Part shown: positions 1-64,000 of the stretch, piece after piece | Layout of the letters: each line of letters begins with the position of its first letter | How positions within the stretch are numbered: the first letter of the stretch is position 1 | Source: an uncultured Candidatus Saccharibacteria bacterium | Lineage (GTDB): Bacteria; Patescibacteriota; Minisyncoccia; Phycocordibacterales; CSBR16-119 | Reading direction: 5' to 3' | DNA: 64,000 bases | Assembly (NCBI GenBank): GCA_964355515.1 | Contig: CAYHDV010000001.1 | Span: forward strand, 26,544 to 90,543 | Notes under the pieces: model-generated | Database searches by the model: none | Told to the model about the DNA's origin: nothing | What the model saw: the letters and a program-made list of their open reading frames with translations, nothing else | Made by a program: the position numbers and the translations under genes

Positions 1-243
1 TTTCCGCATTTTCTCTGGGCGTTCGTTTACAATTCCTGTTATTGCCACCACCCACTCAGGACGAAGAATCTTCGCAACTTCAAGTACATCTGGCTTGCCA
101 AACACTACCCCCTGCACAAACCCAGTCATATCACGAAAATCAAAGAAAGCCATCTTTCCTTGGTCTCGAGCAACGTGTACCCATCCTTTGATTGTTACTT
201 CTTGTCCTTTCTTGAATGAAAGGTCTTTTATATATGTTCTCAT
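1..243 (-). CDS. Class IIb aminoacyl-tRNA synthetase (Asp/Asn-tRNA ligase), N-terminal OB-fold anticodon-binding fragment; the gene continues beyond the window edge
   Basis: Minus-strand translation from ATG at 243 gives MRTYIKDLSFKKGQEVTIKGWVHVARDQGKMAFFDFRDMTGFVQGVVF, a typical AspRS/AsnRS N-terminus. It is not in the ORF track because it is truncated. Confidence 0.7.
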   Translation of the reverse strand, partial: MRTYIKDLSFKKGQEVTIKGWVHVARDQGKMAFFDFRDMTGFVQGVVFGKPDVLEVAKILRPEWVVAITGIVNERPEKMRK

Positions 244-246
244 AAA

Positions 247-753
247 TTATTGTTTAAAAATATCAAGTAATGTTGTCTTATCTCTCCATTCGGGATGTAA
301 TTGCTGACAGAGGGATAGTAATGCATTTGCAAAAGACAGTAAGTAATTTATCTCAAATGTTGTATATCCATCATCCTTTTCATAAATATATCTCCAGTCT
401 ACAAACATATTTTTTACTTCTTCCAGTTCAACAAAGAAATCTTTCGGGGGAATTTCATCTGTATTACGTAGAGAGAAATATTTGTCCTCCAGTAATCTAA
501 GCTCTCCTTCTGGAAGCTCCTTAGTTAAGTTAATAAAATCGTGCCCTCTGCCTTGAATATTTAAAGAAGCAAGTAAGGATTTTAACAAAAGCTCTATTGA
601 AAAACTCAGACATAGGAAATATGGTAGTGGTTCATAATTTTCAATAGAATATCTTGGTCTTAGCACTTTATTTATAGACATGGCACCCGCAGCATAAGCG
701 ACGGCTTGCTTAAAAATAACAGGTGCTTTTTGTTTTAATGTTTTTTTAGACAT
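247..753 (-). CDS. Hypothetical alpha-helical protein (possible HEPN-like fold, weak); stop lies 4 nt from the downstream aaRS start
   Basis: 168-aa ORF with no signal peptide. It has a charged helical pattern and an RGH motif, and no confident family match. Confidence 0.4.
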   Translation of the reverse strand: MSKKTLKQKAPVIFKQAVAYAAGAMSINKVLRPRYSIENYEPLPYFLCLSFSIELLLKSLLASLNIQGRGHDFINLTKELPEGELRLLEDKYFSLRNTDEIPPKDFFVELEEVKNMFVDWRYIYEKDDGYTTFEINYLLSFANALLSLCQQLHPEWRDKTTLLDIFKQ

Positions 754-1042
754 CTATCATAATTCAAATAAAAAAGTCCCCACAAATTAGCTAATAATTT
801 GTGGGGACGAAAGAGATTCCGCGGTGCCACCCCAATTCTCGAAAATGTGTCATCCTGAACTCGTTTCAGGATCTGTACTTTATCAAGCGCTTTTTATTTT
901 TTTATAGCACCTCCACCATTGTCATCTGGCTTCATTGGTCTCCTGATTGTACAAAATTTTACTCATCTATTCACTATTGACAATATGAATCAAATATGCT
1001 TATATATACTACAAAATAAACAACATAATAAACCGCCAAAAA

Positions 1043-1294
1043 ATGAAATTCTTATATGATCATCCAAACTCTGAAATACAAGCAATCGTCACTGGAACAG
1101 AGGTATCTCTTACCAATATTAACGATGCTTTCAGACAATTCAGCGGAGACTTTGGTAATAAAGTTTCTAGAAACAAGACTTCTGTAAGATCACACAAAGA
1201 TGAACGGTATGGCACTCCTATAATGGTGATTGCTACAAAAATTCCTCGGAAATCAAAAGTTCCAGGCACATACCTCCGGAAGAAAATTATTTAA
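1043..1294 (+). CDS. Small hypothetical protein
   Basis: 83-aa ORF with a TTGACA/TATATA-like promoter at about 977-1010 and an intrinsic terminator directly downstream. Confidence 0.35.
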   Translation: MKFLYDHPNSEIQAIVTGTEVSLTNINDAFRQFSGDFGNKVSRNKTSVRSHKDERYGTPIMVIATKIPRKSKVPGTYLRKKII

Positions 1295-1315
1295 ACTATT
1301 TTTTCTTTGTTGAGG

Positions 1316-1345
1316 AAAAGCCCCACAATCGTGGGGCTTTTTTAT
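1316..1345. terminator. Bidirectional rho-independent terminator between convergent genes
   Basis: aaaagccccacaatcgtggggcttttttatt, a perfect hairpin flanked by A-run and T-run. Confidence 0.8.
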
Positions 1346-1743
1346 TACCCAATTAGTTTTGTAAAATAATACCCCGCTCCAGCTACAACCGCTCCAAGAA
1401 AAGTTCCCCAAACAATATCAATAATCACAATCTGCCATGGCCATCCTTCTATTACTGCATAGTTTGTTAGCTCGTATGTCATGTACGCAAAGAATCCAAA
1501 CAACGCCCCGTACAGAATAGCATAAGACAGAGACCCTTTTTCAAGTGCTGGCGCAATCGCAAATATCACAAGTCCTGCAATAAACAAAAGATAGAAAAGT
1601 ACTGCGGCTCCCCACTTCGTATGTTCAGCCATGATATAACCCAGGTACTTTTGATAGATAGGCTTAGCAATTACCCCAAGCCAAAGCATGTCTATAAGAA
1701 AAAATATTGGTGTTGCTACTAGATATGGAACTAAGAATTTCAT
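1345..1743 (-). CDS. Small integral membrane protein, DUF2177-like
   Basis: 132 aa with four predicted TM helices. The DMLWLGVIAKPIYQKYLG...LFYLLFIAGLVIFAIAPAL pattern matches DUF2177 architecture. Confidence 0.55.
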   Translation of the reverse strand: MKFLVPYLVATPIFFLIDMLWLGVIAKPIYQKYLGYIMAEHTKWGAAVLFYLLFIAGLVIFAIAPALEKGSLSYAILYGALFGFFAYMTYELTNYAVIEGWPWQIVIIDIVWGTFLGAVVAGAGYYFTKLIG

Positions 1744-1796
1744 ATATCATAATTATACACCATCTAGAAAATTAAAAAGCCCCACAAGTGAGGCTT

Positions 1797-2135
1797 TCAT
1801 TTAAAAAGGATCCATATCGGAGTTCCAAATATCCATCGACAAATGAATTCAAAAGTAAACCAAATGAATCCAAGTATTTTCTTTGCACCTTCAGCCAGAG
1901 AACTAAACCATTTTCTAGTTGATCTAGCCCTCTCATAATTCCCATGCTCCCAAGGTACCATAAACTTTCTTAGCTCTATCCAATTTGGATTTTTCCTTGC
2001 CCGACATTGGGCTTTGGATTTTTCCCCTCGAGCTTTCATCTCCCTTGCCTCTTTTTCTGTCATGTCAGAAAGTGGCCGAAGCTTGAAATCGCCACCATTC
2101 CTTAGAATATCACCGATATCTCTTCTCTTTTTCAT
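1797..2135 (-). CDS. Hypothetical protein (basic N-terminus, hydrophobic C-terminus)
   Basis: 112-aa ORF followed by a hairpin terminator at 1775-1797. Confidence 0.35.
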   Translation of the reverse strand: MKKRRDIGDILRNGGDFKLRPLSDMTEKEAREMKARGEKSKAQCRARKNPNWIELRKFMVPWEHGNYERARSTRKWFSSLAEGAKKILGFIWFTFEFICRWIFGTPIWILFK

Positions 2136-2222
2136 AATTAGAAGTTCTTTTTAAAAAGTCTATGCCAAAAAACCTAAAATTGCAACAGAAAATCCCAGTG
2201 CCAAAAGGCACCGGGATTTAAT

Positions 2223-3977
2223 TTAAGCTACATCAAGATACTGGTGAGAACACAACTCCTTGTAAGATTCAGACTTTTGAAGCAGTTCAACATGATTACC
2301 CGTTGCCACAAGTCTTCCCTTTTCAAAGAAGAAGATAATGTCGGCATTGATAACTGTTGAGAGTCTATGAGCAATCATGACCGAAGTTCGGCCCTCTGCC
2401 GCTCTATCAATTGCGTTCTGAATTTCTCTCTCGTTGATAGCATCCAGATTACTCGTTGCCTCATCGAAGATAAGAATTTTCGGATCTCTGAGTATTGCTC
2501 GAGCGATTGCCAAACGCTGACGCTCTCCACCTGAAAGCTTCACACCCTGCTCACCAATACGGCTATCAAGTCCGTCTTTGGTTTCGAGTATTTTTTCTTT
2601 CATGTTTGCAATATCAAGTGCAGATATCAAATCTTCATCAGAAAGATTTCTCCGAAGTCCATAGGTGAGATTGTGCCTCACTGTGGTGTCAAAAAGCCTT
2701 GTCTCTTGGCTCACGTAGCCAATTCTGCTCTGGTAATCTGACAAATCCAAATCTTTGAGTCTATACCCATCGATAAGTATTGCACCTTCTGCAGGATCAA
2801 AGTTTCGCAGAAGAAGACTCACGAGAGTTGTTTTCCCCGAACCAGATACCCCTGCCAAGGCAATTTTCTTTCCAGCGGGAATGGTAAAGGAAACATCATT
2901 GAGCTCGAAAGTGTCTTTCCCTTCGTTTTGGTAACGATACGAAACATGGTCGTAGACAATCATCCCCTGTTTTGGCACTCCAGTAAATGGATGTTCTGCA
3001 TGCTCAAGAATACTTTTCTCTTTGAGATGAGATCGGAAATCCCTAAAGCCTGGAAACTCTCGCATTATGTTTCTTTGGAACCATTGGACTCTAGCAATAT
3101 TTGAAATTGCCATGCCACCCCAAGAAACAACCATGATAAATTGTCCGACCGTTATCGATCCAACATAGGTTTGCCATGAAGCAACCAATAGAAGTAACCC
3201 AATAGTAATCGGATTCAGTAGACCAATCAGGCTGAGTCTTCTATCAAACTTTGTTATAAGCTCTTTCCCAAAAGATTCAGCACCTTTGATTGATTCCATA
3301 ACTTCTCCAAGAGCAATATCTTCTGCACCCATTGTCTTTGTGAGGTCTACATTTCGTAGGTGTTCCCCAATTACCTTGCTCTTGTCTTTTGACTTCTCTT
3401 CCCAGCTATAAAACTGACTAAGAAGTCGCGAAGTAACCCGTATCTGAAAAAAGATATTCAATGATAGAGAGCCAAGTAAGATAAACCCATAAACTGGACC
3501 GACAAAAAATAGCATCAAGAGGAGCATGACCAACATAAACACAAAAGGTATAACCTGAAATATCATTATGGTCATCAGAGTTTGCCCTGAGGATACCCCC
3601 TTATTAAGCACTGTCGCCTTGTTGTGAGAATTTGTAGAAGAATGCTCCCCTGCTGAAAAACTAAAGAAGTGCAGTAGCCCCTCCTTATACGAATCAGGAC
3701 GGAAATCAAAATAGAAATTTTTGATTTCGTACCGAGACTTCATGTAGATCAGAAATTTTTCAAAGAAAAGCACTAACAGGTACGTCCCAATAAGCGAAAC
3801 AACAGGTATAAATGATTTCAGTTCGCCAGGGTTTGTTATCCCATCAATGATTCTCCCAGAAAAATATGGCATAAGAATACCAAGTCCCTCTGTCACAAGA
3901 ATCAAGAAAACAATGAATGCAAGTATTTTGTGGTATTTTTTGTTTAGACCACCCAAGAAAATTAAGAAATCTTTCAT
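2223..3977 (-). CDS. ABC transporter, fused permease/ATPase (type I exporter, MsbA-like)
   Basis: N-terminal TM domain, Walker A GVSGSGKTT, ABC signature LSGGERQRLAIARA, and Walker B ILIFDEATSNLD. Confidence 0.9.
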   Translation of the reverse strand: MKDFLIFLGGLNKKYHKILAFIVFLILVTEGLGILMPYFSGRIIDGITNPGELKSFIPVVSLIGTYLLVLFFEKFLIYMKSRYEIKNFYFDFRPDSYKEGLLHFFSFSAGEHSSTNSHNKATVLNKGVSSGQTLMTIMIFQVIPFVFMLVMLLLMLFFVGPVYGFILLGSLSLNIFFQIRVTSRLLSQFYSWEEKSKDKSKVIGEHLRNVDLTKTMGAEDIALGEVMESIKGAESFGKELITKFDRRLSLIGLLNPITIGLLLLVASWQTYVGSITVGQFIMVVSWGGMAISNIARVQWFQRNIMREFPGFRDFRSHLKEKSILEHAEHPFTGVPKQGMIVYDHVSYRYQNEGKDTFELNDVSFTIPAGKKIALAGVSGSGKTTLVSLLLRNFDPAEGAILIDGYRLKDLDLSDYQSRIGYVSQETRLFDTTVRHNLTYGLRRNLSDEDLISALDIANMKEKILETKDGLDSRIGEQGVKLSGGERQRLAIARAILRDPKILIFDEATSNLDAINEREIQNAIDRAAEGRTSVMIAHRLSTVINADIIFFFEKGRLVATGNHVELLQKSESYKELCSHQYLDVA

Positions 3978-4055
3978 GTATTTTGATGTATGTAAGGTTC
4001 GTTTATAATAATAATACCATTTTAAATAGAATAAGTCAATATACCTAAGGTAAGA

Positions 4056-5018
4056 CTACAGCCCTACTTTTTCTTTCACCTCCTTCATTTTTGCTCCAGC
4101 TACTAGGAGGGCTTGTTCTCTTCCCTTTTTTAGTATCTCTTCCACCAGAGCTGGATTTTGTTCGTAGTAGGCTCGCCTCTCTCGCATAGGCTCGACCATC
4201 TCGAGAATCGCCTCAAAGAGCATATTCTTCGCTTCTCCATATCCAAGACCACCCTTCTCAAGAAGCTCTTTCATTTCTCCTGCCCTATCTCCAACAACAA
4301 TCTTATATAGTTGGTAGACAATAACTTCTTCTGCGTTCTTTTTTTCTTCTGGGGCTTTGCTATCTGTGATAATGCTCATCACCGCCTTTTTTATTTCTTC
4401 ATCAGTCCCAAAGAGTGGGATAGTATTCCCATACGACTTGGACATCTTTCGTCCATCTGTCCCTGGCACGGTCTCCACATCTTCAAGAATCATTTCTTTT
4501 GGAAGAGAAAATGTCTCTCCATAGGTATTATTGAATTTCTGCGCGATGTCTCGAGCATATTCGATGTGTTGGCGTTGGTCTTTGCCTACTGGGACAATTT
4601 CTGGACTGTAGAGCAAAATATCTGATGCCATAAGTACAGGATAATTGAAGAGCCCCATACTTGGCTCGTCACCTTTTGCCACAGCATCCTTGTAAGCATG
4701 CGCTCTCATCATAAAAGGCACTGTCACGAGAGTATCAAAAATCCATGTAAGCTCTGTGTGGGCAGATATTTCTGATTGACGGAAGAGAACAACTTTTTCT
4801 GGATCAAGACCAATTCCAAGATAATCAAGAACTAAATCTCTCGACAGTGATTTCATTTGAGCACCGTCTTGGATAAAATTGAGAGCATGCAAATCTGCAA
4901 CAAAAATAAATGCGTCATACTCGTTTTGTAAATCAAGAAACTGACGCATCGCACCAAAATAATTTCCAATATGTGGGCGTCCTGTAGGCTTCACCCCTGA
5001 AAGTAATCGTTTTTTCAT
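4056..5018 (-). CDS. trpS: Tryptophan--tRNA ligase
   Basis: 320 aa with a HIGH-type motif (PHIGNYFG) and KMSKS (GRKMSKSYGN). Size and layout fit TrpRS. Confidence 0.85.
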   Translation of the reverse strand: MKKRLLSGVKPTGRPHIGNYFGAMRQFLDLQNEYDAFIFVADLHALNFIQDGAQMKSLSRDLVLDYLGIGLDPEKVVLFRQSEISAHTELTWIFDTLVTVPFMMRAHAYKDAVAKGDEPSMGLFNYPVLMASDILLYSPEIVPVGKDQRQHIEYARDIAQKFNNTYGETFSLPKEMILEDVETVPGTDGRKMSKSYGNTIPLFGTDEEIKKAVMSIITDSKAPEEKKNAEEVIVYQLYKIVVGDRAGEMKELLEKGGLGYGEAKNMLFEAILEMVEPMRERRAYYEQNPALVEEILKKGREQALLVAGAKMKEVKEKVGL

Positions 5019-5029
5019 AATCAGATTAT

Positions 5030-5062
5030 ATCAGAAAAAAGAAAAAGCCCCATCTAAAGATG
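5030..5062 (-). terminator. Intrinsic terminator-like hairpin about 30 nt upstream of the trpS start codon on the trpS-sense strand (leader/attenuator candidate)
   Basis: Minus strand reads GGAAGCCCCATCTTTAGATGGGGCTTTTTCTTTTTT, then 20 nt, then ATG of trpS. Confidence 0.5.
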
Positions 5063-5257
5063 GGGCTTCCTTGGGCCCTCTCAACCCAAAAATCTGCTGC
5101 CATTTCAGCTTGGTGCCTTTAGAGGTTCTCTTTTTGTTTCTTCATATCTTGAAGCTTTCGGAGGTTTAATGAACAAACCCTAAAATATATCTATCCACAG
5201 GTTTGTACCCAAAAATAGTTTCTTACTCGAAGTTACTTATGTGTTAGAATTGCATCA

Positions 5258-6643
5258 ATGTCAGAAAAAAACCGAAAAGGGCGTATCCCCCCACATAGCT
5301 TAGAATCAGAGCAAGCAGTACTTGGAGCTATTATGCTTCGGGCAGATGCTATTCATGAGATTATTGACGTGCTTGTCTCTCAAGCTTTTTATAGTGAAAA
5401 ACACCGAATGATCTACAAGGCGATGCTGGACTTGGCAACAAAGTCAGAGCCAATTGATCTTGTTTCTATTTCTGCAAAACTTGAAGAAAAAAAGGAATTA
5501 GAGGCTGTTGGAGGAAGGGGCTACCTTATCGACCTCACAAACACCGTGCCCGCAGCTACAAATGTAAAGCATTATGGAAATATTGTTGAGAAAAAGTTCC
5601 TCCTCCGATCCCTTATCAATGCCGCGGATACTATTGTTGAGCTTGGGTTTAACGATGATGCCACAGAGGTTGGAGATATTCTTGATATGGCCGAGAAACA
5701 AATTTTCTCTATTACAGGAAATCCAAAGGGGGCAAAATTTATTTCCATAAAAGAATCTCTGAAAGAAGCTTGGGAGCAATTAGAAAAACTTCAAGAAACA
5801 AAAGATGGAATCCGTGGAGTACCTACTGGCTACCCTGCATTGGACAACATGCTCTCTGGCCTTCAGAAATCAGATCTAATTATTCTTGCGGCAAGACCAT
5901 CTATGGGAAAGACCACTCTAGCACTCGACATGGCTCGCCATGCTGCCACAAAACACAATATACCAGTAGCTATTTTCTCGCTCGAAATGAGTGCAAACCA
6001 GCTCACACAGAGAATGCTTGCAGCAGAATCGCAAGTAAATGCTTGGAACCTTCGAACAGGAAAAATTAAAAAAGAGCAAGACTTTGAGCAAATAAGAGAT
6101 GCTCTGGATATTCTTTCTCGAGCTCCAATATACATAGACGATATGGCAGGAAACTCTATCACAAAGATGAAAGCTGTTTGTCGAAGATTAAAATCAGAAC
6201 ATGGGCTTGGGCTTATAGTTGTTGACTACCTACAGCTGATGTCCGCAGGAAAAAATTATGATTCCATGGTAAACCAAGTAACTGAAATTTCTCGATCTCT
6301 AAAGGCTCTTGCTCGAGAGATAGATGCTCCAGTACTTGCTCTGTCACAGCTATCCCGAGCGGTGGAATCTCGTGGAGGAAAGCCTAGACTATCTGACCTT
6401 CGAGACTCTGGATCTATCGAGCAAGACGCCGATGTGGTGATGTTTATTCACAGAGAAGACCGAATGGGATCTCGTTCTGATGATGAAAATACAGGTATGG
6501 CAGAAATCCTAATAGAAAAACACCGAAATGGACCCGTTGGAAAAGTGGATCTCTTCTTCGATGAGAAAACAAGTACATTTCTTTCTCTCGAAAAGAGTGA
6601 CATGGCGGCCTTTGTATCTGGTGGCTCACTTGATGATTTTTAA
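5258..6643 (+). CDS. dnaB: Replicative DNA helicase DnaB
   Basis: 461 aa. N-terminus LESEQAVLGAIML, Walker A AARPSMGKTT, and RecA-like C-terminal domain. Confidence 0.9.
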   Translation: MSEKNRKGRIPPHSLESEQAVLGAIMLRADAIHEIIDVLVSQAFYSEKHRMIYKAMLDLATKSEPIDLVSISAKLEEKKELEAVGGRGYLIDLTNTVPAATNVKHYGNIVEKKFLLRSLINAADTIVELGFNDDATEVGDILDMAEKQIFSITGNPKGAKFISIKESLKEAWEQLEKLQETKDGIRGVPTGYPALDNMLSGLQKSDLIILAARPSMGKTTLALDMARHAATKHNIPVAIFSLEMSANQLTQRMLAAESQVNAWNLRTGKIKKEQDFEQIRDALDILSRAPIYIDDMAGNSITKMKAVCRRLKSEHGLGLIVVDYLQLMSAGKNYDSMVNQVTEISRSLKALAREIDAPVLALSQLSRAVESRGGKPRLSDLRDSGSIEQDADVVMFIHREDRMGSRSDDENTGMAEILIEKHRNGPVGKVDLFFDEKTSTFLSLEKSDMAAFVSGGSLDDF

Positions 6644-6646
6644 AAT

Positions 6647-7117
6647 ATGAAAAACTTTGAACAAAAAGAACATCTGGGAATTAGCACACACCAGATCACA
6701 TCAAAAGAATTAGAAGATATCATTTATAAAGGGGAAAGAATACCCCAAGACAATCGATTCTCACCACCGGAAAAAGGTGGCGTCTTCCACTACTTTGATC
6801 CAAGAGATCTTTTTGAATTTCCAGAGTCCAAGTCATATGTGGTAATCAAAGAAGGTCCAGTAATTGTGGGACTTGCAGGATTAGAAAAAGACCCCAGTAA
6901 AAAAACTAATACTTGGATCAAATTTATATCTGTCGACCCCGCATACCAAAATAAGGGCTATGGTACAATGCTTATTTCAAAAATATGTGAGGTGGCGAAG
7001 CAAGAAAAACACTCTCTTCAAACTTCTTTTTACAGTGATGAAGGAGAAGAGCGTCTCAAGAAAAATTTACACAACATCGCAAAAGATAAAGAAATCCCTC
7101 TTATTGACAACAATTAA
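6647..7117 (+). CDS. GNAT family N-acetyltransferase
   Basis: 156 aa with acetyl-CoA binding motif VDPAYQNKGYGTML. Confidence 0.7.
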   Translation: MKNFEQKEHLGISTHQITSKELEDIIYKGERIPQDNRFSPPEKGGVFHYFDPRDLFEFPESKSYVVIKEGPVIVGLAGLEKDPSKKTNTWIKFISVDPAYQNKGYGTMLISKICEVAKQEKHSLQTSFYSDEGEERLKKNLHNIAKDKEIPLIDNN

Positions 7118-7126
7118 AAACGGACC

Positions 7127-7753
7127 ATGAACAGTATAGATGACTTAGCACAAATGTTTAGAAAATTCCCCGGGATAGGAGAGCGCCAAGCAAAGCGTTT
7201 TGTGTATTTCCTATTAAAGGCTCGTCCTGAATATGTAAATACTCTTGTCCAAGAAATTCAAAAAGTTAGAGCTCATACGAAAGTTTGTCAGGAGAGTTAT
7301 CAGTTTTTTGTGGCAGATGACCCGACTATCACCACTTCTTTTATTGCTAGAGATCACACTCGAGACAAGACAAAGCTATTGATTGTAGAAAAAGACACTG
7401 ACTTACAAAATATTGAAAAGATGGGAGTTTACAATGGAAATTATTTTGTGCTTGGAGGCTCACTTCCCTACTTGGCAGAAAATCCTGAACAACTGATTCG
7501 AATAAATGAACTCAAGGCCATCATAGAGATGAAAATAAAAAGAGATGGCCTAGAAGAAATAATTCTCGCACTTTCTGCAACTCCTCAAGGTGAGCATACA
7601 GAAGAATATGTTAGAAATGGATTAGAAGTGATTTTGGGAAAACACCAACTAAAAATTTCACACCTTGGTCGTGGGCTTTCTACAGGACTTGAAATTGAAT
7701 ATTCAGACAAAGATACTTTCGAGCAAGCTTTCAAACATAGGTCTGGAATTTAA
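7127..7753 (+). CDS. recR: Recombination protein RecR
   Basis: 208 aa. N-terminal HhH (FPGIGERQAKRF), Toprim domain (LIVEKDTDLQNIEKMG...VLGG), degenerate zinc finger. Confidence 0.8.
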   Translation: MNSIDDLAQMFRKFPGIGERQAKRFVYFLLKARPEYVNTLVQEIQKVRAHTKVCQESYQFFVADDPTITTSFIARDHTRDKTKLLIVEKDTDLQNIEKMGVYNGNYFVLGGSLPYLAENPEQLIRINELKAIIEMKIKRDGLEEIILALSATPQGEHTEEYVRNGLEVILGKHQLKISHLGRGLSTGLEIEYSDKDTFEQAFKHRSGI

Positions 7754-7767
7754 TTTTTATATTAAAA

Positions 7768-7797
7768 AGAGCGGGGCCGAAGGCCCCGCTCTTATAA
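7768..7797. terminator. Bidirectional terminator
   Basis: gagcggggccgaaggccccgctc hairpin between convergent recR and the large minus-strand gene. Confidence 0.75.
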
Positions 7798-7804
7798 AGG
7801 TTCA

Positions 7805-10207
7805 TCAATGAGATTCTGTCTTCACGACAGTGTCCCCATTTCTCCAAATCACAATCTGATTGCCAAAGCTTACAGTGTGCGTCTGGAGGTCACGAAGCAA
7901 CACTCCTTGCCCAATCCTTGAACCAATGGTGCTGTAGACATCACCCACGATAAGTGGGTTTTGCCTGACAATCTCCTCGATTCCGTTTGGTGGAGTTGGT
8001 GAGTTAAGGGTTGTGAAGTAAAAAACTCCATAACTAGACTCATAAACTCCTGCCACGTAGAAATCAAGTTCAAAGAAAATGTTTTGTCCATCAGGCAAAT
8101 CGGCCAAATGGAAATTCATCGGCTGGTTTGCATTCAAGAGCAATATTGGATCAAGCGATTCTCCTGTTTGTCCAAGTGGATACCATCTCATCACGCAAGT
8201 GACTTGTGCCAATCCATGTGGATCGGCCCAGACTTGAATAATCCCCGCGGTTGAATCCACTACCAGCTCCTGCCATCCCAGATACTCTACTGGCCCCAAA
8301 ACTGGAGGCTCAACATATTCCGGAAGTGCCTGACTAAATGTCGGACTTTCCACCCAGCCACCTTCGGCATTTATGTAGATGATCCGATAATAAACCGAAT
8401 CTTCTTCTGCCTGAACGTAGGGCCAGATGTCAGCATGTGCCGTGTATGAACCAATACTTGGTGTTGCCACCGTATCTTGATTCGAAAGTGGACTTGCAAG
8501 AGTCGCAAGATTCTCACTTAGTCTCAAGTAAGCACTTGCACCATTGAGACTCATTGGATTAGCCAAAAAATCAATTTCAGCAATCCAGGTGATCTCAGAC
8601 CATGTTATTGGCATAAGATTTACCACAGGCTGACCAGGTGTCGGCATGGTCGTAAAAGTCCATACCATAGTCCTATCAGTATGAGGAGAAAGTGAATCTT
8701 TCCCCACCACTGTCACACGGTATTCTGTACCGTTCGCAAGACTTGAGTATGCCACCGATTGATTAAGCGTTCCACTTGCGTCATAGAAGTTTTGACTTGA
8801 GATCAGTCCGGGGTTTAACCCGCTTAATTGCTCAAGCTCTACCTCTGCGTTCACTCCTCCAACATTTATCGAGCGGTCAACCAACAGATTGAAACCATAA
8901 CTCACCGCAGTTACCACAGGACCGGTAGATGAAATATCCACAAGTCCGGGTTCATACATGGTGATGTAGTAGGTCCAAGTCTCGGTGGATCCATCTATCG
9001 CTCGCGTGAGTGTGATGGTGACCATCTCGGTCGATCCCGGTGTCAAATTTGTCACCGTGACATCGACAGTATCAAGGCCCATAGTCGCAATTCCTCCCGG
9101 AAAGTTCAAATTTTCCTGAGGAAAGTTCACCACTACATTGCTTGGTCCTCCATCCGAATATGTCGGAATGTGGAGCTCCACTTCGTGAAGACCTGTGCTG
9201 TCATGAGTCACCTGTCCGATAGACAAGTCATCCAAATCAGCCGTGGTCACACTCAGTGTTGCACTTGCCGTACCTCCAGCATTTGTTGCTATGATTTGCC
9301 ATGTGTGCACTGTCCCGAATCCTAGCCCAGGAAGAGTGTACGAGCCAATAGCTGTGTCAACAGTCGTGTTGGTATACACAGAAACTCCATCAGCAAGCAA
9401 ATTGTAGCTTGTAGTGTTTGTCCCGTTCCCAATAACTGTGAACTCTACTTCCTGTGTACTACTTGTCGCTGTTAGCGAATCAAGATAGACAAGTGGCACA
9501 GTCACTGCTCCTGTTGTAAAGGTTAAAACTGGACTCGTAAAGAGTACAATCCCACCTCCAGCATTTGCTCTGACACGTCCTGTATAGGTCGTATTCGGTT
9601 GGCAGTTTGTGATGACAATACTTTTGTCATGTTGAACCCCAACCTCATACAACTGAGTGGCGACGATTCCTCCTGGTCCAGATTGCTGAACAAAGGAAAA
9701 CATTGCACCGCTCTGCCCATCCAGAGAGTCGATGTGGATGGTCGCACCACCAGAGGTGGTGTCCGTCACACTGTGACCCCATGAAGCTGGTATGCCCAAA
9801 TAAAAGGTCGTTGAATCCGTGTGAGTAAGTGATGTGTGCATATCAATTACGTTCCATCCCCCACCCGTTGTATCAACAATCTCTGTAACCACGACCATCT
9901 CAAGGACAGTATTTTCCGTGTTTACATCAAATACCATTGTTTGTGGGATTTGAAGCCCGTAACCAAGCATGAGGCTATCAACTGACACAATTGTATCACC
10001 ATCAAGTTTGATGCCCACCCCAAAAGAGTTTGATACCAATCCATTTTGAAGGAGATTGATAGCAGTGATTTCCGTGTTGATTTTGATCACCCACGGAGTA
10101 GTCACTTGAGTTCCAGTGATTTCTGCAAAAGCGACCGGGGTCACCTGAGCAGACAGATTAAACGCCATCCCTAGGACGGCTAGCGCAATAATGATTGTTT
10201 TTTTCAT
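7805..10207 (-). CDS. Large secreted Thr/Ser/Gly/Val-rich protein with repetitive beta-rich (Ig/FN3-like) segments; likely cell-surface protein
   Basis: 800 aa with N-terminal signal peptide MKKTIIIALAVLGMAFNLSAQ. Markedly higher GC than its surroundings, and low-complexity T/S-rich repeats. Confidence 0.6.
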   Translation of the reverse strand: MKKTIIIALAVLGMAFNLSAQVTPVAFAEITGTQVTTPWVIKINTEITAINLLQNGLVSNSFGVGIKLDGDTIVSVDSLMLGYGLQIPQTMVFDVNTENTVLEMVVVTEIVDTTGGGWNVIDMHTSLTHTDSTTFYLGIPASWGHSVTDTTSGGATIHIDSLDGQSGAMFSFVQQSGPGGIVATQLYEVGVQHDKSIVITNCQPNTTYTGRVRANAGGGIVLFTSPVLTFTTGAVTVPLVYLDSLTATSSTQEVEFTVIGNGTNTTSYNLLADGVSVYTNTTVDTAIGSYTLPGLGFGTVHTWQIIATNAGGTASATLSVTTADLDDLSIGQVTHDSTGLHEVELHIPTYSDGGPSNVVVNFPQENLNFPGGIATMGLDTVDVTVTNLTPGSTEMVTITLTRAIDGSTETWTYYITMYEPGLVDISSTGPVVTAVSYGFNLLVDRSINVGGVNAEVELEQLSGLNPGLISSQNFYDASGTLNQSVAYSSLANGTEYRVTVVGKDSLSPHTDRTMVWTFTTMPTPGQPVVNLMPITWSEITWIAEIDFLANPMSLNGASAYLRLSENLATLASPLSNQDTVATPSIGSYTAHADIWPYVQAEEDSVYYRIIYINAEGGWVESPTFSQALPEYVEPPVLGPVEYLGWQELVVDSTAGIIQVWADPHGLAQVTCVMRWYPLGQTGESLDPILLLNANQPMNFHLADLPDGQNIFFELDFYVAGVYESSYGVFYFTTLNSPTPPNGIEEIVRQNPLIVGDVYSTIGSRIGQGVLLRDLQTHTVSFGNQIVIWRNGDTVVKTESH

Positions 10208-10318
10208 TTTCTTCGTTTTGTTGAATTGTGAGGTACTATTTTGTTTGACTTAAACCTACCATAAACTTGACAAATAGTCAATATGTATTCAAAAACTCAT
10301 TTTTGGTAAACTGGGCAG

Positions 10319-11005
10319 ATGAAAATTCATAGATTTTTTGTCGATTTGCCATATGAGACGGACGAGCTGATTATTTCTGACAAAGAATTGGTTCACCAAA
10401 TGAATAATGTACTCAAACTCAAATCTGGAGAATTTGTAGAGCTTTTTGATGGTTCAGGTAGTGCCTTTCTAGGTGAAATAAGTAGTGTCTCAAAAAAATC
10501 TGTAGAAATTAAAAATGGGGAAATTAAAAAAGTGGCAGATACTCGAAAAGAAATTTTCGCCTATATTCCCCTTCTACGCCGAACAAACACAGAACTTATA
10601 ATCCAAAAACTCACCGAGCTTGGAATCAAAAATATAATCCCCATCAAAACAGATAGAACAATCAAGTCCGATGTGAATCAAGAGAGGCTAAAGAAAATCT
10701 CGATAGAAGCCACCGAACAATCCGGACAATACTTCCTCACCAATATCAGCGAACCACTCAAGCTCAAAGAGGCTCTCGAGAGAGCCTCTGGTACAGATAT
10801 ATTTGTTCTAGATATGGGAAATGATTCTTTCCGAAACCATAAGCGCACCTATCCTCTATCATTTTTTGTTGGGCCTGAAGGTGGCTGGACAGATGAAGAG
10901 CGAGAGCTGTTTAGAAACTCTGGCGCAAAGATCGTAACACTCACAGACACTGTCCTACGAGGAGAAACTGCTGTTATCCTCGCGGGTTATGAAGCTCTTT
11001 ATTAA
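10319..11005 (+). CDS. rsmE: 16S rRNA (uracil1498-N3)-methyltransferase RsmE
   Basis: 228 aa. MKIHRFFVD N-terminus and C-terminal SPOUT domain (FFVGPEGGWTDEE). Confidence 0.8.
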   Translation: MKIHRFFVDLPYETDELIISDKELVHQMNNVLKLKSGEFVELFDGSGSAFLGEISSVSKKSVEIKNGEIKKVADTRKEIFAYIPLLRRTNTELIIQKLTELGIKNIIPIKTDRTIKSDVNQERLKKISIEATEQSGQYFLTNISEPLKLKEALERASGTDIFVLDMGNDSFRNHKRTYPLSFFVGPEGGWTDEERELFRNSGAKIVTLTDTVLRGETAVILAGYEALY

Positions 11006-11049
11006 AAACAAAAAACTCCCACAATAATCGTGAGAGAAAAATATCTTGT

Positions 11050-11155
11050 ATCGAAAAGCAAGAAACCAGTTGCTAGAATTCCAGTCATTGGACCAATTCT
11101 AGAGATTCACCTTGCGGTCATCCCAGTCCTCCCAAAGTTCGGGAACCTTGGACGC
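11050..11155 (-). repeat. DGR-like template repeat (TR) candidate: 106-nt intergenic copy
   Basis: 87% identical to 11525-11630. All 14 mismatches are T on the plus strand of this copy, meaning A on the minus (sense) strand. The other 92 positions are identical. Confidence 0.75.
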
Positions 11156-11524
11156 GGGAACTTTTGTATATCTATCCATCTGTACCACCGGTGCCAGATT
11201 CCTCCAACACCTGAATATTATTTGGGATCAAGAATCCACCAGATAGATATACCGACATATATTTTTTTGAAAGAATGCAATACAACCACGCTGTGATAAG
11301 CCCTGCCGACGCCAAGGCTTTGGCACGCAAACAGTGACCGACCATATTCTGGGTTGCAAGATTCTGATCGCAGGATGTAAAGCCTTGACCGTACATGCAT
11401 TACCACAATCATCCTTCAGTATATACAAAAAGACCCCTTGATTCAAATGCACAAAGTGCAAAGAACCAAAGGGTCGAAGTTAAAAAGCAACCAAGCAAAG
11501 ATTCAAAAGATCAAAGTTCAGTCG

Positions 11525-11630
11525 CGAAAAGCAAGAAACCAGCCGCTAGAATCCCAGCCACGGGACCAATCCTAGAGATCCACCCTGCGGCCAACCCAGT
11601 CCCCCCAAAGCCCGGGAACCTTGGACGCGG
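11525..11630 (-). repeat. DGR-like variable repeat (VR) candidate spanning the stop codon (11572-11574) of lipoprotein gene 11572..12027
   Basis: Direct repeat of 11050-11155. It carries N substitutions only where the TR has A in the sense strand. The TR frame is rich in AAT/AAC/GAC codons. Confidence 0.75.
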
Positions 11631-12027
11631 TGGTTTTAGAACCAAGTGCGATGATACTCATTTCGCGTTGCAATCTGGGATATTCGTTTCCCAGGGTGAG
11701 AAGTTCGCGAGCGGTTGCTGGCCGAAGTCCACGGACAACCATCTGTGCCACAATATCTTCAGAAGACATTTTTCGGTTAAAGTTGAGTAGGATGGCTTCA
11801 CGGGTCATGATTGTGTCTTTCTTGTCATCTCCACCTTTTTGGATAAAGGCATTGTTGGAAATACCAGAATTGACCAAGTCATAGTTTCCCATGGTCACAA
11901 GGTCATCAATTGACTTGGAATAGTCAATTATGACATTCATCCGTAATTCATCGATTTGGTTTCCTCCACCACAAGATGAGAGGATTGCCATTGCTGGCAA
12001 GAGGGCAAAAAGTGTTAGCTTTTTCAT
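11572..12027 (-). CDS. Small lipoprotein; putative DGR target protein (C-terminal 18 aa encoded by the VR)
   Basis: 151 aa with signal peptide and lipobox (AILSSC). C-terminus ...ASKVPGLWGDWVGRRVDL lies within the repeat. The TAG stop sits in the middle of the repeat. Confidence 0.7.
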   Translation of the reverse strand: MKKLTLFALLPAMAILSSCGGGNQIDELRMNVIIDYSKSIDDLVTMGNYDLVNSGISNNAFIQKGGDDKKDTIMTREAILLNFNRKMSSEDIVAQMVVRGLRPATARELLTLGNEYPRLQREMSIIALGSKTTASKVPGLWGDWVGRRVDL

Positions 12028-12046
12028 AATATTCGGTTTTGAAGTT

Positions 12047-12064
12047 TAAGTATATGTTAACATA
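12047..12064. promoter_or_regulatory. Perfect 18-bp palindrome GTATATGTTAACATATAC, 20 nt upstream of the lipoprotein start; operator candidate
   Basis: Exact inverted repeat overlapping the expected RBS/-10 region of gene 11572..12027. Confidence 0.4.
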
Positions 12065-12192
12065 TACGGGTATCTTTGTCAAGGATTATTGTGATGGCAT
12101 GTATTATATGTAGAAATGACAAGTTTTAGAACTTGCAAACCTTTCGACACTTGAGCTTTAACTTTTAAAATATTCACGGTTTTTTTGATTAG

Positions 12193-12245
12193 TGCGTAGC
12201 GTCTTTGCGAGGAGCTTGGCGACAAAGCAATCCAGGGTTCAATCA
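12193..12245. repeat. Short dispersed repeat, about 50 bp, copy A
   Basis: gcgtagcgtctttgcgaggagcttggcgacaaagcaatccagg matches the reverse complement of 20683-20735. Degenerate relatives at about 11297-11335, 12355-12400 and 12420-12478. Confidence 0.7.
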
Positions 12246-12519
12246 CCTTATTGTGAATGGGGTGCGTTTCAGTGTCCATAGATCCTGAACTAAATTCAGG
12301 ATGACAGGTATATTGTATAGTGTTGCCCATTTAGATCCTGAAATGTACCCTCACTTCGCTGTGGAGTACTAAGTCCTGGATTGCTTCGTGCCTCGCAATG
12401 ACGATACGTTTTATGAGTACTCTCTGGATTGATTCATGCCTCACTTCTTCGCCAAGGCTACGAAAGTGCACGGCGCAATGACAAAATTGTTTGCATGTGA
12501 CAAGCATTACTTTTAGATT

Positions 12520-13290
12520 TTAATCTTTCAGAAAAATTTTCTTTACTTGCTCAGTAGAAATCACTCTTGCATCCTCTACTTTATATTCTCCGATAGAAAT
12601 TCTCCGGAGAGCAGAAAGTGTAGCCGGTACGCCAAGTCTACTGCCTAGCTCGCGAGCAAGTGATCGAATATACGTCCCAGAACCAACATCAAAAGTGACC
12701 CTCAGAGCGACCTCACCCCAGCCCTGCCTGCCGGCAGGCAGGCCTCTCCTTATCAATGAGAGGGGGCTAGCCGATGACCCTTCTCGCTTCGAGTCGTTTC
12801 TTTTAATTTCTTTTAACTTTACCGAATGTACAAGCATTGTCTTTATCGGTACTTCGACCTCTTGGTCTTTGCGGGCATATTTGTACAAAGCCTTTCCATC
12901 TTTTTTGATAGCTGAATACACAGGCACAGCTATTTTTTGCTCACCTAGTAGAGTTTCTAATTTTTCCTTTATCTCTTTGTCTTCTAGAGCCGAAGCGTCC
13001 GCTTCCGCAATCACTTCCCCTTCCAAATCATCTGTTGTGGTTTGTTTACCCAACAGAATTTCTGCTTCATAGACTTTTGATTTGCCAATTAGCCCTGTGA
13101 GCTCCTTTGTCATCTTCCCCACACCCACGAGGATTAGTCCTGTAGCCCTCGGGTCGAGCGTCCCTGCGTGACCTATTTTGATTTTCGCATGTCCGGCTTC
13201 TTTGTACTCTCGTTTCAAAAAACGAATCACATCATACGATGTCACGCCAAATGGCTTGTCTATCAAAAGTAATTCCCCTTCTGGATTCAT
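12520..13290 (-). CDS. truB: tRNA pseudouridine(55) synthase TruB, carrying an in-frame roughly 30-aa insertion that contains a GC-rich palindrome
   Basis: 256 aa. LIDKPFGVTSYDVI, catalytic HAGTLDP, C-terminal GTYIRSLARELG. The insertion encodes ...SPLSLIRRGLPAGRQGWGEV. Confidence 0.85.
   Translation of the reverse strand: MNPEGELLLIDKPFGVTSYDVIRFLKREYKEAGHAKIKIGHAGTLDPRATGLILVGVGKMTKELTGLIGKSKVYEAEILLGKQTTTDDLEGEVIAEADASALEDKEIKEKLETLLGEQKIAVPVYSAIKKDGKALYKYARKDQEVEVPIKTMLVHSVKLKEIKRNDSKREGSSASPLSLIRRGLPAGRQGWGEVALRVTFDVGSGTYIRSLARELGSRLGVPATLSALRRISIGEYKVEDARVISTEQVKKIFLKD
12722..12752. repeat. GC-rich perfect palindrome CCTGCCTGCCGGCAGGCAGG embedded in-frame in truB
   Basis: Near-identical palindrome CCTGCCTGCCGGACAGGCAGG at 23519-23540 inside grpE. 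Confidence 0.7.
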
Positions 13291-13378
13291 GGGTCTACTT
13301 TAAAACAAAATTTAAAAATAACAAGACTCTTGACATAAATCTATTTTTTAATTAATCTGGTAAAAAACAATACAGCAC

Positions 13379-13735
13379 ATGTACACACTAGAGGAATTAA
13401 AAGAAATCGGAACAAAACTTGTTGAAATCAACTTGGGTAGGGTTTCTACAAAAAGTATCGTTCAGGATTTCAAGAATAGACACTCTTGGTCATTGGGACT
13501 TTTATCTAATAAGACAAAAGATGGAAAGCTGTTCAAGGAGATATGCGAGAGTGGTCACTGGATTCAGTGTAAGAAAGAACCAATTCTTGATGATCTAGAA
13601 AAACCTTTGACTCATCAGCCTCGCCCGAAATGGGCTAAGATTTTGATCTCGAATTCTTCGAAAAGTGTAGTTATCACTTGCGAGGAAACCCATGCAGTAG
13701 GCAAATTCATGCCAACTACAGTGCAGATTGAATGA
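13379..13735 (+). CDS. Hypothetical protein
   Basis: 118-aa ORF followed by an intrinsic terminator at 13748-13772 (aaagcgaccaattcggtcgcttttttt). Confidence 0.4.
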   Translation: MYTLEELKEIGTKLVEINLGRVSTKSIVQDFKNRHSWSLGLLSNKTKDGKLFKEICESGHWIQCKKEPILDDLEKPLTHQPRPKWAKILISNSSKSVVITCEETHAVGKFMPTTVQIE

Positions 13736-13791
13736 TCTGTCACGATTTAAAAAGCGACCAATTCGGTCGCTTTTTTTGTTATAATCTTTTT

Positions 13792-14556
13792 ATGGATATT
13801 ATTTCATCAATTATTCTTGGTGTCGTGGAGGGACTAACAGAATTTCTGCCAATTTCTTCTACCGCCCACCTCATGATTACCAGCAAGCTTCTGGGACTTC
13901 CCCATACCCCATTTCTCTCTACATTTGAAATTGGTATTCAGTCTGGGGCCATCCTTGCTGTTATTATTTATTACTTTAAACGAATTTTTTCTTCAAGAGA
14001 TCTCTTTTGGAAAATTGTGGTGGGGTTTATCCCTACAGCAGTCATCGGGTTTTTATTATATGATGTAGTCAAAAATTATCTCCTTGAATCTTTGGTTGTT
14101 GTAGGCTGGGCGTTACTTATCGGAGGAGTAATTATTATTCTAATAGAGAAATTTCATAAATCAGTTCCTGAATCCGCTGAAGTAGAATCTATTTCATATA
14201 AGCAATCAGTACTGCTTGGATTCTTCCAAGTGTTCGCAATAATACCCGGAGTCTCACGTTCTGGGGCGACGATTATGGGAGGGCTTTTGTCTGGAATCAG
14301 CAGAAGACAAATTGTGGAGTTTTCTTTCTTGCTTGCGATACCCACAATTCTGGGAGCAACTGGTTTTGATATTCTAAAAAGTGGCATAAGCTTCACAAAT
14401 CAAGAATTACTAGTATTTGGAATTGGGACTGTGGTTTCTGCCCTGACAGCCTGGGCAGCAATTAAGTTTTTCTTGAAATTTATCTCAAGCCATTCTTTTG
14501 AAGTGTTTGGGTGGTACAGAATTCTGGTAGGGATACTCATCCTCCTATTTTTATAA
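13792..14556 (+). CDS. uppP: Undecaprenyl-diphosphatase UppP (BacA)
   Basis: MDIISSIILGVVEGLTEFLPISSTAHL is the classic UppP N-terminus. Multi-TM protein, and the start was chosen at an internal Met of the longer ORF. Confidence 0.85.
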   Translation: MDIISSIILGVVEGLTEFLPISSTAHLMITSKLLGLPHTPFLSTFEIGIQSGAILAVIIYYFKRIFSSRDLFWKIVVGFIPTAVIGFLLYDVVKNYLLESLVVVGWALLIGGVIIILIEKFHKSVPESAEVESISYKQSVLLGFFQVFAIIPGVSRSGATIMGGLLSGISRRQIVEFSFLLAIPTILGATGFDILKSGISFTNQELLVFGIGTVVSALTAWAAIKFFLKFISSHSFEVFGWYRILVGILILLFL

Positions 14557-14626
14557 ATAAGAGGTATTCATCTGTCTCAAAAAATATAAAGATAATCCTT
14601 AATTTTTTGTAATAAAAAAGCTCTTT

Positions 14627-14866
14627 TCAGAGCTCATGAACCTTGTCTTTATCTTCTTCGAGGTCAGCTTTCGTATTTGGTATAAGAAAATATTTTGCTG
14701 AACTACTAGATTTCTTTGATTTAGGTTTAGATTTTTTATGATAATCCAGTTTAACAGGATTGTTTTGTTGATATAACAAATATCTTTCTTTCCTAGAATT
14801 ATGTTCACCAGAAAGGGACATCATCGCAGCCAAAATAATATAATTTATGTACAGAATATTCTTCAT
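14627..14866 (-). CDS. Small secreted protein (signal peptide, K/S-rich)
   Basis: 79 aa with N-terminal hydrophobic segment. Followed by a terminator on the minus strand at about 14606-14640. Confidence 0.4.
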   Translation of the reverse strand: MKNILYINYIILAAMMSLSGEHNSRKERYLLYQQNNPVKLDYHKKSKPKSKKSSSSAKYFLIPNTKADLEEDKDKVHEL

Positions 14867-14926
14867 GGCTTTTATTTTTACTCTACACTAAAAAAGAAAC
14901 CCTGTCCAAGGGTTTCTTTTTTAGTA

Positions 14927-15253
14927 TTATTTAATTGCTGAAATCTTTACTTCGTAAAATGGTTGTTTGTGACCGTTTTTTCGGTAGTATCGTGACTTTG
15001 ATTTGTACTTTGCGACAATTACCTTTTTACCTCGTCCTTCTTCTTGGAATAGAGCTTCTACTACTTTCCCAGATACTGTTGGGGTACCCACCATTGTGTC
15101 TTTACCATTATCGAACAAAAGTACTTCTTCAAAAGTAATTTTTTCCCCTTCTGTATAAGCCTTTGGAAGTTTCTCAATTTTAAGAATATCACCAACAGAT
15201 ACTTGGTATTGTTTCCCTCCTGTTTTTATAACTGCAAATTCTTTAGTTACCAT
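14927..15253 (-). CDS. rplU: 50S ribosomal protein L21
   Basis: MVTKEFAVIKTGGKQYQVSVGDIL..., 108 aa, with terminator at 14890-14925. Confidence 0.85.
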   Translation of the reverse strand: MVTKEFAVIKTGGKQYQVSVGDILKIEKLPKAYTEGEKITFEEVLLFDNGKDTMVGTPTVSGKVVEALFQEEGRGKKVIVAKYKSKSRYYRKNGHKQPFYEVKISAIK

Positions 15254-15382
15254 AATATCAAGTATTCTACCTAAATCTATTTAAAATGCAAGCTTTTTTC
15301 TGGGGAGATTCCTGATCCCCGAAATCCACTGATTTTTGGCTTTTTGGCTTAGTCTAAAAGTATCTCATGCTACAATTTAGAC

Positions 15383-16063
15383 ATGTTAAAACAACAACGT
15401 CTAGACTCTTTATCAGATGGTATTTTTTCCATAGTAATGACACTTTTGGTTCTGGAGCTAAAAGTCCCCGCTATCACAGAATCACTCACAGAGGGTCACC
15501 TATTATCCTCTCTGATTGAAATTATCCCTCTTCTTCTTATTTATTTTGTATCATTCACACTTCTCTATGTTTATTGGAGAGGTCAACACTACATAGCTTC
15601 TGTATTTGCACATAACCTAGATAATAGGCTCACTTCTATAAATGCTATTTTTCTGATGCTTATCGGACTTGTTCCCTTTTCTACCCATTTTCTAGGTTTA
15701 TATCTTTTTTCTCAAACAGCAATAATTGTGTATGGGTTCCACATGCTTCTTCTCTCAGCCACACTCCTTTGGATGAGAATCCATGTGCGAGATTCAGCAG
15801 ATATCGAAAATGAGCCAATAGACAAAAAATCAGATGCTAGAGGTATGATGAGAATCGTCATGCCTGGAGCAATGGCCATAATTGCCATTCTTCTTTCTTT
15901 TATAAATACAATGTTTTCTCTCCTGCTGTTTCTTGTTGCTATATATTTCAATCTGGCTTCATCAAATGCTCATTGGTTGAATAATATATTTGATAAAATA
16001 AATGTAAAGTTTATGAGCAAGCCTAAACAAAAACAATCTCAAAAAAAGATTGCTAAAAAATAA
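15383..16063 (+). CDS. TMEM175/DUF1211-family putative K+ channel membrane protein
   Basis: RLDSLSDGIFSIVMTLLVLEL signature at the N-terminus. Six TM segments. Confidence 0.7.
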   Translation: MLKQQRLDSLSDGIFSIVMTLLVLELKVPAITESLTEGHLLSSLIEIIPLLLIYFVSFTLLYVYWRGQHYIASVFAHNLDNRLTSINAIFLMLIGLVPFSTHFLGLYLFSQTAIIVYGFHMLLLSATLLWMRIHVRDSADIENEPIDKKSDARGMMRIVMPGAMAIIAILLSFINTMFSLLLFLVAIYFNLASSNAHWLNNIFDKINVKFMSKPKQKQSQKKIAKK

Positions 16064-16065
16064 TT

Positions 16066-16980
16066 ATGATCACTACTTACAAACACAAAAAAATAACATG
16101 GGTTAACATCACCGATCCCCAAAGAGATGAGGTGGTGCATCTTATGGAAGAGTATAACCTCCCAGAACTGGCAAGTGAAGAATTACTACAAAAAACAGTC
16201 AGAGGAAAGGTTGATTTCTATGAAAAGCAAAAAATAGTGTATCTCGTACTTCATTTCCCAATCATTTCAAAAACTGGGAAAAAAAATGAAAGCGAGCAAG
16301 AAATAGATTTTATCATTAGCAAAAATGTGATTATCACTTCACATTTTGAAGAGATTGAAGCACTCCAAGAATTTTCGAAGTTATTTGAAGTTAATTCTGT
16401 CTTGGATAAAACTGAGATAGGAGAGCACGCGGGGTTTGTATTTTTCCACATAGCTAGAGAACTTTATAAAGATTCAATGCTCCAACTGCGAAATATTGAT
16501 GATGACCTTCAAGAAATTGAAATAAGTATTTTCGAAGGGCTAGAAGAACAGATGGTTAAAAAAATATCAGACTCAAATAGAAAATTGCTTGATTTCAAAC
16601 AAGCAATAAATGAACACGAGGATATTTTGAAATCATTTGAACACGCCGGGCTTATATTATTTGGAGAAGGATTTACTTATTACCTTTCAGACATTATGGG
16701 AGAATATCGAAAAGTAAGAAGTACTCTTGAAAGTAGAAAAGATATCCTCCGAGACTTGAAAGAAACAAACGACTCACTCCTGGCAAACAAGACAAATGCC
16801 ATCATGAAAGCTCTTACTGTTATGTCGTTTATTATGTTGCCTCTTACTCTTATCACAGGAGTATTTGGGATGAATACAAACATCCATCTTGCTGGAAACG
16901 ATTTTTATATTATTATTGCAGCAATGACAATGACTGGGATCGCTATGTTTGTTTATTTCAAAGGAAGAGGCTGGTTCTAG
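16066..16980 (+). CDS. corA: CorA-family Mg2+/Co2+ transporter
   Basis: 304 aa. C-terminal two TM helices with GMN motif (GVFGMNTN). Confidence 0.8.
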   Translation: MITTYKHKKITWVNITDPQRDEVVHLMEEYNLPELASEELLQKTVRGKVDFYEKQKIVYLVLHFPIISKTGKKNESEQEIDFIISKNVIITSHFEEIEALQEFSKLFEVNSVLDKTEIGEHAGFVFFHIARELYKDSMLQLRNIDDDLQEIEISIFEGLEEQMVKKISDSNRKLLDFKQAINEHEDILKSFEHAGLILFGEGFTYYLSDIMGEYRKVRSTLESRKDILRDLKETNDSLLANKTNAIMKALTVMSFIMLPLTLITGVFGMNTNIHLAGNDFYIIIAAMTMTGIAMFVYFKGRGWF

Positions 16981-17046
16981 GTTCAGAAAGCGGCGCCCTC
17001 CGGGCGCCGCTTTTCATTTCCTCTTCTTTCTAATACAATTAGACCC

Positions 17047-18408
17047 ATGGTTAAGCTACACAATACAAAATCAAAACTTCTGGAAGAATTTAAACCCATA
17101 GTACCTAACGAAGTTTCCATGTATACCTGCGGTCCAACCGTATACAACTACCCGCATATTGGGAATTACAGAAGTTACATATTTTCTGATCTTCTAAAAC
17201 GAGTGCTTTTTTTGAATGGTTTTTCTGTAAACCATGTCATGAATATTACCGATGTTGATGACAAAACTATTCGAGATTCACAGAAAGAAGGAAAAAGTTT
17301 GCGAGACTTTACAGAATTCTATACAGCAGAATTTATGAAAGACTTAGACGCTTTGAATATTATTCCAGCAAATACTTTTCCAAAAGCCACAGACCATATA
17401 CCTGAGATGACAAGTATGATTGGGACTCTGATAGATACAAACCATGCCTACAAAGCACCTGATGGAAGTGTTTATTTTGATATTTCTTCATTTTCTAAAT
17501 ATGGTGAACTGTCTGGAGTAGATTTTGGAGGAGTAAAGCAAACAGAACGAGCAAAGAAAGATGAATACTCAAAAGAAGACGCCCAAGATTTCGCTTTATG
17601 GAAAGCATACGAGTCAGAAGACGGAGATGTGGCTTGGGATACCACACTTGGCAAGGGGCGACCTGGATGGCACATAGAGTGTTCTGCCATGAGCACAAAG
17701 TACCTTGGTAATCACTTCGATATTCATACCGGCGGAGTGGATTTGGTTTTTCCTCACCATGAAAATGAGATTGCTCAATCTGTGTGCGCCCACGGCGGAG
17801 AATTTGTAAACTATTGGCTTCATAATGAGCACCTCATGGTAGATGGAAAAAAGATGTCAAAAAGTGCTGGAAATTTCTATACTCTTCAAGATATAAAAGA
17901 TCGAGGATTTTTACCGTTATCTTTTAGATATTTCCTACTCCAAGCTCACTATCGCACCCAGACGAACTTCACCTGGGAGGCTATGGAAGCTAGCCAGAAT
18001 GCCCTCCGAAAACTTCATCTTTCAACAAGAAATCTAAAACCTGGCTTTTTTGGAAAATTATTTGCAAAAATCGACATAGATTATCTAAAAACATTTTCTG
18101 AAGCAATAAATGATGATTTGGACACACCAAGGGCTTTGGCCACCATGTGGGAAATGATGAAAAGCAAAATAAGTGATGCCTCAAAACTAAAAACGCTTAT
18201 TGAAATGGACAGGTTTCTGGGGCTTGATGTTCAGACTGAATTTGAAATAGCCCAAATACCAAACGAAGTGGTCAGGCTAGCTGATAAAAGAGAGTCTGCA
18301 AGAAGAGAGAAAAATTACAAAGAAGCTGACCGTCTCCGAGAAGAAATAAGGTTAACAGGCTATCAGGTACTCGATACTGATTCAGGTCCAAGAATAGAAA
18401 AAATATAA
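17047..18408 (+). CDS. cysS: Cysteine--tRNA ligase
   Basis: 453 aa. HIGH (YPHIGNYRS), KMSKS, Zn-binding Cys residues. Terminator at 18447-18474. Confidence 0.9.
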   Translation: MVKLHNTKSKLLEEFKPIVPNEVSMYTCGPTVYNYPHIGNYRSYIFSDLLKRVLFLNGFSVNHVMNITDVDDKTIRDSQKEGKSLRDFTEFYTAEFMKDLDALNIIPANTFPKATDHIPEMTSMIGTLIDTNHAYKAPDGSVYFDISSFSKYGELSGVDFGGVKQTERAKKDEYSKEDAQDFALWKAYESEDGDVAWDTTLGKGRPGWHIECSAMSTKYLGNHFDIHTGGVDLVFPHHENEIAQSVCAHGGEFVNYWLHNEHLMVDGKKMSKSAGNFYTLQDIKDRGFLPLSFRYFLLQAHYRTQTNFTWEAMEASQNALRKLHLSTRNLKPGFFGKLFAKIDIDYLKTFSEAINDDLDTPRALATMWEMMKSKISDASKLKTLIEMDRFLGLDVQTEFEIAQIPNEVVRLADKRESARREKNYKEADRLREEIRLTGYQVLDTDSGPRIEKI

Positions 18409-18474
18409 ACATATTTCAACGCTCATAGTCTATATGGAGTAATCAAAAAGCCCGCAGAACAGCGGGCTTTTTTG

Positions 18475-19311
18475 TTAGAGATTGGAACAAGATTCCTGCT
18501 CTATGTCTTCCAGGAACTCCAAGATGGTTGGAGTCATGTCAAAAAAGTTTCTCAACGCTTGGTCGTAAGCCAAGCTATCAAAATCGCCTGACCCGGATAA
18601 CTGAAGCAAAGAAGATCTTTCAATTTCTTCACAAAGCATCAACACTCCTTGATACCGAGTCAAAGCCTCAGTGCCAAAATTCTTTTGATAGAGGTCTGCC
18701 ACCTCTTTTTTGCGAAGGGCTTTGTCGGGTAGTAGACCATTTTGAGATAAACATGTTCTCATCATTGGGTTGCAAGTTTGAGACAGTCTCTGAAGATACT
18801 CTGATATCTCTCGACTGTTGTTTTGCAAATCCCATGAAATGAATGGATAGTCTTTGAATCGACCTTTGTGCTTTGACCCAAAAAATCCACCAAGCGAATC
18901 TTTTGGAGATTTGATAGTAGAGAAATCAAATTTCCCCACAAAAGAGGCAGATTCTGCAGAATACTTAATTTCATGCAAAATCGTACCCCCAAGGTCGTGA
19001 AGACCTCTTTCCAAATGATCTTTTTTGAAGACCAGCATCTCCACTGGAATCGAGAGATTCTTCAAATCTTCCTGAATAAACTCTCTCAGTGATTTCAAGA
19101 AGCAAGATGTTTGTCCTGAATAGACAACAAACAAGTCTATATCACTCAACAATGTATGTTCACTCCTGGAAAATGATCCAAAAAATGAAGCAAATTCCAC
19201 CTGATGGTGATTCTTCAAAAAAGAACCAAACATCATCTTCCCAAAATTAAAATCACTTTCTTTTGGTGGCTTCCCTATTCTAAAATCTGAACCTACTAGA
19301 ATTCTTGTCAT
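18475..19311 (-). CDS. Pol-beta-superfamily nucleotidyltransferase (KNTase/ANT-like) with helical C-terminal domain
   Basis: 278 aa with GSFSRSEHTLLSDIDLFVV NTase motif. Confidence 0.55.
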   Translation of the reverse strand: MTRILVGSDFRIGKPPKESDFNFGKMMFGSFLKNHHQVEFASFFGSFSRSEHTLLSDIDLFVVYSGQTSCFLKSLREFIQEDLKNLSIPVEMLVFKKDHLERGLHDLGGTILHEIKYSAESASFVGKFDFSTIKSPKDSLGGFFGSKHKGRFKDYPFISWDLQNNSREISEYLQRLSQTCNPMMRTCLSQNGLLPDKALRKKEVADLYQKNFGTEALTRYQGVLMLCEEIERSSLLQLSGSGDFDSLAYDQALRNFFDMTPTILEFLEDIEQESCSNL

Positions 19312-19381
19312 GGTGCACTTCTTTTAATTTACCTGAAATTAACATAAAAATATAAAAAGTCAAAGAAATTTCTTTGACTTT

Positions 19382-20263
19382 TTATATACCCATATTTTGT
19401 AATTCTTCAATAAGTTTTTTCTGATCTTTGGAAAGTTTGTCTGGCATGTCTATTAAGACTTGGACAAGCAAATCCCCTGTATTAAACATCCCTCCACGCA
19501 CGCCTTCACCTCGGACTCGAAGCACTGTTCCGTGTTGAATCCCCTCGGGAATTTTTATCTTGGTTGTACCGTCTACTGTTGGCACGCTATGCTTACCACC
19601 CAGAAGTGCTTCTGAAAGTTTGATGCGTAGATCCGTGAATAAATGAGACCCCTCTTTTCGAAGATGTGGGTGTTGCTCCACACTAAACTGCAAATACAAA
19701 TCCCCCGGCTGACCACCCTCGATAGGAGCGCCGTATCCTTGGAGTTTCATTTTTTGTCCATGGTCTATTCCGGCTGGGATTTCTATTTCTATCGTATCTT
19801 TGTCAGCTTGCGATGACTGAGATGGGAGTTTGATCTTTTTCTTTGTTCCTTGGATAGACTCTTTGAAAGTCAGCTTAAGGGTAAGAATAATATTCTGCCC
19901 TCTTCTCTGCCTTCCAAATCCTCCACCAAACATCTCTCCAAAAATATCCCCCAAATCAAACTCTACCCCTCCCTGACCCTGTTGGAATCCAGAAAAGTCA
20001 AACCCACCGAAACCTTGCCCCCCGCCGAAGCCTCCCTGACCTCCACCAAACTGTGGGCCCGCCGAACCAAACCGGTCATACTGTGCTCGCTTTTGGTCGT
20101 CTGAAAGAGTCTGGTAGGCTTCATTCGCTTCTTTGAACTTGGCTTCGTCTCCATCCTTTTTGTCTGGGTGATACTTGTGCGCTTGCTTACGAAATGCTTT
20201 TTTGATTTCGTCTTTTGAAGCGTCTTTTTGTATTCCTAATATTTCGTAATAATTTTTACTCAT
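19382..20263 (-). CDS. DnaJ-family co-chaperone (J domain + G/F region + C-terminal substrate-binding domains, no Zn-finger; CbpA-like)
   Basis: YYEILGI...HKYHPDKK J domain, then a GGFGGGQGFGG-rich segment. Confidence 0.8.
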   Translation of the reverse strand: MSKNYYEILGIQKDASKDEIKKAFRKQAHKYHPDKKDGDEAKFKEANEAYQTLSDDQKRAQYDRFGSAGPQFGGGQGGFGGGQGFGGFDFSGFQQGQGGVEFDLGDIFGEMFGGGFGRQRRGQNIILTLKLTFKESIQGTKKKIKLPSQSSQADKDTIEIEIPAGIDHGQKMKLQGYGAPIEGGQPGDLYLQFSVEQHPHLRKEGSHLFTDLRIKLSEALLGGKHSVPTVDGTTKIKIPEGIQHGTVLRVRGEGVRGGMFNTGDLLVQVLIDMPDKLSKDQKKLIEELQNMGI

Positions 20264-20362
20264 AGTTTTTGCTTGTCCGTCCGTAGCTTTAGCGAAGGTG
20301 GATAGTAGTCTTTTGACATTATTTGATAGTTATGCTATTTTGTAAATAAAAATGTTACAATA

Positions 20363-20632
20363 ATGAACTTTGAACTTATTTTTGGATCTATTACTTTTGT
20401 GAGTTCGTTAGTAATGGCAAGTGTAGGACTACCATCACAAATTTGGAAAAACTATCGAACAAAGACTTCTGGCATAGCTTTGATGTTGATAATCCTCACT
20501 CTTGCGGTATATCTTCCAAGAACAGTATATACTGCCATACGCCAAGATTATTATATACTAATACCAGATTTGGTTGGTCTCGTATGTTCAATTGTAATAC
20601 TTATTCAACATTTTCTTTACAAAAAGCATTAA
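20363..20632 (+). CDS. PQ-loop/SemiSWEET-like small membrane protein
   Basis: 89 aa, three TM segments, with an LPSQIWKNYRTKT segment resembling the PQ-loop motif. Confidence 0.5.
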   Translation: MNFELIFGSITFVSSLVMASVGLPSQIWKNYRTKTSGIALMLIILTLAVYLPRTVYTAIRQDYYILIPDLVGLVCSIVILIQHFLYKKH

Positions 20633-20682
20633 CCTTTGTTGGTGCTTTTTTATTTCCAGTGATAAAAATTTCGTGAGAAATC

Positions 20683-20735
20683 CTGGATTGCCACGTCGCC
20701 AAGCTCCTCGCAAAGACGCTACGTGCGGTGATTAA
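20683..20735. repeat. Short dispersed repeat, copy B, immediately 3' of dnaK
   Basis: Reverse complement matches 12193-12245 (about 90% identity). Confidence 0.7.
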
Positions 20736-20741
20736 GAGCGA

Positions 20742-22646
20742 TTACTTCTCTTCTTCTTTATCCTCACTCACCACCTCAGCCTCCTGAGTAGTATCAGCAG
20801 AACCTGCTTCTGTTCCAGCGCCAGCATTTGACGCTTGTGCTTTCTTTGCTAGGTGCTCATGGATCTTTTGCATTTCAGTACTTAGCTCTTCTGTAGCTTT
20901 TTTAATATCGTCATGATTTGCATCTGGAAGCTCTTTTACTTTCTTTAGAGACTCCACTTTATCTTGAATACCCTTTTTTACATCCTCGGGTGCATCATCT
21001 CCGGCGTCCTTGATGGCTTTTTCTGCTGCGAATACTGTCATGTCCGCAGTGTTACGAATCTCAGCAGCTTCTTTTTTCTTCTTATCTCCTTCTGCATGAA
21101 TCTCAGCGTCCTTCTTCATTTTTTCAATATCAGCATCGGTAAGTCCTGAAGAAGCTTCAATTCTGATTGACTGCTCTTTACCTGAAGTATTGTCCTTGGC
21201 TTTTACATTTAGGATTCCGTTTGCATCCACATCAAATGACACCTCAATCTGAGGAACTCCTCGTGGTGCTGGTGGAATACCATCTAGGACAAATCGTCCT
21301 AGTGATTTATTGTCAGAGGCCATTGGTCGCTCACCCTGTACGATATGAATCTCTGTTGAAGTCTGGTTGTCAGCAGCTGTAGAGAATACTTGTGACTTTG
21401 TAGCTGGGATTGTGGTGTTTCTCTCGATCAGCTTTGTAGCCACTCCTCCTAGAGTCTCAATACCAAGTGATAGAGGGATCACGTCTAGTAGAAGCACGTC
21501 TTTTACATCTCCCTGCAACACTCCTCCCTGCACAGCAGCACCAAGTGCCACCACTTCATCTGGGTTAATAGATTTGTTTGGTTCTTTACCAAATAGATTC
21601 TTCACCGCTTCTATAATAGCTGGCATTCGAGTTTGCCCTCCTACGAGGATCACTTCATTGATATCCGCGATTTTAAATGGAGAAGCCTCTACAGCTCGCT
21701 TTGTAATCTCAATAGACTTCTCAATATATGAGCTTGCTAGTTCTTCGAGTTTTGCTCGAGTAAGCGTCATAACAAGGTGCTTTGGACCATTTGCATCCGA
21801 TGTGACAAATGGGATATTGATTTCTGTTTCTGTTGTAGTGGAGAGTTCATGCTTTGCTTTTTCTGCTGACTCGTCTAGTCTTTGTAGTGCGAGAGCATCC
21901 TTTCGTAAATCAATACCATCTGTGTTTTTGAATTGTTCTGCGATCCAGTTGATGATGGCTTGGTCGATATCTCGTCCTCCCATGTGTGAATCTCCATCAG
22001 TAGACTTCACCTCGATAGTATCTTCTGACACCTCGAGCACAGATACGTCAAATGTTCCTCCTCCGAAGTCAAACACCACCACTGTCTCATCTTTCTTTTT
22101 GTTAAATCCATATGCAAGAGCTGCCGCTGTAGGCTCGTTGATAATTCGCTTTACATCTAGTCCAGCGATTTGTCCGGCGTCTTTTGTGGCTTGTCGTTGT
22201 GCATCATCGAAGTACGCAGGTACGGTGATAACTGCTTCAGTTATGGGGTAACCGAGCTTTGCTTCAGCATCTGCTTTGATCTTTGAGAGAATCATCGCAG
22301 AAACTTCTTCTGGTCGGTAGTTTTTGTCGGCAAGCTTTACCTCCACCCCACCTGTAGACCCCTTTTCGATTCCGTATGATACGATGGCTTTTTCTTTTGC
22401 CACAATTGCATCATCGTACCTATGACCCATGAGCCTTTTCACACCGTAGATGGTATTTGTGGGGTTTGTCACCGCTTGGCGCTTGGCTACAAGTCCAGCA
22501 AGTCTCTCACCTGCTTTGTTTATAGCCACAACAGATGGAGTTGTACGCGCTCCTTCTTTGTTTTCTATAATTACTGGTTGCCCTCCTTCAATAACTGCGA
22601 AGGCAGAGTTTGTTGTTCCTAAATCTATTCCTAGTATTTTTGACAT
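20742..22646 (-). CDS. dnaK: Chaperone DnaK (Hsp70)
   Basis: 634 aa. [18 protein letters not shown], and acidic C-terminal tail. Confidence 0.95.
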
Positions 22647-22659
22647 AGTGTTTATTAAA

Positions 22660-22950
22660 TTAATTAGTTTCCTTATAATGCTCTCTTACTTTTTTTATAA
22701 AAATCTCAAGATCATCAATATGAATTTTCATGTCAGAATAATTTCCAGACCCTCCTTTATAGTTCAAACCTTCTCCAAGATTGTACTCGGGTGATAGCCC
22801 CTCTTCTCCATCAAGTAATGAAGCAATATTTTTTGATTGCCTTTTAAGTTCTGAGGTAGCAAAATCAGAAATATTTATGAAACCATCTTTATCAACTTTA
22901 TGTGTGTACTTCTCTTTCAAAGATTCTATTTTTTCAGATCGATTTTCCAT
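22660..22950 (-). CDS. Hypothetical 96-aa protein encoded between grpE and dnaK, apparently co-transcribed
   Basis: ORF fills the grpE-dnaK gap with 24-nt and 13-nt spacers and no terminator. Confidence 0.45.
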
Positions 22951-22974
22951 AGTGTTTATTATTTAAATTAGTAA

Positions 22975-23592
22975 TTAGTTTTTCAATTTATAAACCTCTA
23001 CCTTCGCTGGCCGGATAACTGAACCCTTCATTTCATATCCTCTCTGGATTATCTTTGCGATAGTGTCTTCTTTTGACGAATCATCTGTTTCAATTTGATT
23101 TAGAGCCATATGCTTTTCAGGATCAAATGTATCTCCTTCTTTTGTTGGTAAGTCCTTTATCCCGAAACCTTCGAGTGTGCTTTTGAATTGCTTATAAATA
23201 TGTTCTACGCCAATTCGCCAATTCTGATCCACGCTCTCCCACACTTCTTTATTCATCATTGCCATATCGAAGTTGTCGAGTGTGCCAAGAAATTCTGACG
23301 TGATAGCTTCTTCGAGAATTTCTCGCATGCGAGTACGCCGAGCATCATCTTCTTTTTTGTAATTAGTGAAGTCTGCTCGTTCTCTCTGCCATCCATCCAG
23401 ATACTCTTTTGATTTTTCTTTGAGGTCTTTTATTTCTTGTTTGAGCTGTTTGATCTTATCCTTCGAGAGTCCTTCTGTCTCATCAAACTCAATATCGTCG
23501 GCTTCATCACTTAGAGGCCTGCCTGCCGGACAGGCAGGTTCAACCTCTGAAAAAGATTCTTCAAAATCTTCGTTTGTGTCGTCTTTTGGCAT
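22975..23592 (-). CDS. grpE: Nucleotide exchange factor GrpE, with a GC-rich palindrome inserted in-frame in the N-terminal disordered region
   Basis: 205 aa. Coiled-coil and C-terminal beta domain (...MKGSVIRPAKVEVYK). The insert encodes EPACPAGRPL. Confidence 0.85.
   Translation of the reverse strand: MPKDDTNEDFEESFSEVEPACPAGRPLSDEADDIEFDETEGLSKDKIKQLKQEIKDLKEKSKEYLDGWQRERADFTNYKKEDDARRTRMREILEEAITSEFLGTLDNFDMAMMNKEVWESVDQNWRIGVEHIYKQFKSTLEGFGIKDLPTKEGDTFDPEKHMALNQIETDDSSKEDTIAKIIQRGYEMKGSVIRPAKVEVYKLKN
23514..23550. repeat. Nested palindrome AGAGG-CCTGCCTGCCGGACAGGCAGG-TTCAACCTCT inside grpE
   Basis: The inner GC-rich palindrome matches the truB copy. The outer AGAGGTT-AACCTCT arms recur at 23747-23761 and 47177-47191. 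Confidence 0.7.
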
Positions 23593-23652
23593 AGTTTTTT
23601 AAGCAATTAACTAAACTAATAATCTAAGTTCCTATATTGTATACAAAATAAA

Positions 23653-23700
23653 TTATTTTGACAAGTTTTTAGTGGTCGCTAAATTATTGTCAAAATAAAT
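23653..23700. promoter_or_regulatory. Inverted repeat ATTATTTTGACAA-N21-TTGTCAAAATAAAT overlapping divergent -35 boxes of the grpE operon and the regulator gene; operator candidate
   Basis: 13-bp arms. TTGTCA/TACAAT promoter on the minus strand and TTGTCA/TATATT on the plus strand. It is not a CIRCE or HAIR consensus. Confidence 0.45.
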
Positions 23701-23775
23701 ATAACATGCTATATTGTATTACATCAACTTATCCACAGTTTAATACTTAGAGGTTCAACCTCTAACGCTTATATT

Positions 23776-24342
23776 ATGAAGAAAAAATCATTACAAGACC
23801 AAATCCTAAGGGCTCTAGGTACCAAGAAAACGCTCAAAATGGGTGATTTGCATGATGCTTTGAGCGAGGGAAAGATAGTAGATAAACTAGGGGCTAATGC
23901 AGACCAAAACGACCCCACAAAGGCAAAATATGCCTTAAATCGGTCGCTCAAGACTCTCCGGGACTCTGACCTGGTAGAGCAGTTTGACACTGAGCAATCA
24001 AGATACCTCCGGCTCACAAAAGAAGGTAGACAGAAACTCCGAAATATCAAACTCACCCATCCAAATAGCCTTGTTTCTACTTCTTGGGATGGCTTTTGGC
24101 GAATGATTCTTGTGGATATTCCAGAAGATAGGAAAAGTGAAAGGGAGAGCTTCCGGTATCTTTTGAAAAAGGCGGGATTTCTATGTCTGAAAAATTCAGT
24201 CTGGGTTTCTCCCTACCCTTTGGAGCATATGTTTTTTGAAATAAAAAAAGATCTAGGCTTTGGAACCGAAGTCATGATCTCTGTCTCTAAACTAGATTCT
24301 GAAACAGAGGAAGGATTGTTTAAACAATTTGGGATGAGGTAG
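23776..24342 (+). CDS. Winged-helix transcriptional regulator, PaaX-like C-terminal domain
   Basis: 188 aa. WDGFWRMILVDIPEDRKSERESFRYLLKKAGFLCLKNSVWVSP resembles PaaX_C. Terminator at 24345-24375. Confidence 0.55.
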   Translation: MKKKSLQDQILRALGTKKTLKMGDLHDALSEGKIVDKLGANADQNDPTKAKYALNRSLKTLRDSDLVEQFDTEQSRYLRLTKEGRQKLRNIKLTHPNSLVSTSWDGFWRMILVDIPEDRKSERESFRYLLKKAGFLCLKNSVWVSPYPLEHMFFEIKKDLGFGTEVMISVSKLDSETEEGLFKQFGMR

Positions 24343-24406
24343 AGACAAAAAGCCCCGCGCCTTGGCGCGGGGCTTTTTGATTGTTAAATTAAATGACGAT
24401 ATTTAT

Positions 24407-25111
24407 TTAATTTAGAAGAAATCTCAAAGTAGACACAATTCTAATTTTTTTATATTCTGGTGAGCCGGGGTCTTTTTCTGTTATTTCAAAAGTCCCTTGA
24501 TTTGCCCTGGATATCTTCCCAATACGAGACTTTGAGTCATCAGCAAATTGCTCTGCTGAAACACGAGCACTCTCTATCGCCTCTCCAAGCATCTCTGGTT
24601 TGATACTATTCAAATCAGTGAACTGAAAGTCAACATAGTTACCACTGAAGACAATTCCCTTTTGGATTAGAGGAAGAGTTTTTTGGGTTGCAGTTCGTAC
24701 AGCATCCACCTTGTCGGTATACACAGACATTTGGACATTTGCATTGTACCTAAACAAAGAATCTCGATATGTGTCTTGGTAGATATTCACAGGGGCCATA
24801 TTTATTTCTCCATCTTCAAATCCTTCTAATTTTAGAAATTCGGTAATAGCCTTTGAATTTTTATCAATTGTGGCGTAGAGGTCATTGCTATCGTTTGACT
24901 TCACCTCGAAACTAATAGACCAGATAGCTTTGTCTGACTTTACAATTCGCTCTGATAACCCCTTCACCTCTACATATCTCCCCTGATCAGAAAATCCTCT
25001 CGCAGAGATAAAAAACGCACCCGCTATAATCAAAATACCAGAAGTAAGAATCAAATATTTCACAGTACTGCTTAAATCTTTCATATATATGTTTATAAGT
25101 GCAAAGCACAT
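24407..25111 (-). CDS. Membrane-anchored/secreted protein, possibly SIMPL (DUF541) family
   Basis: 234 aa with N-terminal signal anchor. The beta-rich periplasmic domain pattern gives only a weak family call. Confidence 0.4.
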   Translation of the reverse strand: MCFALINIYMKDLSSTVKYLILTSGILIIAGAFFISARGFSDQGRYVEVKGLSERIVKSDKAIWSISFEVKSNDSNDLYATIDKNSKAITEFLKLEGFEDGEINMAPVNIYQDTYRDSLFRYNANVQMSVYTDKVDAVRTATQKTLPLIQKGIVFSGNYVDFQFTDLNSIKPEMLGEAIESARVSAEQFADDSKSRIGKISRANQGTFEITEKDPGSPEYKKIRIVSTLRFLLN

Positions 25112-25234
25112 TTCTTAATTGATAATTCTATCTTTATGACCTACAAGACCTAAGATATAAGTATACCATTTTTATGGTAATAAAAGTCGTATTAAAAAGC
25201 CCCGCGCAAACGCGCGGGGCTTTAAAGTCTGAAT

Positions 25235-26902
25235 TTATTTTTCCAAAAACAATCTCGCAATTTGGATATCATAATACGAAGTGTTTTTTGTCTTATTCTT
25301 TACAGGAGAAAGGTGTAGCTCCCCTGTTTCGTTGTAAATTTCTTGAAATGCTTGGAGGGTCTCCTCAAACTTCTTTCCTCTTGGACGCAGATAGAGAATG
25401 TCATCTAGAACAATAGTCCCCTCATCTAAGAGCTTTTCTATATGAGTCAAAACTGTTTCTTTGGTTAGCTCTCGCTCTTTGGCGATATCATCTATTTTCT
25501 TCCCTTCTTCAAGTGAAGCACGCGTCTTGTGGTGAGAAGGGATTTTCTCTTTTAACTCCTCTTCTTTACGCCAATCTATTTTTTCGAGTGACCCGGCGCT
25601 GTTTTCTATAAAAGTCTTCATGGAATCTTCTAATTCTTTTTCTGTTTTTTTATTTAAATATTCTTTTATTTTCATTGATTTTAGTTGGAGTTTTTTGTCT
25701 TCTTCTAAAACAAGAGGGTGGATCATAAGTGCATCTGGATTGAACCCCAAAAGCTTTATCCCTTGGAGAGTCCGGACACGCGAAAGCGCAACATAGCCCT
25801 GCCCGTACTCAAAAGCCTTGCCAAGGTCTATTTCGGCTGCATCAAGAGACATCCCTTGGCTCTTGTGTATGGTGATAGCCCAAGCTAAACGAAGTGGTAG
25901 TTGAGTGACTTCGGCTAGAGTTTTTTCACCATCTTGGATGGCCCATGTGGCTGGCTCAATAATAATATTCTTACCATTATTCATTGCCACGATAGGATAG
26001 CCGTGTTTTTCGTCGAAGCTAACAATTTCACCAAGTGAACCATTTACATATCCTTTTTCAAAATTATTTTTTGTGCACATCACCCGAGCACCCTTTTTTA
26101 AAGCTAGGGTGTGAGGAGAAAGACAAGAATCAACAAGTTTCTGAACGTGTGTAGATGGCCCACGAGTCTCCATAGTGTAGACTTCTGGATTAGACACCAG
26201 TTTAGCCAACTCCTGGCTATTGATATTATCAACATCAATATTGTGAGTATAAAGTTTCGTAGAAACAACAACATCTTCAAAATCAATATCCATCCTCTCC
26301 CTCAGCATCTCAGAATTCTCATGACCATCTCCCTGCCTTATCATAGAGAGGAGTGACAATAATTCTTCATCTTCTTGTCTGTGTTGCTCTCCAATATAAC
26401 AAATAAGAGGAGAAAGCTCTTTCCATGCATCAGAAAGAAAGGCAAATTTTGCAGATTTATCACGAGAAACAGGGGGAAGTTGAAAGAAGTCTCCCACGAG
26501 TACAATCTGCAGTCCTCCAAATGGTCTTGGGTCTTTTGTAAATTGTTTACAAACTTTGTTTAGCAAATCCATAGTTTCTGCGTCCAGCATTGAAATCTCA
26601 TCAATAACCAACACTTTTGTATTGGTAAATCTTTTGTGGAGATACTTTTTTTCTACCAAGTCAGAGATAGATTTTTGATCCATTTGTTTGTTTATTCCTA
26701 TCCCAGCCCAAGAATGAATAGTCACTCCTCCAACATGGGTCGCAGCAATACCAGTCGAAGCTGTGACAGCCACAGAAATACGGTGCTCTTTGAGATAATC
26801 AATATACTGGTTCAACACATGAGTCTTCCCTGCCCCTGGAGCTCCAGTCAAGAAAACATTTGCTCCAGTTTTGAGGATTTGTAGTGCTTCTGTTTGTAAC
26901 AT
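25235..26902 (-). CDS. PIF1/RecD-like superfamily-1 DNA helicase with C-terminal HTH domain
   Basis: Walker A LTGAPGAGKT, Walker B VLVIDEISM, GxxxQLPPV motif, and C-terminal HTH_40-like tail. The start was chosen at internal MLQTEALQ; the upstream ORF extension overlaps a separate small gene. Confidence 0.75.
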   Translation of the reverse strand: MLQTEALQILKTGANVFLTGAPGAGKTHVLNQYIDYLKEHRISVAVTASTGIAATHVGGVTIHSWAGIGINKQMDQKSISDLVEKKYLHKRFTNTKVLVIDEISMLDAETMDLLNKVCKQFTKDPRPFGGLQIVLVGDFFQLPPVSRDKSAKFAFLSDAWKELSPLICYIGEQHRQEDEELLSLLSMIRQGDGHENSEMLRERMDIDFEDVVVSTKLYTHNIDVDNINSQELAKLVSNPEVYTMETRGPSTHVQKLVDSCLSPHTLALKKGARVMCTKNNFEKGYVNGSLGEIVSFDEKHGYPIVAMNNGKNIIIEPATWAIQDGEKTLAEVTQLPLRLAWAITIHKSQGMSLDAAEIDLGKAFEYGQGYVALSRVRTLQGIKLLGFNPDALMIHPLVLEEDKKLQLKSMKIKEYLNKKTEKELEDSMKTFIENSAGSLEKIDWRKEEELKEKIPSHHKTRASLEEGKKIDDIAKERELTKETVLTHIEKLLDEGTIVLDDILYLRPRGKKFEETLQAFQEIYNETGELHLSPVKNKTKNTSYYDIQIARLFLEK

Positions 26903-26979
26903 ATTTATTATTGTAGCATGTGAAAAAAGATTTCTTCCTCTAAAAAATAAAAAGAAAAAGCTCCCCAGAAGAAGAGCTT

Positions 26980-27198
26980 TTACGAAGGCAAAATCCTTTG
27001 GACGAATTTTCTTAGAAGCATAGCCGTAAAAAACACAATGCTTACAAAAAATAGAAGTACAGAGATGCAAATAAAAACAATCATCACAATTCTGTTTTCT
27101 ATTCCAAGCCAGATAGCAATGTGTTCCCATGGCTCTAGGAGTAATACTCCTACTTTCCAGAAAACTCCACCAATCAAAGCAATCAACAGCTTTTTCAT
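26980..27198 (-). CDS. Small two-TM membrane protein
   Basis: 72-aa hydrophobic ORF MKKLLIALIGGVF... It sits between terminators at 27250-27280 and the helicase gene. Confidence 0.45.
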   Translation of the reverse strand: MKKLLIALIGGVFWKVGVLLLEPWEHIAIWLGIENRIVMIVFICISVLLFFVSIVFFTAMLLRKFVQRILPS

Positions 27199-27286
27199 GT
27201 TCAGTTATTTATTTGTTTATAGAATATCATATAAATTAAAAAGGTGGAACAAAAAAGCCCCGCCGAAGGCGGGGCTTTTTGGAATC

Positions 27287-28012
27287 TCACACAAAGCATT
27301 CCGGTACGGAAATGGGTTCTCTGTAATCGTCCCATGGACCATAAATGGAACAGAAACCAACAGCGTCATCAGGAAGAGGTGTCTCATTTTCAACTCTCTT
27401 AGTTGCCGTACCTTTCTTGAAGCTTTCTTCATCGATCTTTGCCAATATTTCTTGATGGCGATCCCTAAGAGCGATACCTACTTCTGGGTATGTGGGGAAC
27501 TTTTGAAGATCCCCCTCTTCTTTGGGAACAAGCTTGTACTTTGACCAAAAAATAACCTCTTTCTTATCCTTAAGCCAGTATCGTTTGGCTTCTGTTTCAA
27601 AAAAGCTATGCCCCTGAAATCCATCAAACTCTGACCTATTTACAACTCGTAGAGCCCCGTCATTGAAAATACCATTGACGAAGATATTCTCAACTTTCTC
27701 AATCCATTTCCCATCGGTCAAATAATCAAAAAGATGGCCGAACTTTTGTTTGTCATACAGAACTCCCCGAGTACTCTCAAGTAAGACTGGGATATGACTT
27801 GTGTTGAACAAGTTGAGCTGGTTGTTTTTTGTTGGAAGATAGACTGCCCCACATTCATCACAAAAGTATTCTTCTTTTATTTTGTGAGTGGAAAGATACC
27901 CCGGGCCGACTATGTCATTATTTGAAACATGGACCCTAGACACTCGCTTATAGATTTTTTTACCCTTACAGCAAGTTGCTTTCGATTGTGTTTTTATTGT
28001 AATTGAACTCAT
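27287..28012 (-). CDS. Hypothetical protein with N-terminal Cys4 zinc-ribbon (CC...CDEC)
   Basis: 241-aa ORF flanked by intrinsic terminators at 27250-27280 and 28077-28105. No family recognised. Confidence 0.45.
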   Translation of the reverse strand: MSSITIKTQSKATCCKGKKIYKRVSRVHVSNNDIVGPGYLSTHKIKEEYFCDECGAVYLPTKNNQLNLFNTSHIPVLLESTRGVLYDKQKFGHLFDYLTDGKWIEKVENIFVNGIFNDGALRVVNRSEFDGFQGHSFFETEAKRYWLKDKKEVIFWSKYKLVPKEEGDLQKFPTYPEVGIALRDRHQEILAKIDEESFKKGTATKRVENETPLPDDAVGFCSIYGPWDDYREPISVPECFV

Positions 28013-28119
28013 GACCTTCTTTTATTTGTTTAATTTAAGATTACATGTCCAAGATGCTCAAGTCAAGAAACAAAAAAGCCCAGCCAAAGGCGGGGCTTTT
28101 TTGTTTTCGTAAAAAAATA

Positions 28120-28530
28120 TTATCGTTTTGACCACTGCTTTGACTTTCGAGCTTTTCCAGCTTTTCCAGCTTTTCTTCGCTCTTTTGATCTTGGGTCTCG
28201 TTTCAAGTAACCTTCTTGTTTTAGAGAAACCTTGTTTTCTGTTTCGTTGATTTGAACAAGTGCTCGCGCGATTCCGTGTCGTACAGCTTCAGCTTGTGAG
28301 TGAATTCCTCCACCTGATACAACTGCTGTTATTTCATATCCATCTTCAATCTTTGTTCTCCCGAAAGTATCGTGAAGGATTTTTTGAAGTTCAAGAGTTG
28401 GAAAATAAGAAGAAGATTCTTTGCCGTTTATCACTATTGAAAGTCCCTTGGCTGGAGTAAGACGCACTCGTGCTGTTGCAGTCTTTCGTCGTCCAATTGA
28501 TTCTGTATATTGTTTCTTTGTTGTTGCCAT
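28120..28530 (-). CDS. rpsI: 30S ribosomal protein S9
   Basis: 136 aa ending ...RKSKQWSKR. Confidence 0.9.
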   Translation of the reverse strand: MATTKKQYTESIGRRKTATARVRLTPAKGLSIVINGKESSSYFPTLELQKILHDTFGRTKIEDGYEITAVVSGGGIHSQAEAVRHGIARALVQINETENKVSLKQEGYLKRDPRSKERRKAGKAGKARKSKQWSKR

Positions 28531-28532
28531 GG

Positions 28533-28886
28533 TTAGTCTGTGATAGTTAAGTTTTTCATTCGAAGCGACCGAAGCTTATTTCCTGGAAGCATTCCGTAAA
28601 TAGCTTTTTTAAAGATTTCTTCATATCCCTTCTTTTCTATCATTCTTTCCATTGAAACAAATTTTAGTCCTCCTGGATATCCTGAGTATTGAGCATAAGA
28701 AGTAGTTTTTATTTTCTTTTGTGAAATTTTTGCTTTTGAGGCATTCTCCACAAGCACTCTATTGTTTGTCACTTTGTTATTAGAAAAATCTGGAGTATTT
28801 TTACCCATAAGAATCATAGCAACTTCTGTGGCTACTCTACCTAGACTTTTACCTGTGGCATCAATTGTATAATTTACTGGTTCCAT
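28533..28886 (-). CDS. rplM: 50S ribosomal protein L13
   Basis: 117 aa with ...DATGKSLGRVATEVAMILMGK...YSGYPGG. Confidence 0.85.
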   Translation of the reverse strand: MEPVNYTIDATGKSLGRVATEVAMILMGKNTPDFSNNKVTNNRVLVENASKAKISQKKIKTTSYAQYSGYPGGLKFVSMERMIEKKGYEEIFKKAIYGMLPGNKLRSLRMKNLTITD

Positions 28887-28888
28887 GA

Positions 28889-29245
28889 TTATTTAACAAA
28901 TTCAATTATAGCCATCTTAGCACCATCTGAAAGTCGTTGTGGCAGTTTAGTAATTCTTGTATATCCCCCGTTTCGGTCTTTGTATTGTGGAGCAATAACA
29001 TCAACAAGTTTTTTTGTTTCGATGTTTTGGTTTAACATACGAGCTCTGACAATGTTTCGAGAAGCTAGATCTCCCATAAGTGCTTTGGAAATAAGTTTTT
29101 CTATCATTGGCCGAAGCTCTTTTGCTTTTGCTTCTGTTGTCTTTATTTTGTCATGTCGAACAAGAGAAATAACCAACGACTTCATAAGGGCGTTTCGTAC
29201 ATCCATTTTTCGTCCAAATTTTCGGTTTTTGTTATGATGTCGCAT
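28889..29245 (-). CDS. rplQ: 50S ribosomal protein L17
   Basis: MRHHNKNRKFGRKMDVRNALMKSLV... Confidence 0.85.
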   Translation of the reverse strand: MRHHNKNRKFGRKMDVRNALMKSLVISLVRHDKIKTTEAKAKELRPMIEKLISKALMGDLASRNIVRARMLNQNIETKKLVDVIAPQYKDRNGGYTRITKLPQRLSDGAKMAIIEFVK

Positions 29246-29294
29246 GGTTTAGTAGTTTACTGGTTTTTTTAAAAAAAGCAAGAGAGTGGGGCTT

Positions 29295-30320
29295 TTATTT
29301 AAGCAAAATCCCAAAATTAGATAGTGCTCTCTTTATTTCTTGGATTCCTTTCTCTCCTAGTCCTTCTAGTGCTAGGAGGTCTTCTTTTGATTTTCTAGCA
29401 ATTCCTCCAACAGTTCGGATTTTGGCAATGTCTAGAGCGTTTTGAGTTCGAGTAGAAAGATTTAGATCTTCAACTCTTGTCTTTAGAATTTCTTCTTCTT
29501 GATTCAATTCATCTTCTCCATCAGCATATTCTTGAGATTCTTTTACTGTTTTTTCAATTGCAGCTTTTTCTTTTTCGATAACTTTCATTTCTTCTTTGAT
29601 CTCATCTAGACCTTTGAATTCATGAATTGATTGTAGCTGAACAATCATGATTTCTACAGCTCTCTCAAGAGCTTCCTTTGGAGTATATGTCCCATCTGTC
29701 TCGATTGAGATTCGTAGTCTATTGTGGTTTGTATTGTCTCCAACACGCATGTTTTCTACTTCATAGGAAACTCTTCGAACTGGTGAGAAAATAGCGTCTA
29801 CTGCAATTTGACCAAGCTCCATTTTTTCTTTTTGGAGTTCATCTTTCTGAACGAAACCAAGTCCTAGTTCAACTGTCAATTCAATGTTAAGAGTTTTCTT
29901 TTTGTCTGTTACTGTGGCAATGTATTCGTCACCATTCAAAACTTCTACTTGACCTGGAACAACCAAATCCTTTGCCAAAACAACTCCTTCTTTTGCTGAA
30001 AGAGTAACAACTTGTGAGTCTTCTGTAAGAAGCTTAAATCGAACTCGCTTAAGATTCAAAATGATATTAATAACATCTTCTTGTACACCTTCTACTGTTT
30101 CAAATTCATGCCCTACTCCATCAATTTTTATCTTTGTAATAGCTGCTCCGGGAAGAGAAGACAAAATAATCCGCCTGAGTGAGTTCCCAAGAGTGTGTCC
30201 GTATCCAGGATAAAGACCATCTATTTCGTAAATAGCTTTGTTCCCCTCCTCTATTACAAGCCTAGGCTTTGATGGTAAAAGAATTTCGTGTGATGACATA
30301 TGTAGATTTGTTGTGATCAA
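29295..30320 (-). CDS. rpoA: DNA-directed RNA polymerase subunit alpha
   Basis: 341 aa. N-terminal dimerisation domain and C-terminal alphaCTD (...LNLSTRTQNALD...). Confidence 0.9.
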   Translation of the reverse strand: MITTNLHMSSHEILLPSKPRLVIEEGNKAIYEIDGLYPGYGHTLGNSLRRIILSSLPGAAITKIKIDGVGHEFETVEGVQEDVINIILNLKRVRFKLLTEDSQVVTLSAKEGVVLAKDLVVPGQVEVLNGDEYIATVTDKKKTLNIELTVELGLGFVQKDELQKEKMELGQIAVDAIFSPVRRVSYEVENMRVGDNTNHNRLRISIETDGTYTPKEALERAVEIMIVQLQSIHEFKGLDEIKEEMKVIEKEKAAIEKTVKESQEYADGEDELNQEEEILKTRVEDLNLSTRTQNALDIAKIRTVGGIARKSKEDLLALEGLGEKGIQEIKRALSNFGILLK

Positions 30321-30366
30321 AAGATCGTTATTAATAATCTAATAAAAAAATAAAATGTTTTTCAGA

Positions 30367-30966
30367 CTATCTACTGTAGAATTCAAGAACAGAACCAAAA
30401 TCAAGGAATGTATCAATATTAACAGGAGTTCCAGTTACCTTTGCAGAAATATTTTTAGCATCAAATGAAAGCCAAGTTGAGCTTACTGCCTTCTTTTCAA
30501 AATTTTGGAATAAAACACGAGATTTACTTCCCTCTTTAAGAGCTACAATGTCTCCTTGCTTTATTCTAAAAGAAGGAACGTTTGTTCGTACGCCGTTAAC
30601 AGTGAAGTGTCCATGAGAAACCATCTGTCTTGCAAGGCGTCTTGTGCTTGCTATACCCAATCGGTAAAGAGTATTGTCTAGACGAGATTCTAGAAGCTGG
30701 AATAGGCCATCTCGAGGTGCAATCTTTTTAAGAAAAGTAGCCTCTTTTACGTAGTTTCCAAGTTGTTTTTCTGTTATACCATAAGAGAATCGAATTTTTT
30801 GTTTTTCGATTAGTTGCTGTCCGTAATCAGAAACTTGTTTTCGTCTCTTTCCTCTTGCGGATTTTTCGTGTCTTGCTTCAGAAAGTGCGTATTTTTGATT
30901 TTGGCATTTTTCAAAAACCCCAGTTCCTAGTCGCCGACATACTTTGTATTTTGCTCCGATTATCAT
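30367..30966 (-). CDS. rpsD: 30S ribosomal protein S4
   Basis: YRLGIASTRRLARQMVSHGHFTVNG S4 domain. Confidence 0.9.
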   Translation of the reverse strand: MIIGAKYKVCRRLGTGVFEKCQNQKYALSEARHEKSARGKRRKQVSDYGQQLIEKQKIRFSYGITEKQLGNYVKEATFLKKIAPRDGLFQLLESRLDNTLYRLGIASTRRLARQMVSHGHFTVNGVRTNVPSFRIKQGDIVALKEGSKSRVLFQNFEKKAVSSTWLSFDAKNISAKVTGTPVNIDTFLDFGSVLEFYSR

Positions 30967-30995
30967 AATTTTTTATTTAAATAAAATCTAGTGTA

Positions 30996-31430
30996 TTAAA
31001 CTCTTCTTGGTTTTTTCGCTCGGGTACCATTGTGAGGAACAGGAGTTCTATCTTTGATAGATTTGATCTCAATTCCATGAGCCATAAATGACCGAATAGT
31101 AGGTTCACGACCTGAACCAACACCCTTCACCACAACATCAGCCTCTTTTACACCAATAGCTTTTACTTTTTCACCAAGTAGTTCTCCTACCCGTCCTGCA
31201 GCAAATGGAGTACCCTTCTTAGCACCCTTGAACCCAAGAGATCCTGATGAAGAACCAAAAATCATATTTCCGTTTTCATCTGTGAAAATGGCCTTTGTGT
31301 TATTGAAAGTAGCTTCCACATATAGAATACCAGAAACAAGTTTTCGCTTACCTAGACGGCTAGCGGCTCTGTTTCTAAGTTCTTTATTCATAGTCCCACC
31401 GGACTTTTTAACGATTCGTTTTTTTCCCAT
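30996..31430 (-). CDS. rpsK: 30S ribosomal protein S11
   Basis: ...VKGVGSGREPTIRSF...TPVPHNGTRAKKPRRV. Confidence 0.9.
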   Translation of the reverse strand: MGKKRIVKKSGGTMNKELRNRAASRLGKRKLVSGILYVEATFNNTKAIFTDENGNMIFGSSSGSLGFKGAKKGTPFAAGRVGELLGEKVKAIGVKEADVVVKGVGSGREPTIRSFMAHGIEIKSIKDRTPVPHNGTRAKKPRRV

Positions 31431-31433
31431 ATG

Positions 31434-31814
31434 TTATTTCTTATCAACCTTAGTTCGTCCAGATCCCATGGTGTTTCGAGTGTTTCCTCTACCTGTTCGT
31501 GAATTACTTTTTGTTCTCTGTCCTCGCACTGGTAGTCTTTTTGTATGTCTTACCCCTCGGTATGAACCAATATCCTTTAGACGCTTAATGTTTGCCATTG
31601 ACTCACGTCGTAGGTCTCCTTCTAGAGTAAACTCTTCGATTAATTTTCGAAGAACCCCTTCTTCTTCTTCTGTAAGGTCCTTTGCTTTTTTGTTCACATC
31701 AAGTTTGGCTTCTTCAAGAATTTTCTGAGAACGAGAAAGACCAATACCATATACAACAGTAAGTCCTCTTTCTAATCTTTTATTGTCTGGGATTGTAATA
31801 CCTAAAATACGCAT
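31434..31814 (-). CDS. rpsM: 30S ribosomal protein S13
   Basis: MRILGITIPDNKRLERGLTVVYGIG... Confidence 0.9.
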   Translation of the reverse strand: MRILGITIPDNKRLERGLTVVYGIGLSRSQKILEEAKLDVNKKAKDLTEEEEGVLRKLIEEFTLEGDLRRESMANIKRLKDIGSYRGVRHTKRLPVRGQRTKSNSRTGRGNTRNTMGSGRTKVDKK

Positions 31815-31837
31815 ATGATTTCTGTATAAAAAAATAA

Positions 31838-31960
31838 TTAACCTTGTCTTGCTTTTCGCTTAGGCTCGTTTTTGTTTAATCTAAACAAACGACGTTTTCG
31901 ACGAACAATTTGTTCGCCGTTTCGAAGTTCTGATCTTTTGATTGAAGCTTGAATTTTCAT
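31838..31960 (-). CDS. rpmJ: 50S ribosomal protein L36 (cysteine-less, non-zinc-ribbon form)
   Basis: Not in the ORF track (40 aa). Minus-strand translation gives MKIQASIKRSELRNGEQIVRRKRRLFRLNKNEPKRKARQG, an L36-like MK(V/I)xAS(V/I)K...(K/R)ARQG. Position between infA and rpsM is canonical. Confidence 0.65.
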   Translation of the reverse strand: MKIQASIKRSELRNGEQIVRRKRRLFRLNKNEPKRKARQG

Positions 31961-32083
31961 ATATTTCTAAGCAAAAAAAGGCTTTTCCCCTCTTTTTTAG
32001 TAACGTGAAAGATAATACAGGATGTTAATAAAAAAAGCAAGTATTCCCAACTCCAAACTGGGTATTTCTTACTTATCTAGATT

Positions 32084-32296
32084 TTATTGACGTCTATCTA
32101 TTCTTCCCTTGTCTCCATTCTGGTCCACAATAACATCCACAACATCTCCCACCATAACCTTGATTCTAAATTTTTTCATTTTACCAGAAAGGTAGGCAAG
32201 TATTAGTTTGCCATTTTCTCCCTGAACTCTAAAGGTCGTATTTGGGAGAGATTCTGTAATTGTTCCTTTGACTCTTATCTCTGGTGCTTTTGTCAT
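32084..32296 (-). CDS. infA: Translation initiation factor IF-1
   Basis: 70 aa, S1-like: KGTITESLPNTTFRVQGENGKLILAYLSGKMKKFRIKVMVGDVVDV. Confidence 0.9.
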   Translation of the reverse strand: MTKAPEIRVKGTITESLPNTTFRVQGENGKLILAYLSGKMKKFRIKVMVGDVVDVIVDQNGDKGRIDRRQ

Positions 32297-32341
32297 AATA
32301 TAATAAGTGAATTATAGCATATGCGATGAATTAAACAAAGA

Positions 32342-33640
32342 TTATTCGAAGATATATTCAATGTCTATATCTTCTATTTTTTCTGGGAGACTCCTGTGCC
32401 AAAACGGCCGGAGGGTAAGATCTGCTTTTACAATATATTCATATTTTTCCATGATGGTCTCAAATTGTTTTTTTCTTGTATCCAAAAGTTCATATTTGAT
32501 TCTATCTTCATCAAGAGCCCATACAACATGAGGCCTACCTTTAATTGCTATAGGAGCTTCTATCAGATCTTTTATACCAATAACCGTACCTACAAAAGAC
32601 ACCTCGAGTGAACCAATATTTTCGATATACACTGGAGTTCCTTTTAAATAATCAGATAAACTCTCTCCTGCAACGGCTTTTGCGAGAATACTTTTATCCA
32701 CGATAATTGAAGTGAGGATCCCTTTCTCAAATATTGGAACTGATGAACTATCTGAAGTATAGCTATTTGTCTTCTCTAAAGTAGTATACTCTTCTGACCC
32801 AGAAACCAACAAAAAATCATCTGGTATTTGAGCTTCAAGTTTTGATTGCAAATCGTTTTTAAGAGAGAGCTGAATTTCAGATTGTGCCTTCTCGGCAGAT
32901 TCTGGGCTAAGTGAATAAAGCTCGCCAATAAAACCACCAGAGATCTTTGTTTTTGATCTACCATATATTGTCTTTTCCTTGTTTGTCCCCTTGAAACCTA
33001 GAACGGTGAAGTCAGATAAATCTAAATTTCCCGATTCTCCAGCTGTGTCAGCATATACTTCTACATCGATTTGACCTGGGACAATTTTCCCATCTACAGA
33101 TTTTTTACCAGGGATAACCACGGCAGTTTTTGTTTTGTAAATCTTACCTTCAGAAGATGAGAGGCGGGTGTCAATAAGTAGATTTTGAGGGCTAGTGCTA
33201 TTGTTGTTGTATAAAGTAACAATCCCAGTAGCGACTTGATCAACGACTGATTGGTTTTCTGAAGAAATAGTGGTGGCTCTCTCACCTTCTACGGAAATGG
33301 TTTGAAAAGAAAGTCCAGTGGTACTATCTTTCTTTGCAGTAAGAAGTATTTCTGTGTCAGGAAGCATTGTGTTTTTTGGTGTGATGGTTACTGTTACACC
33401 CTTGAATAACAAAGAGACCATAAAAACAAAAAATATAAACGCACAAGAAACAAGTAGCCATATAGACCACCCAGATATTGGGTTCTTGTGATTTAAGTCA
33501 TTAACAACTTTTTCCCTAGGAAGAATCCCTTCTTCTGTAAGAATTTTTGTTGCTTCAGCCCTTGTCTCTGCAACTTTTTTTCTTACTATTGTTGCTTTCC
33601 GAGAAGGTTTGATGTCTTGAATTGTTTTTTTAGGAGGCAT
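32342..33640 (-). CDS. Bitopic membrane protein with large extracytoplasmic domain (possible pilus-assembly PilN/O-like partner)
   Basis: 432 aa with basic cytoplasmic N-terminus, one TM helix, and a 350-aa external domain. Stop and start are 5 nt from the upstream actin-like ATPase gene. Confidence 0.4.
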   Translation of the reverse strand: MPPKKTIQDIKPSRKATIVRKKVAETRAEATKILTEEGILPREKVVNDLNHKNPISGWSIWLLVSCAFIFFVFMVSLLFKGVTVTITPKNTMLPDTEILLTAKKDSTTGLSFQTISVEGERATTISSENQSVVDQVATGIVTLYNNNSTSPQNLLIDTRLSSSEGKIYKTKTAVVIPGKKSVDGKIVPGQIDVEVYADTAGESGNLDLSDFTVLGFKGTNKEKTIYGRSKTKISGGFIGELYSLSPESAEKAQSEIQLSLKNDLQSKLEAQIPDDFLLVSGSEEYTTLEKTNSYTSDSSSVPIFEKGILTSIIVDKSILAKAVAGESLSDYLKGTPVYIENIGSLEVSFVGTVIGIKDLIEAPIAIKGRPHVVWALDEDRIKYELLDTRKKQFETIMEKYEYIVKADLTLRPFWHRSLPEKIEDIDIEYIFE

Positions 33641-33644
33641 AATA

Positions 33645-34820
33645 TTATATGTGACTTCGATATAGGGCTGATAATGCGATAAACAAATCTCTTTTAACCT
33701 CTGGTTGATACACTAATCTAGAATAAAATTTGGGACCATTTAGAATTTCCACTTCAAAAGGGATCTCAAGCATAGAGTACTGACCAACATGTTCCTGCTC
33801 TAAGAGTTTTTTTAGATCCTCTTCAAAAAAACTATATCCTGAAATATACATTTCCTGTGGGAGCTTGTATTTCTTAGCTAGCTGACGAAGGCTCTCTTCT
33901 AAATGTTTTTCATATGCTTTGTATGCTTTTTGTTTGGCATTGAGAACTTTCTCTTTATAGTCTTTTTGGAGGGCGTTTTTTGAAGCTAGGGTTAGAATCG
34001 AATGAGCTTCATGAGGCGATGAGCCCAAACTCTTTGCAATTGAATTATTAAAAAATTGAATACCAAGCGGGAAAGATAGTGTCTGGAAAATAGTATTGTT
34101 TCTTACAACCAGAATATCTGTAAGCTCACCTCCAATATCTATAAAAATATAGTCTTTTTCTTTGGCAAAAAAATCTCGAGACACAACATAAGTGACAAGG
34201 GTTGATGTTTGAAATTCTATATTATGATGAAAAACTCTACCCAAGGTATCTTCTATCACAGACAAAACTTCCTTTGGAGAAACACTCACATAAATAGAGA
34301 GATCAATGTGCTTGGTTTTTTGTCCGATAGGATTTGCTGTAGTGTAGCCATTTACAGAAATGTCTATTATTGTTTCTTCGATAAGCTTGAAATCTTCGCC
34401 ATATATTTCAGCACTCTCTTTGTAAAAAGCCGACATCTCTCTTTGTTTGATACCCTCTAATGTTTTTTGATTTATGGTAAAAACAGTCCCTCTTGATAAT
34501 TCAGCTCTTCTGATGTCGTGGGCAAACCATGGAGCAGATAGGGTCACATAAATACCGGTATTAGCACCCAGAGGAAAGTCTCTGTCTTGAATATCTCGAG
34601 CAATATTTCCTAAGGTATATTTCATGGACCGCAAGAGGTCATCGTATGATGACTGGGTATCATTTTTCCAATGCAATCTCTTTGTATGAATAATCCGAGG
34701 AGCCACTCCAGAAATACCAGAAAAATGAACCACAGAGCCTGCGATAGAATCACTCCCAATATCAAACAATAGAGCAATTTCTGATGCTTTATTATTTCGA
34801 GAAAATAAATTCTTAAACAT
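33645..34820 (-). CDS. Actin-like ATPase, PilM/FtsA family
   Basis: 391 aa. LLFDIGSDSIAGSVV phosphate-1 motif and ...IDIGGELTDILVV phosphate-2. Distinct from ftsA at 53480. Confidence 0.55.
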   Translation of the reverse strand: MFKNLFSRNNKASEIALLFDIGSDSIAGSVVHFSGISGVAPRIIHTKRLHWKNDTQSSYDDLLRSMKYTLGNIARDIQDRDFPLGANTGIYVTLSAPWFAHDIRRAELSRGTVFTINQKTLEGIKQREMSAFYKESAEIYGEDFKLIEETIIDISVNGYTTANPIGQKTKHIDLSIYVSVSPKEVLSVIEDTLGRVFHHNIEFQTSTLVTYVVSRDFFAKEKDYIFIDIGGELTDILVVRNNTIFQTLSFPLGIQFFNNSIAKSLGSSPHEAHSILTLASKNALQKDYKEKVLNAKQKAYKAYEKHLEESLRQLAKKYKLPQEMYISGYSFFEEDLKKLLEQEHVGQYSMLEIPFEVEILNGPKFYSRLVYQPEVKRDLFIALSALYRSHI

Positions 34821-34884
34821 GGTTTTATTATAACAAGAAAAAAGCTCTTGTGAGCTTTTTTCGGTGGATATGTGATCCTTGGCC

Positions 34885-36666
34885 TTATTCTAAAACAGCT
34901 TTGATACGCCGGACACCAGCAGAGCTTGCTTCTTCTTTTTTGATAGAAAATTTCCCGAGTTCTTTTGTATTCTCTACATGTGGCCCCCCGCAAATTTCTC
35001 GAGAAAACAAATCGTCCCCTTCGCCTATTTGATACACACTTACCATTGATTCATATTTGTCACCAAAAACACCAAGCGCTCCTATGTGCCTCGCTTGATC
35101 AAGACTCATCTCAGAACGAATAACAGGAAGTGCTTCCTTGATTTTTTCATTTACCAGAGATTCCACCCTTTTGATTTCTTCATCTGTCATCTTATCTCCA
35201 TGAGAGAAATCGAATCTTAGTCTCTCGGGGGTGATGTTACTTCCCTTTTGAACAACATGATTCCCTAAAACTTCCCGCAACGCTTGGTTGAGCATGTGAG
35301 TTGTGGTGTGGTACTTGATTTCCATATCACCATGACCGGCCAGCCCACCTTTAAACATCCCAGCAGAAGCTGAACGAGATTTCTCTTGATGTTCTTTCAT
35401 TTTTTGTTCAAATTCTGCAATGTTAATCTCTTCACCTTTTTCAGCGGCAAGCTCTTGTGTCATTTCCAAGGGGAAACCAAATGTTGTAAACAAAATGAAA
35501 GCGTCTCTCTCTCCTTTTTCAAATTCTTTAATTCCTTTTTCAAGTGTATTTAAAAACCCTTGCTCTTCTTTATGAATAATCGCATCAATTTGCTCTCGTT
35601 TTTCTGAAAGCTCTGGATACACATCTTTGTATATGCCAGCCACAATAGGGCCCAACGCAAGCGGTTTATTGTGCACACCTAATTTATATGCATGCGTTAC
35701 AGCTCGACGCAAAATACGACGTAAAATATATCCACGACCTGTATTTGAAGGTTCTAAACCTTCAACAGCAAGCATCTCTGCAGCTTTCGCATGATCAGCG
35801 ATGATTCTTGCACTACGCATTTTCTCTGGTGTATCAAGGGTCGTAAACTCTGCCAGTCGATCAATAATAGGCATAAATAAATCTGTATCAGCAATAGAAG
35901 TTTTTCCTTGGACAACAGCAACAACACGTTCAAACCCTGAACCAGTATCAACATTTTTGTTAGGTAATTCACCAACAACTTTACCGCCTTCCTGCTTGTA
36001 AGACATGAAAACATTATTCCAAATTTCAACAACCTTTTGATCTTCATCCGCTTGAAGATACTCTTCTTTTGTTAACCCTTCTGTAAGTGTCCCCGTCATA
36101 TCATAGAACATCTCAGTACTTGGTCCAGCAGGTGAATCTGGACCCGCAGTCCACCAGTTACTTTTTCCTGAAAGATAGAAGATTCTTTTCTTCGGATCGA
36201 GACCAGCTCCTTCAAAAATCTCTCGCCAAATATCAGCGGCTTCTTCGTCGCGAGGAACAACATCGTCTCCTTCAAACACGGTCACATAGAGGCGCCGTAC
36301 ATCTAAACCAAGACCTTCTTCGGTGCTTGTTAAAAATTCGTAACTCCATCCAATCGCTTCCTCTTTCCAATAATCTCCCAACGACCAGTTACCAAGCATT
36401 TCAAAAAATGTTGCATGAGTATTATCACCAACTTCATCAATATCAACAGTACGAAAACATTTCTGACTGTTGACCAGCCGAACACCATATGGGTGTTTTT
36501 CACCAAGTAAATAGGGCATTAACGGTTGCATGCCTGCAATATTAAATAACGTGACATTTCTATCTCCTCCATCAGATTCTGGAATAAGCGGTGCCGAAGG
36601 CAAAACAGCGTGTCCACGCTTTGCGAAAAAATCCAAAAATCTCTGTCGTATCTCATGTGATTGCAT
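34885..36666 (-). CDS. alaS: Alanine--tRNA ligase lacking the C-terminal C-Ala/DHHA1 region (catalytic + editing domains only)
   Basis: MQSHEIRQRFLDFFAKRGH N-terminus, editing-domain HTTTHML...CGGPHV, ends ...GVRRIKAVLE. 593 aa versus about 870 typical. Confidence 0.8.
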   Translation of the reverse strand: MQSHEIRQRFLDFFAKRGHAVLPSAPLIPESDGGDRNVTLFNIAGMQPLMPYLLGEKHPYGVRLVNSQKCFRTVDIDEVGDNTHATFFEMLGNWSLGDYWKEEAIGWSYEFLTSTEEGLGLDVRRLYVTVFEGDDVVPRDEEAADIWREIFEGAGLDPKKRIFYLSGKSNWWTAGPDSPAGPSTEMFYDMTGTLTEGLTKEEYLQADEDQKVVEIWNNVFMSYKQEGGKVVGELPNKNVDTGSGFERVVAVVQGKTSIADTDLFMPIIDRLAEFTTLDTPEKMRSARIIADHAKAAEMLAVEGLEPSNTGRGYILRRILRRAVTHAYKLGVHNKPLALGPIVAGIYKDVYPELSEKREQIDAIIHKEEQGFLNTLEKGIKEFEKGERDAFILFTTFGFPLEMTQELAAEKGEEINIAEFEQKMKEHQEKSRSASAGMFKGGLAGHGDMEIKYHTTTHMLNQALREVLGNHVVQKGSNITPERLRFDFSHGDKMTDEEIKRVESLVNEKIKEALPVIRSEMSLDQARHIGALGVFGDKYESMVSVYQIGEGDDLFSREICGGPHVENTKELGKFSIKKEEASSAGVRRIKAVLE

Positions 36667-36754
36667 GAGACAAATATATCAGAAAAAAAGCAATAAAAAA
36701 AGCCGGGGAAATCTCCTATCCAAACCAAAAACCACCCTCGGGTGGTTTTTGGTT

Positions 36755-37600
36755 TTATTGACACATTCCGTGTGTAAGATTTTGTTGTTCGATTCCAGAA
36801 CCAGATGACATTATAAGTCTAGTACCCATATCTCCACCCTGGTAGATCCATGGCCCGTTTATAATATAATTTAATGTCTTGTAGCCAGCTTTTGAATAAC
36901 TAAAAGTTACCGGGGATCCACAATCATAATTCTGAAGTGGCAAAAATTGTAAGTCAAAGTATCCATCACTCGCAGTTGTCGCAGAAACACCAGGAAAACT
37001 AGGTGAACTAACTGAAACTCCAGAAAGAGAATTATGACTTGCATCTACCAGGTAACCACAGAAAGCGAAAGCTGTTGAATTTGATGGTGCATGAGGGCAT
37101 GTGTGAGCTTGAGTAAGAGGGGAAAGATTAATTGTTAGACTACTTAGATGCTCAGGAGTTTTAAATCTTATGCCTGTAGATGTCTCATAACCAGGGGCAG
37201 AGACAGAAATATTATAAGTTCCAGAAGGAAGTGTGCTCATGTATGAGATGAAAGTATTTACTCCAGCATACGTGTTTCCATTTACCTCAAAAGAAGGTAA
37301 CGCTACGTTTGCAAGACTATCCACATTTACAACAAAGATGCTATTTATTGGATTAGATCCCCCAGAAAGTGGACTTACCGGGTTGGTGTAATTTTCTTCT
37401 ATCTGTTGGTTCAACTGTCCTCCTTCAGGAGATATTTCAGTGTCTAACCCGGAAGATGTTTCTTGGTTTTCTCCAAAAGAATCCCTGCTTGAATTTTGTC
37501 CTGTATAATACATCCCAATTCCGATAGCTCCCGCGAAAAGAAGACCTATAAATACAGCAATTATAGGTGCAAAACCCTTTTGATTCAAAAATAATTTCAT
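36755..37600 (-). CDS. Secreted/anchored protein with pilin-like N-terminal hydrophobic segment and CarboxypepD_reg/PEGA-like beta domain
   Basis: MKLFLNQKGFAPIIAVFIGLLFAGAIG resembles a class III signal but lacks Glu+5. SGTYNISVSAPGYETS motif. Confidence 0.45.
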   Translation of the reverse strand: MKLFLNQKGFAPIIAVFIGLLFAGAIGIGMYYTGQNSSRDSFGENQETSSGLDTEISPEGGQLNQQIEENYTNPVSPLSGGSNPINSIFVVNVDSLANVALPSFEVNGNTYAGVNTFISYMSTLPSGTYNISVSAPGYETSTGIRFKTPEHLSSLTINLSPLTQAHTCPHAPSNSTAFAFCGYLVDASHNSLSGVSVSSPSFPGVSATTASDGYFDLQFLPLQNYDCGSPVTFSYSKAGYKTLNYIINGPWIYQGGDMGTRLIMSSGSGIEQQNLTHGMCQ

Positions 37601-37711
37601 ACGATAAAGTTTAAATAATTAATTAATATTCCAATAAACTATAAGACGTATCTATTATACCATTCTTACAAAAAGCCTTACTGGTCAAAGCACAAAACTG
37701 TTAATCCCAAT

Positions 37712-38812
37712 TTAAACAATAATCCCACCGCCGATACACTCACTACCACTGTACACCACAAGTGACTGCCCTGAAGAAACGCCCCAAACAGGCTTTTCAA
37801 AGACTACCACTGCGGTATCGTCTCTCACCTGGAGAAAGTTGCAGGGAATTCTCTCTCCTCTGTAGCGAATCCGAGCCTGCACCTCTTTGCCAAATGATGG
37901 ATATGCAGAAGGAATCCAGTTTGTCTTTTGTAAATTAATATCTAGCGTATACCCTTCTTTTAGAGATTTCTCTTCATATGCATTCTTATCATCTCTAGAA
38001 TCCACAGTGATGGTATTCTTCTCTACATCTTTTGCCACGACAAATAAAGGAGTGTCTTCTGTTCCCTTTTTTGTGATAGTGAATCCATGTCGCTCACCCA
38101 TGGTGAAGAAAAGTGCTCCACTATGCACCCCAATAACTTCACCCTTTGTGTTCAGAACATTTCCCTGTTTTTCTTCTATGTAGTGAGTGAGGAATTCTTT
38201 CATATCAATCTCTCCAATAAAGCACACCCCCTGACTATCTTTCTTCTTGGCAGTAGGTAGACCAAAACGCTCCGCTTCTTTCCTCACATCTTTTTTCTCA
38301 AGATGCCCCACTGGAAATAACACATATTGCAATTGCTCTTGATTGAGTGTCCAGAGAAAATATGATTGGTCTTTTTCAGCATCTCGCCCTTCTTTCAAAT
38401 GATATCGACTATCTTCAAATTTGTTTTGTGCGTAGTGGCCAGTTGCAATAGCGTCCGCTCCATGATTTCTTGCCCATGCCAAAAATCCTCCAAACTTTAC
38501 CTCTTTGTTGCACATTACATCTGGATTTGGAGTCCGCCCTGCTCGGTATTCAGAAATCATATAGTCAGCAACTCCTTCTTTGTATTCTTTTTCTAAATCT
38601 AGTGTCACAAATGGTACATCTAAGTGAGCACACACTCTCATGGCGTCCCTTCTCTCATCTCTCCAAGTACATTCTATCCAGTCTGGTTGCCATGTTTTGA
38701 TAAATACTCCTGTGACCTCATAACCTGCCTCCTTCAGCAATGCCAAAGAAACAGAAGAATCAACTCCGCCGGAAACTCCAACAAACACTTTTTTCTTATC
38801 GGCAATTCCCAT
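37712..38812 (-). CDS. mnmA: tRNA-specific 2-thiouridylase MnmA
   Basis: PP-loop VGVSGGVDSSVSL, catalytic Cys residues, 366 aa. Confidence 0.9.
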   Translation of the reverse strand: MGIADKKKVFVGVSGGVDSSVSLALLKEAGYEVTGVFIKTWQPDWIECTWRDERRDAMRVCAHLDVPFVTLDLEKEYKEGVADYMISEYRAGRTPNPDVMCNKEVKFGGFLAWARNHGADAIATGHYAQNKFEDSRYHLKEGRDAEKDQSYFLWTLNQEQLQYVLFPVGHLEKKDVRKEAERFGLPTAKKKDSQGVCFIGEIDMKEFLTHYIEEKQGNVLNTKGEVIGVHSGALFFTMGERHGFTITKKGTEDTPLFVVAKDVEKNTITVDSRDDKNAYEEKSLKEGYTLDINLQKTNWIPSAYPSFGKEVQARIRYRGERIPCNFLQVRDDTAVVVFEKPVWGVSSGQSLVVYSGSECIGGGIIV

Positions 38813-38825
38813 GTTGTATACTCTA

Positions 38826-38862
38826 CACTATACAAAAAAACAAGGCCGGACACAAAGGTCCG
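38826..38862 (-). terminator. Intrinsic terminator 15-25 nt upstream of the mnmA start (3' end of a possible roughly 200-nt untranslated/ncRNA region)
   Basis: Minus strand reads GGCCGGACCTTTGTGTCCGGCCTTGTTTTTTTG. Confidence 0.6.
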
Positions 38863-39061
38863 GCCAGTTATAACCCCAAAAAAGAGCGTTGAAGTTAGTT
38901 GGTATTTATAGGTTTCTGAGTAGACCGAGACTTCTCTGCGTCAAACTTATTAAATAAGGAATCTAAGGGGCTTCTTAACTGAATTCCTTACCCTAAGCAC
39001 GTAGTCAAACCGCCAACATAATTAAATATACCAAATCTCTCTTAGGCAAGCAAGGAGGTTT

Positions 39062-39607
39062 TTATATTTCCATCAGCTTCTTGTACACTTCAAATAGTGC
39101 TCTAGCATCTGAAAGTGCAGTATGAGCTCTATTGTTTTCTATACCGAAATATTCACACAGTTTGGATAGGCGAAACTTATCTATATCTTTTTTCTTGTGG
39201 AGTTTGGCAAAGGCAATAGATATAGTATCCATCTTTGCATAGAATAATTTATTTTCTATACCTGTCTTGTGAAATGCCTTGTCAATAAAACTATAATCAA
39301 AAGCCACATTGTGAGCCACGAAAATACAGTTCTCTGTTTTTTCTGAAAAAACAGTCATTGCCTCTTTTAGTGAATGAGCAAAAATCCAATCCGCTGGGTC
39401 ATAGCCATTTACTCGGAGAGCCCCAGGGTCGGCAGTTTCTATATGCTCTGGCTTAATCTTTATATCAATTTCTTCCACCACCTCATACGAAGTAGCATCA
39501 TCAGAGGTAGGCCTCACGATGACCACCCCAAGCTCAATTATTTCCTGTGTTTCTGTGTCAAAACCAGTTGTCTCTATATCTACAAATGCAAGATTATGCT
39601 TTTTCAT
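39062..39607 (-). CDS. DEDDh 3'-5' exonuclease (DnaQ/epsilon-like)
   Basis: Exo I FVDIETTG, Exo II VAHNVAFD, Exo III H...D motifs. 181 aa. Confidence 0.8.
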   Translation of the reverse strand: MKKHNLAFVDIETTGFDTETQEIIELGVVIVRPTSDDATSYEVVEEIDIKIKPEHIETADPGALRVNGYDPADWIFAHSLKEAMTVFSEKTENCIFVAHNVAFDYSFIDKAFHKTGIENKLFYAKMDTISIAFAKLHKKKDIDKFRLSKLCEYFGIENNRAHTALSDARALFEVYKKLMEI

Positions 39608-39663
39608 ATTTATCCTAAATTAGAAACAAAGTATATCACAAAAGACTTTTGCCATCCAAAAGG

Positions 39664-40683
39664 TTATTTATACAAATGATTTCTTATGTTTTCCAAATGT
39701 TTTTGGTATGTTCCTCCATAATAAACATTACCTTTTAAATCATGCATATAATACAAGTAAGAACTCTTTGTGGGCTGTGCGGCCGCTTTCATGGCGACAA
39801 GACCAGGGTTACCAATTGGCCCAGGAGGAAGACCTTTGTTTGTATATGTGTTATAAGGAAAATCTGTTTGGAGGTCTTTGTGGGTAAGCTGTGCTGAACC
39901 CTTTCCTGTTATATATTTAAGTGTAGCGTCCACTTGCAAGGCCATATCTATTTCTATTCTTTTCCAAAGTATTCCAGATATAACTTTTTTTTCTTCCATA
40001 TTACGCGATGCTTCTTTTTCAAGAATAGATGCCATGATAATAATCTCGTCTATTGATTTCCCGGATTCAGCAAATATGGGCAATAGTGATTGAGTTTTTT
40101 CAAAAAAAGTTTTTTCTAATGTTTCGATTATTTCTTCTGGGCTACTTTTCCTTTTGAAATGATAAGTGTCAGGGAAAAGATATCCCTCTTTTGAAGCAGT
40201 CAAAGCTAGAAACTTTTCTTTATCAAATTCAAACAATTGCTTCTCGAGTGTCTCTGCTATCTCCTCGTTGGTTGAGCCTTCAAAAATAGTTACTGAAACA
40301 GGGGCAACTTTTGTCTTTCCGTGGACAAGTCTCCACGCCAGCTCAACTGATGTTATCTTGTGTTCAAAAAAATATTCACCAGCAATAACACCTTTTTGTC
40401 TTCCGAAGACAACTGTGAAAAAAGTGAAGAGCTGTTTACTTTTTATATAGTGTGATTCTTTCAGGATAGTTCCTATCTCTACCAGGCTTGTTCCTTTTTT
40501 GATATCCAAATAAGTCTGTATGGGAAATGATTTAGGAGGGGCAAAAAATGATATAAGTGTGATGAATAGAAAAAATACAATACCAGCTAGAGCCACGGAC
40601 TTTTGGTCTCGAAGATTCATTTTGGCATTTCTTAAAAAATATCTCGCTCTATTCCCTATTTTTTCTATCAAATTAGTGTCCAT
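39664..40683 (-). CDS. mltG: Endolytic murein transglycosylase MltG (YceG family)
   Basis: N-terminal TM, then a YceG-like domain ...ASILEKEASRNMEEKKVISGILWKRI... Confidence 0.75.
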   Translation of the reverse strand: MDTNLIEKIGNRARYFLRNAKMNLRDQKSVALAGIVFFLFITLISFFAPPKSFPIQTYLDIKKGTSLVEIGTILKESHYIKSKQLFTFFTVVFGRQKGVIAGEYFFEHKITSVELAWRLVHGKTKVAPVSVTIFEGSTNEEIAETLEKQLFEFDKEKFLALTASKEGYLFPDTYHFKRKSSPEEIIETLEKTFFEKTQSLLPIFAESGKSIDEIIIMASILEKEASRNMEEKKVISGILWKRIEIDMALQVDATLKYITGKGSAQLTHKDLQTDFPYNTYTNKGLPPGPIGNPGLVAMKAAAQPTKSSYLYYMHDLKGNVYYGGTYQKHLENIRNHLYK

Positions 40684-40685
40684 GT

Positions 40686-41927
40686 TTATATCGGCAAATT
40701 AGGTGGAGGAGTAGCTTTCTTGGCTTCAATTCTTTCAAATGTAGGCGCCTCAGTAGATCTACTTGGAAAGTGGAATATTGTTGCAAGCTCTTCTGAGTTT
40801 AGAACAAATGGCTCACCAGAGTGTGGTGGCGAGAAAAACCCTCTGTCCCAATAGGCGTTAAAAATCTCTCTTTTCAGTTTCCGAACCCGAGAACCAGTTG
40901 GGTCTTGCCACGGATAATCAAATCCGGTTGCACCTCGTGGCTTAAAGCTATTCAAGTTTACAGAGTTGTATTGCTTCAAAGACCCCAGAAGTCCGGTGAC
41001 ATTTATAGCATCAAACGAATCTTTTTTCGCCAAATAAATAGCTCTCATCCCGACATCAAATCCAGGTTTTTGGATACTCTTTTCTATAGCAATCAGGGCC
41101 TGTTTCTCGGACTCTGTCATATTCACAAGGTCTCTCCTCTCTACTCCGTCTTTGTCTTTGACCATGTGTTTCTTTATAATTTCATCCTTTACTCTCTTCG
41201 CATCTTCTTTCCAATCTATTTTTTTGAATGGATGTTTCGGATCTTTATATCTAGCAATAGACGGCCGGACAAGGATCTGGAGCCACACTTGCTCACCCCC
41301 GCGAAGAGACGCTAGGAATTCAATAAAAGGAGAAATAGGGTCAATTTTCTTGTCTTCCTCGAGAAGCCCACCTGAAGATTTGTCCAAACCATAATCAATA
41401 TATGTTTTGATTGGATATTGGTCATCTTTGCTGAGGGCAAATTCTGTACCAAAAATACTCCAAGGCTCTTTCACCATTTGCTTTGCTACATTTTCCACAT
41501 AATCAGAGGATTCTTTGATCTCAATATTTGGATATTGTGCGTAGAGTTGAGCCTCGATCAGTCTCCTCCATCTCTTTTCTGCTCTAATAAAAAACTTTAC
41601 ACTTCCTTCAATAGAAATTATTTCGAGAGAAAACCATGTGTACACATTTCCCAACCAATACTTCTGAACCCATGTTCCCATCCCAGATGTTTGGTGAAGA
41701 GCATTTGCAAGAAAAAGCTCCATCGCAGCAGGAGATTTGAAAACATCTTTGGGTATTTTAATTTCAAGAATTAACCACTCTTTTTTATCTATTGTAGCTA
41801 TTTGAATATATTTTATCCAAATCTTCCAACCAATATAAAGCAAAATAACAGGTACCCAGAAAATAGCAGTTTTGCCAATTACCTGGATTAAAGCTAAAAA
41901 AATATTGTTAACGATATCGAGTAACAT
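40686..41927 (-). CDS. Membrane-anchored hypothetical protein
   Basis: 413 aa with N-terminal TM helices and a large soluble domain. No family recognised. Translationally coupled to mltG. Confidence 0.45.
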   Translation of the reverse strand: MLLDIVNNIFLALIQVIGKTAIFWVPVILLYIGWKIWIKYIQIATIDKKEWLILEIKIPKDVFKSPAAMELFLANALHQTSGMGTWVQKYWLGNVYTWFSLEIISIEGSVKFFIRAEKRWRRLIEAQLYAQYPNIEIKESSDYVENVAKQMVKEPWSIFGTEFALSKDDQYPIKTYIDYGLDKSSGGLLEEDKKIDPISPFIEFLASLRGGEQVWLQILVRPSIARYKDPKHPFKKIDWKEDAKRVKDEIIKKHMVKDKDGVERRDLVNMTESEKQALIAIEKSIQKPGFDVGMRAIYLAKKDSFDAINVTGLLGSLKQYNSVNLNSFKPRGATGFDYPWQDPTGSRVRKLKREIFNAYWDRGFFSPPHSGEPFVLNSEELATIFHFPSRSTEAPTFERIEAKKATPPPNLPI

Positions 41928-41961
41928 ATTATGAAATTAATTATAACCCATAAAAAAGTTA

Positions 41962-42447
41962 TTACTCAAAGTCAACGGGGATATCAATCACGATAGGGTT
42001 TTCTCCTGATGGGTCTTCATTTGAAAAGCGAAGAACGCCATCTGGTGTATCTATAATAGGCATGCTCAAGTTTTGATTGAAACTAACAACCTCTGCCATC
42101 CATGGACTTGTGGCAAGAAGTGGCTCACTTGCAACTGTGACACCACTTCCATCCAAAATATAAACTGACCCCACCTGTCCTTCAAATGCTTCCCAACCAC
42201 ACCCTGTTATCTTCCCAGAGACTGTAAAAGGAAATGTGAAAAGTTTTTTTGGAAGTGGTTCATCTAATACAAACCCACAGCCATCCTCTTCTGCCACTTT
42301 ATTATTCCCATCATATTGATTGGTAAAAACTGAAATATATTTATTTTTATCAAGCACTAGTCCCAATGCAAGAGCAGAAAGAACCAGCCCAGCAATAACT
42401 ATTAGTATGATCCAAATTATTTCACCTTTTGTATTTTTAAATTTCAT
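41962..42447 (-). CDS. Secreted protein with Gmad2 Ig-like domain
   Basis: 161 aa with signal anchor. GKITGCGWEAFEGQVGSVYILDGSG resembles the Gmad2 domain. Confidence 0.5.
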   Translation of the reverse strand: MKFKNTKGEIIWIILIVIAGLVLSALALGLVLDKNKYISVFTNQYDGNNKVAEEDGCGFVLDEPLPKKLFTFPFTVSGKITGCGWEAFEGQVGSVYILDGSGVTVASEPLLATSPWMAEVVSFNQNLSMPIIDTPDGVLRFSNEDPSGENPIVIDIPVDFE

Positions 42448-42545
42448 ATAACTTATTATAACAACAAAAATACCAAATCAAAAAACCCTGGCTACAGGGT
42501 TTTTTGATCTCTGAGTTATTTTATGTTTTGGAAAATGGTTATCTA

Positions 42546-43574
42546 TTATTTAACCAAAGTATAAAGTCCTTCTTTTGTCTTTTTAAATCGTTTTGGATTT
42601 TGTAGATTTACAAGGATTGTGTTTCGTTTCAAGTATCGTTCTCGAAGTACACGGTCTATCACATCTTCTTTTGAAAGTGGTCCTTCTTTTTCGATAATTC
42701 CTTGGATAACATCGGCAACTACACCAGGTTTGTATCCCCACTCCCTTAGACCGTATAGCCCTCTACCCACAAGTACAAATCTTTCATCCTTAATCAACTC
42801 ATTGTGAGTTGTAGCTGGATGAGTTTTCTTACCAAATGTTTCAGTAATAGCTTCTGCTACTTCTCGAAAATGCATAGGTGATCCATGTCGTCTCATTACA
42901 AGAAAAGCATAATCTTTCACACCACGCACTCGAACTGATTTTGAATCTGCTCTTCCCCATTCCCCAAGAGGATTTGAATCAATTTTCTTAGAAAGTCGGA
43001 GCCATCTTTTTACAATTTCTTTGTCTCTTACATCTTCTGCAACATCCTTTAGTCCCTCAACAAATCGAGCCACTAGTTCATCTTCTGTAAGAAGTTCATC
43101 AAGAGAAATGCTCTTGTACAAATCTTTCAAAGCCTCGTGTACTCTGTCTGTTACTTCTTCTTTCACACTCCATCTCTTTTTGAAATGAGCGTCCTCTCTG
43201 TGGTCAACGAATTGATCAGCAAGAACCAGGTGGAAGTGTACATGATTTTGTACTGCAGGATCTTTTGAAAGATGAGAAAGTATTTCCTCTTCTGAGACGA
43301 TTCCTCCTAGATTATAAATTGATGATTTTAATTCTTCAAAAGAAGCATCACTTTCTTCAAAGGAGCTAGATTTTCTGATTGATGTAATTGCAGCGTTTTC
43401 GATTTGACGAACTCGCTCTCGAGTAATCCCATACTTCTGTCCAATGGATTCAAGTGTTTTTCGCTCGGCATCTGGAGTAAGTCCAAACCGATTAGAAACC
43501 ACATCCAAAGCCCTCTCACCAAGTTCGGCAAGAAGTTTTTTACTTATTTGTTTTGCTTTATATGTTGTAGCCAT
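42546..43574 (-). CDS. DNA-binding protein with N-terminal sigma-70 region-4-like HTH and C-terminal HARE-HTH domain
   Basis: LESIGQKYGITRERVRQIE (sigma r4). C-terminal MHFREVAEAITE...RFVLVGRGLYGLREW (HARE-HTH as in RpoE-delta). Terminator at 42482-42510. Confidence 0.6.
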   Translation of the reverse strand: MATTYKAKQISKKLLAELGERALDVVSNRFGLTPDAERKTLESIGQKYGITRERVRQIENAAITSIRKSSSFEESDASFEELKSSIYNLGGIVSEEEILSHLSKDPAVQNHVHFHLVLADQFVDHREDAHFKKRWSVKEEVTDRVHEALKDLYKSISLDELLTEDELVARFVEGLKDVAEDVRDKEIVKRWLRLSKKIDSNPLGEWGRADSKSVRVRGVKDYAFLVMRRHGSPMHFREVAEAITETFGKKTHPATTHNELIKDERFVLVGRGLYGLREWGYKPGVVADVIQGIIEKEGPLSKEDVIDRVLRERYLKRNTILVNLQNPKRFKKTKEGLYTLVK

Positions 43575-43724
43575 ATTTGTAATAATTAACCTATTTTTAA
43601 TAACCCATCCAAAACGAAAGGGCTCTTGCCCTTTGATTTTTATTAAAACATTAACTCAGAAGAATTAAGTTGTTTTGACTATAACACTAATTGTTAAAAT
43701 AAGCAAGCTTTATTTATAGAAGTG

Positions 43725-44474
43725 TCAATAAGTCTCTCTAATAAACTCTTTAAGGTTGGTTTTTGCCATTTGATCCTTATTTTTTTGGAGAAATACTGAG
43801 TATTCAGACTCATCTTTTATATCTTTTGTAAGGCTTTCCCCTGGAGGAATACCCATGACAGGAACAGGGTCTATCAAAATAATATCCCCTTTTTCATTTC
43901 GAAACTCAAGTTGTAGATGTAAGTGCGGGTACCCTTTTGCATTGCCTGTCTGACCCAGCAGTCCTATTGTCTTATCGGTACCAATCTCGATAAGTGGGTA
44001 TGAATTAAAGCTAACCTCTCTGAGCATTTTTTGATATGAGGTAAAAGATATTTTAAGGTCTCGAAGGTGCAAGTATAGAGAGTGCAGTACAAAGCCGTCC
44101 TTTGTCCGTATTTCTGGATGAGAAAGCATTATGTATTTCCCATTTATGAGACCGAAACCAGAATATTCTAATATACCTTTGGTGATAGGAGTTATTGGAG
44201 TCTTTGTCTTGCCATCAAAATCAATTCCCGTGTGAAAGTAATTTCCAATTTTTTTTACTGGGTGATATCTCAATCCAAAATATCCAAAATATTTATTTAT
44301 CGTATTCTCTGCATTGACAAAAGGAGGGTTGAAAACAAATTGAGATTTCATTTGCTGATAAAACAAAGTCCAAAATTCAAACTCATCAGGATTTGGTACA
44401 AAATGAGGACATGCTCCACTGTATGGCCCAGGTCTTGGAATACTGAAATCTTTTATCGCAGGCAATATCTCCAT
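43725..44474 (-). CDS. M23 family metallopeptidase
   Basis: HTGIDF...HLHLQL motifs (HxxxD / HxH). Confidence 0.7.
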   Translation of the reverse strand: MEILPAIKDFSIPRPGPYSGACPHFVPNPDEFEFWTLFYQQMKSQFVFNPPFVNAENTINKYFGYFGLRYHPVKKIGNYFHTGIDFDGKTKTPITPITKGILEYSGFGLINGKYIMLSHPEIRTKDGFVLHSLYLHLRDLKISFTSYQKMLREVSFNSYPLIEIGTDKTIGLLGQTGNAKGYPHLHLQLEFRNEKGDIILIDPVPVMGIPPGESLTKDIKDESEYSVFLQKNKDQMAKTNLKEFIRETY

Positions 44475-44494
44475 TAACCTAATTATATCAAAAA

Positions 44495-45625
44495 TTAGAT
44501 TTTAATTATATCGCTCACTGTGATTATTATCATAAGAGCAACAAGGATAATAAAACCAGCGGCATTTATCCACATTACAACTTTTGGATTGATGGCTTTG
44601 TTCCTTATTTTTTCGATTAAAAGAATCAGCAGTCTCCCTCCGTCTAAAGCAGGAAATGGAAGTAGATTTAGTACAGCCAAATTGATAGAGATTATTCCAA
44701 TCAACATCAATAGTGAAGTAAACCCGCTTGTAAGTGCATCCTTTACAATACCTGCTATTCCGACAGGACCAGAAACTTGAGAGAGTACAGATATCTCACT
44801 CTTCACAAAGATATTTCCTATCAAATGACCAAGCCCAAAAACCGTTTCCTTTAACATGTGGATAGTTGTCTCTGCTCCCTGCCAAACTGCTTTGTGTACA
44901 GGAAGTCTGAGCACTCCTGACATCCCAGCTGAAACACCAATAGAAGCATAGTCCGGAGAAACAACATGAGCCCTAGGTACAAGGGCAACACTATTTTCTC
45001 TACCATCTCTTGTGTATTGAATCACTAGCATCTCATCCCGATGGTCTTTTATAAATCCAGAAAATGATTGGTCATCTAGATTTGGATAAGGTCTTTCGTT
45101 TTGAATTTCAAAAATATTCGCAATAGTATCTCCAGCCAAAAGCCCTGCTTTATCCGCGGGTGATTCGCTCAAAACATTTGTGATCACAAGCTCTTGACCA
45201 TCTCTCATGTGCTTATATAGAGAAGTATCTGAGCTAAGGATAGTTGAAACACCGAAGGTGAAAGCCACCGCAATCAAAAACCAGGCTAGAAGAATGTTAA
45301 ACAATACCCCAGCAAAAAGAACCTTGGCTTGTACCCATCTACTTTTTGCAATGAAACTATCTTTTGGTTTAGCTCCAGATAATTCTGGATCATCTGGATT
45401 TTCTCCAAATATTTTTACAAATCCTCCAAAAGGAAGTAGGTTCAATGTAAAGTCTGTGCCCTTCCAAGAAAATAGCTTTGCTACTCTGGGAGGAAATCCG
45501 AAACCAAACTCATCTACCCTGATACCGTTTCTCTTTGCAACAATAAAATGACCAAATTCGTGTACTAAAACAAGAACAGCCAGAGACAATACCAACACAA
45601 CAATCAGGACAATAATATTAATCAT
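44495..45625 (-). CDS. rseP: RIP site-2 metalloprotease RseP (M50)
   Basis: HEFGHFIVA HExxH in TM1, PDZ region, C-terminal LDGG. Confidence 0.85.
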   Translation of the reverse strand: MINIIVLIVVLVLSLAVLVLVHEFGHFIVAKRNGIRVDEFGFGFPPRVAKLFSWKGTDFTLNLLPFGGFVKIFGENPDDPELSGAKPKDSFIAKSRWVQAKVLFAGVLFNILLAWFLIAVAFTFGVSTILSSDTSLYKHMRDGQELVITNVLSESPADKAGLLAGDTIANIFEIQNERPYPNLDDQSFSGFIKDHRDEMLVIQYTRDGRENSVALVPRAHVVSPDYASIGVSAGMSGVLRLPVHKAVWQGAETTIHMLKETVFGLGHLIGNIFVKSEISVLSQVSGPVGIAGIVKDALTSGFTSLLMLIGIISINLAVLNLLPFPALDGGRLLILLIEKIRNKAINPKVVMWINAAGFIILVALMIIITVSDIIKI

Positions 45626-45627
45626 AA

Positions 45628-46179
45628 TTATACGGTCATTACTTCTACTTCTTTTTTCTGATAAATTTCTTCTAGTTTTTTGTTTGATTCATCTACTAAT
45701 TTTTGGAGATCATCTTTCAATCTCTTCATGTCATCTTCCCCCATATCTCCATCCTTTTTTTGTTTTTCTATTTCTTCGATAAAGACTTGCCTCTCTTTTC
45801 TTATGCTCACTCTAGCCTCTTCTAGCTTCCCTTTCAGAACTTTTGCAAGTTTGGCACGAGTTTCTTCGGTAAGCATGGGGAATATAACTCGAACCCCAGA
45901 GTCGCCAGATGCAGTAGAGAGTCCTAGTCCGCTATCAATAATAGCTTTTTCTACAGCTTTGATTTGTCCCTTGTCCCAAGGAGCGACAAGGAGTGTTCTA
46001 GAATCTTCGATAGAAATAGATCCTATATTTTTTATTGGTTGAGACGCCCCATACACTTCCGCATGGATAGAATCCAGAATAGCAGGACTTGCCATTCCTG
46101 TGTGTACTTGTGAATATTCTTTTTTAATCCATTCTTCAGTCCCCTGAAATGCTTGTTTCGCTTCATTTAAATTCATCAT
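45628..46179 (-). CDS. frr: Ribosome recycling factor
   Basis: 183 aa. ...RVSIRKERQ..., typical RRF length and charge pattern. Confidence 0.85.
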   Translation of the reverse strand: MMNLNEAKQAFQGTEEWIKKEYSQVHTGMASPAILDSIHAEVYGASQPIKNIGSISIEDSRTLLVAPWDKGQIKAVEKAIIDSGLGLSTASGDSGVRVIFPMLTEETRAKLAKVLKGKLEEARVSIRKERQVFIEEIEKQKKDGDMGEDDMKRLKDDLQKLVDESNKKLEEIYQKKEVEVMTV

Positions 46180-46303
46180 ATGGGTATAAGTATACTTGGG
46201 AGAGTCCCTTTTGGCAAAGTATTCAAATGACTCAGTATAAACTGAGTCATTTGAATTTGTATTTAAAAATCTGCGAATAAGTCGCAGATTCCTTTGAAAT
46301 TTA

Positions 46304-46525
46304 CTAATATACTCTTTTTTTCTTCATCGGCAGATGTATGTTTCTATACACTGAATTTAAATCATAAAAATTAGTTCTTCCTTCTTTTCCTGGGATTGGT
46401 TGTAAATTCTCACTCACAGAACCTAAATCATAGAAGTTAATCCTCGGGCGTGGTGTTCTTGCGTGCTTTGCCATGATATTTGATCTTTTATCTATTTTAA
46501 CATACTCAAAAAACCAACGCCACAT
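46304..46525 (-). CDS. Small basic hypothetical protein with internal NFYDL(G/N)SV repeat
   Basis: 73-aa ORF, likely starting at the internal MAKHARTPRP. Overlaps the 3' end of the holB-like gene by about 20 nt. Confidence 0.3.
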   Translation of the reverse strand: MWRWFFEYVKIDKRSNIMAKHARTPRPRINFYDLGSVSENLQPIPGKEGRTNFYDLNSVYRNIHLPMKKKRVY

Positions 46526-47156
46526 ACTCCGCTATCATTTTTGCTGGGGCACCTGGATTTGATAGCATCTGACGAAGTACGGGTAGCGCTTTCAAAAGTT
46601 CTTCATATTTATTGATATTCTTTTGACTATATGTGTATTCTTCCAAATCTCGAAAGAAGCTCAGCAGAGCATCTCTTTTTTCATCTGATTCTTCAATGAT
46701 TAAAAAAGTTTTTTCTACATATGCAATTCTTTCATGAGCTGGCATATTTACAAACTTTTCTGCCTCTCTTTTTTTACTCTCACTTTGGATAGTATATGTC
46801 TGCACCCTAGAGAGAATGGTTGGAAGCAATTCCAATTCATTTGGAATTATAATAAAAAATCTTTCTCCTTCTTTTACCTCTTCTATCATTTTTAGAAGAG
46901 CATTTTGGGCTTGGGTTGTAATAAATGCCCCCGAGCAAACAATTGTCTTTTGTCCAGTTACTGATGTTTGGTTATGGAAGTCTTGAAACAAACGAATATC
47001 GTCTATCGAGATTGTTGTTTTTTCTACAAGCAAGAAATCATCTCCTGTGTGTGGAGCGCGAGCGTCAGCGAGCGCTCCTAGTAGAAAACTAAGCCCTTCT
47101 CTCTGATCTCTTGTGTAGAGAACATAACTTCCTTCTTTTAAAATATTTATATTCAT
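46506..47156 (-). CDS. holB: DNA polymerase III delta'-like clamp-loader subunit (short form)
   Basis: LLKMIEEVKEGERFFIIIPNELELLPTILSRVQ matches the clamp-loader sensor-1/SRC region. Degenerate P-loop. Confidence 0.6.
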   Translation of the reverse strand: MNINILKEGSYVLYTRDQREGLSFLLGALADARAPHTGDDFLLVEKTTISIDDIRLFQDFHNQTSVTGQKTIVCSGAFITTQAQNALLKMIEEVKEGERFFIIIPNELELLPTILSRVQTYTIQSESKKREAEKFVNMPAHERIAYVEKTFLIIEESDEKRDALLSFFRDLEEYTYSQKNINKYEELLKALPVLRQMLSNPGAPAKMIAEYVALVF

Positions 47157-47195
47157 TTTATATTCTAGTTTTTTCAGAGGTTGAACCTCTGAAAA

Positions 47196-48209
47196 TCATC
47201 TTTTTGAAATAATGGATCTCTTGTATGTATCTAAGTGCTCAAGCGCAGCCCCAAGACCTTTTGCCACACAATATTCAGCATCATCAGCGAGTCGTGCCTT
47301 TACTCCAGTTTTCCTATACACAAGCTCCGGAAGATTTCGAAGTAGTGATGACCCACCTGTCATAATAATTCCCTGATCAATAATATCAGATGCCAATTCT
47401 GGAGGAGTCTCCTGCAAGACATCTTTGATAGCTCGAACGATAGCTTTTAGCTCCACATCAAGAGCCTTTACAATTTCATTTGTAGAAACCTGAGCGGTAC
47501 GAGGAAGACCTTGGATGAAGTCCCGACCCTTGATAGTTGTAGTCAGCTCTTCTTCCATATTTACAGCTGAACCAATTTTAATTTTTATATCTTCAGCAGT
47601 TTTGTCTCCAATAGCCAAGTTGAAAGTCTTTTTTATATAATCAGCAATAGCATGGTCTATCTTGTCCCCCGCCACCTTTACAGAAGTACATGCCACAATT
47701 CCCCCTAGAGAAATCACGGCCACGTCTGTTGTCCCCCCACCAATGTCCACTATCATATGCCCCCGTGCGTCATTTATAGGAATCCCTGCTCCAATAGCAG
47801 CAAGTACTGGCTCTTTCACAACAGAAGCTGACCTTGCTCCAGCTTTGATTGCCGCCTCCACTACAGCCCGCCTTTCAGTTGAAGTCACACCAGCTGGAAC
47901 AGATATCATTACATCTGGTTTAAAAAGTGAAAACTTCCCCAACACTTTATTCATAAAATACCTCAGCATTGCCTCTGTTACTCGATAATCAGCAATAACC
48001 CCATTTCTCATGGGACGATAAGCCACAATATTTTCTGGAGTTCGCCCTATCATATCTTTTGCCTCAATCCCAATAGCAAGAACCCTTTTATCATCCTCAG
48101 AAACAGCCACTACAGATGGTTCATTCAAAACAACCCCTCGCCCAGGCTCAAATACCAGAACATTCACTGTTCCAAGATCAATCCCTAGTTTTTTCGAGAA
48201 AAATGCCAT
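47196..48209 (-). CDS. mreB: Rod-shape determining protein MreB
   Basis: LGIDLGTVNVLVF, DIGGGTTDVAVISLGG, 337 aa. Confidence 0.9.
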   Translation of the reverse strand: MAFFSKKLGIDLGTVNVLVFEPGRGVVLNEPSVVAVSEDDKRVLAIGIEAKDMIGRTPENIVAYRPMRNGVIADYRVTEAMLRYFMNKVLGKFSLFKPDVMISVPAGVTSTERRAVVEAAIKAGARSASVVKEPVLAAIGAGIPINDARGHMIVDIGGGTTDVAVISLGGIVACTSVKVAGDKIDHAIADYIKKTFNLAIGDKTAEDIKIKIGSAVNMEEELTTTIKGRDFIQGLPRTAQVSTNEIVKALDVELKAIVRAIKDVLQETPPELASDIIDQGIIMTGGSSLLRNLPELVYRKTGVKARLADDAEYCVAKGLGAALEHLDTYKRSIISKR

Positions 48210-48304
48210 ACAGGGCGATTATAGCATAGTCTACATGGTTTTAAATCTTGTCATTTTTATAGCACAGGGTACAAAAAACCACCCATTCTAGGGTGGCTCT
48301 CTAT

Positions 48305-48751
48305 TCACCTTCTCATTCTTTTTGTTTTAATGTCTCCTCTTCCACACCAGAAACGATCCATTGCCCTAAGGAGTTTCCCTGGCCGCCTTTTTACTGGCAA
48401 CATCTCCTTGCTATTAAGGAACATGTTTGTCTGGACTCTCCCAACAAGGGCATAATTTGAGAGCGCACTTTCTTTCGTAAAGAAATATATGTTTCTCTCG
48501 TAAAAAATAGGAACGAGGCCGTGGAATCCTTTGACCACCCTTTCATCTTTTTCCTCTGTTTTGGAAAAAGTAAAGTTGCAGGAAAGAAGTTCTCCATTGA
48601 AAAATTTTCTCGAACCATAACCCTTCTCCCTGTCATTCTCATTTGAGAAAAGAAAGCGACTGTTGTAGTTCAAGATTAGCGCAAGCTCGGTCTCGAAATT
48701 GAAATTTTCAAATCGCAAGCCTGCAAAGGAATTTGTAACAGGTGTTATCAT
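48305..48751 (-). CDS. Hypothetical protein
   Basis: 148-aa ORF bounded by hairpin terminators at 48268-48296 and 48805-48835. Confidence 0.35.
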   Translation of the reverse strand: MITPVTNSFAGLRFENFNFETELALILNYNSRFLFSNENDREKGYGSRKFFNGELLSCNFTFSKTEEKDERVVKGFHGLVPIFYERNIYFFTKESALSNYALVGRVQTNMFLNSKEMLPVKRRPGKLLRAMDRFWCGRGDIKTKRMRR

Positions 48752-48855
48752 TTTTGTACATTTATATTTACCCGCAAATTACCACAAAATTACAATTTAT
48801 GCAAATAAAAAGCCCTGGCTATATAGCGGGCTTTCAATTGTTAGACGTTATTATC

Positions 48856-49041
48856 TCAGCGTATAATGATAGTACGAAGCAGTTCTCTTTGCCTGGATTC
48901 TTCTAACTGGAGTTTGTCCTGATATTTCTCAAGTTCTCTTTCGGCATGTTCCACAATAGCTTCCATGTCCTTGTCCTCTTGAGAAAAGTCTGGACCACGC
49001 CCTTCTGCTTCTTCAAAAATTAGGTCTTTCTTGCTTTTCAT
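48856..49041 (-). CDS. Small acidic hypothetical protein
   Basis: 61-aa ORF. Confidence 0.25.
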   Translation of the reverse strand: MKSKKDLIFEEAEGRGPDFSQEDKDMEAIVEHAERELEKYQDKLQLEESRQRELLRTIIIR

Positions 49042-49112
49042 TTTGTTCTTTTTTTAATTTATGTTGACTGTATCACATTTCGATTTAAAAACCACTATGA
49101 ATAAAAATCACC

Positions 49113-49469
49113 TTAAACAAAGGTGATTTTTTTACTATAGGGAACCAAGATTGGATCGTCCTTTCCGAGAGGGAGAAATGGATCACCCTTTGTCCTCTTG
49201 TGGTCGATCTTTCCTTTGGGAATATAGACTCTTTCCGCTGCCGGAAGAAGAAAAAAGATGAAATCTTCGGTCATTACTGGCACGTAGCTACACTTTACAG
49301 GAAGTGTCTCATCTACTATTACTTGAAAATTCATTTCTCGAGGTTTCCCAATGATATGTGGTGCTTCGCCCAATAGTATCCTAGAGTTTTGTTCTGAGAT
49401 TACTAAAAGATCTACAGAAAATTTGCTCACTCCTGGATTGCTCTCTGGTATATAAATCTTTTTGCCCAT
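49113..49469 (-). CDS. Hypothetical protein
   Basis: 118-aa ORF. Confidence 0.35.
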   Translation of the reverse strand: MGKKIYIPESNPGVSKFSVDLLVISEQNSRILLGEAPHIIGKPREMNFQVIVDETLPVKCSYVPVMTEDFIFFLLPAAERVYIPKGKIDHKRTKGDPFLPLGKDDPILVPYSKKITFV

Positions 49470-49628
49470 TATTCTGTTTTTTAGTTTTTTATATTTCTAC
49501 CACACAACAACCCACAAATCAATCCCTCGCCCGAAGTTGTTCCCCCTCTCCTGGCCAGAAGTGAGGTTGGGGTGAGGTCGCCACAAACCACCTTTCTTTG
49601 AAACTCAATTTTCATATATACTAAATAC

Positions 49629-51518
49629 ATGAAAGTTATCTCAGTAATTCCAATTATAAAAGGACCCCTCCAAAAAGAACTCACTTATTTCTCGTCAAAA
49701 AATATCGATGTTGGCGATATTGTTTCTGTTCTAGTAAGGAAAAAAGAAGTTTTGGCGCTTGCAACTCATGTCACAGATCTAGCTTCACAAAAAACTGCAA
49801 TCCGCGGAAGTGATTTTGAATTAAAAAAAATCATCACCATACACTCCAAAAATCTTCTAGACACTGGTTTTATTGAAGCAGTACGAAAAACAGCCGAATA
49901 CCATGTGCTCAGCGTCGGAGCTACACTCTTTCGCTTGATTCCCCAATCAATACTTGGTAAATCAGTGCCTAATAATAAAACCGAAGTCAATCCAAATCCC
50001 TCCATAACATCAGAAATTCTTGCATACCAAGCTTCGTCTGAAGACAGGCTTAGTTTTTATCGAACATATATTCGTGAATGTTTTGCGAAGAAGACATCTC
50101 TGTTTATCTGTCTTCCCACTTCAAAAGAAGCAGAGGACTATGCAGAAATTTTATCAAAAGGCATAGAACAATATCTCTTCTTACTTCATGGAGATCTTTC
50201 TCCAAAAAATCTTCTAACTACAGAAAAGATGATTGTAGGTGAACAGCACCCAATTGTCGTCATTGGGACTCCTCAGTTTCTCTACAGACTAACAAACAAT
50301 ACCGGAGCAATAATCCTCGAACATGAAAGCTCCCCACTTTATAAAACTTTTGTAGAACCCTTTTTTGATATCCGGACATTTGTAAGATTTCTTGCAGAAA
50401 AAAAGAAAATCACACTTATTCTTGCTGATACGATACTCCAAACCGAAACCATATGGGAAGTAAAAGAGGGTCTTCTCGAAACTCTAATGCCTCTTAATTT
50501 TCGTTTTCATGAGAAAAACAATCGCCTCCTAATAGATTCAAAAGATATACCGGAGGGCGCTTCTTGGTCACCTATCACTCCTCAACTACTTGAGATAATA
50601 AAAACCTCTATAGAAAATAAAAAAAGAGTTTTTCTTTTTACCCTCAGAAAGGGGCTTGCTCCCTTTACTGTTTGTAATGATTGCAAAAAAACACTTCTCT
50701 GCAAAACATGTGAGACTCCCCTCACCCTATACAAACAAAAAAACAAAGAAGAGAGGATTTTCGTTTGTAATACTTGCAAGGATATCACCGAGACTCTCCA
50801 GACTTGTCCATACTGCAATAGCTGGAATCTAAAACCGCTCGGTATTGGCACCGAGCACGTGGAAGAATATATTAGAAAACAAATCCCTGAGTCTCACATA
50901 TTTGTACTAGACCAAACAACAGCAACAACAAAAAACCAAGCGAAAAAAATTATTCGTGACTTTGAGTCTACACCCGGAGGAATCCTAATCGGGACAGAAA
51001 TGACTCTCCACTACGATCTCAAAAAAATACCCACAGTTGCAGTGACCTCTTTTGATTCACTCTTCGGAATTCCAAGTTTTCGAATTCACGAAAGAATACT
51101 CCATCTACTGATTCATCTAGAAAACATCTCAGAAGAAGCTTTCATCGTACAAACAAAAAATATCCAAAGCCCAATTCTTCAGAGTTTCGATGATAAGACT
51201 TTTATTCAATACTACAACAATGAAATAAAAGAAAGAGAATCTTTTTCTTACCCTCCTTTCACCACACTTATAAAAATAATCCCCGATGCCAAAACTTCAA
51301 AAGTTGAAATCAAAAAAATAGCCGAAGAATTTTTCGGAGAATACAAACCAAACCTTTTTACAACAACATACAAAAAAACAAAAGTCCCTGCCATTTTACT
51401 CAAAATACCTCGAGAGAAATGGAACCCGAACACCAAACAGCTCGATGAAAAATTAAAAAACTCTTTGTTTGGGCTCCCTCTCACCTGGACAATCCAAGTC
51501 GACCCAGAACAAACATAA
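49629..51518 (+). CDS. priA: Primosomal protein N' (PriA)-like with Cys-rich Zn-binding insert; helicase Walker A/B motifs appear degenerate
   Basis: PriA-type N-terminal DNA-binding domain, CxxC x4 cluster (CNDCKK...CKTCE...CNTCKD...CPYCNS), but no GxGKT. ILEHES stands in place of DExH. Confidence 0.6.
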   Translation: MKVISVIPIIKGPLQKELTYFSSKNIDVGDIVSVLVRKKEVLALATHVTDLASQKTAIRGSDFELKKIITIHSKNLLDTGFIEAVRKTAEYHVLSVGATLFRLIPQSILGKSVPNNKTEVNPNPSITSEILAYQASSEDRLSFYRTYIRECFAKKTSLFICLPTSKEAEDYAEILSKGIEQYLFLLHGDLSPKNLLTTEKMIVGEQHPIVVIGTPQFLYRLTNNTGAIILEHESSPLYKTFVEPFFDIRTFVRFLAEKKKITLILADTILQTETIWEVKEGLLETLMPLNFRFHEKNNRLLIDSKDIPEGASWSPITPQLLEIIKTSIENKKRVFLFTLRKGLAPFTVCNDCKKTLLCKTCETPLTLYKQKNKEERIFVCNTCKDITETLQTCPYCNSWNLKPLGIGTEHVEEYIRKQIPESHIFVLDQTTATTKNQAKKIIRDFESTPGGILIGTEMTLHYDLKKIPTVAVTSFDSLFGIPSFRIHERILHLLIHLENISEEAFIVQTKNIQSPILQSFDDKTFIQYYNNEIKERESFSYPPFTTLIKIIPDAKTSKVEIKKIAEEFFGEYKPNLFTTTYKKTKVPAILLKIPREKWNPNTKQLDEKLKNSLFGLPLTWTIQVDPEQT

Positions 51519-51535
51519 ATCAAAACACCCAGTGA

Positions 51536-51925
51536 TTACTGGGTGTTTGTGCTGAAACAGCATTCTTTGCTTCTAACAAAGTAAGGAACTACTTCAATCA
51601 GATGCTCTTCTGGATCATCAGAAAGATGATGGAATCCCTTTTTTCTCAAGCAAGACTTGATTGTTTCTCCTATTTCTTTGCAGAAACGATGAATTACTTC
51701 ATCTGTCCTTTCAGGCTGAGGATACAACCCATGGACGAAAACTATTATCTCATCTGGGTTGTTTACTCGTTCCATTTGGTTTAGAGTAAAAAATACTTTT
51801 ATCTGATCTTCCGTAATATTCATCTCCTTTACTTTACCAGCAACTTTTGTCAGTTCATATCGAATCTCAAAAAGTTGATCTGGCCTTGCCTCATGACTGA
51901 TACCGAAAACTTCGAATAATGGCAT
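51536..51925 (-). CDS. Tautomerase-superfamily protein (Pro-1), DUF1904-like
   Basis: MPLFEVFGIS... N-terminal Met-Pro. 129 aa. Confidence 0.45.
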   Translation of the reverse strand: MPLFEVFGISHEARPDQLFEIRYELTKVAGKVKEMNITEDQIKVFFTLNQMERVNNPDEIIVFVHGLYPQPERTDEVIHRFCKEIGETIKSCLRKKGFHHLSDDPEEHLIEVVPYFVRSKECCFSTNTQ

Positions 51926-52010
51926 GTCTATTTGTTTTTTTAGTTTTTCTAAAACTAAACCTTTATTCTGTTTTTGTCAATATCTTTATTTTTTTATATA
52001 AAAAAAGGCC

Positions 52011-52400
52011 TCACACGAGGCCCTTTAATTCTGAATTTTTCTCTATTTTATTTTTTTGCTTCAGGTGGTGAATCCCTGCAAAATCCTTGTGCTCTTTCTC
52101 AGGAAGCATTCTCTGCAAGACTTGAACCCCTGGAACTAGCCTAGAATTCAAAAGGATGTCTTTCGCATCAGCGAAGATGGGGTAAAAACCTTTTGTCTTG
52201 ATTGTGTTTCCCTGACTATCCACAGCACAAATCATTTTGTTTATCATCTCTGGAGTAATCAGACGACCATGCAAGTCATATGCAGTTTCGCCTTTTCTCT
52301 TTGAAAACCAACCACATAGTTTGTAGGTAGCATCATCTCCATTTCCGACAAATACTTCCCCCGTCCTTCTCTCGGGGTGAGTTTGATTAAAATCCGACAT
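52011..52400 (-). CDS. Hypothetical protein
   Basis: 129-aa ORF with terminator at 51992-52020. Confidence 0.35.
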   Translation of the reverse strand: MSDFNQTHPERRTGEVFVGNGDDATYKLCGWFSKRKGETAYDLHGRLITPEMINKMICAVDSQGNTIKTKGFYPIFADAKDILLNSRLVPGVQVLQRMLPEKEHKDFAGIHHLKQKNKIEKNSELKGLV

Positions 52401-52536
52401 ATCTTCAGTATATTTTTGTGTTCTTTTGTATTTTAGAATATGTTATCTGTGCCGAGAAATCAAGTCTTTTACACATCCCCTTTGGCCTATATACTACTTG
52501 CCTTTTAAAAGGCCTCATGTTATCCTGTGTGAACTT

Positions 52537-52770
52537 ATGTCAAAAAATAAAACCATTACAAATATTGTAAGAAAAGGGACAGAAAATGGCGCTAGCGTAT
52601 TGCGACGTTTTTCAAAACGAATGCGAGATATGGGAATCGTGCGAGAAATCAAAGACCAGAGATACCACAGCAGATTACTTTCTCCTCTAAAGATGAAAGA
52701 ACAAGCCCTAAGAAGAATCGAAAAAATAAAAGAAGTTGAACTTCTAAAGAAACTAGGAAAAATGAAGTAA
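52537..52770 (+). CDS. rpsU: 30S ribosomal protein S21
   Basis: Internal start MSKNKTITNIVRKGTENGASVLRRFSKRMRDMGIVREIKDQRYH.... Terminator hairpin at 52775-52810. Confidence 0.7.
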   Translation: MSKNKTITNIVRKGTENGASVLRRFSKRMRDMGIVREIKDQRYHSRLLSPLKMKEQALRRIEKIKEVELLKKLGKMK

Positions 52771-52836
52771 GAAAATATCACCGGCATATCTGTCGGTGAT
52801 ATTTTTATCTTCCACAACTACTGATACAATATCTAT

Positions 52837-53235
52837 ATGCAACATTTAGAAAAAGACAACTTAGAAATCACAAGACAGACAAAAGGGCCACTACCTGATC
52901 TTCCTTTTGTTGAAGCCAAGAATCTTATACTGGGAAAAGCTTACAATCTTTCTTTAGCTTTTGTAGATATCAAACAAATGAAAGAATTATCCAAAACTCA
53001 CAAAGGAAATGAGAATCATCTCAATACTCTGGCCTTCCCTCTTGATACAAAATCTGGAGAAATAATTATGAATCTCCAAACAATCAGATCCCAAGCAAAG
53101 GACTACGGGAAAACATACAGAGAACTTCTCTTATTTTTCTTTGTTCATAGCTCTCTTCATTTAAAAGGTTACAAGCACGGAAAAGAAATGGAAAGCCTAG
53201 AAGAAAAATATTTTAATCATTTCCTTCATAAATAG
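52837..53235 (+). CDS. ybeY: Endoribonuclease YbeY (rRNA maturation factor)
   Basis: Zn-binding HSSLHLKGYKHG (H-x3-H-x5-H). 132 aa. Confidence 0.7.
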   Translation: MQHLEKDNLEITRQTKGPLPDLPFVEAKNLILGKAYNLSLAFVDIKQMKELSKTHKGNENHLNTLAFPLDTKSGEIIMNLQTIRSQAKDYGKTYRELLLFFFVHSSLHLKGYKHGKEMESLEEKYFNHFLHK

Positions 53236-53479
53236 AAAAAGCATCGAAATAGATGCTTTCCCCTTGAAACTTTATAACCTGAAAACTTCAGGGTTATGTC
53301 TTACGGCATGGACCAAAATCGTTATCAGTGAGCCCAGAAAAACTAAAAAACCTACGACCATGACTTCTTTGAACTTTATTTAAATGAAATGATATTCAAT
53401 CAGAGAAGGATTGTCAAACCAAATGAGTAATTCACAATGTCTTCCCAGAATATTTTTAAAAAAGTGTTATATTAAAAGC

Positions 53480-54646
53480 ATGAAACGAAGATTATCTGTC
53501 GGCTTAGATATTGGCACAAGCTCAACAAAAGTTGTGGTGGTGGAGCATGGCAAAGATGGCACCTTCCATATTCTAGGATCAACCAAAACAGAGACTCGTG
53601 GTATGAAGCAGGGTTACCCAACTGATTTGTCAGATATTACAAAAACAGTTAGGGAGACAATTGAAGATGTCGAAAGAAAAGTTGGTCAAAAAATCCAACA
53701 TGTGACATTGTCTATTGGAGGAATTGCTCTTGAGAGTATGACCTCTTCTGGTGGGGCTATTATTTCAAGGGCCGACAACGAGATAACCGAACTCGATGTA
53801 GAAAAATCAATTACAAATTCTCTTTCATCTCTTAATCAAGCAAACAAAAAAATTCTTCATGAAATTCCTATAGAATACAGAATTGATGGAGATCCTGTGT
53901 ATGGCGACCCTATTGGTATGAAAGGACTCCGCCTCGATACAAAAACACTTTTTATAACAACCCTCGACCGTCATTACAACAATCTTATCCAAGCAGTAGA
54001 ATCAGCTGGTTTGATTGTGGATGATGTCTTGGCTAGCCCACTTGCCACAAGCCTCTCAGTATTGAGTGAACGCCAGAAAAATGCCGGATGTATACTCATC
54101 GACATTGGACAAGAAATAGTCACAACATCCATTTTTGAAAATGGAAATATTGTAGCTATAAAAACTTTTTCTGTTGGAGGTGGCCACATCACAAACGACA
54201 TTGCGCTTGGATTACAAATCCCGCTTGAAGATGCAGAACTCCTAAAGACTGGACATATCATAGGAAATTTCCCAAAAAAGAAATTAGAAGAAATAATAGA
54301 AGCGAGGCTTGCGGATATATTTGAACTTATCCAAAAATATCTAAAGAGAATCGGCAGGCACCAACTTCTACCAGCAGGAGCAATTATTGTGGGAGGTGGA
54401 TCTGCAATTGATCTTATTGAAGAGTTAGCAAAAAAGACTTTAAAGATACCTATCAGGATAGGCCAAGCAAAATCTGTCCTCCCCCACAAAACAATGCGCC
54501 AAGACCCAGCCTGGTTTACTGCTCTTGGTCTTTGTATTGCTGACCGTTTCGGAGGAAAGGGAAACACTTCCACAAACCCAGCTCTAGAGTTTCTCAATCC
54601 TATCAAAAAATTCTTCAAAGAGCTTATCAACCAATTAATGCCCTAA
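53480..54646 (+). CDS. ftsA: Cell division protein FtsA
   Basis: Start at internal MKRRLSVGLDIGTSSTKVVVVEH. Actin-fold motifs. Directly upstream of ftsZ. Confidence 0.85.
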   Translation: MKRRLSVGLDIGTSSTKVVVVEHGKDGTFHILGSTKTETRGMKQGYPTDLSDITKTVRETIEDVERKVGQKIQHVTLSIGGIALESMTSSGGAIISRADNEITELDVEKSITNSLSSLNQANKKILHEIPIEYRIDGDPVYGDPIGMKGLRLDTKTLFITTLDRHYNNLIQAVESAGLIVDDVLASPLATSLSVLSERQKNAGCILIDIGQEIVTTSIFENGNIVAIKTFSVGGGHITNDIALGLQIPLEDAELLKTGHIIGNFPKKKLEEIIEARLADIFELIQKYLKRIGRHQLLPAGAIIVGGGSAIDLIEELAKKTLKIPIRIGQAKSVLPHKTMRQDPAWFTALGLCIADRFGGKGNTSTNPALEFLNPIKKFFKELINQLMP

Positions 54647-54723
54647 TATTCGTAGTTATTGTAATTTATAGCCATTATCTGCTATGATAAGTCTACTTAG
54701 AAATAAACCGTTTTATAACCCAT

Positions 54724-55887
54724 ATGCCAAAAATTAACCCAGATATTCAATCATTTGCTCGAATCAAAGTAATCGGAATCGGAGGATCCGGAGGAAATGC
54801 CCTAAACCACATGATCACTGAAAAAGTAAGTGGTGTGGAATTTATTGCAATGAATACAGATACTCAGGATTTGCATAAATCAAAAGCTGAGAAAAAAATC
54901 CACCTTGGTAAAAATCTTACCAAAGGTCTAGGAGCGGGTATGAATCCAGAAGTTGGACGAAAAGCCGCTGATGAAACAAAAGCAGAAATCCAAGATGTTA
55001 TCAAAGGGTCAGACATGGTCTTCATCGCTTGTGGTATGGGAGGAGGAACAGGTACAGGTGCCGCTCCAATAGTAGCTCGAGCTGCCAAAGAACAAGGAAT
55101 ACTCACCGTCGCTGTGACCACTCGACCTTTCTTCTTTGAAGGGCAACAGAGGTTAAAAATTTCTCTTGCGGGAATAAAAGAACTCGAAAAAGAAGTGGAT
55201 GCTATTATCACTGTTCCAAATGACAGACTTCTTTCTATAACAGATGAAGACACCACTTTTGACAACGCCTTTGCTATGTCAGACGAAGTCCTAAGACAAG
55301 CTGTGGAAGGAATTTCAGATTTGATCACAACACCAGGGAAAATCAACGTAGACTTTGCCGATATAAAGGCGATCATGTCAGACGCTGGTTCTGCTCTTAT
55401 GGGTATTGGATATGCCTCAGGTGAAGGACGGGCAGAAAAGGCCGCTCTAGAAGCTATCAACTCCCCTCTTCTTGAGGTTTCTATCTCTGGAGCAAAGGGA
55501 GTGCTGTTTGCAATATCAGGTGGAGCTGACCTAGGAATCCAAGAAGTAAACAAAGCTGCAAAAATAATTACAGAAAACATCGACAAAGATGCTAAAGTAA
55601 TTTTCGGTACTATAAAAGATGACAAGCTAAAGAAAGGAGAAATCAAAGTTACAGTTATAGCCACAGGTTTCCCAGAAAATGCACCCAAGAAATCAATCTT
55701 CTCTGCTCAAGTTCAAGCTGAATCAAACAGAGAAAAAGAGGTTGAGCTTCCAGAACAACTAAAAGAAGTAGACCGACCAAAACTAGAAAAAGCTCCCATC
55801 CCAAACATCACACTAGATGACACAGACAGTGACGATGAGGAAGAAGATTGGAACGCTATCCCAGCATTTCTCCGAAGAAAGAAATAG
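54724..55887 (+). CDS. ftsZ: Cell division protein FtsZ
   Basis: GIGGSGGNALNHM, tubulin signature GGGTGTGAAP, acidic C-terminal tail. Terminator at 55895-55922. Confidence 0.95.
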   Translation: MPKINPDIQSFARIKVIGIGGSGGNALNHMITEKVSGVEFIAMNTDTQDLHKSKAEKKIHLGKNLTKGLGAGMNPEVGRKAADETKAEIQDVIKGSDMVFIACGMGGGTGTGAAPIVARAAKEQGILTVAVTTRPFFFEGQQRLKISLAGIKELEKEVDAIITVPNDRLLSITDEDTTFDNAFAMSDEVLRQAVEGISDLITTPGKINVDFADIKAIMSDAGSALMGIGYASGEGRAEKAALEAINSPLLEVSISGAKGVLFAISGGADLGIQEVNKAAKIITENIDKDAKVIFGTIKDDKLKKGEIKVTVIATGFPENAPKKSIFSAQVQAESNREKEVELPEQLKEVDRPKLEKAPIPNITLDDTDSDDEEEDWNAIPAFLRRKK

Positions 55888-56208
55888 AAAATAAAAAAGC
55901 CACGATCAAGTCGTGGCTTTTTTATTACCAATGCTGGAGCTGTGAGATTCTTTGATGCAAGACTCATGATTCTCAGTATATGAGGATTAGGAATTATGCC
56001 CTGAGATCCACCCCTTGATATCTCCGGTGAGGTCAAATCTTCTGACGCAATTTTCATTATTCTTTCTATAACAGGATTTCCCATGTCTTTGTGCTTTTTA
56101 TTCAAAATATCATAAACAATGCTTTTTGTAAATTTCAAAAAATCCAAATAATCTCAAGCTTAACTCTTTTTGGAGTCTCTTCCATTCTGCGGTATAATAC
56201 TCCTTATG

Positions 56209-57126
56209 TACGACATAATAATCATAGGTGGAGGGCCTGCTGCCTCAGCTGGAGCCGTGTACGCCGCACGAAAACAACTAAAGACGCTTCTTATCGCAAA
56301 AGAGTTCGGAGGACAATCAATGGTCTCTGAAAAAATATTTAACTGGATAGGGACACCAGAGATCTCTGGTTCTGATTTAGCAAAGAGCTTCCAAAATCAT
56401 GTGGAATATTACAAAGGAGAATATTTGGATATTAAAACTGGTGAGTTGGTAGAAAAAATAGAAAAAATGGGAGATGAATTTTCTGTAACAACAGATAAGA
56501 GTTCTGTATACACGGCAAAATCAGTTTTAATAGCCACAGGCTCAGGGCGGAGAAAGCTCACAGTCCCAGGTGCAGAAAAGTATGACAACAAAGGAATAGT
56601 GTACTGCGCCACTTGTGATGGCCCATTGTTCGGAGGACAAGATGTGGTGGTTATCGGCGGAGGAAACGCTGGGTTTGAAACAGCCGCACAGCTACTTGCC
56701 TATGCAAAGTCAGTGACCCTACTACAACGAGGAGACCAATATAAAGCAGACCCCGTAACAATAGAAAAAGTTCTCGCTCACCCAAACATGACAGGTATTC
56801 TAAACGCAACCATCACAGAAGTCTTCGGAGAATCCTTTGTCAAAGGAATCAAATATACAGACAAAGATGGTGAGGAAAAGACGCTTGCCGTATCAGGAGT
56901 ATTCGCAGAAATAGGTCAAATCCCAAATACTTCTTTTGCAGAGACACTGGTAAAGCTAGATGACTACAAACGAGTAGAAATTGACCCATGGACTCAAGCC
57001 ACATCTACCCCAGGGATCTGGGCTGCGGGAGACTGCGCAAACATCCGGTACCACCAAAACAACATCGCCGCAGGAGACGCTGTAAAAGCCATTGAAGATA
57101 TCTATATGTGGCTACACAAGAAATAA
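56209..57126 (+). CDS. trxB: Thioredoxin-disulfide reductase
   Basis: IIIGGGPAASAGAVYAAR FAD motif, redox CATCDG, second GGGNAG NADPH motif. The start was chosen at internal MYDIIIIGG. Confidence 0.9.
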   Translation, partial: YDIIIIGGGPAASAGAVYAARKQLKTLLIAKEFGGQSMVSEKIFNWIGTPEISGSDLAKSFQNHVEYYKGEYLDIKTGELVEKIEKMGDEFSVTTDKSSVYTAKSVLIATGSGRRKLTVPGAEKYDNKGIVYCATCDGPLFGGQDVVVIGGGNAGFETAAQLLAYAKSVTLLQRGDQYKADPVTIEKVLAHPNMTGILNATITEVFGESFVKGIKYTDKDGEEKTLAVSGVFAEIGQIPNTSFAETLVKLDDYKRVEIDPWTQATSTPGIWAAGDCANIRYHQNNIAAGDAVKAIEDIYMWLHKK

Positions 57127-57180
57127 ATAAGAGACAAAAAATCGACCCAAACAGGGTCGATTTTCATCTTAAATCTAATC

Positions 57181-57495
57181 TTAATTAATCAAACCAAGCT
57201 GATTCTTAACAGATTGATTAAAGCGATCCCACTGTGCTTTCACTTGTCTTTGGTAAGATTCTTGTTCAGAATTGATCATTCTCTTTTTCATACCTTCTGG
57301 TAGTGAGCCACTCTGGTAGACAGCAAGCATTTTATCGTGTCCTTCTTTAAAGGTTTTCAATGCTCGCAAGTGTGGGTCCTTAAGAATTTCAATATTCCTG
57401 AGAATAGCTTGATTTACTTGCTTATTTAGTTGATTTTTGTACTGAGCTAATTGCTCATTTAAATGTTTCTGTAATAATTTCAACTCTTCGTCCAT
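57181..57495 (-). CDS. Hypothetical coiled-coil protein
   Basis: 104-aa ORF with bidirectional terminator at 57142-57168. Confidence 0.35.
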   Translation of the reverse strand: MDEELKLLQKHLNEQLAQYKNQLNKQVNQAILRNIEILKDPHLRALKTFKEGHDKMLAVYQSGSLPEGMKKRMINSEQESYQRQVKAQWDRFNQSVKNQLGLIN

Positions 57496-57605
57496 GATGT
57501 TTATAAATTATTTTTTATAAATATTAACACTTTTTTTAAAATATGTCCAGTATTATACATAAAGATAAAAGTGTATTTTTTTGTTTTCGCGTTATAATAA
57601 ATCTA

Positions 57606-58232
57606 ATGAAAAAATATCAAAAAATACTTTTTTACTCTTTCTTAGTTTTTTTAATAATATTTTTTGCTTTTATCACCTATTTCAACCGCGCACCAGAGAG
57701 AATTACCCCAGAAGGAAATGTGGTAGTCTCGCCTGCTACTGGGGATGTGATTCATATTGAAGTTGCTGACTCAAGCGAAATTTCTTTTCTCAAGAAAGGA
57801 ATTGTAAATACTTTAACTGTTCAAGGAGTAGAACCTCCATATAATATCGTTGTGATAGAAATGGATCCAACAGATGTCCATGTACAAAGAGCACCTATCG
57901 CAGGAGAGATTACTTATCAGGAGCATGTTGATGGGAAACACCAAAATGCACTCTGGTCAAAAAACGTTACAGAGCTCGCAAACGAAAATGAGAAAAATCT
58001 TGTGGTCATAAAAAACGAAGAAATATCTATCGGAGTGATCCAAGTAGCAGGAATTATGGCGCGCCGAATTGTGAGCTTCATCTCCCCTCCTGACAAAGTA
58101 GAAAAAGGAGAAATATACGGTAAGATAAATCTAGGCTCTCAAGTGGTTTTGGTTCTACCTGCTTATTTACCCCTTGAAGTCTCTGTTGGACAAACTCTTA
58201 CAGATGGAGAAAGCATTATTAGCCGGTATTAG
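57606..58232 (+). CDS. psd: Phosphatidylserine decarboxylase-related protein (short archaeal-type form)
   Basis: N-terminal TM, ...GEIYGKINLGSQVVLVLP... C-terminal GS motif region. The start was chosen at internal MKKYQK. Confidence 0.6.
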   Translation: MKKYQKILFYSFLVFLIIFFAFITYFNRAPERITPEGNVVVSPATGDVIHIEVADSSEISFLKKGIVNTLTVQGVEPPYNIVVIEMDPTDVHVQRAPIAGEITYQEHVDGKHQNALWSKNVTELANENEKNLVVIKNEEISIGVIQVAGIMARRIVSFISPPDKVEKGEIYGKINLGSQVVLVLPAYLPLEVSVGQTLTDGESIISRY

Positions 58233-58314
58233 AAAACTCTCCACAAACTAAAGAAAAACCGACCCAGCGTGGGTCGGTTTTCAGGGTCGAATAGATATTC
58301 AACTCTTCTCATGA

Positions 58315-58482
58315 TTATTTATGAAGATCTTTTGTCAGATCTGGTTCTTCTTTTGGAAAAACCTTGTCGGTCTTTGAATTCTTCCCAACCTCAAGTGGTT
58401 TAATGATCACCTCTGGCTCCCTGAAGCAAGACACAATGAAGATCATAATAAGGGTAACGGGTACTAAGAAGAGCTTTTTCAT
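58315..58482 (-). CDS. Small lipoprotein (55 aa), not in the ORF track
   Basis: Minus-strand translation gives MKKLFLVPVTLIMIFIVSCFREPEVIIKPLEVGKNSKTDKVFPKEEPDLTKDLHK with lipobox IVSC. Terminator at 58258-58285 immediately downstream. Confidence 0.45.
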   Translation of the reverse strand: MKKLFLVPVTLIMIFIVSCFREPEVIIKPLEVGKNSKTDKVFPKEEPDLTKDLHK

Positions 58483-58656
58483 TAGATCTGAATTTTATGT
58501 TTAGCATATTATAGCATATATAATATTTATGTCAATCAATCTCTACATAAAAATAGCTGAAGGCCGTCTACTTAAAAAGAGCCTTTATATAAAGGCTCTT
58601 TTTAAGATTAACTGAGATGGTTATAACCCCAAATAAGAATATCTTATCTCAGAATA

Positions 58657-59661
58657 TTAATTCATCTTTGAATATGGAGGATAGATTTCTTTGTCTATTG
58701 TTCTTTCAAAGCAAGTCTCCCCCACTTCATGATTCCAAGAATCACCACCAGAAACACCAGGATAAGGCATAGAAGAATCCACCATGTCTCCAACGATCAT
58801 AGGCCTCACACCTCCTCCACCATATTCTACCCAGCCTTCTTGAGATACATCAGAGAAAGTTGCACACAACTCAAATGTTATATCTGCTTTCTTTTTGTAA
58901 GTATAAGCTCGTCCTTTTTCAAACTCTGGATCAACAGGTATTGTGTATCCAGAAAGAGGGTTCACCAGATCAGACAATTGCTCTGGAAGTTTTTCTTTTT
59001 GTTGCCAATAAGAGATCACTTGCCATTGAATAGTCTGCAAGTCTTCCACCCGTCTTTGATCAAGCCTCCATTCTCTCTGGTCTTTTGGTGAACCAATAAT
59101 AGTAAAGCTAAGCACCACCGCCACAAGCACTAGTAACGGACCAGCAATCATACTTGATTTGATAATTAAATTTTTCCACTTTTTGAAAGCTCCAAGCTCT
59201 ACCAGATAGTATGCTCCGATTATTTTTGCGGTAGCAAGTACGAGCAAGACTTTCAATATAAATCGTGTAGTAATTTCTCCTGATACAAAGTAATTCACAA
59301 GAGTCACCAAGTCCACAATCAAAATCACACCCACCAGAAAGACTATTAGGTACAACATCCACTTTTTAATTATTTCATCCACTCTACCCTGCTTGATATC
59401 CACCGCCTTTTTCCAAAAATAAGAAACTGCCAAAAATACGGGGAGGACGATTATCAAAGTTGCGATAGAAGTCCTGATTGATTCATAATCCCAAGATGAA
59501 TATCCGTATTGATATACAGCATTCAAAGCATCTGGGAACTTTTTATTTAACGCTTCAAATACTAAGTTCAAAAAAGCTACTACTGTGGCTATAAGCGTAA
59601 CCAAAACTCCTAACGAAAGGAAAAAGAATTTTGGTGTCATTTTTTCTGATGTGTGTTCCAT
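58657..59661 (-). CDS. Polytopic membrane protein of unknown function
   Basis: 334 aa. About six TM helices, then a soluble C-terminal domain. Confidence 0.5.
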   Translation of the reverse strand: MEHTSEKMTPKFFFLSLGVLVTLIATVVAFLNLVFEALNKKFPDALNAVYQYGYSSWDYESIRTSIATLIIVLPVFLAVSYFWKKAVDIKQGRVDEIIKKWMLYLIVFLVGVILIVDLVTLVNYFVSGEITTRFILKVLLVLATAKIIGAYYLVELGAFKKWKNLIIKSSMIAGPLLVLVAVVLSFTIIGSPKDQREWRLDQRRVEDLQTIQWQVISYWQQKEKLPEQLSDLVNPLSGYTIPVDPEFEKGRAYTYKKKADITFELCATFSDVSQEGWVEYGGGGVRPMIVGDMVDSSMPYPGVSGGDSWNHEVGETCFERTIDKEIYPPYSKMN

Positions 59662-59734
59662 GATTATGTTGTTTATTTATAATATCCTCATTATACTCCA
59701 AAAAGCAGGAAAAGGTTGTTTCCTGCTGGCTCAT

Positions 59735-62700
59735 TTATACTAATACTACTGGATGTGCTCCACTCTTATTATAAATTGGATAACCATTAAAATTAGTTTC
59801 TTTTGTATTTTTTAATGAAATAGCATTTTCTCTCTTAAAAGATTTTTGATAATACTCGACAACATAACCCCTATTAGATGCAGAACCCGAATTATATGCA
59901 ACTCCAATTTTCTTAATCCCCCTAATTTCTCCAACTTTTTTAACTTCTCCTATTATTTTCTCAATAAGTTCATTAGGATCAACTATCTGGGAAAGATTTT
60001 GTGAGGGATTATTTGCTCTTATAACGAGTATTGGTTCGTTCCTATCTGTTTTTGTTTCAACAACCAAGAATGATCCTGTAAATTTTGCTTGAGAAGTATT
60101 TTTATCTATTACCAAAGAATACGAGATGATATTTTCATATTCACCCTTTGCTAATTCTAGATTTCTTCTACTAGTACAAGCACCTCCAAGATCTCCAGAA
60201 AATATTCTTTGCATCCCCTTTGACGGTATGAGGGTTATTTCTTTTTTCTTTTGGCTAAGCTCCCCTCTTTCAAGGATTTCTAATTTCTTCTCTGTATTAG
60301 CAAGAATTCCTTTTTCAAAATCTTGTGTTCCCCATATTTTTTTTAAATACTTAATTGTATTTTTATCACTTATAGCGGCAGCATCAGTTTCTCCATGTTT
60401 TTTATCCAAATAATGTTCGGCAACATGAGAACGTATAAACTCACTTAGGATACTAACACTATCCGCTGACGGTTTGGATGTAAACATGTCTTTATTATTT
60501 AATTTTTCCATTTGACTCGGAAATTTTTTTGCCATGTCCATCAAAGATAGGCTCATCAATAGCTCTTGTTTTGATTTAAAATCATCGGGAACAACCGAAT
60601 TGTAAGCTTCCATGATTTCTGGTATTGTTTTTTGTTTTATATTTACTGAAGTTAGATCAGCTAATGATTTTTCAAGTAAACTTTTTTTCTTATTCAAACC
60701 AATAACTAATTTCTCATTTTTCTGCTCTTTCTGTTCTTCTATTTCCATGTTTTGCATGGTAAGTGCAAGCTGATCATTTATTTCTAAGATGACTTCTTGG
60801 TTATAAAAACTCAATTTTTCGTCCAAAGAAATGTTTTTGTTTTCATCTAGTGACTTTATTGCTTGAAAAATTTTTTCATGAAAATTAACGAGGTCAGGGT
60901 TATTAAAAAGATCTGAAAGATGTTTATCAATATCAATACTTTCTCGGTTTTCTGTACCATATTCCCCTACAGATATATTTGTTTCTTTATAACCTTCTGG
61001 AATTTGAAATAATTCTGGACTACTTTCATATTTTTTCCTATATGTATTCAATGTTTCTTCCATTGTCCCTCCTTGTGAATGACCAGAATCTCCTTTTATT
61101 GAGGTCAAAAATTCTTTTCCAAAATCTGAACTAAGGACTTTATTAATAACTAAAATATCCTCATTTACTAAACCTTGAGTAATAGTCTGTCTGTATCTTT
61201 CAATTTCATTTAGTAAAAGATTTATGTTGGTTGGGTCTTTCTCGCATAATTTATCAACGTCTATGTCAAAATTGCTCTTAATTTTACTTTTTAGATTTTC
61301 AGTCATATTTAAGACTGAATCATTTCGCTTAATTTCAGTAAAAAGTTTAAAATAATTTGGCAAATTCACAGGGCCAACTTTCTTTATATATTCGAAAAAT
61401 ATTTTACTATCTTCTATTTTATTACTATCTAAAATGCCTTGTTCTACCATTGATCTAGCAAGAGGATTAATGTCTGTGTGCCATTTATCATACTCTTGTC
61501 TACGTGAATGTTTATAGATTGATAATATTTTTTCAACACTCTTAGCCCATGCGGAATTCTCAAGTTTCTCTTTTACTTCCTCGGTATATTTTTCTGGTAT
61601 TTTATGTAAATCAACCATCAATAATGATAATTGAGATATGTTGAATCTATTTTTCTTTGTATTGTTCTCAATAAAAGATTCTATGCTAGGCAAAAATGCC
61701 TCGTCAGCTTTCTGCGAAAGTTTTACACCATCTTCGTTTTTCAAAAGACCATTTTCAGTAAATTTTCTTATTTGATCTTTTTCAAATTCGAGCAAGGTTT
61801 TATAATCTCCCCATGATACATGGTCATTAATTCTAGAAGAAAGCCTTCTAAAAACCTCTTCTTTTACTATCTCTTTAATTTCAGGAGAAGAAGAAAATAT
61901 CTTAGTCCCAACAAAGTTAAGATACTCTCCATCGTTAGCATCTTTAGTAATTAACTTTAAAATTGTATGTTTTTCTTCAAGAGAATACGGAAATTCCGCG
62001 TTCTCTAATACCTTTGACATTGGATGATATGGGATAGAAACTAAATTAACAAACATCTTCCTGTAAATGATGTCTTTTTCTGTTTCAGAGAAACCGGCCA
62101 GATCAACCAATTGCTGAAAACTTCCTAAGCTACGAGAGGCTTTGGAAGCTCTTTCCGGATATCGTTCCTGTGGGTCAGTCATTTCTAAAATCTTTTCCTT
62201 TAGAAAAAGAGTGCTATCTTTTTCTAAAGAAATATTATTTTCAGAAACAAATTGAACAAAAGCATCCACTCGATCAGGAAGATTTATGTAGTCCCAGCTG
62301 TGATTAAGGTTAATATCTTGTGATTCAGGCACCCTATCTATCTTTGAAAAGATATGGTGAGAGTTCGCGTCGGTGTGCATTTTTGATGACTTTTCAAAAT
62401 AAGCTTTTAGATATTTAATTTGTTCCTCATCTTTACAATCTATTATTTTATTCAAATTTGCAGCATATAATATATCCATGTCCGAATTCCTGCTCCGATA
62501 GTTATAGGAAAGAGTGAATACTTCCTCATATTTTCTATGTTGAATAAATTCGTTATAGTTTTTTGCTGCAGATATAGTATCTTTTGGTAACACCTTGTCT
62601 GCTATCCCCTCATAGTTCTTGAGAATTTTTGCTATTGAATAAATACTAGATTTACCACGACCTAACCCAACATGCCCAGCCAAAATATCTGCGTCATTTT

Positions 62701-63106
62701 GATTCTCTCGCCCGATATTTTCTATTAGTTTTTCTATCTTGGAATGGATTGGGCGTATTTTAAATTCAGCAATAATAGAGTTATGAAGATTTTGGAAGTT
62801 TTCTTCATAATAACTGATAATTTGCTCCTGCAATCCTAACTTCACTTTTTCCGCTTTTTTATATATATCTTTATCTACCCATGAAACTTTTTCCAAAATT
62901 GCCTTAATTTCTTCTTCGGTTGCAGATAAAAGTTTGAGTTTTTTTGTAATTTCATCTGTGTTGCTAATCGCGGTGTCGGCAATAATGTCAATTTGATCTT
63001 CAGTGATATCAAGAATATTATTTGTATTCTCCAATACCCCTATCTGCTCTATTTTTTCTTGGGCATCTTCTTCAACTGTCTTTTTTTCAAAATTATTTTT
63101 TTCCAT
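59735..63106 (-). CDS. Giant (1123 aa) K/E/N-rich cytoplasmic protein of unknown function; strongly AT-rich relative to its neighbours
   Basis: Uninterrupted 3.4-kb ORF with no TM or signal peptide and no recognisable catalytic motif. Composition is distinct from flanking genes. Confidence 0.6.
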   Translation of the reverse strand: MEKNNFEKKTVEEDAQEKIEQIGVLENTNNILDITEDQIDIIADTAISNTDEITKKLKLLSATEEEIKAILEKVSWVDKDIYKKAEKVKLGLQEQIISYYEENFQNLHNSIIAEFKIRPIHSKIEKLIENIGRENQNDADILAGHVGLGRGKSSIYSIAKILKNYEGIADKVLPKDTISAAKNYNEFIQHRKYEEVFTLSYNYRSRNSDMDILYAANLNKIIDCKDEEQIKYLKAYFEKSSKMHTDANSHHIFSKIDRVPESQDINLNHSWDYINLPDRVDAFVQFVSENNISLEKDSTLFLKEKILEMTDPQERYPERASKASRSLGSFQQLVDLAGFSETEKDIIYRKMFVNLVSIPYHPMSKVLENAEFPYSLEEKHTILKLITKDANDGEYLNFVGTKIFSSSPEIKEIVKEEVFRRLSSRINDHVSWGDYKTLLEFEKDQIRKFTENGLLKNEDGVKLSQKADEAFLPSIESFIENNTKKNRFNISQLSLLMVDLHKIPEKYTEEVKEKLENSAWAKSVEKILSIYKHSRRQEYDKWHTDINPLARSMVEQGILDSNKIEDSKIFFEYIKKVGPVNLPNYFKLFTEIKRNDSVLNMTENLKSKIKSNFDIDVDKLCEKDPTNINLLLNEIERYRQTITQGLVNEDILVINKVLSSDFGKEFLTSIKGDSGHSQGGTMEETLNTYRKKYESSPELFQIPEGYKETNISVGEYGTENRESIDIDKHLSDLFNNPDLVNFHEKIFQAIKSLDENKNISLDEKLSFYNQEVILEINDQLALTMQNMEIEEQKEQKNEKLVIGLNKKKSLLEKSLADLTSVNIKQKTIPEIMEAYNSVVPDDFKSKQELLMSLSLMDMAKKFPSQMEKLNNKDMFTSKPSADSVSILSEFIRSHVAEHYLDKKHGETDAAAISDKNTIKYLKKIWGTQDFEKGILANTEKKLEILERGELSQKKKEITLIPSKGMQRIFSGDLGGACTSRRNLELAKGEYENIISYSLVIDKNTSQAKFTGSFLVVETKTDRNEPILVIRANNPSQNLSQIVDPNELIEKIIGEVKKVGEIRGIKKIGVAYNSGSASNRGYVVEYYQKSFKRENAISLKNTKETNFNGYPIYNKSGAHPVVLV

Positions 63107-63266
63107 AAATATCTTTTTTTAATTGGACAATTTTTCTTTCTTCGAGATGATGTGTTGCTTCAAGTAAAATATCCTTTTTTTGTTGAGAAAGTTTTTGTAT
63201 TTCTTCCGTATAATTAGCAAGCGCTTTATGGACTATCTTTTTAATTTCAGAAATTTTATTTTTCAT
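63093..63266 (-). CDS. Small (57 aa) coiled-coil protein overlapping the start of the giant ORF by 14 nt, not in the ORF track
   Basis: MKNKISEIKKIVHKALANYTEEIQKLSQQKKDILLEATHHLEERKIVQLKKDIYGKK. Translational-coupling geometry (ATGGAAAAAAATAA overlap). Confidence 0.35.
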   Translation of the reverse strand: MKNKISEIKKIVHKALANYTEEIQKLSQQKKDILLEATHHLEERKIVQLKKDIYGKK

Positions 63267-63764
63267 ATTATTTAATCAATTCCTCAATCAGAATTTAAAA
63301 TACGTGCGCTGATTTTTTAATATTCTTAAGTGGTATATTGCATACCCCTCTTTTCTATTCCGATAATGTATCTAACATGTATATCAAACAATTTCGCCAA
63401 ATCCTCATATTCCTTATCTTTTTTAAAGCCAAAATGATTCTGCTTTTTTACCGAACTTGATTGATATTGTAGATATATACACAGCTAAGCTGTTACATAC
63501 AGAATAGCAAATATTGTAAGATATATCTACATGGATTCATAAGCCACAAGTGTATTTCTTTTTCAAGAAAAGTGGATACTGGTGTCAGGTACCATTATGT
63601 GTGGATTTTATTGTGTCACAAATCACTAAGTCTACTCACATACTTCGTGTGTTGCGTGGACTAAGTGTTCGTGACCTCAGTTCGAGGTTTTTCTTTGTAG
63701 TACAAAGAAAAACAACTCTGCGCTTTCACAAAACGCCGAAAGCAAAGCAGTTTGCTTTCTAAAA

Positions 63765-63800
63765 ACAACAAAACGCCTATTTAGGCGTTTTGTTGTTTTT
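63765..63800. terminator. Hairpin terminator downstream of tRNA-Glu
   Basis: aacaacaaaacgcctatttaggcgttttgttgtt, followed by a T-run on the minus strand. Confidence 0.7.
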
Positions 63801-63808
63801 ACGTTTTG

Positions 63809-63880
63809 TGACCCTACAGAGAATCGAACTCTGATTACCACATTGAAAACGTGGTGTCCTAACCGTTAGACGATAGGGCC
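63809..63880 (-). tRNA. tRNA-Glu (anticodon UUC)
   Basis: Reverse complement reads GGCCCUAUCGUCUAACGGUUAGGACACCACGUUUUCAAUGUGGUAAUCAGAGUUCGAUUCUCUGUAGGGUCA. 7-bp acceptor stem, anticodon loop UUUUCAA, T-loop GGUUCGAUUC, no encoded CCA. Confidence 0.85.
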
Positions 63881-64000
63881 ATGTGCTAAATATTAGAATA
63901 TTTAACAAAAAGTAGTATACCATTTTTGTAAAATGGCGCAACAAATTAAAAAAGCGCCCAGAGGCGCTTTTTTGTTATTCACAAGTAACTGAATTTTTAC

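Follow-up and report, generated by a model that had tools for sequence, protein, structure and literature searches.

The minus strand of this Patescibacteria (CPR) genome, probably one of the Paceibacteria, carries what we read as a real target and template module of a diversity-generating retroelement (DGR), split from its reverse transcriptase (RT), which would be encoded elsewhere in the genome and act in trans. We put the probability of this reading at roughly 0.7. The window referred to throughout is the whole 64-kb stretch of DNA that was analysed. The first of the two units would be a small surface lipoprotein gene, whose C-terminal domain, predicted to adopt a C-type-lectin fold, ends in the variable repeat (VR). 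The second, lying downstream on the same strand, would be a separate small RNA gene consisting of a promoter-like site, a leader, the template repeat (TR) and a terminator hairpin. A DGR RT and its partner Avd, encoded outside the window, would copy the TR RNA into cDNA, misincorporating opposite adenines. The cDNA would then replace the VR by mutagenic retrohoming, so that the ligand-binding face of the lipoprotein could be rewritten at as many as 23 positions templated by adenines. In this lineage the TR would also have undergone a G>A change that converted a tryptophan codon (TGG) to TAG; a later round of retrohoming would have copied that A unchanged into the VR. The outcome would be an allele truncated at residue 151 and lacking its last conserved beta-strand.

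The repeat pair and the target lipoprotein

Repeat search and base-by-base comparison reveal an ungapped direct repeat of 106 nt, at 11052–11157 and 11525–11630, offset by 473 nt. The preliminary description had the VR at its proper coordinates, while the intergenic copy, given there as 11050–11155, was set 2 nt too far to the left. The features of the locus are as follows.

11006–11036, minus strand: terminator-like hairpin (CTCTCACGATTATTGTGGGAG) and U-tract, 16 nt past the TR and abutting the convergent rsmE stop (z = -2.9)
11052–11157, minus strand: TR, 106 nt with 23 adenines, intergenic
11099–11101, minus strand: TAG within the TR, TGG in the TRs of the related loci L017, L015 and L003
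11158–11410, minus strand: leader of about 250 nt, non-coding, predicted to be structured, conserved across species, with a variable hairpin at about 11295–11337
11418–11446, minus strand: promoter-like TTGAAT-17-TATACT, candidate start of the TR transcript, from a consensus scan; it overlaps the preceding terminator, and the block is conserved in L015 and L003
11432–11475, minus strand: terminator of the target gene, a strong hairpin followed by a U-run, conserved in L015, L003, L005, L008 and L016
11525–11542, minus strand: candidate IMH/IMH* boundary, the A-free 18-nt 3' end of the VR (CTGGTTTCTTGCTTTTCG), identical to TR 11052–11069
11525–11630, minus strand: VR, 106 nt, with 14 mismatches to the TR, all on TR adenines
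11572–11574, minus strand: in-frame TAG within the VR, which costs the protein its last 17 residues and with them the conserved terminal beta-strand (WFLAFRD)
11572–12027, minus strand: target gene in its current reading, a 151-aa lipoprotein with signal peptide and lipobox LSSC, ending at the premature TAG
12054–12082, minus strand: promoter-like TTGACA-17-TAACAT with extended TG, from a consensus scan (10/12 matches), 27 nt upstream of the target ATG

How do the two copies differ? Read on the plus strand, each of the 14 mismatches is a T in the intergenic copy that has become C (12 times), G (once) or A (once) in the gene copy. On the sense (minus) strand, from TR to VR, this amounts to 12 A>G, one A>C and one A>T. 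Substitution has thus affected 14 of the 23 TR adenines and none of the 83 other positions; the hypergeometric probability that 14 of 14 mismatches should land on the 23 adenines among 106 positions is 7.7e-12. All but one of the 14 substitutions occupy codon position 1 or 2 of the gene frame, in codons AAT, AAC, GAC, GAA, GAG, GAT and AAG. The recomputed alignment, tabulated by template base, agrees in every count with the preliminary description, without a single substitution at a non-adenine position, and the codon positions bear out the AAY-type codons that it had reported at the variable sites. Since the mismatches are restricted to adenines (P of about 8e-12) and keep to the codon register, the intergenic copy is the template repeat and the gene copy is the variable repeat. 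That together they form the TR/VR pair of a DGR we regard as almost certain. The mechanism is that of an ordinary DGR, with adenine mutagenesis, a C-type-lectin (CLec) target and a C-terminal VR.

The window holds no other long repeat, and neither further copies of TR or VR nor matches to the non-adenine skeleton of the TR were found in it. Immediately after the A-free 3' segment the VR reads CGAC and the TR ATAC, a contrast also present in L003 and L015, and so in three species. A strong hairpin, terminator-like in appearance, starts about 50 nt past the VR. The gap between VR and TR measures 367 nt, in line with the earlier estimate of about 370 nt on the same strand, and beyond the TR the next gene is, as had been said, rsmE on the opposite strand (Pfam Methyltrans_RNA and PUA_4).

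Past the TAG, the reading frame of the target continues to a TGA at 11519–11521, directly beyond the end of the VR, and read through would give 168 codons. The homologues, of 168–206 aa, cover 100% of this read-through query, and all of them conserve the C-terminal W-F-L-A-F-R-D. Close homologues of the target are scarce, with 11 clusters only among 5.8 billion proteins; those clusters that bear a name come from metagenome-assembled genomes of Candidatus Paceibacterota/Pacebacteria. The protein carries a lipoprotein signal (LSSCGG) and has no Pfam match. An AlphaFold model of a full-length homologue (P0002, 74% identical), built on an alignment of 11 sequences, has a mean pLDDT of 82 and a pTM of 0.81, with its last strand at residues 163–169. 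It predicts the C-type-lectin-type fold that had been considered for the lipoprotein C-terminus, with the VR supplying the C-terminal portion of that domain, as in the variable proteins of the Mtd/TvpA type. The lipoprotein would have a role in ligand binding.

The CLec-like domain itself spans about 140 aa (residues ~29–169; window 11519–11943, minus strand). In a profile search about 5000 representative proteins match it at E <= 1e-3. It is often tandem or C-terminal, some proteins fuse it to Ser/Thr kinase, DnaJ or ankyrin repeats, and there is no Pfam model for it. It appears to be an unannotated family, and possibly one that is largely DGR-diversified.

Several features of the surroundings deserve mention. 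Just upstream of the lipoprotein gene, at 12195–12456, lies an element of about 260 nt bounded by inverted repeats, with arms CGTAGCGTCTTTGCGAGG…AAGCAATCCAGG. A 45-nt copy of it, 91% identical, is found 8 kb away at 20679–20723, and three independent short assemblies (L001, L002 and L017) all end at about 12172–12197, at this element, as expected for a multi-copy repeat of the REP/MITE type. Within truB (12520–13290, minus strand) there is a GC-rich palindromic stretch at 12700–12790 (cctgcctgccggcaggcagg), read in frame as SPLSLIRRGLPAGRQGWGEVAL; the rest of the gene being AT-rich, it has the look of an inserted element. On the other side, next to rsmE, an 800-aa secreted protein is encoded at 7805–10207 (minus strand); its sole Pfam match is a chance-level FN3-like one, and the G+C content of the region is 0.47 against about 0.40 in its surroundings.

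A nonsense codon shared by template and target

What is the consequence of the TAG that interrupts the VR? The current allele is cut at 151 of about 168 residues. The position is occupied by Trp in seven of ten homologues and also in the allele of a sister strain (P0012, 169 aa). Projected on the P0002 model, truncation at the TAG takes away the last strand and part of the strand before it, and the 151-aa product is, on this model, probably non-functional. The 47 nt of the VR that lie past the TAG include six of the 14 substituted adenines, with the codon register unchanged. The VR had previously been described as the 3' end of the lipoprotein gene; it does stand at the end of the gene, while the current open reading frame stops at the TAG in mid-VR. 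The TAG was already present in the codon string then given, and had gone unflagged as a truncating stop.

Might TAG be a sense codon here? An alternative genetic code was ruled out on three counts: seven other well-defined genes, among 62, end in TAG; code 11 gives a coding density of 85% for the window; and TGG is found at this codon in the sister strain and in other relatives. By these comparisons we take TAG to be a true stop codon in this organism.

The sister strain L017, near-identical and derived from a different sequencing run, shows 7 differences from the window in the 542 nt upstream of the VR. Its TR matches that of the window except for one base, which makes TGG of TAG. Since TGG is likewise found in the TRs of L015 and L003, which are more distant, we regard TGG as ancestral in the TR and the window TR as the bearer of a lineage-specific G>A. 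The adenine in question falls in a predicted intra-TR hairpin, where it would convert a G.U pair to A-U (alignment columns 340/365). This TR-specific TAG occurs in its cognate VR only. Because TAG is common to the window TR and VR, with TGG in L017, the window VR is best read as written after the TR mutation; that is, TR-to-VR copying would post-date the G>A. Gene conversion was considered as a source of the TAG and is unlikely, as the VR is substituted at adenine sites on either side of the TAG adenine, 7 nt upstream of it and 2 nt downstream.

The VR of L017 bears the same signature. Against its own TR it has 17 mismatches, all 17 at adenines (12 to G, 4 to C, 1 to T). Compared with the window VR it differs at 14 positions, which are 13 TR-adenine sites and the TAG/TGG site. 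Since the TRs differ by one nucleotide and the VRs at 13 TR-adenine sites, both VRs would have been written from essentially the same TR after the two strains split. Between strains, then, one finds directional transfer from TR to VR together with turnover of the VR. The simplest history would run from the strain split, through the G>A in the window TR, to at least one mutagenic retrohoming event that carried the new A across unchanged. We consider it very probable that an RT encoded beyond the window rewrites the module, or did so until very recently.

Two VR alleles only are known for this strain group. The window VR recurs unchanged in three other contigs, two of which are L001 and L002 (four contigs carry the protein), and TR and TAG are identical there too; the contigs with the window allele give no sign of ongoing diversification in the populations from which they come, and the persistence of the TAG across them fits a module that is no longer cycling. 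A further point against our reading is the skewed spectrum of the window changes, of which 12 out of 14 are A>G. In the two observed VRs (window and L017) 61–77% of the adenines are substituted. As the new A now belongs to the template adenines that are open to mutation, another round of retrohoming would in many cases turn the TAG back into a sense codon (TGG, TCG or TTG). Our literature search turned up no earlier case of a nonsense codon passed on from TR to VR.

One segment of the spacer between VR and TR, 11295–11337, has accumulated 16 substitutions in 42 nt relative to L017, the rest of the spacer being about 99% identical. These substitutions are not adenine-specific, and L003 lacks the segment. 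In the predicted structure of the TR leader it forms part of a hairpin, whose pairing is mostly kept, and it may represent a fast-evolving stem-loop or a recombination patch. As a stand-alone hairpin the patch was rejected, single-sequence folds being no better than those of shuffles; it fits the alignment-based helix instead.

The template unit, its relatives and the missing reverse transcriptase

Is the TR an RNA gene in its own right? Upstream, the target gene appears to be closed off by its own terminator hairpin: the 126-nt stretch that holds it (11400–11525) folds at -35.7 kcal/mol (z = -4.85). Downstream of the TR, L003, L015 and L014 have a hairpin at the same place as the window, the fold being significant only in L003 (z = -6.2, as against -0.45 in L015 and +0.33 in L014). 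The intervening spacer is conserved across species whose target proteins are just 54–73% identical. An Avd or other protein encoded in it was considered and rejected: a 74-aa open reading frame is called there in some assemblies and is broken in L015 and L003. The consensus fold of leader and TR (RNAalifold, four sequences) has 94% of cells paired. Ten pairs are changed on both sides, compared with 3.9 +/- 1.7 in shuffles and 0–3 in slid controls, in a set of four sequences of which two are nearly identical and with a structure derived from the same alignment; the covariation of leader and TR is thus suggestive only. Rfam returned chance-level matches only on 10900–12600. With its promoter-like site, structured leader, TR and terminator, the unit has the make-up of an independent small RNA gene, and we infer that it is one. 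For a TR of this kind, action of RT and Avd in trans would be natural for this group of DGRs.

Where, then, is the RT? The window reaches 11 kb to one side of the module and 52 kb to the other. It contains no open reading frame of the YxDD RT type, apart from a DnaB-like YIDD. By tblastn, the RT and Avd of L014 found nothing in the 64-kb window better than E = 0.6, and its bAvd nothing better than E = 1.1; a six-frame hmmsearch (--max) of the same window with a profile of 60 CPR DGR RTs gave a best E of 0.4. Motif scan, tblastn and hmmsearch thus agree with the earlier statement that the window has neither RT nor Avd. No bAvd was recognized among five small window open reading frames scanned against Pfam, and no degenerate remnant of RT or Avd lies beside the TR in the window or in L003. 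Within the 64 kb, therefore, no RT accompanies the TR, and no Avd accompanies an RT or the TR.

A complete DGR of the same family exists in L014. Its target (P0011) is 36% identical to that of the window and its TR lies at the same 473-nt offset, followed by bAvd (PF22296, E 5e-14), on the opposite strand between TR and RT, and by an RT of the RVT_1 family with the DGR hallmarks IGLPLGNLTSQ (LGNLTSQ) and YADD. Since avd is antisense between TR and RT, even in L014 the TR RNA would not be co-transcribed with the RT. This homologue, taken with the adenine-only pattern, the target fold and the strain comparison, supports the DGR interpretation offered by the preliminary description.

Target and TR without RT are found in the window, L017, L015 and L003/L004, and probably also on a 509-kb JGI contig (the P0003 contig), where a gap of 530 nt follows the gene. 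In L003/L004 the offset from VR to TR is 444 and every core mismatch is at A, the L003 substitutions including six to T and two to C; L015 retains a TR/VR pair with three non-A mismatches. Within 10 kb on either side of L003 there is neither RVT_1 nor bAvd, and the gene list for 10 kb on either side of P0003 includes no RT or Avd. At the target-only loci (L005/L018 and L008–L013) homology stops about 90 nt past the VR, after the gene's terminator hairpin.

The target-only homologues comprise P0009 (L008–L013) and P0007 (L005/L006/L018), whose flanking sequence, as far as it extends, contains no TR. Ten contigs, from several samples, encode one and the same P0009 protein. Either an unseen DGR uses these homologues as remote targets, or they are relics that have become frozen.

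The module does not occupy a fixed site. In the window it stands between rsmE and truB; on the P0003 contig, which is otherwise syntenic with the window at 39–48 kb, it stands between holB and frr; and in L003 (module 9177–9863, context 8684–11452) it interrupts the ribosomal spc operon, with rplE and rpsH on either side. The gene order on the P0003 contig, mreB-holB-[module]-frr-M50 peptidase-M23-sigma70, is that of the window at 39–48 kb (window 45628–48209). In the window, the holB-frr gap measures 326 nt and has a possible small open reading frame, the module being 35 kb away; a cassette remnant was sought in that gap and none was found. Directly upstream of the L003 module lies a 228-aa open reading frame that matches the IS200-like Y1 transposase family (PF01797) at 22 bits, against a cut-off of 23; its presence beside the module hints at how the module moves.

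A scan for the family-level TR/VR pattern matched only two genomes among GTDB representatives, neither of which has a second, RT-linked copy of the TR, and a single JGI contig among metagenome contigs; 2.9 million viral contigs gave no match. The RT of L014 has more than 8000 close relatives among CPR RTs, too many for the cognate enzyme to be singled out.

Explanations, known systems and meaning

Of the readings that could account for a TR and VR so placed, we favour an RT still present elsewhere in the genome and acting in trans; that part of the account seems to us likely. More tentative, and in our view somewhat short of an even chance, is the broader proposal of a split DGR, in which the target and its self-contained TR-RNA gene would constitute a relocatable module, found at different chromosomal sites in otherwise syntenic genomes and rewritten by an RT-Avd encoded more than 50 kb away.

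The strongest competitor is a recently orphaned cassette, in which RT and Avd have been lost, TR and VR are frozen, and the TAG-truncated gene is turning into a pseudogene. Such a cassette would be expected to look much as the window does, with no RT or Avd in 64 kb, a VR identical in the other contigs that have the window allele, and a TAG null allele retained in every contig carrying it. Target-only relatives, one with a protein identical across 10 contigs, indicate moreover that, in this family, components of the system do disappear or become frozen. Yet any loss of the RT must have been very recent, since TR and VR differ at none of 83 non-adenine positions and the TR is one base removed from that of the sister strain, and at least one retrohoming event would be later than the TR mutation. 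Moreover, the RT-less layout is kept in separate species, L003 (cleanly adenine-only) and L015 (with its three non-A mismatches), which is hard to reconcile with independent recent losses. We therefore consider orphaning unlikely, although it is the most serious of the alternatives.

Could the RT and Avd instead belong to a mobile element, a prophage or plasmid that is sometimes in the cell, the module being rewritten only at those times? A VR that is static in some populations would fit, as would modules without an RT in several genomes, and PMC5758913, with reference to experiments, describes avd-TR-brt acting in trans from a plasmid. It is nevertheless highly improbable, given that the family-level pattern found no match among the viral contigs and that remote targets are characteristic of non-phage DGRs (Wu et al., PMC5758913). 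That the locus is not a DGR at all, the repeats being a segmental duplication diverged by chance or by a strand-specific process such as adenine deamination (A>G), would suit the 12 A>G transitions among 14 changes, but is effectively refuted by the A>C and A>T changes, more frequent in L017 and L003 than in the window, by the single codon register and a chance of about 8e-12, by a target with the fold of DGR variable proteins, and by the L014 homologue, which adjoins bAvd and a DGR RT at the same VR-TR spacing.

How does the favoured arrangement, with the RT acting from a distance, compare with known systems? In the DGR of Treponema denticola (TvpA and remote targets) the TR stays with the RT and only the VRs are remote, the targets lying more than 100 kb away. 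In the window, by contrast, TR and VR stay together, and the part not found nearby is the RT. In Trichodesmium erythraeum the TR has a promoter of its own and gives rise to a distinct small RNA, abundant and 265 nt long (PMC4143802), a precedent for a TR as a separate RNA gene, whereas transcription of the window TR is inferred only. The Trichodesmium TR adjoins its RT gene and supplies 12 VRs at remote sites, while that of the window sits beside a single VR, away from any RT. The DGR of Bordetella phage BPP-1 comprises the VR in mtd, the TR, avd and brt, while the window lacks avd and brt both beside the TR and in its 64 kb. In BPP-1 a long spacer RNA extends into the RT gene (see also PMC3240598), where the window has a terminator hairpin 16 nt past the TR. 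Unlike BPP-1, the window also has a conserved RNA, predicted to be structured, 5' of its TR, and it belongs to a CPR bacterium where BPP-1 is a phage. DGRs are abundant in CPR bacteria, and the window resembles those of clade 2 (Roux et al. 2021), of which L014 is an example, with the same target family (36% identity), the 473-nt offset and a hairpin past the TR; L014 has bAvd and RT directly after the TR, whereas the window, L003 and the P0003 contig have neither nearby.

What sets the module apart is which part is detached: a TR with its VR, RT and Avd being absent from the neighbourhood, in at least three species. Large surveys of DGRs start from the RT and then look nearby for TR and VR (PMC5758913, PMC8144416), and Roux et al. 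state that VRs not adjoining the RT are missed (PMC8144416). Because the surveys are anchored on the RT in this way, a module such as that of the window would not be listed in them. Our literature search found no description of stand-alone TR-VR modules, which is not proof that none exists. Trans-complementation of avd-TR-brt has, according to PMC5758913, been shown experimentally.

If a TR/VR module distant from any RT is being rewritten, the RT-Avd complex can recognize TR RNAs entirely in trans, and hypervariable loci of CPR bacteria are under-counted; as the RNA element recognized by an RT of this kind, the conserved leader would be a concrete candidate. Should the split arrangement prove true, one RT could serve several unrelated templates, and the TAG mutation in the template would make the target an on/off allele dependent on retrohoming. 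A nonsense mutation shared by TR and VR acts as a natural tracer, telling in which direction information has flowed and how recently. The same mutation exposes a cost of the system, an error in the template having been propagated into a protein gene.

Follow-up and report, generated by a model that had tools for sequence, protein, structure and literature searches.

We propose, with a probability of about 0.85, that the window (the whole 64-kb stretch of DNA that was analysed) carries a cassette made of the target gene of a diversity-generating retroelement (DGR) and its template repeat (TR), and that a nonsense mutation in the TR was subsequently copied to the target by mutagenic retrohoming. 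The proposed course of events would begin with a G-to-A change in the TR by which the TGG of a conserved Trp became TAG. Mutagenic retrohoming would then have rewritten the variable repeat (VR) of the target, altering 14 of the 23 template adenines and copying the new A faithfully, and the stop installed in this way would leave a C-type-lectin-fold (CLec) lipoprotein that is 18 residues short and probably non-functional. The TR RNA, which appears to be structured and independently terminated, would be used in trans by an RT and Avd supplied from elsewhere, and a further round of homing would write either TAG again or a sense codon, the likeliest of which would be TGG. The transfer from TR to VR, the loss of function, the trans-acting RT and the future toggling are what we infer from the observations presented below.

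The repeat pair and the target lipoprotein gene

A repeat search of the window reported a single pair of direct repeats, 106 nt long and 87% identical, at 11052-11157 and 11525-11630. On the minus strand the two copies mismatch at 14 positions, and at every one of them the base of the 11052-11157 copy is A (14/14). Adenines account for 23 of the 106 bases of this copy, and the chance that 14 mismatches out of 14 would fall on them is approximately (23/106)^14, or about 5e-10. Because all of the mismatches are found at adenines, we identify 11052-11157 (minus strand) as the TR of a DGR and 11525-11630 (minus strand) as its VR. The TR-to-VR changes consist of 12 A>G, one A>T and one A>C. As in other DGRs, the VR lies at the 3' end of a coding target, where it spans the final 35 codons of a 169-codon frame, and the TR is rich in AAY codons: read in the frame of the target, it contains AAT four times and AAC once, together with GAA, GAG, GAT, GAC and AAG. 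The last 18 nt of the TR are free of adenine. The two repeats differ at their 3' ends, the VR ending in ...TTTTCGCGAC and the TR in ...TTTTCGATAC, a contrast that is kept in the window and in two related cassettes, L013 and L003. No second cassette or paralogue was found in the 64-kb window.

The target gene as now terminated (11572-12027, minus strand) encodes, according to the ORF list and its translation, a 151-aa lipoprotein with a signal peptide and an LSSC lipobox; its N-terminus, MKKLTLFALLPAMAILSSCGGG, is a lipoprotein signal, and exactly the same protein is recorded in other assemblies. Upstream of the gene, a consensus match (TTGACA, a 17-nt spacer and TAACAT, with TG) marks a promoter-like site at 12054-12082 (minus strand). 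The reading frame ends at a TAG (11572-11574, cta on the plus strand). Repeat comparison and translation place this codon inside the VR, between 56 preceding and 47 following VR bases, and half of the A-to-N differences (seven of 14) fall past the stop. The corresponding triplet of the TR (11099-11101, minus strand) is also TAG, and AAY codons persist in frame beyond it, the TR reading ...AAT CTC TAG AAT TGG TCC AAT GAC TGG AAT TCT AGC AAC TGG TTT CTT GCT TTT CG. On each of these points, that is, the position of the TAG 56 nt into the VR, the differences and in-frame AAT/AAC codons past it, and the TAG in the TR, a preliminary description of the sequence was accurate. It had also predicted a C-terminal extension of 19 residues, which has to be corrected to 18: read-through adds the residue of the TNG codon and DWSRGWDSSGWFLAFRD, up to a TGA at 11518-11520, for a total of 169 aa. 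The extension itself is real, as the homologues described below continue through it and the closest ones have Trp at the TAG. We therefore distinguish the present gene from an ancestral full-length frame (11518-12027, minus strand; 169 codons and TGA, ending ...DWSRGWDSSGWFLAFRD), which is identified by the read-through translation, by homologues and by P0242, a protein of a sister strain. Regarding the TAG itself, the Logan ERR3856787 and ENA ERZ4201065 contigs are 100% identical to the window across TR and VR, which makes an assembly error unlikely. TAG also terminates 6 of the 45 long ORFs in the window, including corA at its canonical C-terminus, and in this genome the codon works as a true stop.

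A protein search with the read-through sequence retrieved homologues of 168-172 aa that align over 100% of the query, and in tblastn the homologue alignments cross the TAG and reach 11521. The closest homologues end in ...WFLAFRD, and 7 out of 10 have Trp at the TAG position, within the motif L-W-x-W-S. By profile search the family comprises at least 635 proteins, none of which contains a Pfam domain. All 73 aligned members reach a terminal F-[LA]-A-[FV]-R-[KD] motif (WFLAFRD or RFAAVRK), and a stop in the middle of the VR is found in none of them. Moreover, between the window and L013, a cassette with 79% nucleotide identity to that of the window, the segment encoding WFLAFRD and the stop shows synonymous differences only (TTT/TTC, CTT/CTG and TTT/TTC). 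Since the homologues all continue and only synonymous change separates this segment from L013, the 18 post-TAG codons represent the normal, constrained C-terminus of the protein.

Profile searches gave the target family no Pfam match, no meaningful NCBIfam match and no relative in the PDB, and by sequence the target does not belong to the described CLec families of DGR targets (FGE-sulfatase, DUF1566 etc.). An AlphaFold model of P0002, the closest full-length homologue (170 aa; alignment of 73 sequences; pLDDT 87, pTM 0.84), predicts a CLec fold with the variable residues in its C-terminal part and strands at residues 27-36, 73-82, 125-132, 136-142, 148-154 and 164-169. The TAG corresponds to W153 of P0002, and a protein that stops there lacks not only the end of strand 148-154 and the variable loop but also the invariant final strand (164-169). 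The core sheet of CLec folds includes the C-terminal strand. With its last strand lost, the truncated 151-aa lipoprotein is, judging from the model, probably misfolded or inactive.

The surroundings of the gene contain other features. The 490-nt gap from the target promoter to truB holds nested inverted repeats (12195-12456) with motifs such as CCTGGATTGCTTCGTGCCTCGCAATGACG, which look like miniature repeat elements; the CCTGGATTGCTTCGTGCCTCGCAATGACG-type core or related words are found elsewhere in the window at about 8580, at 20682-20706 and at 49432. Inside truB (12520-13290, minus strand), a GC-rich palindrome, …CCTGCCTGCCGGCAGGCAGG…, and a second hairpin lie in frame at 12700-12760, in a genome of 38% GC; the palindromic segment encodes …SPLSLIRRGLPAGRQGWGEV… and looks like an intragenic repeat-element insertion. 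Two genes away from the cassette, the stretch 7805-10207 (minus strand) encodes an 800-aa Thr/Val-rich protein with a signal peptide and no Pfam match on record, which is possibly another surface protein.

Origin of the stop codon and its presence in both repeats

The origin of the TAG can be traced by comparison with a sister strain. P0242 (169 aa), the second member of the 90% cluster of the window protein, has the C-terminus ...GLWAWSHVWDSSRWFLAFRD. Its contig, L027 (Logan ERR12084957), has the same genomic context, with the same upstream promoter region and the TR terminator followed by the end of rsmE, and differs from the window at 45 positions over 1204 nt; both the window cassette (11006-12090) and that of L027 are located between rsmE and truB. 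The TR of L027 is that of the window but for position 11100, which is G in L027 and A in the window (minus strand), and L027 has TGG in its TR and in its VR. In the TRs of L013 (AAT CTC TGG AAT TGG) and L003/L004 (AAT CTT TGG AAT TGG), the codon matching the window TAG is TGG as well. Taking L013 and L003 as outgroups makes G ancestral at 11100, and the TAG hence results from a strain-specific G>A change in the template. From these comparisons, we consider the TAG to be a recent G-to-A nonsense mutation that arose in the TR of a single strain. No in-frame stop is present in the other five of the six distinct TRs (L027, L013, L003/L004, L010/L017 and L024/L025). Only two VR haplotypes are on record, and the TGG one occurs in the strain with a TGG TR; the TGG of the L027 VR was thus templated by its own TR and is no rescue from TAG.

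The passage of the stop into the target is suggested by the relationship between the repeats of the two strains. In L027, 17 of 17 TR/VR mismatches are at A, as are all those of the window, and in both strains the VR equals its own TR at every non-A site. The two VRs differ from each other at 14 sites, all of them template adenines, and their TRs are one base apart, so that different VRs correspond to practically one TR, as is typical of diversification by a DGR. Near-identical TRs and VRs differing at 14 adenine sites indicate that the two strains diversified independently. Moreover, at lineage-specific positions other than adenines, the VR matches its own TR in each lineage, from which it follows that the VRs have been repeatedly overwritten from the TRs. 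At 11573 the window VR has the derived A; 9 of the 23 template adenines are unaltered in it, and the template adenines located 2 nt and 7 nt from the TAG (11571 and 11580) have become G. A single round of mutagenic homing that followed the TR mutation and left this A among the nine unchanged ones would be the simple reading. An RT-independent gene conversion from TR to VR was considered and rejected, since the altered bases at 11571 and 11580 limit its tract to less than 8 nt.

The changes at template adenines have a characteristic spectrum. In addition to the 12 A>G, one A>C and one A>T of the window, L027 has 12 A>G, four A>C and one A>T, L013 has eight, four and two, L003 has seven, two and five, and L010 has two, three and two, respectively. 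Summed over these five TR/VR pairs, the 66 changes comprise 41 A>G, 14 A>C and 11 A>T. Mismatches at bases other than A are found in L013 (3 out of 17). The proportions of template adenines altered in the current VRs, 14/23 in the window and 17/22 in L027, are post-selection values and only indicative; a per-adenine misincorporation rate of 30.65% is given for the BPP-1 enzyme (PMC12875486). Given the A>G-rich spectrum, TGG is the likeliest sense outcome of a new homing event at the TAG. In principle, therefore, the stop is self-reversible through homing, which would write TNG sense codons, mostly TGG, provided that the RT is still present. We regard this reversibility as a by-product of a recent accident and not as a conserved regulatory design.

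These results bear on the central proposal of the preliminary description, namely that the C-terminus of the protein is switched between truncated and extended forms in the population. Several of its premises stand. The central A of the TAG is indeed a template adenine that homing could in principle convert to give TGG, TCG or TTG, the extended C-terminus exists in a relative, the 169-aa full-length variant of L027, and the 47 nt past the stop vary as coding sequence does, the window and L027 differing there only at template adenines, in frame. The standing switch is not borne out: a single strain has the TAG, TGG stands in the TRs of L027, L013 and L003, and all assemblies of the window strain have TAG. 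Nor would there be two functional forms, the short one lacking the invariant last beta-strand of the predicted CLec fold; the two states would be an intact protein and a probably broken one.

The TR RNA and the missing RT and Avd

Upstream of the TR, the alignment of six loci (A6), its consensus fold and its pair counts delineate a putative conserved RNA scaffold (11166-11410, minus strand). RNAalifold predicted 92 pairs in A6, 44 of them with compensatory changes. Over the whole structure, including helices inside and downstream of the TR, 91% of the cells are paired, compared with 40-47% when the partners are slid by 1-3 columns, and pairs changed on both sides number 44 in the predicted structure and 8-14 with slid partners; the observed values were reached in 0 out of 500 shuffles. 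For a conserved, structured TR RNA with covariation, this support, drawn from six sequences of which three are close relatives, is good but not definitive. The consensus fold of the minus strand contains a helix at 11375-11396, nested helices at 11281-11358, a 12-bp helix abutting the TR (11241-11252 with 11166-11177) and small hairpins. A long-range helix (11037-11266) encloses the TR by pairing 11259-11266 with 11037-11044, and four of its eight pairs are changed on both sides. Within the scaffold, a GC-rich hairpin insertion (11292-11346, minus strand) is present in the window, L027 and L013 and absent from L003, L010 and L025; of the 45 differences separating the window from L027, 15 fall in it, far more than in its flanks, and every version of it folds into a stable hairpin. 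Sixteen nucleotides past the TR, a hairpin followed by a T-run (11016-11036, minus strand) resembles an intrinsic terminator, at which the TR RNA would end. According to alignments A3 and A6, RT-linked loci also keep it behind the TR, and the spacer and this post-TR hairpin can be aligned between RT-less loci and RT-linked ones (L010 and L025). Across the cassette, Rfam searches at the gathering threshold and at E<=1 returned noise only, and the single-sequence fold of the TR RNA is not distinctive (z = -1.5), the comparative analysis alone being informative. We consider the segment 11016-11410 a candidate DGR template RNA from which a new covariance model could be built.

Another hairpin with a T-run (11427-11475, minus strand), recognised from the sequence and from alignments A2 and A3, lies downstream of the full-length stop and about 45 nt downstream of the VR, and is conserved in L013, L003 and L005. 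It is probably the terminator of the target gene, and it may also serve as the hairpin by which the DGR recognises its target. Short CTTTG/GACCCTTT motifs are found just downstream of the VR in L013 (about 760-800), at the end of L014 and in the window (about 11470-11520). GACCCTTT is present as three tandem copies in L013 and L014, the contig of the latter stopping inside the array, and as a single copy in the window. These motifs may bind a protein or take part in the recognition of the target.

An RT, usually accompanied by Avd, is found next to the TR in DGRs, and the window cassette has none. A YxDD scan of all six frames of the window returned only DnaB and DnaK, and tblastn with 40 CPR DGR RTs and one Avd gave no match in the 64-kb window or in the 9.1 kb past its end (about 73 kb), nor in the L003/L004/L013 loci. 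The distance to any RT thus exceeds 11 kb on one side and 62 kb on the other, and this absence from the window and the 9.1 kb beyond it counts against our main reading. So do the 3/17 non-A mismatches of L013, as some cassettes of this type may be drifting, and the VR haplotypes on record, two in all and with TAG in every assembly of the window strain, which give no direct sign of ongoing variation at this site. One RT match, P0120, was rejected as the enzyme of this strain; it comes from a different organism (48% GC compared with 38%) and belongs to a complete DGR of its own.

The RT-less layout, which comprises the target, a hairpin, a spacer of about 350 nt, the TR and a terminator, recurs at different chromosomal sites. 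The L013 cassette has another upstream gene than that of the window, the L003/L004 cassette (L003 10001-11010) is located inside a ribosomal-protein operon, between L5 and S8, and P0003 is encoded between holB and frr, two genes that are adjacent in the window (46179-46506). From these placements, the whole cassette appears to relocate as a unit. Complete members of the family exist as well. L010/L017 (Campbellbacteria RIFOXYC2_FULL_35_25) is a complete DGR with target, VR, TR, hairpin, an antisense Avd-like ORF and an RT containing IRYADDF, and L024-26 have the same arrangement, with an RT and a bAvd Pfam match (L026). These complete members have a TR RNA that is terminated separately, as a unit of its own, and avd on the opposite strand. 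Since the TR RNA unit is constrained in RT-less cassettes and is transcriptionally separate even in complete elements, an RT and Avd acting in trans are the natural reading. We infer that an enzyme encoded elsewhere acts on the TR RNA of the window, although this homing enzyme may since have been lost from the strain.

Some observations on the related loci deserve mention. The Avd-like ORF of L010 (9938-10177, minus strand), which lies between TR and RT and measures 79 aa in the ORF list, overlaps on the opposite strand the region right after the TR hairpin; it may be truncated or may use a non-canonical start codon. Other homologous target genes (L005/L008/L016, L009, L015 and L018-L023) have an intact VR-like C-terminus and no TR within the available 0.4-6 kb or so downstream. 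They may be remote targets of a TR located elsewhere or former targets. L020 has the same C-terminus as the complete DGR L017 and comes from the same metagenome, on a separate contig that carries neither TR nor RT. Scans of sequence collections with the protein alignment yielded few loci, mostly distant.

Alternative explanations and related systems

The TAG might be explained in other ways. Mixing of TR and VR reads during sequencing or assembly would be conceivable insofar as 106-nt repeats at 87% identity can confuse short-read assemblers and the homologous contig L014 breaks just past its VR. However, the 14 TR/VR differences stand on both sides of the TAG, two of them at only 2 nt and 7 nt from it, the same sequence is present in the Logan, ENA and NCBI assemblies, and the TR itself has the A, at the one position where the TR of L027 differs. 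We find an artefact scarcely credible, and an assembly chimera was rejected in view of the identical contigs of other assemblies. It is also very improbable that the TAG is recoded or suppressed, yielding a full-length protein. Alternative genetic codes exist in some uncultivated lineages and phages, and the frame past the TAG is intact, but TAG ends 6 out of 45 long and well-formed ORFs under the standard code, corA among them, the sole tRNA in the window is a tRNA-Glu, and the ancestral TGG one base away is the signature of a nonsense mutation and not of a recoded position. Recoding of TAG was rejected.

Two further readings accept the DGR and differ on its present state. The cassette could be a dead relic that has lost its RT, the TAG stemming from the last homing event or from decay and the gene being a permanent pseudogene. 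[quoted passage not shown] We nevertheless consider a relic unlikely: the window and L027 have zero non-A mismatches between TR and VR, near-identical TRs have given rise to independent diversification in two strains that have no adjacent RT, at least three more lineages have conserved RT-less cassettes whose TR-RNA scaffold is structurally constrained, and the separate TR RNA and opposite-strand avd of the complete members build trans action into the architecture. The stop could, on the other hand, be a programmed toggle, in which a TAG at a template adenine has been maintained by selection to switch the lipoprotein between truncated and extended forms. Surface lipoproteins are a typical class of ON/OFF-switched proteins. 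The toggle is mechanistically allowed, the central base of the stop being a template adenine, 14/23 template adenines in the window and 17/22 in L027 are altered in the current VRs, and with A>G making up 41 of 66 changes a TGG rescue would be the likeliest. What makes this toggle improbable is that the TAG occurs in one strain only, the sister strain and three other lineages having TGG in the TR, that no other of the six distinct TRs contains an in-frame stop, and that no TNG heterogeneity is seen among the assemblies of this strain. Moreover, DGR templates, which are AAY-rich, have been described as avoiding stop codons (PMC12875486; bioRxiv 10.1101/2024.11.15.621889). One may speculate, with little confidence, that the RT-less cassette is an autonomous satellite module served by an RT in trans, and that an adenine-borne stop acts as a selectable gate on the module. 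If this were true, each homing event would redraw the binding site and at the same time choose at random between a null and an expressed allele, bringing phase variation and diversification together. A template mutation passed on to the target by retrohoming is the reading that we retain.

Among known systems, the nearest type is that of the Patescibacteria (CPR) DGRs, clade 2 of Roux et al. or B3 of Wu et al., with the order target-TR-(avd)-RT; the B3 architecture TR-(avd)-RT is found in 90% of CPR DGRs (PMC5758913). The target family, the TR/VR anatomy, the spacer RNA and the post-TR hairpin of the window are homologous to those of L010/L017, whose RT has YADD, and of L024-26, and the targets of CPR DGRs lack recognisable domains (PMC8144416), as does that of the window. 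In contrast to these DGRs, the window cassette ends at the terminator of the TR RNA with no avd or RT within about 73 kb, its TR carries an in-frame stop, and RT-less cassettes of this kind occupy varied chromosomal sites in related genomes. The prototype, the DGR of Bordetella phage BPP-1 (mtd-avd-TR-brt), shares with the window the adenine-specific mutagenesis from TR to VR, the AAY codons in the TR, the VR at the 3' end of a CLec-fold protein (ligand-binding in BPP-1, a predicted fold here), the A-free 3' end and a boundary difference, VR CGCGAC and TR CGATAC, resembling IMH/IMH*. Unlike it, the window element is chromosomal and not phage-borne, its target is a 169-aa lipoprotein and not a tail-fibre tip, its conserved RNA structure lies mainly upstream of the TR, and RT and Avd are unlinked. 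In BPP-1 the stop codon closely follows the VR, within the spacer that precedes the hairpin (PMC3240598), whereas that of the window is in the middle of the VR. According to earlier work cited in a survey, the avd, TR and brt of BPP-1 can be supplied in trans experimentally (PMC5758913).

Natural precedents for trans action have also been proposed. Diversification in trans has been suggested for the incomplete DGR loci of Thiohalocapsa PB-PSB1 (Dore et al. 2024, PMC10907252), and these loci, like the remote Treponema targets (Wu et al.), show A-only diversification despite absent components, as the window does; they mostly borrow an RT-adjacent TR, whereas the window keeps its own TR RNA and only the proteins are absent. 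The writing of a template-borne stop has a precedent in engineered kanR-repair reporters, in which adenines of stops carried by the TR are mutagenised and written into the target (PMC3240598, PMC12875486). The stops of those reporters are artificial and at the end of the coding part, whereas that of the window is natural and interrupts the coding part of the TR midway. Finally, the cassette would resemble phase-variable surface-protein genes in being stochastic, heritable and reversible, with ON/OFF states set by a premature stop. It would differ from them in relying on rewriting by an RT instead of repeat slippage or inversion, in that no switching has been observed, and in that the state is not conserved.

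Altogether, the cassette appears to be a natural case, caught near the event, of DGR information flow from template to target in uncultivated, ultra-small Patescibacteria: a single base change in the TR, dated by the sister strain, reappears in the VR amid freshly mutagenised adenines. It would illustrate both a cost of DGRs, whereby a mutation of the template propagates into the gene, and an escape from it, whereby further editing can remove a stop that includes an adenine. Beyond this case, cassettes of target and TR RNA are conserved, and evidently active, far from an RT. DGR surveys anchored on the RT would miss them, and the targets of CPR DGRs may therefore be under-counted. The TR-RNA scaffold, which has no Rfam match, offers a handle both for finding such cassettes and for studying how the RT and Avd of CPR bacteria recognise their template.

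Follow-up and report, generated by a model that had tools for sequence, protein, structure and literature searches.

Probable CGTC-tagged REP-like elements downstream of truB and dnaK in a Patescibacteria contig

A cluster of short inverted repeats lies between truB and the target gene of a DGR cassette in the 64-kb stretch of DNA analysed here (referred to as the window), and a further copy is found next to dnaK. The repeats at 12195-12482, the dnaK-side copy, and both ATCCTGAA hairpins of the window are, in all likelihood, CGTC-tagged REP-like elements. Such elements are short, non-coding, and non-autonomous units; their head, CGTC or TGTC, is unpaired, the stem behind it normally begins with AT, and the tail is short and C-rich. 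The units belong to this family by the sequence of their head and tail, by their arrangement as dimers, and by their genomic position. The dimer architecture and a covariation between the two arms are shown as well. The family has a very wide taxonomic spread that includes genomes of the candidate phyla radiation (CPR) as well as viral contigs. The repeat cluster itself is real but ordinary; newly seen are the CPR hosts, the conservation across phyla and viral contigs, and a mini-hairpin regularity in the centre of the arm.

Repeat units of the window and their setting

The cluster occupies the spacer between the truB stop (ORF 12520-13290, - strand, Pfam TruB_N) and a 151-amino acid ORF on the same strand (11572-12027). 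Read on the + strand, it consists of a long arm A, a spacer of 138 nt, a short arm B, and a degenerate unit C. Arm A (12200-12236, + strand, nhmmer E = 3e-9) is composed of the head CGTC (12200-12203), TTTGCGAG, the centre GAGC-TTG-GCGAC, AAA, GCAAT, and the tail CCAGG. Arm B (12375-12403, - strand, E = 5.5e-8) is its inverted partner and reads CGTC ATTGCGAGGCACGAAGCAAT CCAGG on the - strand. The preliminary description had placed a degenerate relative at about 12355-12400; what is found there is a genuine arm, which is shorter than proposed. The spacer between A and B encloses a nested TGTC-headed hairpin (12280-12306, - strand; TGTC, ATCCTGAA, loop TTTAG, TTCAGGAT, CT) and a AGATCCTGAA half-site (12333-12342, + strand) that is identical to 12280-12289, contains ATCCTGAA at 12335, and is probably the remnant of a further TGTC hairpin. 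Because the enlarged spacer holds both the hairpin and its half-copy, the cluster can be described as a nest of elements. Equally well, the TGTC hairpin at 12280-12306 and arm A may be read as a hybrid tail-to-tail pair with a spacer of 43 nt.

Unit C (12424-12482, - strand) has the same orientation as arm B and is weak when taken alone. It is made up of two halves, CTGGATTGaTTCaTGCCTC and CGCAATGAC, with about 29 inserted bases between them. Its first 19 nt are identical to arm B at 17 positions (score 28, where the background reaches 25 at most), and the 9 nt of CGCAATGAC at its end are collinear with the arm model. The relative proposed at 12420-12478 can be retained on these grounds as a degenerate arm, although its halves are not significant by themselves (nhmmer E = 3.3 and 5.1).

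The dnaK-side copy is a long arm (20682-20718, - strand, E = 6e-10) located 23 nt past the dnaK stop (codon 20742-20744; ORF 20742-22646, - strand) and 49 nt past the end of a SemiSWEET-like ORF (20632), the two genes being convergent. No partner arm was found near it, and it would represent a solo remnant. The claim that a unit of roughly 50 bp recurs in inverted orientation directly after the dnaK stop proved correct: segments 12195-12239 and 20679-20723 form an inverted repeat of 45 nt with 91% identity, the longest of the window. Arm A and the dnaK-side arm have 29 identical bases in common. These include CGTAG (12195-12199), the five bases ahead of the head of arm A, and this sharing points to a recent common descent of both arms inside this genome. 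The E values of the three arms were obtained with an nhmmer profile constructed from IMG/VR copies only. The same arms were also retrieved with the pattern CTGGATTGC-N(4-24)-CCTCGCAAWGAC (12201-12235 on the - strand, 12376-12402 and 20683-20717 on the + strand), which had no matches in 100 shuffles.

The second TGTC hairpin is situated at 848-875 (+ strand; TGTC, ATCCTGAA, loop CTCGT, TTCAGGAT, CTG). With their heads included, the two hairpins measure 27 nt and are 85% alike, and the two ATCCTGAA-N5-TTCAGGAT palindromes that had been described are present at 852-872 and 12282-12302. The copy at 848-875 takes the stem III position of a T-box-like leader that lies on the - strand; the corresponding Rfam T-box match (800-944, - strand) has an E value of about 1e-7 and stays under the gathering score. 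Altogether, the 64 kb contain three to four arms and two hairpins.

On the - strand, the cluster begins 37 nt past the truB stop, is flanked by unidirectional genes on either side, and ends about 115 nt ahead of a promoter-like site (12054-12082, - strand; TTGACA, 17 nt, TG, TAACAT), which is called by consensus match alone and precedes the start codon of the target gene (ATG at 12027) by 27 nt. A search of 11400-12700 for intrinsic terminators gave none, and no U-run stands behind the hairpin. The G+C content amounts to 45-46% at 12200-12500, compared with 31-37% in the flanks and 38% in the whole window. The repeats account for this odd intergenic composition and also for two spurious ORFs on the - strand (12079-12330 and 12331-12507). 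In assemblies of this organism, the sequence is interrupted at 12171/12172 (Logan) and at 12197 (ENA); the second break lies three bases before 12200, where the CGTC head of arm A begins. Both breaks were probably caused by the repeats or by the strong hairpin, which does not by itself prove the presence of multiple copies.

When folded as - strand RNA, the region 12190-12490 reaches -97.5 kcal/mol (z = -5.7), with arm A paired to arm B and the TGTC hairpin protruding as a side stem. Single ATTGCGAG-type arms, on the other hand, fold no better than their shuffles (z = 0 to +1.2). The TGTC hairpins are stable alone, with -6.3 kcal/mol and z = -3.9 for 12280-12306 as DNA and z = -3.0 for 848-875. 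The A-B pair would form a large 3′ stem-loop on the truB transcript, between the truB stop and the next promoter. As there is no U-tract behind the hairpin, such a stem-loop could, instead of acting as a terminator, stabilize the truB message or insulate it. A passive 3′-UTR stem-loop for truB may be the most economical reading of the cluster, and the repeats in this genome would now be mostly passive.

Architecture and spread of the family

The general form of the arm is CGTC-(A/T)TTGCGAG...GCAAT-CCAG. In the window, it occurs as CGTC-TTTGCGAG...GCAAT-CCAGG twice and as CGTC-ATTGCGAG...GCAAT-CCAGG once, with both long arms beginning with TTTGC and not with ATTGC. The head is CGTC on arm A, arm B, and the dnaK-side copy and TGTC on both hairpins. 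Among the 121 long arms in the matches listed, GTC is preceded by C in 90 cases, by T in 24, by G in six, and by A in one. The three window arms end with GCAAT-CCAGG, the TGTC hairpins with CTA or CTG. The base following GCAATCC, which gives the tail CCA, is an A in 94 of the 121 long arms in the matches listed. The cluster and the solo arm of the window are extragenic and lie close to ORF 3′ ends, between unidirectional and convergent genes, respectively.

A partner, recognized by its outer end CTCGCAATGAC, is found at most 110 nt away from 90 of 122 long arms in the matches listed, where the median spacer of a dimer is 24 nt, compared with 138 nt for A and B in the window. A variable triplet beside GCAAT is exactly complementary between the arms in 59 of 83 dimers, with about 34 expected; the pairs are GAA/TTC (40 dimers), GCG/CGC (12), and GTG/CAC (six). 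This inter-arm covariation could result from templated copying rather than from selection for pairing. Solo arms are frequent, and the spacers are not conserved. Units of the ATTGCGAG type work as inverted heterodimers: a long and a short arm face each other with their tails across a variable spacer, and the heads point outward. The order of long arm, spacer, and short arm in the window is the canonical order at the genome loci. The window heterodimer would be one whose spacer has grown to 138 nt with a TGTC hairpin nested in it, and which is followed by a degenerate arm.

Arms were found in 95 IMG/VR contigs. The canonical element there is composed of CGTCATTGCGAG-CGAAGC-GAAGCAATCCAG and CTGGATTGCTTCG-TCGCTTCGCTC-CTCGCAATGACG, and the roughly 20 nt of spacer between them are not conserved. 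A second, independent pattern, limited to the T-variant of the long arm (the type of the window), was used on genomes and gave at least 120 loci in more than 12 phyla among the matches listed. The hosts belong to the Alpha-, Beta-, and Gammaproteobacteria, Chloroflexota, Nitrospinota, Synergistota, Calditrichota, Acidobacteriota, Melainabacteria, Bacillota, Bacteroidota, Ignavibacteria, Planctomycetota, Omnitrophota, and Deferribacterota. Four CPR hosts are among the matches listed, namely Saccharibacteria, Vogelbacteria, Doudnabacteria, and a Patescibacteria MAG. Most of the genome matches are MAGs, so that any single assignment could be due to contamination; the CPR matches stand on contigs of 46-154 kb or have a low G+C content that matches. 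Eight plasmids carry arms, none of them annotated, including one Novosphingobium plasmid with 35 places, and one Sphingomonadales MAG holds at least 10 loci. A scan of metagenomes yielded, among the matches listed, a single organism, which has 53% G+C and is unrelated to that of the window. In five Thiobacillus and Gallionella loci, the dimer sits within a longer inverted repeat (CTAGGGARACGCTGATTAAT...). The pattern of the TGTC-hairpin family has matches in 30 IMG/VR contigs, where a frequent arrangement is a tail-to-tail pair of this hairpin and another of the CGTC type. GenBank phages gave no match to 12190-12490, and a literature search with the repeat as DNA string and with its six-frame peptides returned primer coincidences or nothing.

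The genome search pattern placed no constraint on the centre of the long arm, and a regularity was observed there. In the matches listed, 3-nt centres are GNA in 79 of 86 arms, with all four bases present at N; 4-nt centres are GNNA in 17 of 22, and 5-nt centres are mostly C-GNA-G. Together with the flanking GC pairs, these centres spell GCGNAGC or GCGNNAGC. This is a mini-hairpin DNA motif that occurs in single-strand replication origins and in ssi signals; as DNA it melts at 76.5 °C, whereas the RNA r(GCGAAAGC) already melts at 39 °C (PMC13037366). As the GNA and GNNA centres correspond to a motif that is more stable as DNA, they give an indication, although not proof, that the form of the arms under selection is single-stranded DNA. 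By analogy with REP/RAYT and IS200/IS605, the units might spread as single-stranded DNA hairpins by means of an enzyme acting in trans. The arm centres of the window are TTG instead of GNA, which is consistent with decaying copies.

Relation to known repeats and competing explanations

CGTC-tagged REPs have been described by Di Nocera, De Gregorio, and Rocco (2013, BMC Genomics 14:522; PMC3733652). As defined in that survey, they have a CGTC, TGTC, or CCTC head, a stem of 8-9 bp starting with AT, a loop of 4-5 nt, and the tail CCA; they occur mostly as inverted dimers near ORF 3′ ends and lack a dedicated transposase, unlike GTAG REPs. The survey distinguishes the families CGTC-1 to CGTC-4, counts Neisseria dRS3 and Rickettsia RPE-4 and RPE-6 among them, and gives a range of five phyla in which CPR does not figure (PMC3733652). 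Measured against this published outline, the window units agree in the unpaired CGTC or TGTC head and the window arms in the CCA tail, the wider family has the same AT at the start of the stem, and the assignment is made at the level of the superfamily. The agreement extends to the inverted dimers (those of the survey have spacers of 20-100 nt, some with stem-loops, and heterodimers are common), to the site just 3′ of ORFs, to the occurrence in several phyla, and to the lack of an associated transposase. The TGTC hairpins, with their 8-bp ATCCTGAA/TTCAGGAT stem and 5-nt loop, follow the stem and loop rule and match a CGTC-2-like geometry as outlined there. Their tail CT(A/G) differs from the CCA of that outline. 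The ATTGCGAG-type arms depart from the outlined stem of 8-9 bp and loop of 4-5 nt, as they have a 5-bp ATTGC/GCAAT stem around a long interior of 12-18 nt with GC-GNA-GC, are neither folded nor palindromic when taken singly, and have the dimer as their stable structure. Unlike in the survey, with its five phyla and no CPR, the arm is found here in more than 12 phyla including Patescibacteria, and in IMG/VR contigs.

The REPIN/RAYT system resembles the family in that two inverted units around a spacer form a long hairpin, in the extragenic location, in the lack of target-site duplications, in singletons that look like decayed dimers, and in a likely single-stranded DNA biology. Its head is GTAG and not CGTC or TGTC, and no RAYT or IS200-like gene is located in the window or beside the 215 loci collected. 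A phmmer search with IS200 TnpA and a RAYT-like consensus against 17,770 ORFs of the 215 loci and the window gave nothing, and Y1/RAYT Pfam families were not among the scanned window ORFs. With the wrong head and no RAYT found, the repeats are not assigned to REPIN/RAYT. Furthermore, REPIN families are lineage-bound and vertically inherited, whereas the arm described here is near-identical across phyla. The d(GCGNAGC)/d(GCGNNAGC) motif of ssi signals and phage G4-type origins is spelled by the arm centres of the family with N free; it is, however, a structural module and not a repeat family, and the window copies carry TTG. A GIY-YIG nuclease (COG2827) has also been linked to such repeats. Here, one was adjacent to an arm (on a 240-nt contig of Legionella quateirensis) and one was 4.7 kb away at another locus, which is not significant. 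ORF clustering around the 95 viral matches revealed no single family that is recurrent beside the element.

The preliminary description had suggested an ncRNA or MITE family. The repeats are indeed dispersed short non-coding palindromes and in this broad sense MITE- or REP-like. A classical MITE, that is, a deleted insertion sequence with terminal inverted repeats that is moved by a DDE transposase and leaves target-site duplications, is highly improbable all the same. The arms do resemble terminal inverted repeats around a variable core, the Thiobacillus and Gallionella dimers are enclosed by a longer inverted repeat, and the window segment is missing from relatives. However, no target-site duplications were found in 78 complete dimers, where the lengths of direct repeats follow the distribution of shuffled partners, so that a MITE defined by terminal inverted repeats and target-site duplications is not indicated. 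Moreover, no transposase with matching ends was found at the 215 loci, solo arms are frequent, and a head and a tail that are conserved yet unpaired are a typical REP feature. It is likewise hard to believe that the element is the gene of a structured ncRNA, or that it regulates truB or the DGR target gene in cis as an RNA. The strong predicted fold of the - strand RNA, the covariation of the arms, and the location of one TGTC hairpin within a T-box-like leader would suit such an RNA. Against it stand the lack of a promoter-terminator pair around the element, its occurrence in both orientations and unrelated gene contexts, in more than 12 phyla and in viral contigs, and the conserved centre motif, whose stability is far higher in DNA than in RNA. 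As Rfam gives no match at E ≤ 10 in 10900-12700 (at the gathering threshold, the whole window yields one tRNA and nothing else), and as solo arms occur and spacers are not conserved, an independent ncRNA gene is unlikely.

The repeats might also be host-function sites, that is, single-stranded DNA hairpin signals bound by a conserved host or phage factor, for example for priming or in a gyrase- or IHF-like manner. This would explain the conservation across phyla, with arms of 30 nt and more near-invariant over more than 12 phyla and viral contigs, and it would go together with the occurrence of the centre motif in single-strand replication origins and ssi signals (PMC13037366) and with the lack of a dedicated transposase. 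Yet the repeats are scattered unevenly over genomes and are absent from the close relatives examined, the solo and degenerate copies look like decay, the window centres are without GNA, and no binding factor is known; such a role appears improbable. A further reading, which is doubtful, sees in the ATTGCGAG-type heterodimer not a lineage-bound REP but a pan-bacterial element, which would spread horizontally, be partly phage- or plasmid-borne, present GCGNAGC mini-hairpins on single-stranded DNA with each arm, and be copied or used by machinery other than RAYT or a known transposase. A conserved priming or repair factor can be named as an example of the machinery in that case. If this were true, the Parcubacteria copies would show that the element extends as far as the CPR, and the 13-year-old question of what moves CGTC repeats would receive an answer of a new kind.

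The lineage-specific segment and the DGR cassette

The repeat cluster shares its site with a DGR mini-cassette. TR (11052-11157) and VR (11525-11630) are 87% identical, and their core differences always oppose a T in TR to another base in VR on the + strand, which corresponds to an adenine-specific pattern on the - strand. The 3′ end of the 151-amino acid target ORF overlaps this DGR-type VR. A DGR reverse transcriptase was not detected in the window, where no long ORF except DnaB contains YxDD and no RVT is present among ORFs of at least 250 amino acids.

TruB of the window has its best named relatives in 'Candidatus Parcubacteria' and 'Paceibacteria', a similarity that assigns the window to a CPR genome of the Parcubacteria/Paceibacteria. 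Relatives with 66-77% TruB identity have the gene order CorA, TMEM175, L21, BacA, truB, rsmE, large ORF, recR, dnaB. Their truB and rsmE are convergent and overlapping (L226-L228) or separated by 152 nt (L229, L230) or 740 nt (L225/L231); in one further relative, the gene table gives 467 nt. Neither target gene nor TR nor VR was found at the truB-rsmE site of the syntenic relatives, and no arms were found at E ≤ 1 in those relatives whose site DNA was scanned. As the syntenic relatives are without it, the segment 11006-12519 between rsmE and truB, which contains TR, VR, the target ORF, and the repeat cluster, is lineage-specific. In this respect, the suggested inserted cassette stands, although not as a DGR cassette bracketed by repeats. 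A homologous cassette of TR, spacer, VR, and target, 64% identical over 818 nt, is present in a further genome of the Paceibacteria (L232). It lies within a ribosomal-protein operon, has no reverse transcriptase in its vicinity, and is bordered on its flanks by another palindrome, a local one of 28 nt. CGTC-type arms were not found at this cassette or at that of L233. Because relatives lack both and the homologous cassettes lack arms, the site can be called variable, and the repeats travel there as passengers separate from the DGR mini-cassette.

The bracketing of the target gene had been derived from a further relative of the repeats at 11297-11335, between TR and VR. This segment only shares the 10-mer CGCCAAGGCT with 12450-12459, reaches a local-alignment score of 20 compared with 22-25 for the best unrelated tiles of the window, has no nhmmer match at E ≤ 100, and contains a hairpin that is not significant. 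As the match is no better than background, the DGR target gene is not bracketed, and the suggestion of a DGR cassette bounded by repeats is removed. The idea that the repeats are boundary or recognition elements of the DGR, which would bracket the target gene, mediate insertion, or guide retrohoming, is thereby largely refuted and retains next to no probability. It could draw on the location of the repeat cluster and of the target, VR, and TR cassette without reverse transcriptase within one lineage-specific segment of 1.5 kb, and on the palindromes that flank the L232 cassette. The supposed copy between TR and VR is, however, a chance 10-mer, the cluster lies upstream (5′) of the target gene while DGR recognition elements lie downstream of VR, the cassettes of L232 and L233 are without arms, and the family occurs at hundreds of loci unrelated to DGRs.

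For the window itself, the repeats matter little. For the family, the finding extends CGTC-type REP-like elements to the Patescibacteria, and the near-unchanged arm over more than 12 phyla sharpens the question of what mobilizes or maintains CGTC repeats without a known transposase. The arm profile offers a concrete tool for phylogenetic-profiling searches.

Candidate structured elements in the leader and spacer regions

On the minus strand, positions 800-944 match a T-box leader (Rfam RF00230; 39.9 bits, E ~1e-7), a score that lies below the gathering score of 93. This T-box-leader-like element contains the T-box sequence AAUUGGGGUGGCACCGCGG and is provided with a terminator hairpin at 772-812, while the TGTC hairpin repeat (a short palindrome with a TGTC head, 848-875) occupies the position of stem III. 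The ORF downstream of it (247-753, minus strand) has only a weak match to HEPN proteins, an unusual finding behind a T-box.

A second structured candidate is found in a relative (L225, JGI 3300043495), in which the spacer between truB and rsmE is 740 nt long. At 5745-5800 it comprises GCCUGUC-AUGAGAUCGUGUCUCAU-CUGAUGA-GUCCGGAAGGAC-GAAA-CAGGC, which looks by eye like the core of a putative type III hammerhead ribozyme; a search against Rfam with gathering cut-offs gave no hit for this sequence. The same spacer also contains two similar promoter-like direct repeats (GACTTGACAAA...).

Architecture and surroundings of the CGTC-tagged arms

The long arm of the CGTC-tagged REP-like repeat lies at 12200-12236 on the plus strand, with its CGTC head first. 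Assemblies of the same organism break just ahead of it: the junction between two Logan contigs (ERR3856787) falls at 12171/12172, and one ENA contig (ERZ4201065) has its end at 12197, which is three bases short of the head; all three contigs are 100% identical to the window.

At the Thiobacillus and Gallionella (Betaproteobacteria) loci L105, L116, L117, L134, L172, L185, and L193, a longer inverted repeat, (C)CTAGGGARACGCTGATTAAT ... ATTAATCAG(T/C)G(T/C)TTCCCTAGG, has the CGTC dimer, an inverted pair of a long and a short arm, at its center, and together they form a larger composite palindromic element. CGTC-type arms can also be split by insertions at their center. The two halves of the partner arm (AGATTGCCACGTCGG ... 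CTCGCAAAGACG) are ~110 nt apart in a Saccharibacteria locus (L119, ~490-700), and those of the degenerate arm of the window at 12424-12482 (minus strand) are ~29 nt apart, which hints that the arm center is itself an insertion site. In a 240-nt contig of Legionella quateirensis (L183), a GIY-YIG (COG2827-like) ORF, MPTKQPAIYIMANKRNGTIYTGVTSNLIK, begins ~70 nt after a solo long arm; this adjacency occurs in that contig alone among the at least 120 genome loci listed.

A palindromic insert within truB

The TruB protein of the window carries an in-frame insert of 25 amino acids (about ...SASPLSLIRRGLPAGRQGWG...; 12712-12786, minus strand) that none of the 13 aligned relatives has. The insert is encoded by palindromic, G+C-rich DNA, in which CCTGCCTGCCGGCAGGCAGG (12723-12742) forms a perfect palindrome of 20 nt; a CCTCTC...GAGAGG hairpin precedes it. 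Intragenic REPs in the truB genes of several species are mentioned in a 2013 paper on REPs (PMC3733652). The same 20-nt palindrome is present in 35 IMG/VR viral contigs (L264-L298, for example L284), with at most four copies per contig and unrelated flanks. In L295 (515-534) it lies within an apparent tRNA D-loop (GGTAGCTCAGTTGGTA|palindrome|GAGCG), and in L265 and L288 it is likewise embedded in tRNA-like sequence. These copies appear to make up a further family of promiscuous mini-palindromes.

DGR cassettes lacking a nearby reverse transcriptase

No reverse transcriptase (RT) for the DGR unit (11040-12027) was found within the 64-kb window, where DnaB is the only long ORF with a YxDD motif and no RVT family occurs among ORFs of at least 250 amino acids. 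A stop codon stands at the corresponding position of both TR (11052-11157) and VR (11525-11630), and their homology therefore extends 47 nt beyond the end of the target ORF (11572-12027, minus strand). P0132, a population variant of the target protein (169 amino acids), is near-identical over residues 1-135 (three differences), while 8 of its last 16 residues differ from the window target, and it continues through that stop. This suggests that the target is actively diversified by an RT encoded elsewhere.

A homologous mini-cassette of target, VR (5387-5497), and TR (5831-5941) is located at 4860-6000 in another Paceibacteria genome (L232; GCA_964469225.1, CAYXYC010000002.1), within the ribosomal-protein operon, where L5 and S8 flank it. 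Around it, a local 28-nt palindrome, TTTCCCCTAGGTCCAACCTAGGGGAAA, occurs four times (at 4123, 4440, 4863, and 5967), and no RT was found within 5 kb. The RT-less DGR cassette seems to relocate between genomes.

Follow-up and report, generated by a model that had tools for sequence, protein, structure and literature searches.

The 20-bp palindrome CCTGCCTGCCGGCAGGCAGG, referred to here as P, lies within two housekeeping genes of the window (the whole 64,000-nucleotide stretch of DNA that was analysed), in one of them as a 21-bp form with one added central base, CCTGCCTGCCGG-A-CAGGCAGG. Our preferred reading, to which we assign a probability of roughly 0.55, is that P is selfish DNA in minimal form, a non-autonomous hairpin inserted without target-site duplication, preferentially into single-stranded or hairpin DNA, by a factor acting in trans. 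P displays presence/absence polymorphism, identity across phyla, insertion without target duplication, a bias towards hairpin loops and an excess of the 21-bp form in open reading frames. Its behaviour is that of a very small mobile DNA hairpin, one that has apparently escaped description so far; a literature search with the P string, its halves, the encoded peptides and descriptive terms returned no account of it.

P consists of two abutted 10-bp arms with nothing in between and is composed of CCTG/CAGG tetranucleotides. Its GC content is 0.80, compared with 0.38 for the window, and none of its six frames contains a stop codon. Computed folding of both the DNA and the RNA, at −8.0 and −13.9 kcal/mol, respectively, returns a hairpin with an 8-bp GC stem and a CCGG loop, sometimes with one more loop base; the corresponding RNA values for the larger structures in grpE and truB described below are −21.2 kcal/mol (grpE composite) and −32.9 kcal/mol (truB insert). 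Among the collected loci the centre of P accepts either no added base or one, which can be any base, consistent with a hairpin that has an 8-bp stem and a loop of 4–5 nt. No match to P was found in 100 dinucleotide-preserving shuffles of the window. The flanks of P are unrelated between copies, in genomes and viral loci alike, indicating that the 20-mer itself is the unit.

The first copy of P is located at 12723..12742 in truB (12520..13290, minus strand), which encodes a tRNA pseudouridine-55 synthase of 256 amino acids with relatives in PF01509/PF16198, and would be translated as LPAGRQ(G); no strand is assigned to this perfect palindrome, or to the other palindromes and hairpins located below. 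P is part of an in-frame insertion of 75 bp, or 25 codons (KREGSSASPLSLIRRGLPAGRQGWG; 12715..12789, minus strand), to which it contributes 20 bp. The remaining 55 bp are unique and hairpin-rich; neither the rest of the window nor the 1.6 Mb of P loci contains anything similar. The GC content of the insert is 0.64, compared with 0.43 for the remainder of the gene. Alignment places KREGSSASPLSLIRRGLPAGRQGWG, which is unique to the window TruB, between the conserved ...KEIKRNDS and EVALRVTFDVGSGTYIRSL, with the GTLDP and GTYIRSL motifs undamaged on either side, and the predicted peptide that reads through the insert is ...IRRGLPAGRQGWGEVALR.... The 75-bp block is missing in all 16 TruB relatives aligned, of which the eleven that are 74–84% identical contain a short turn (RREGS/ERKGS) in its place, and the gain is also missing at the DNA level in three relatives. 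These comparisons indicate that the block, missing as it is in the orthologues, is a genuine and recent insertion. The first-pass annotation had described an insertion of roughly 30 amino acids, and while the insertion itself is upheld its length by alignment is 25 residues. AlphaFold models the window TruB with a mean pLDDT of 83 and predicts disorder in one segment only, the insert (residues 168–189, pLDDT <50), which forms the tip of a hairpin between strands 149–165 and 193–202. The model suggests that this is the kind of place that tolerates extra residues.

The second copy, the 21-bp form at 23518..23538, supplies the seven codons of PACPAGR, within ...EVEPACPAGRPLSDE..., to grpE (22975..23592, minus strand), where it is inserted in the hypervariable N-terminal tail. 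Both palindromes had been recognized from the start as GC-rich and nearly identical and are real, the grpE copy having been placed at 23519-23540. The accompanying proposal that the latter is nested in a second palindrome with intergenic copies is likewise correct, with coordinates that were 1–2 nt off. P copy 2 divides this outer palindrome into AGAGG-P-TTCAACCTCT (23513..23548), creating a composite hairpin. Intact outer palindromes are present at 23749-23763 (extended 23747..23765, TTAGAGGTTCAACCTCTAA), an empty site between a PaaX-like gene and grpE, and at 47176-47190 (extended 47171..47195, TTTTCAGAGGTTGAACCTCTGAAAA), with mreB on one side and the DNA polymerase III delta' gene on the other. 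The 15-mer has four matches with up to two mismatches in the window, compared with 0.13 expected. It was also claimed that both palindromes preserve the reading frame. This is true of the two insertions; the truB 20-mer, as one part of the 75-bp insertion, does not preserve it by itself. As P alone would break the truB frame, a multi-step history, or a separate origin of the 75-bp block, is needed for that gene.

The closest relatives of the window TruB and GrpE are from CPR bacteria of the Parcubacteria/Paceibacteria type, and for both proteins the aligned orthologues include relatives that do not contain the inserts. The GrpE relative P0121 (locus L121), which is 98% identical over the aligned part, reads GAAGACTTAGAGGTTCAACCTCTAAGTGATGAA with the outer palindrome TTAGAGGTTCAACCTCTAA intact, whereas the window GrpE reads TCAGAGGTTGAA[CCTGCCTGTCCGGCAGGCAGG]CCTCTAAGTGATGAA, an exact gain of 21 bp, or seven codons, inside the outer palindrome. 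Conversely, the intergenic outer-palindrome copy of L121 carries CCTGCCTGCCGGACAGGTAGG, a variant of P, at 2782-2817, and the orthologous window copy at 23747-23765 is empty. The composite AGAGG-P21-TTCAACCTCT is identical at these two different outer-palindrome copies in the window lineage and L121. Each of these near-identical genomes has P at a site that is empty in the other, a pattern that marks a sequence as mobile or as actively generated in some other way. The grpE copy, missing in the orthologue, is by this comparison a genuine and recent insertion. Among relatives the N-terminal tail of GrpE varies strongly in both length and sequence, and the insertion site is probably one at which additional residues are tolerated. 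The window arrangement of GrpE with P was seen again in the independent assemblies L215 and L216 (Logan ERR3856787; ENA SPAdes contig), and the recovery of the same allele from other samples and by other assemblers shows that it is not an assembly artefact. The outer palindrome AGAGGTTSAACCTCT is an entity separate from P. It clusters at the 5' region of grpE in three lineages, adjoining the gene for the PaaX-like regulator, and this clustering makes TTAGAGGTTSAACCTCTAA a candidate operator; it may be such an element instead of a mobile repeat.

At other insertion sites, P breaks an array of GGTTAGA heptamers exactly in register (L203) and is located between TCTAAAA repeat units in the cultured bacterium Aquiflexum lacus (L101); in these in-register arrays, and at the exact 21-bp grpE gain, neither duplication nor deletion of the target was seen. 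No conserved target or cleavage motif was found in 222 outward flanks of the collected loci. Within these flanks A is depleted at the first outward base (8%), AGG immediately before P or CCT immediately after it is in weak excess (7.3% versus 2.9%, p = 0.002) and is present at both window sites, and TCG after P is also weakly over-represented. When P was removed in silico and the resulting junctions were compared with random positions in the same loci, a control uncorrected for intergenic enrichment, the share located in loops of perfect stems of at least 6 bp was 12.2% for the junctions and 6.0% for the random positions (p = 0.0014); with stems of at least 8 bp the values, subject to the same uncorrected control, were 3.7% and 0.7%. 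These data reveal a moderate hairpin-loop bias of P sites. Individual loci display the same geometry: P is nested in P (L023 and L049), is exactly central between CCCGGTTTC and GAAACCGGG (L097), and occupies the loop of the repeat GGGTGCCCCATCCTYG...CRAGGGTGGGTC, other copies of which hold other loops, one of them a different mini-palindrome. Most copies are intergenic, and in viral contigs they are often located between genes, embedded in larger hairpin-forming repeats. Several copies are in tRNA-like sequences, at the D-loop or the variable loop. The view that P targets the D-loops of functional tRNAs was considered and dropped, as most of these sites are 5' pseudo-fragments that adjoin an intact tRNA, in some cases separated from it by a small GIY-YIG ORF, and only L167 is an intact tRNA (tRNA-Met), whose variable loop is extended by P into a long extra arm.

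The exact sequence of P is not restricted to one lineage and is, among the matches recovered, common to distant phyla. A scan of GTDB, in which each species was represented by one genome, with the pattern CCTGCCTGCCGG-N0-1-CAGGCAGG identified at least 120 loci, the carriers of which were assigned by record title. The loci listed comprise 34 from Patescibacteria (many classes), 43 from Bacteroidota, 9 from Omnitrophota, 8 from Planctomycetota/PVC, 8 from Gammaproteobacteria/Pseudomonadota, 4 from delta-proteobacteria/Thermodesulfobacteriota, 4 from Nitrospirota, 2 each from Bdellovibrionales and Chloroflexi, 1 from Elusimicrobia and 5 that are unclassified, such that P is carried by at least about 10 phylum-level groups among the loci listed. 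Most carriers are metagenome-assembled genomes; one of those listed is a single-cell genome, and 7 of the 43 listed Bacteroidota are cultured isolates (for example, Winogradskyella echinorum, Flagellimonas yonaguniensis and Aquiflexum lacus), which opens the mechanism to experiment. In IMG/VR, 65 P loci were found on viral contigs with GC contents of 0.38–0.69, one contig of 29.5 kb containing six copies. In the same viral scan no matches were obtained with either of two control palindromes that match P in composition and repeat character, GGCAGGCAGG-N0-1-CCTGCCTGCC, which has the arms swapped, and CCAGCCAGCCGG-N0-1-CTGGCTGG. P therefore recurs far more widely, in at least 120 genomes and at 65 viral loci, than the first-pass annotation had guessed. 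Cultured-phage genomes yielded no match to P, and among the matches listed from a plasmid collection there was no exact full-length P, the entries being near-matches in GC-rich replicons that are either short or imperfect; P is thus a feature of particular, mostly environmental lineages.

The distribution of the two length forms relative to coding sequence is informative. Among the collected loci, 29 of 50 21-mers are in long open frames, compared with 30 of 143 20-mers (odds ratio 5.2, p = 2e-6), and the difference persists at loci with a GC content below 0.55, where 7 of 23 21-mers and 9 of 96 20-mers are in long ORFs (odds ratio 4.2, p = 0.015). This excess of the 21-bp form is the pattern that purifying selection on the reading frame would leave. 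Decayed copies of P are numerous in the same loci. They retain one perfect arm and one mutated arm, with no compensatory changes, which argues for the birth and death of copies and not for selection on each hairpin. The consensus P is identical across phyla despite these plentiful decayed copies, although, as the loci were gathered by exact match, the conservation of the stem and the ratio of exact to decayed copies are partly a product of ascertainment.

The window itself does not encode an obvious agent of mobility. A Pfam scan of ~50 window ORFs identified no transposase, recombinase or HUH protein; the encoded proteins have housekeeping functions and include DnaB, RecR, TrpRS, CysRS, AlaRS, DnaK/DnaJ/GrpE, ribosomal proteins, RpoA, FtsA/FtsZ, MreB and a Pif1-like helicase. 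No RAYT (Y1 transposase) was present among these ORFs, nor was it a recurrent family across the 120 listed loci of 8 kb each, and all-against-all clustering of 3,482 ORFs from these loci revealed no gene family that recurs near P. The largest clusters of neighbours, ABC ATPases, glycosyltransferases and similar proteins, are found at no more than five of the 120 loci listed. As neither a transposase or recombinase in the window nor a recurrent neighbour family was identified, P is taken to be non-autonomous. A full-length parent insertion sequence with P arms as its termini was also not found: each of the 78 solo half-sites in 1.6 Mb proved to be a decayed copy of P, and none is the end of an element of 0.7–3 kb. 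Small GIY-YIG nucleases, detected with an HMM built from local matches, occur in 7 of 185 loci, at 3–4 of which they directly abut P and a 5' tRNA fragment. They represent a weak lead as a candidate activity on P, and were set aside as a general explanation on account of their presence in only 7 of 185 loci. Rfam identified one tRNA-Glu at the gathering threshold in the whole window, and nothing meaningful at a permissive threshold in the interval 12000-12850.

In the model that we favour, new copies of P would be made from one sequence-constrained source of 20 nt by a sequence- or structure-specific trans-acting factor, probably encoded outside the window. The enzyme would recognize single strands or hairpins; a transposase of the HUH/Y1 type is one candidate, and a structure-specific nuclease acting ahead of repair is another. 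Insertion would proceed without target-site duplication, preferably into single-stranded or hairpin-shaped DNA and presumably through a single-stranded intermediate. Selection would then eliminate copies other than those in permissive places: DNA between genes, the variable loops of sequences that resemble tRNAs, and, provided that the inserted length is in total divisible by three, disordered loops of proteins. The truB copy would have arrived within the 75-bp block at the tip of a β-hairpin and the grpE copy as the 21-bp form in an unstructured N-terminal tail, both inserts being translated through (LPAGRQG and PACPAGR) and probably tolerated by the proteins. What counts against the model is that no enzyme was identified among the window ORFs or near the listed loci, and that there is no conserved cleavage motif in the flanks. 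The modest size of the loop bias with its uncorrected control, the collection of loci by exact match and the broken frame that P alone would cause in truB also weigh against it. Furthermore, a unit of 20 bp is, to our knowledge, smaller than any characterized transposable substrate. If P is indeed mobile, a bare hairpin of 20 nt spreads through distant phyla and viruses and is written into essential proteins and tRNAs, the known size limit of a transposable unit is lowered, and the data point to an enzyme or repair pathway acting on hairpin DNA that has so far not been identified.

The main rival, which we regard as unlikely on balance but as a plausible contributor to spread within a genome, is passive copying that requires no dedicated enzyme, through template switching during replication or through ectopic gene conversion between hairpins that share short homologies. 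In such an event, the growing strand would stall in a hairpin loop, copy P from elsewhere and then return. The occurrence of P in the loops of other hairpins and in P itself is consistent with such a process, as are the 3-nt matches of the flank to the end of P, which are weakly over-represented and are found at both window sites. The presence of one composite, AGAGG-P21-TTCAACCTCT, at two outer-palindrome copies is what conversion between copies predicts, and four of the six in-frame indels recorded in this lineage (see below) contain palindromes, mostly of unique sequence, that template switching could create. However, passive copying should spread decayed variants and allow the consensus to drift by lineage, whereas the same 20-mer is dominant in CPR, Bacteroidota, Planctomycetota, Proteobacteria and viral contigs, and the abundant decayed copies look like dead ends. 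This dominance of a single sequence in unrelated phyla is the strongest argument for a specific factor over passive copying, which in addition leaves the crossing of phyla by P unexplained. It is improbable that P is instead a functional cis-element under selection, be it a hairpin to which a conserved host or phage factor binds, one that stabilizes or terminates RNA, or a site of translational pausing. The predominantly intergenic location of the copies, often between viral genes and within larger hairpin-forming repeats, and the stable RNA hairpin of −13.9 kcal/mol would fit such a role; yet copies are found in either reading context, in unrelated proteins, in tRNA pseudo-fragments and in one another, no U-tract follows the hairpin, close relatives that do not contain the truB and grpE copies show no compensating change, and decay alters one side of the palindrome in a non-compensatory manner.

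Two further explanations carry very little weight. The CCTG/CAGG make-up of P and the predominance of metagenome-assembled genomes among its carriers raise the question of whether it was produced by faulty assembly or sequencing, or arose independently by chance or by convergence of simple sequence ((CCTG)n). We consider this highly improbable, as the frames of essential genes are kept across the inserts, the same allele was assembled independently by different assemblers, P is present in seven genomes of cultured isolates and one single-cell genome, and the same-composition controls gave no matches, against 65 viral loci for P, with none in the shuffles. The first-pass annotation had likened the palindromes to the Rickettsia palindromic elements (RPEs), of which there are about ten families. 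RPEs are non-autonomous palindromic repeats of about 100–150 bp, restricted to Rickettsia, that are inserted in-frame in unrelated housekeeping genes of a reduced genome, as well as in intergenic regions, and are translated as an extra surface peptide that is conserved (PMC10969869, PMC1779305). The analogy in behaviour holds, in that P is likewise a palindrome that occurs in-frame in housekeeping genes (truB and grpE) of a reduced AT-rich genome and is predicted to be read through as protein in permissive loops. Membership of the RPE family does not hold and is scarcely credible: P is a single sequence of 20–21 bp that apparently encodes no conserved RPE peptide, and it is found in CPR, Bacteroidota, PVC and other hosts instead of Rickettsia (PMC10969869). 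It extends over many phyla and viral contigs without family-specific flanks, and length by itself excludes homology over the element.

Comparison with other known systems suggests that P behaves like RPEs and the GC clusters of yeast mitochondria, yet it is much smaller and has a much broader distribution. The mitochondrial clusters are organellar, 30–60 bp in length and lineage-specific, and putative target-site duplications have been reported for them. Yeast GC clusters (for example, GC42) and the mitochondrial hairpin elements of sponges and chytrids are short GC-rich palindromes in an AT-rich genome that are present in some and absent from others of a set of close relatives, are exchanged horizontally, merge or nest to form composites, and have no known enzyme (PMC4478555, PMC2800124). 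P resembles these elements in its GC content (0.80 against 0.38), in its polymorphism between the window and L121, and in its nested composites, but differs in being bacterial and viral, 20 bp long and identical across phyla, with no duplication seen. The best-understood route for moving a bare hairpin is the RAYT/REP system. REP/REPIN sequences are palindromes of 20–40 nt that form single-strand hairpins, are non-autonomous, cluster with other repeats, lack target duplications, and are mobilized by RAYTs, Y1 transposases similar to those of IS200/IS605. In REPs the palindrome is imperfect and a 5' GTAG is conserved; they are extragenic, species-specific and adjacent to a RAYT gene. In contrast, P is a perfect palindrome that has no GTAG and no conserved flank (222 outward flanks), is located inside genes in both window copies, and is shared across phyla, with no RAYT seen among the ~50 window ORFs scanned or near the 120 loci listed. 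Miniature inverted-repeat elements (MITEs) are 50–500 bp in length, are derived from a parent insertion sequence and generate target-site duplications. Those of bacteria, including Correia, ERIC, BOX and others, are small and non-autonomous, have inverted ends and can give rise to fusions in frame (PMC10969869, PMC3184786). P, by contrast, has two abutted arms, no parent insertion sequence that could be found, and no duplication.

P also has practical consequences for the analysis of uncultivated lineages. It accounts for odd peptides encoded by GC-rich inserts (LPAGRQ, PACRQAG and CLPAGR) and for spurious small ORFs in metagenome annotation, it is a source of indels able to mislead alignments and phylogenies of CPR marker genes, and its presence or absence provides strain-level markers for population genetics.

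Other hairpins in this lineage place P in a broader context. A comparison of window genes with their orthologues in L121, L122 and L124 identified six distinct in-frame indels of at least four amino acids, four of which contain palindromes with stems of at least 8 bp. These palindromic indels are the two window copies of P and two in L124, where TruB contains a hairpin-rich insert of 16 amino acids at another site in the protein and a perfect palindrome of 24 bp is inserted in rsmE. A broader proposal, which we advance tentatively and hold to be less probable than the preferred reading, is that P is the substrate or product of an unrecognized hairpin-inserting activity common to many environmental phyla and viruses, for which the small GIY-YIG nucleases adjoining tRNA fragments with P would be one candidate. 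P would then be one of a wider cross-phylum set of mini-hairpins, together with GTC-ATCCTGAAC..GTTTCAGGAT-CTC, CCGCCAGCTGGCGG and the '...GCAATGAC' hairpins, that continually remodels intergenic DNA, tRNA-like sequences and protein loops; if such an activity exists, P, at 20 nt, would be the smallest known mobile DNA unit. The window contains other hairpin families that are found across phyla, indicating that P is one member of a wider, little-described population of mini-hairpins. A cluster of '...GCAATGAC' hairpins, a family that recurs across phyla, is located at ~12190-12500, and the hairpin GTC-ATCCTGAACTCGTTTCAGGAT-CTC at 846-874 is present as an identical 21-mer in 12 viral contigs with GC contents of 0.39–0.71.

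The outer palindrome, TTAGAGGTTSAACCTCTAA, occurs in two or three copies around the start of grpE in three lineages, and was located at 23747-23765, 23513-23548 and 47171-47195 in the window, at 2782-3074 in L121 and at 708-797 in L124, the latter two being loci from relatives. Some copies fall within the first grpE codons (EVQPL), and a divergent gene for a PaaX-like regulator (window 23776..24342) always adjoins those at the grpE start. The outer palindrome, split by P (the 20-bp GC-rich palindrome), may serve the grpE-dnaK operon as an operator. Upstream of grpE, the window (23600-23745) and L121 (2830-2940) have a near-identical intergenic promoter region, which includes an inverted repeat, TTATTTTGACAA..TTGTCAAAATAA, whereas they differ entirely in the 5' UTR and in the initial ~20 codons of grpE, and the outer palindrome marks the breakpoint. 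These data suggest that the segment was replaced by recombination at this palindrome. Two genes from grpE, the window encodes a Pif1-family helicase (PF05970, with HTH_40; 25235-27130), and L121 retains this gene in the same position relative to grpE. Pif1 helicases unwind structured DNA.

The region between truB and rsmE has gained ~1.4 kb in the window, as the two genes are separated by only ~150 bp in the relatives L122 and L123. The spacer between the lipoprotein-like ORF (11572..12027) and truB, at 12028-12519, is crowded with hairpin repeats of the '...GCAATGAC' type, exemplified by TTGCGAGGAGC..GCGACAAAGCAATCC and GGATTGCTTCGTGCCTCGCAATGAC, which are densest at 12190-12500; an Rfam search of this spacer returned no match. 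Within rsmE itself (10319..11005) lies a palindrome with a 10-bp stem, AGAGGCTCTCGAGAGAGCCTCT (10768-10789; GC 0.59). In relatives, TruB carries other in-frame hairpin inserts, of 16-18 amino acids at a site other than that used in the window (L124 10430-10480 and L126 ~735-800), one containing TCCAGCGAAGCTGGA plus ACGCTTTTAAAAAAGCGT and the other TCAGATGAGTCATCTGA, while rsmE of L124 contains an in-frame 24-bp perfect palindrome, TCGCAAGTTCTTAAGAACTTGCGA, at 11520-11545. The TruB and rsmE inserts of L124 and L126 occurred in none of the unrelated loci examined.

A second hairpin family is represented in the window by GTCATCCTGAACTCGTTTCAGGATCTG and ATCCTGAACTAAATTCAGGATGAC (846-874 and 12280-12306, respectively), and related forms are present in L042 and L124. 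Its exact 21-mer, ATCCTGAACTCGTTTCAGGAT, was also found in 12 viral contigs with GC contents of 0.39-0.71, flanked in nearly all cases by GTC...CTC. The flanks of this family are conserved and asymmetric, a feature in which P differs.

On a 29.5-kb IMG/VR contig (L163/L171/L174) with six copies of P, a hairpin consisting of GGGTGCCCCATCCTYG and CRAGGGTGGGTC around a variable loop is repeated many times. The loop is CGGTTTTTG, TCCGCCGCGGCGGA or CGGTTTTTG plus P, and the architecture is therefore a modular one of hairpins within hairpins. In the viral contig L187, a 21-bp unit, CCATGCCTACCGGCAGGCAGG, is repeated in tandem at least ten times from 3915 to 4124, the end of the fetched stretch; the unit is a derivative of P in which one arm is altered.

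Small GIY-YIG nuclease ORFs (~80-100 amino acids) directly adjoin P, or a decayed copy with one mutated arm, in four loci (L044 2100-2440, L181 450-820, L012 3250-3540 and L093 2727-3040). In L044, L181 and L093 the adjoining copy is carried by a tRNA-like fragment, which in the first two is followed by an intact tRNA, that of L181 being a tRNA-Asn with a 566-nt intron.

A further mini-palindrome common to different phyla is the 14-bp CCGCCAGCTGGCGG. The P-bearing loci, which total 1.6 Mb and come from different phyla, contain six copies of it (L014 3333, L019 2858, L021 161, L038 967, and L047 2963 and 4469), compared with ~0.006 expected.
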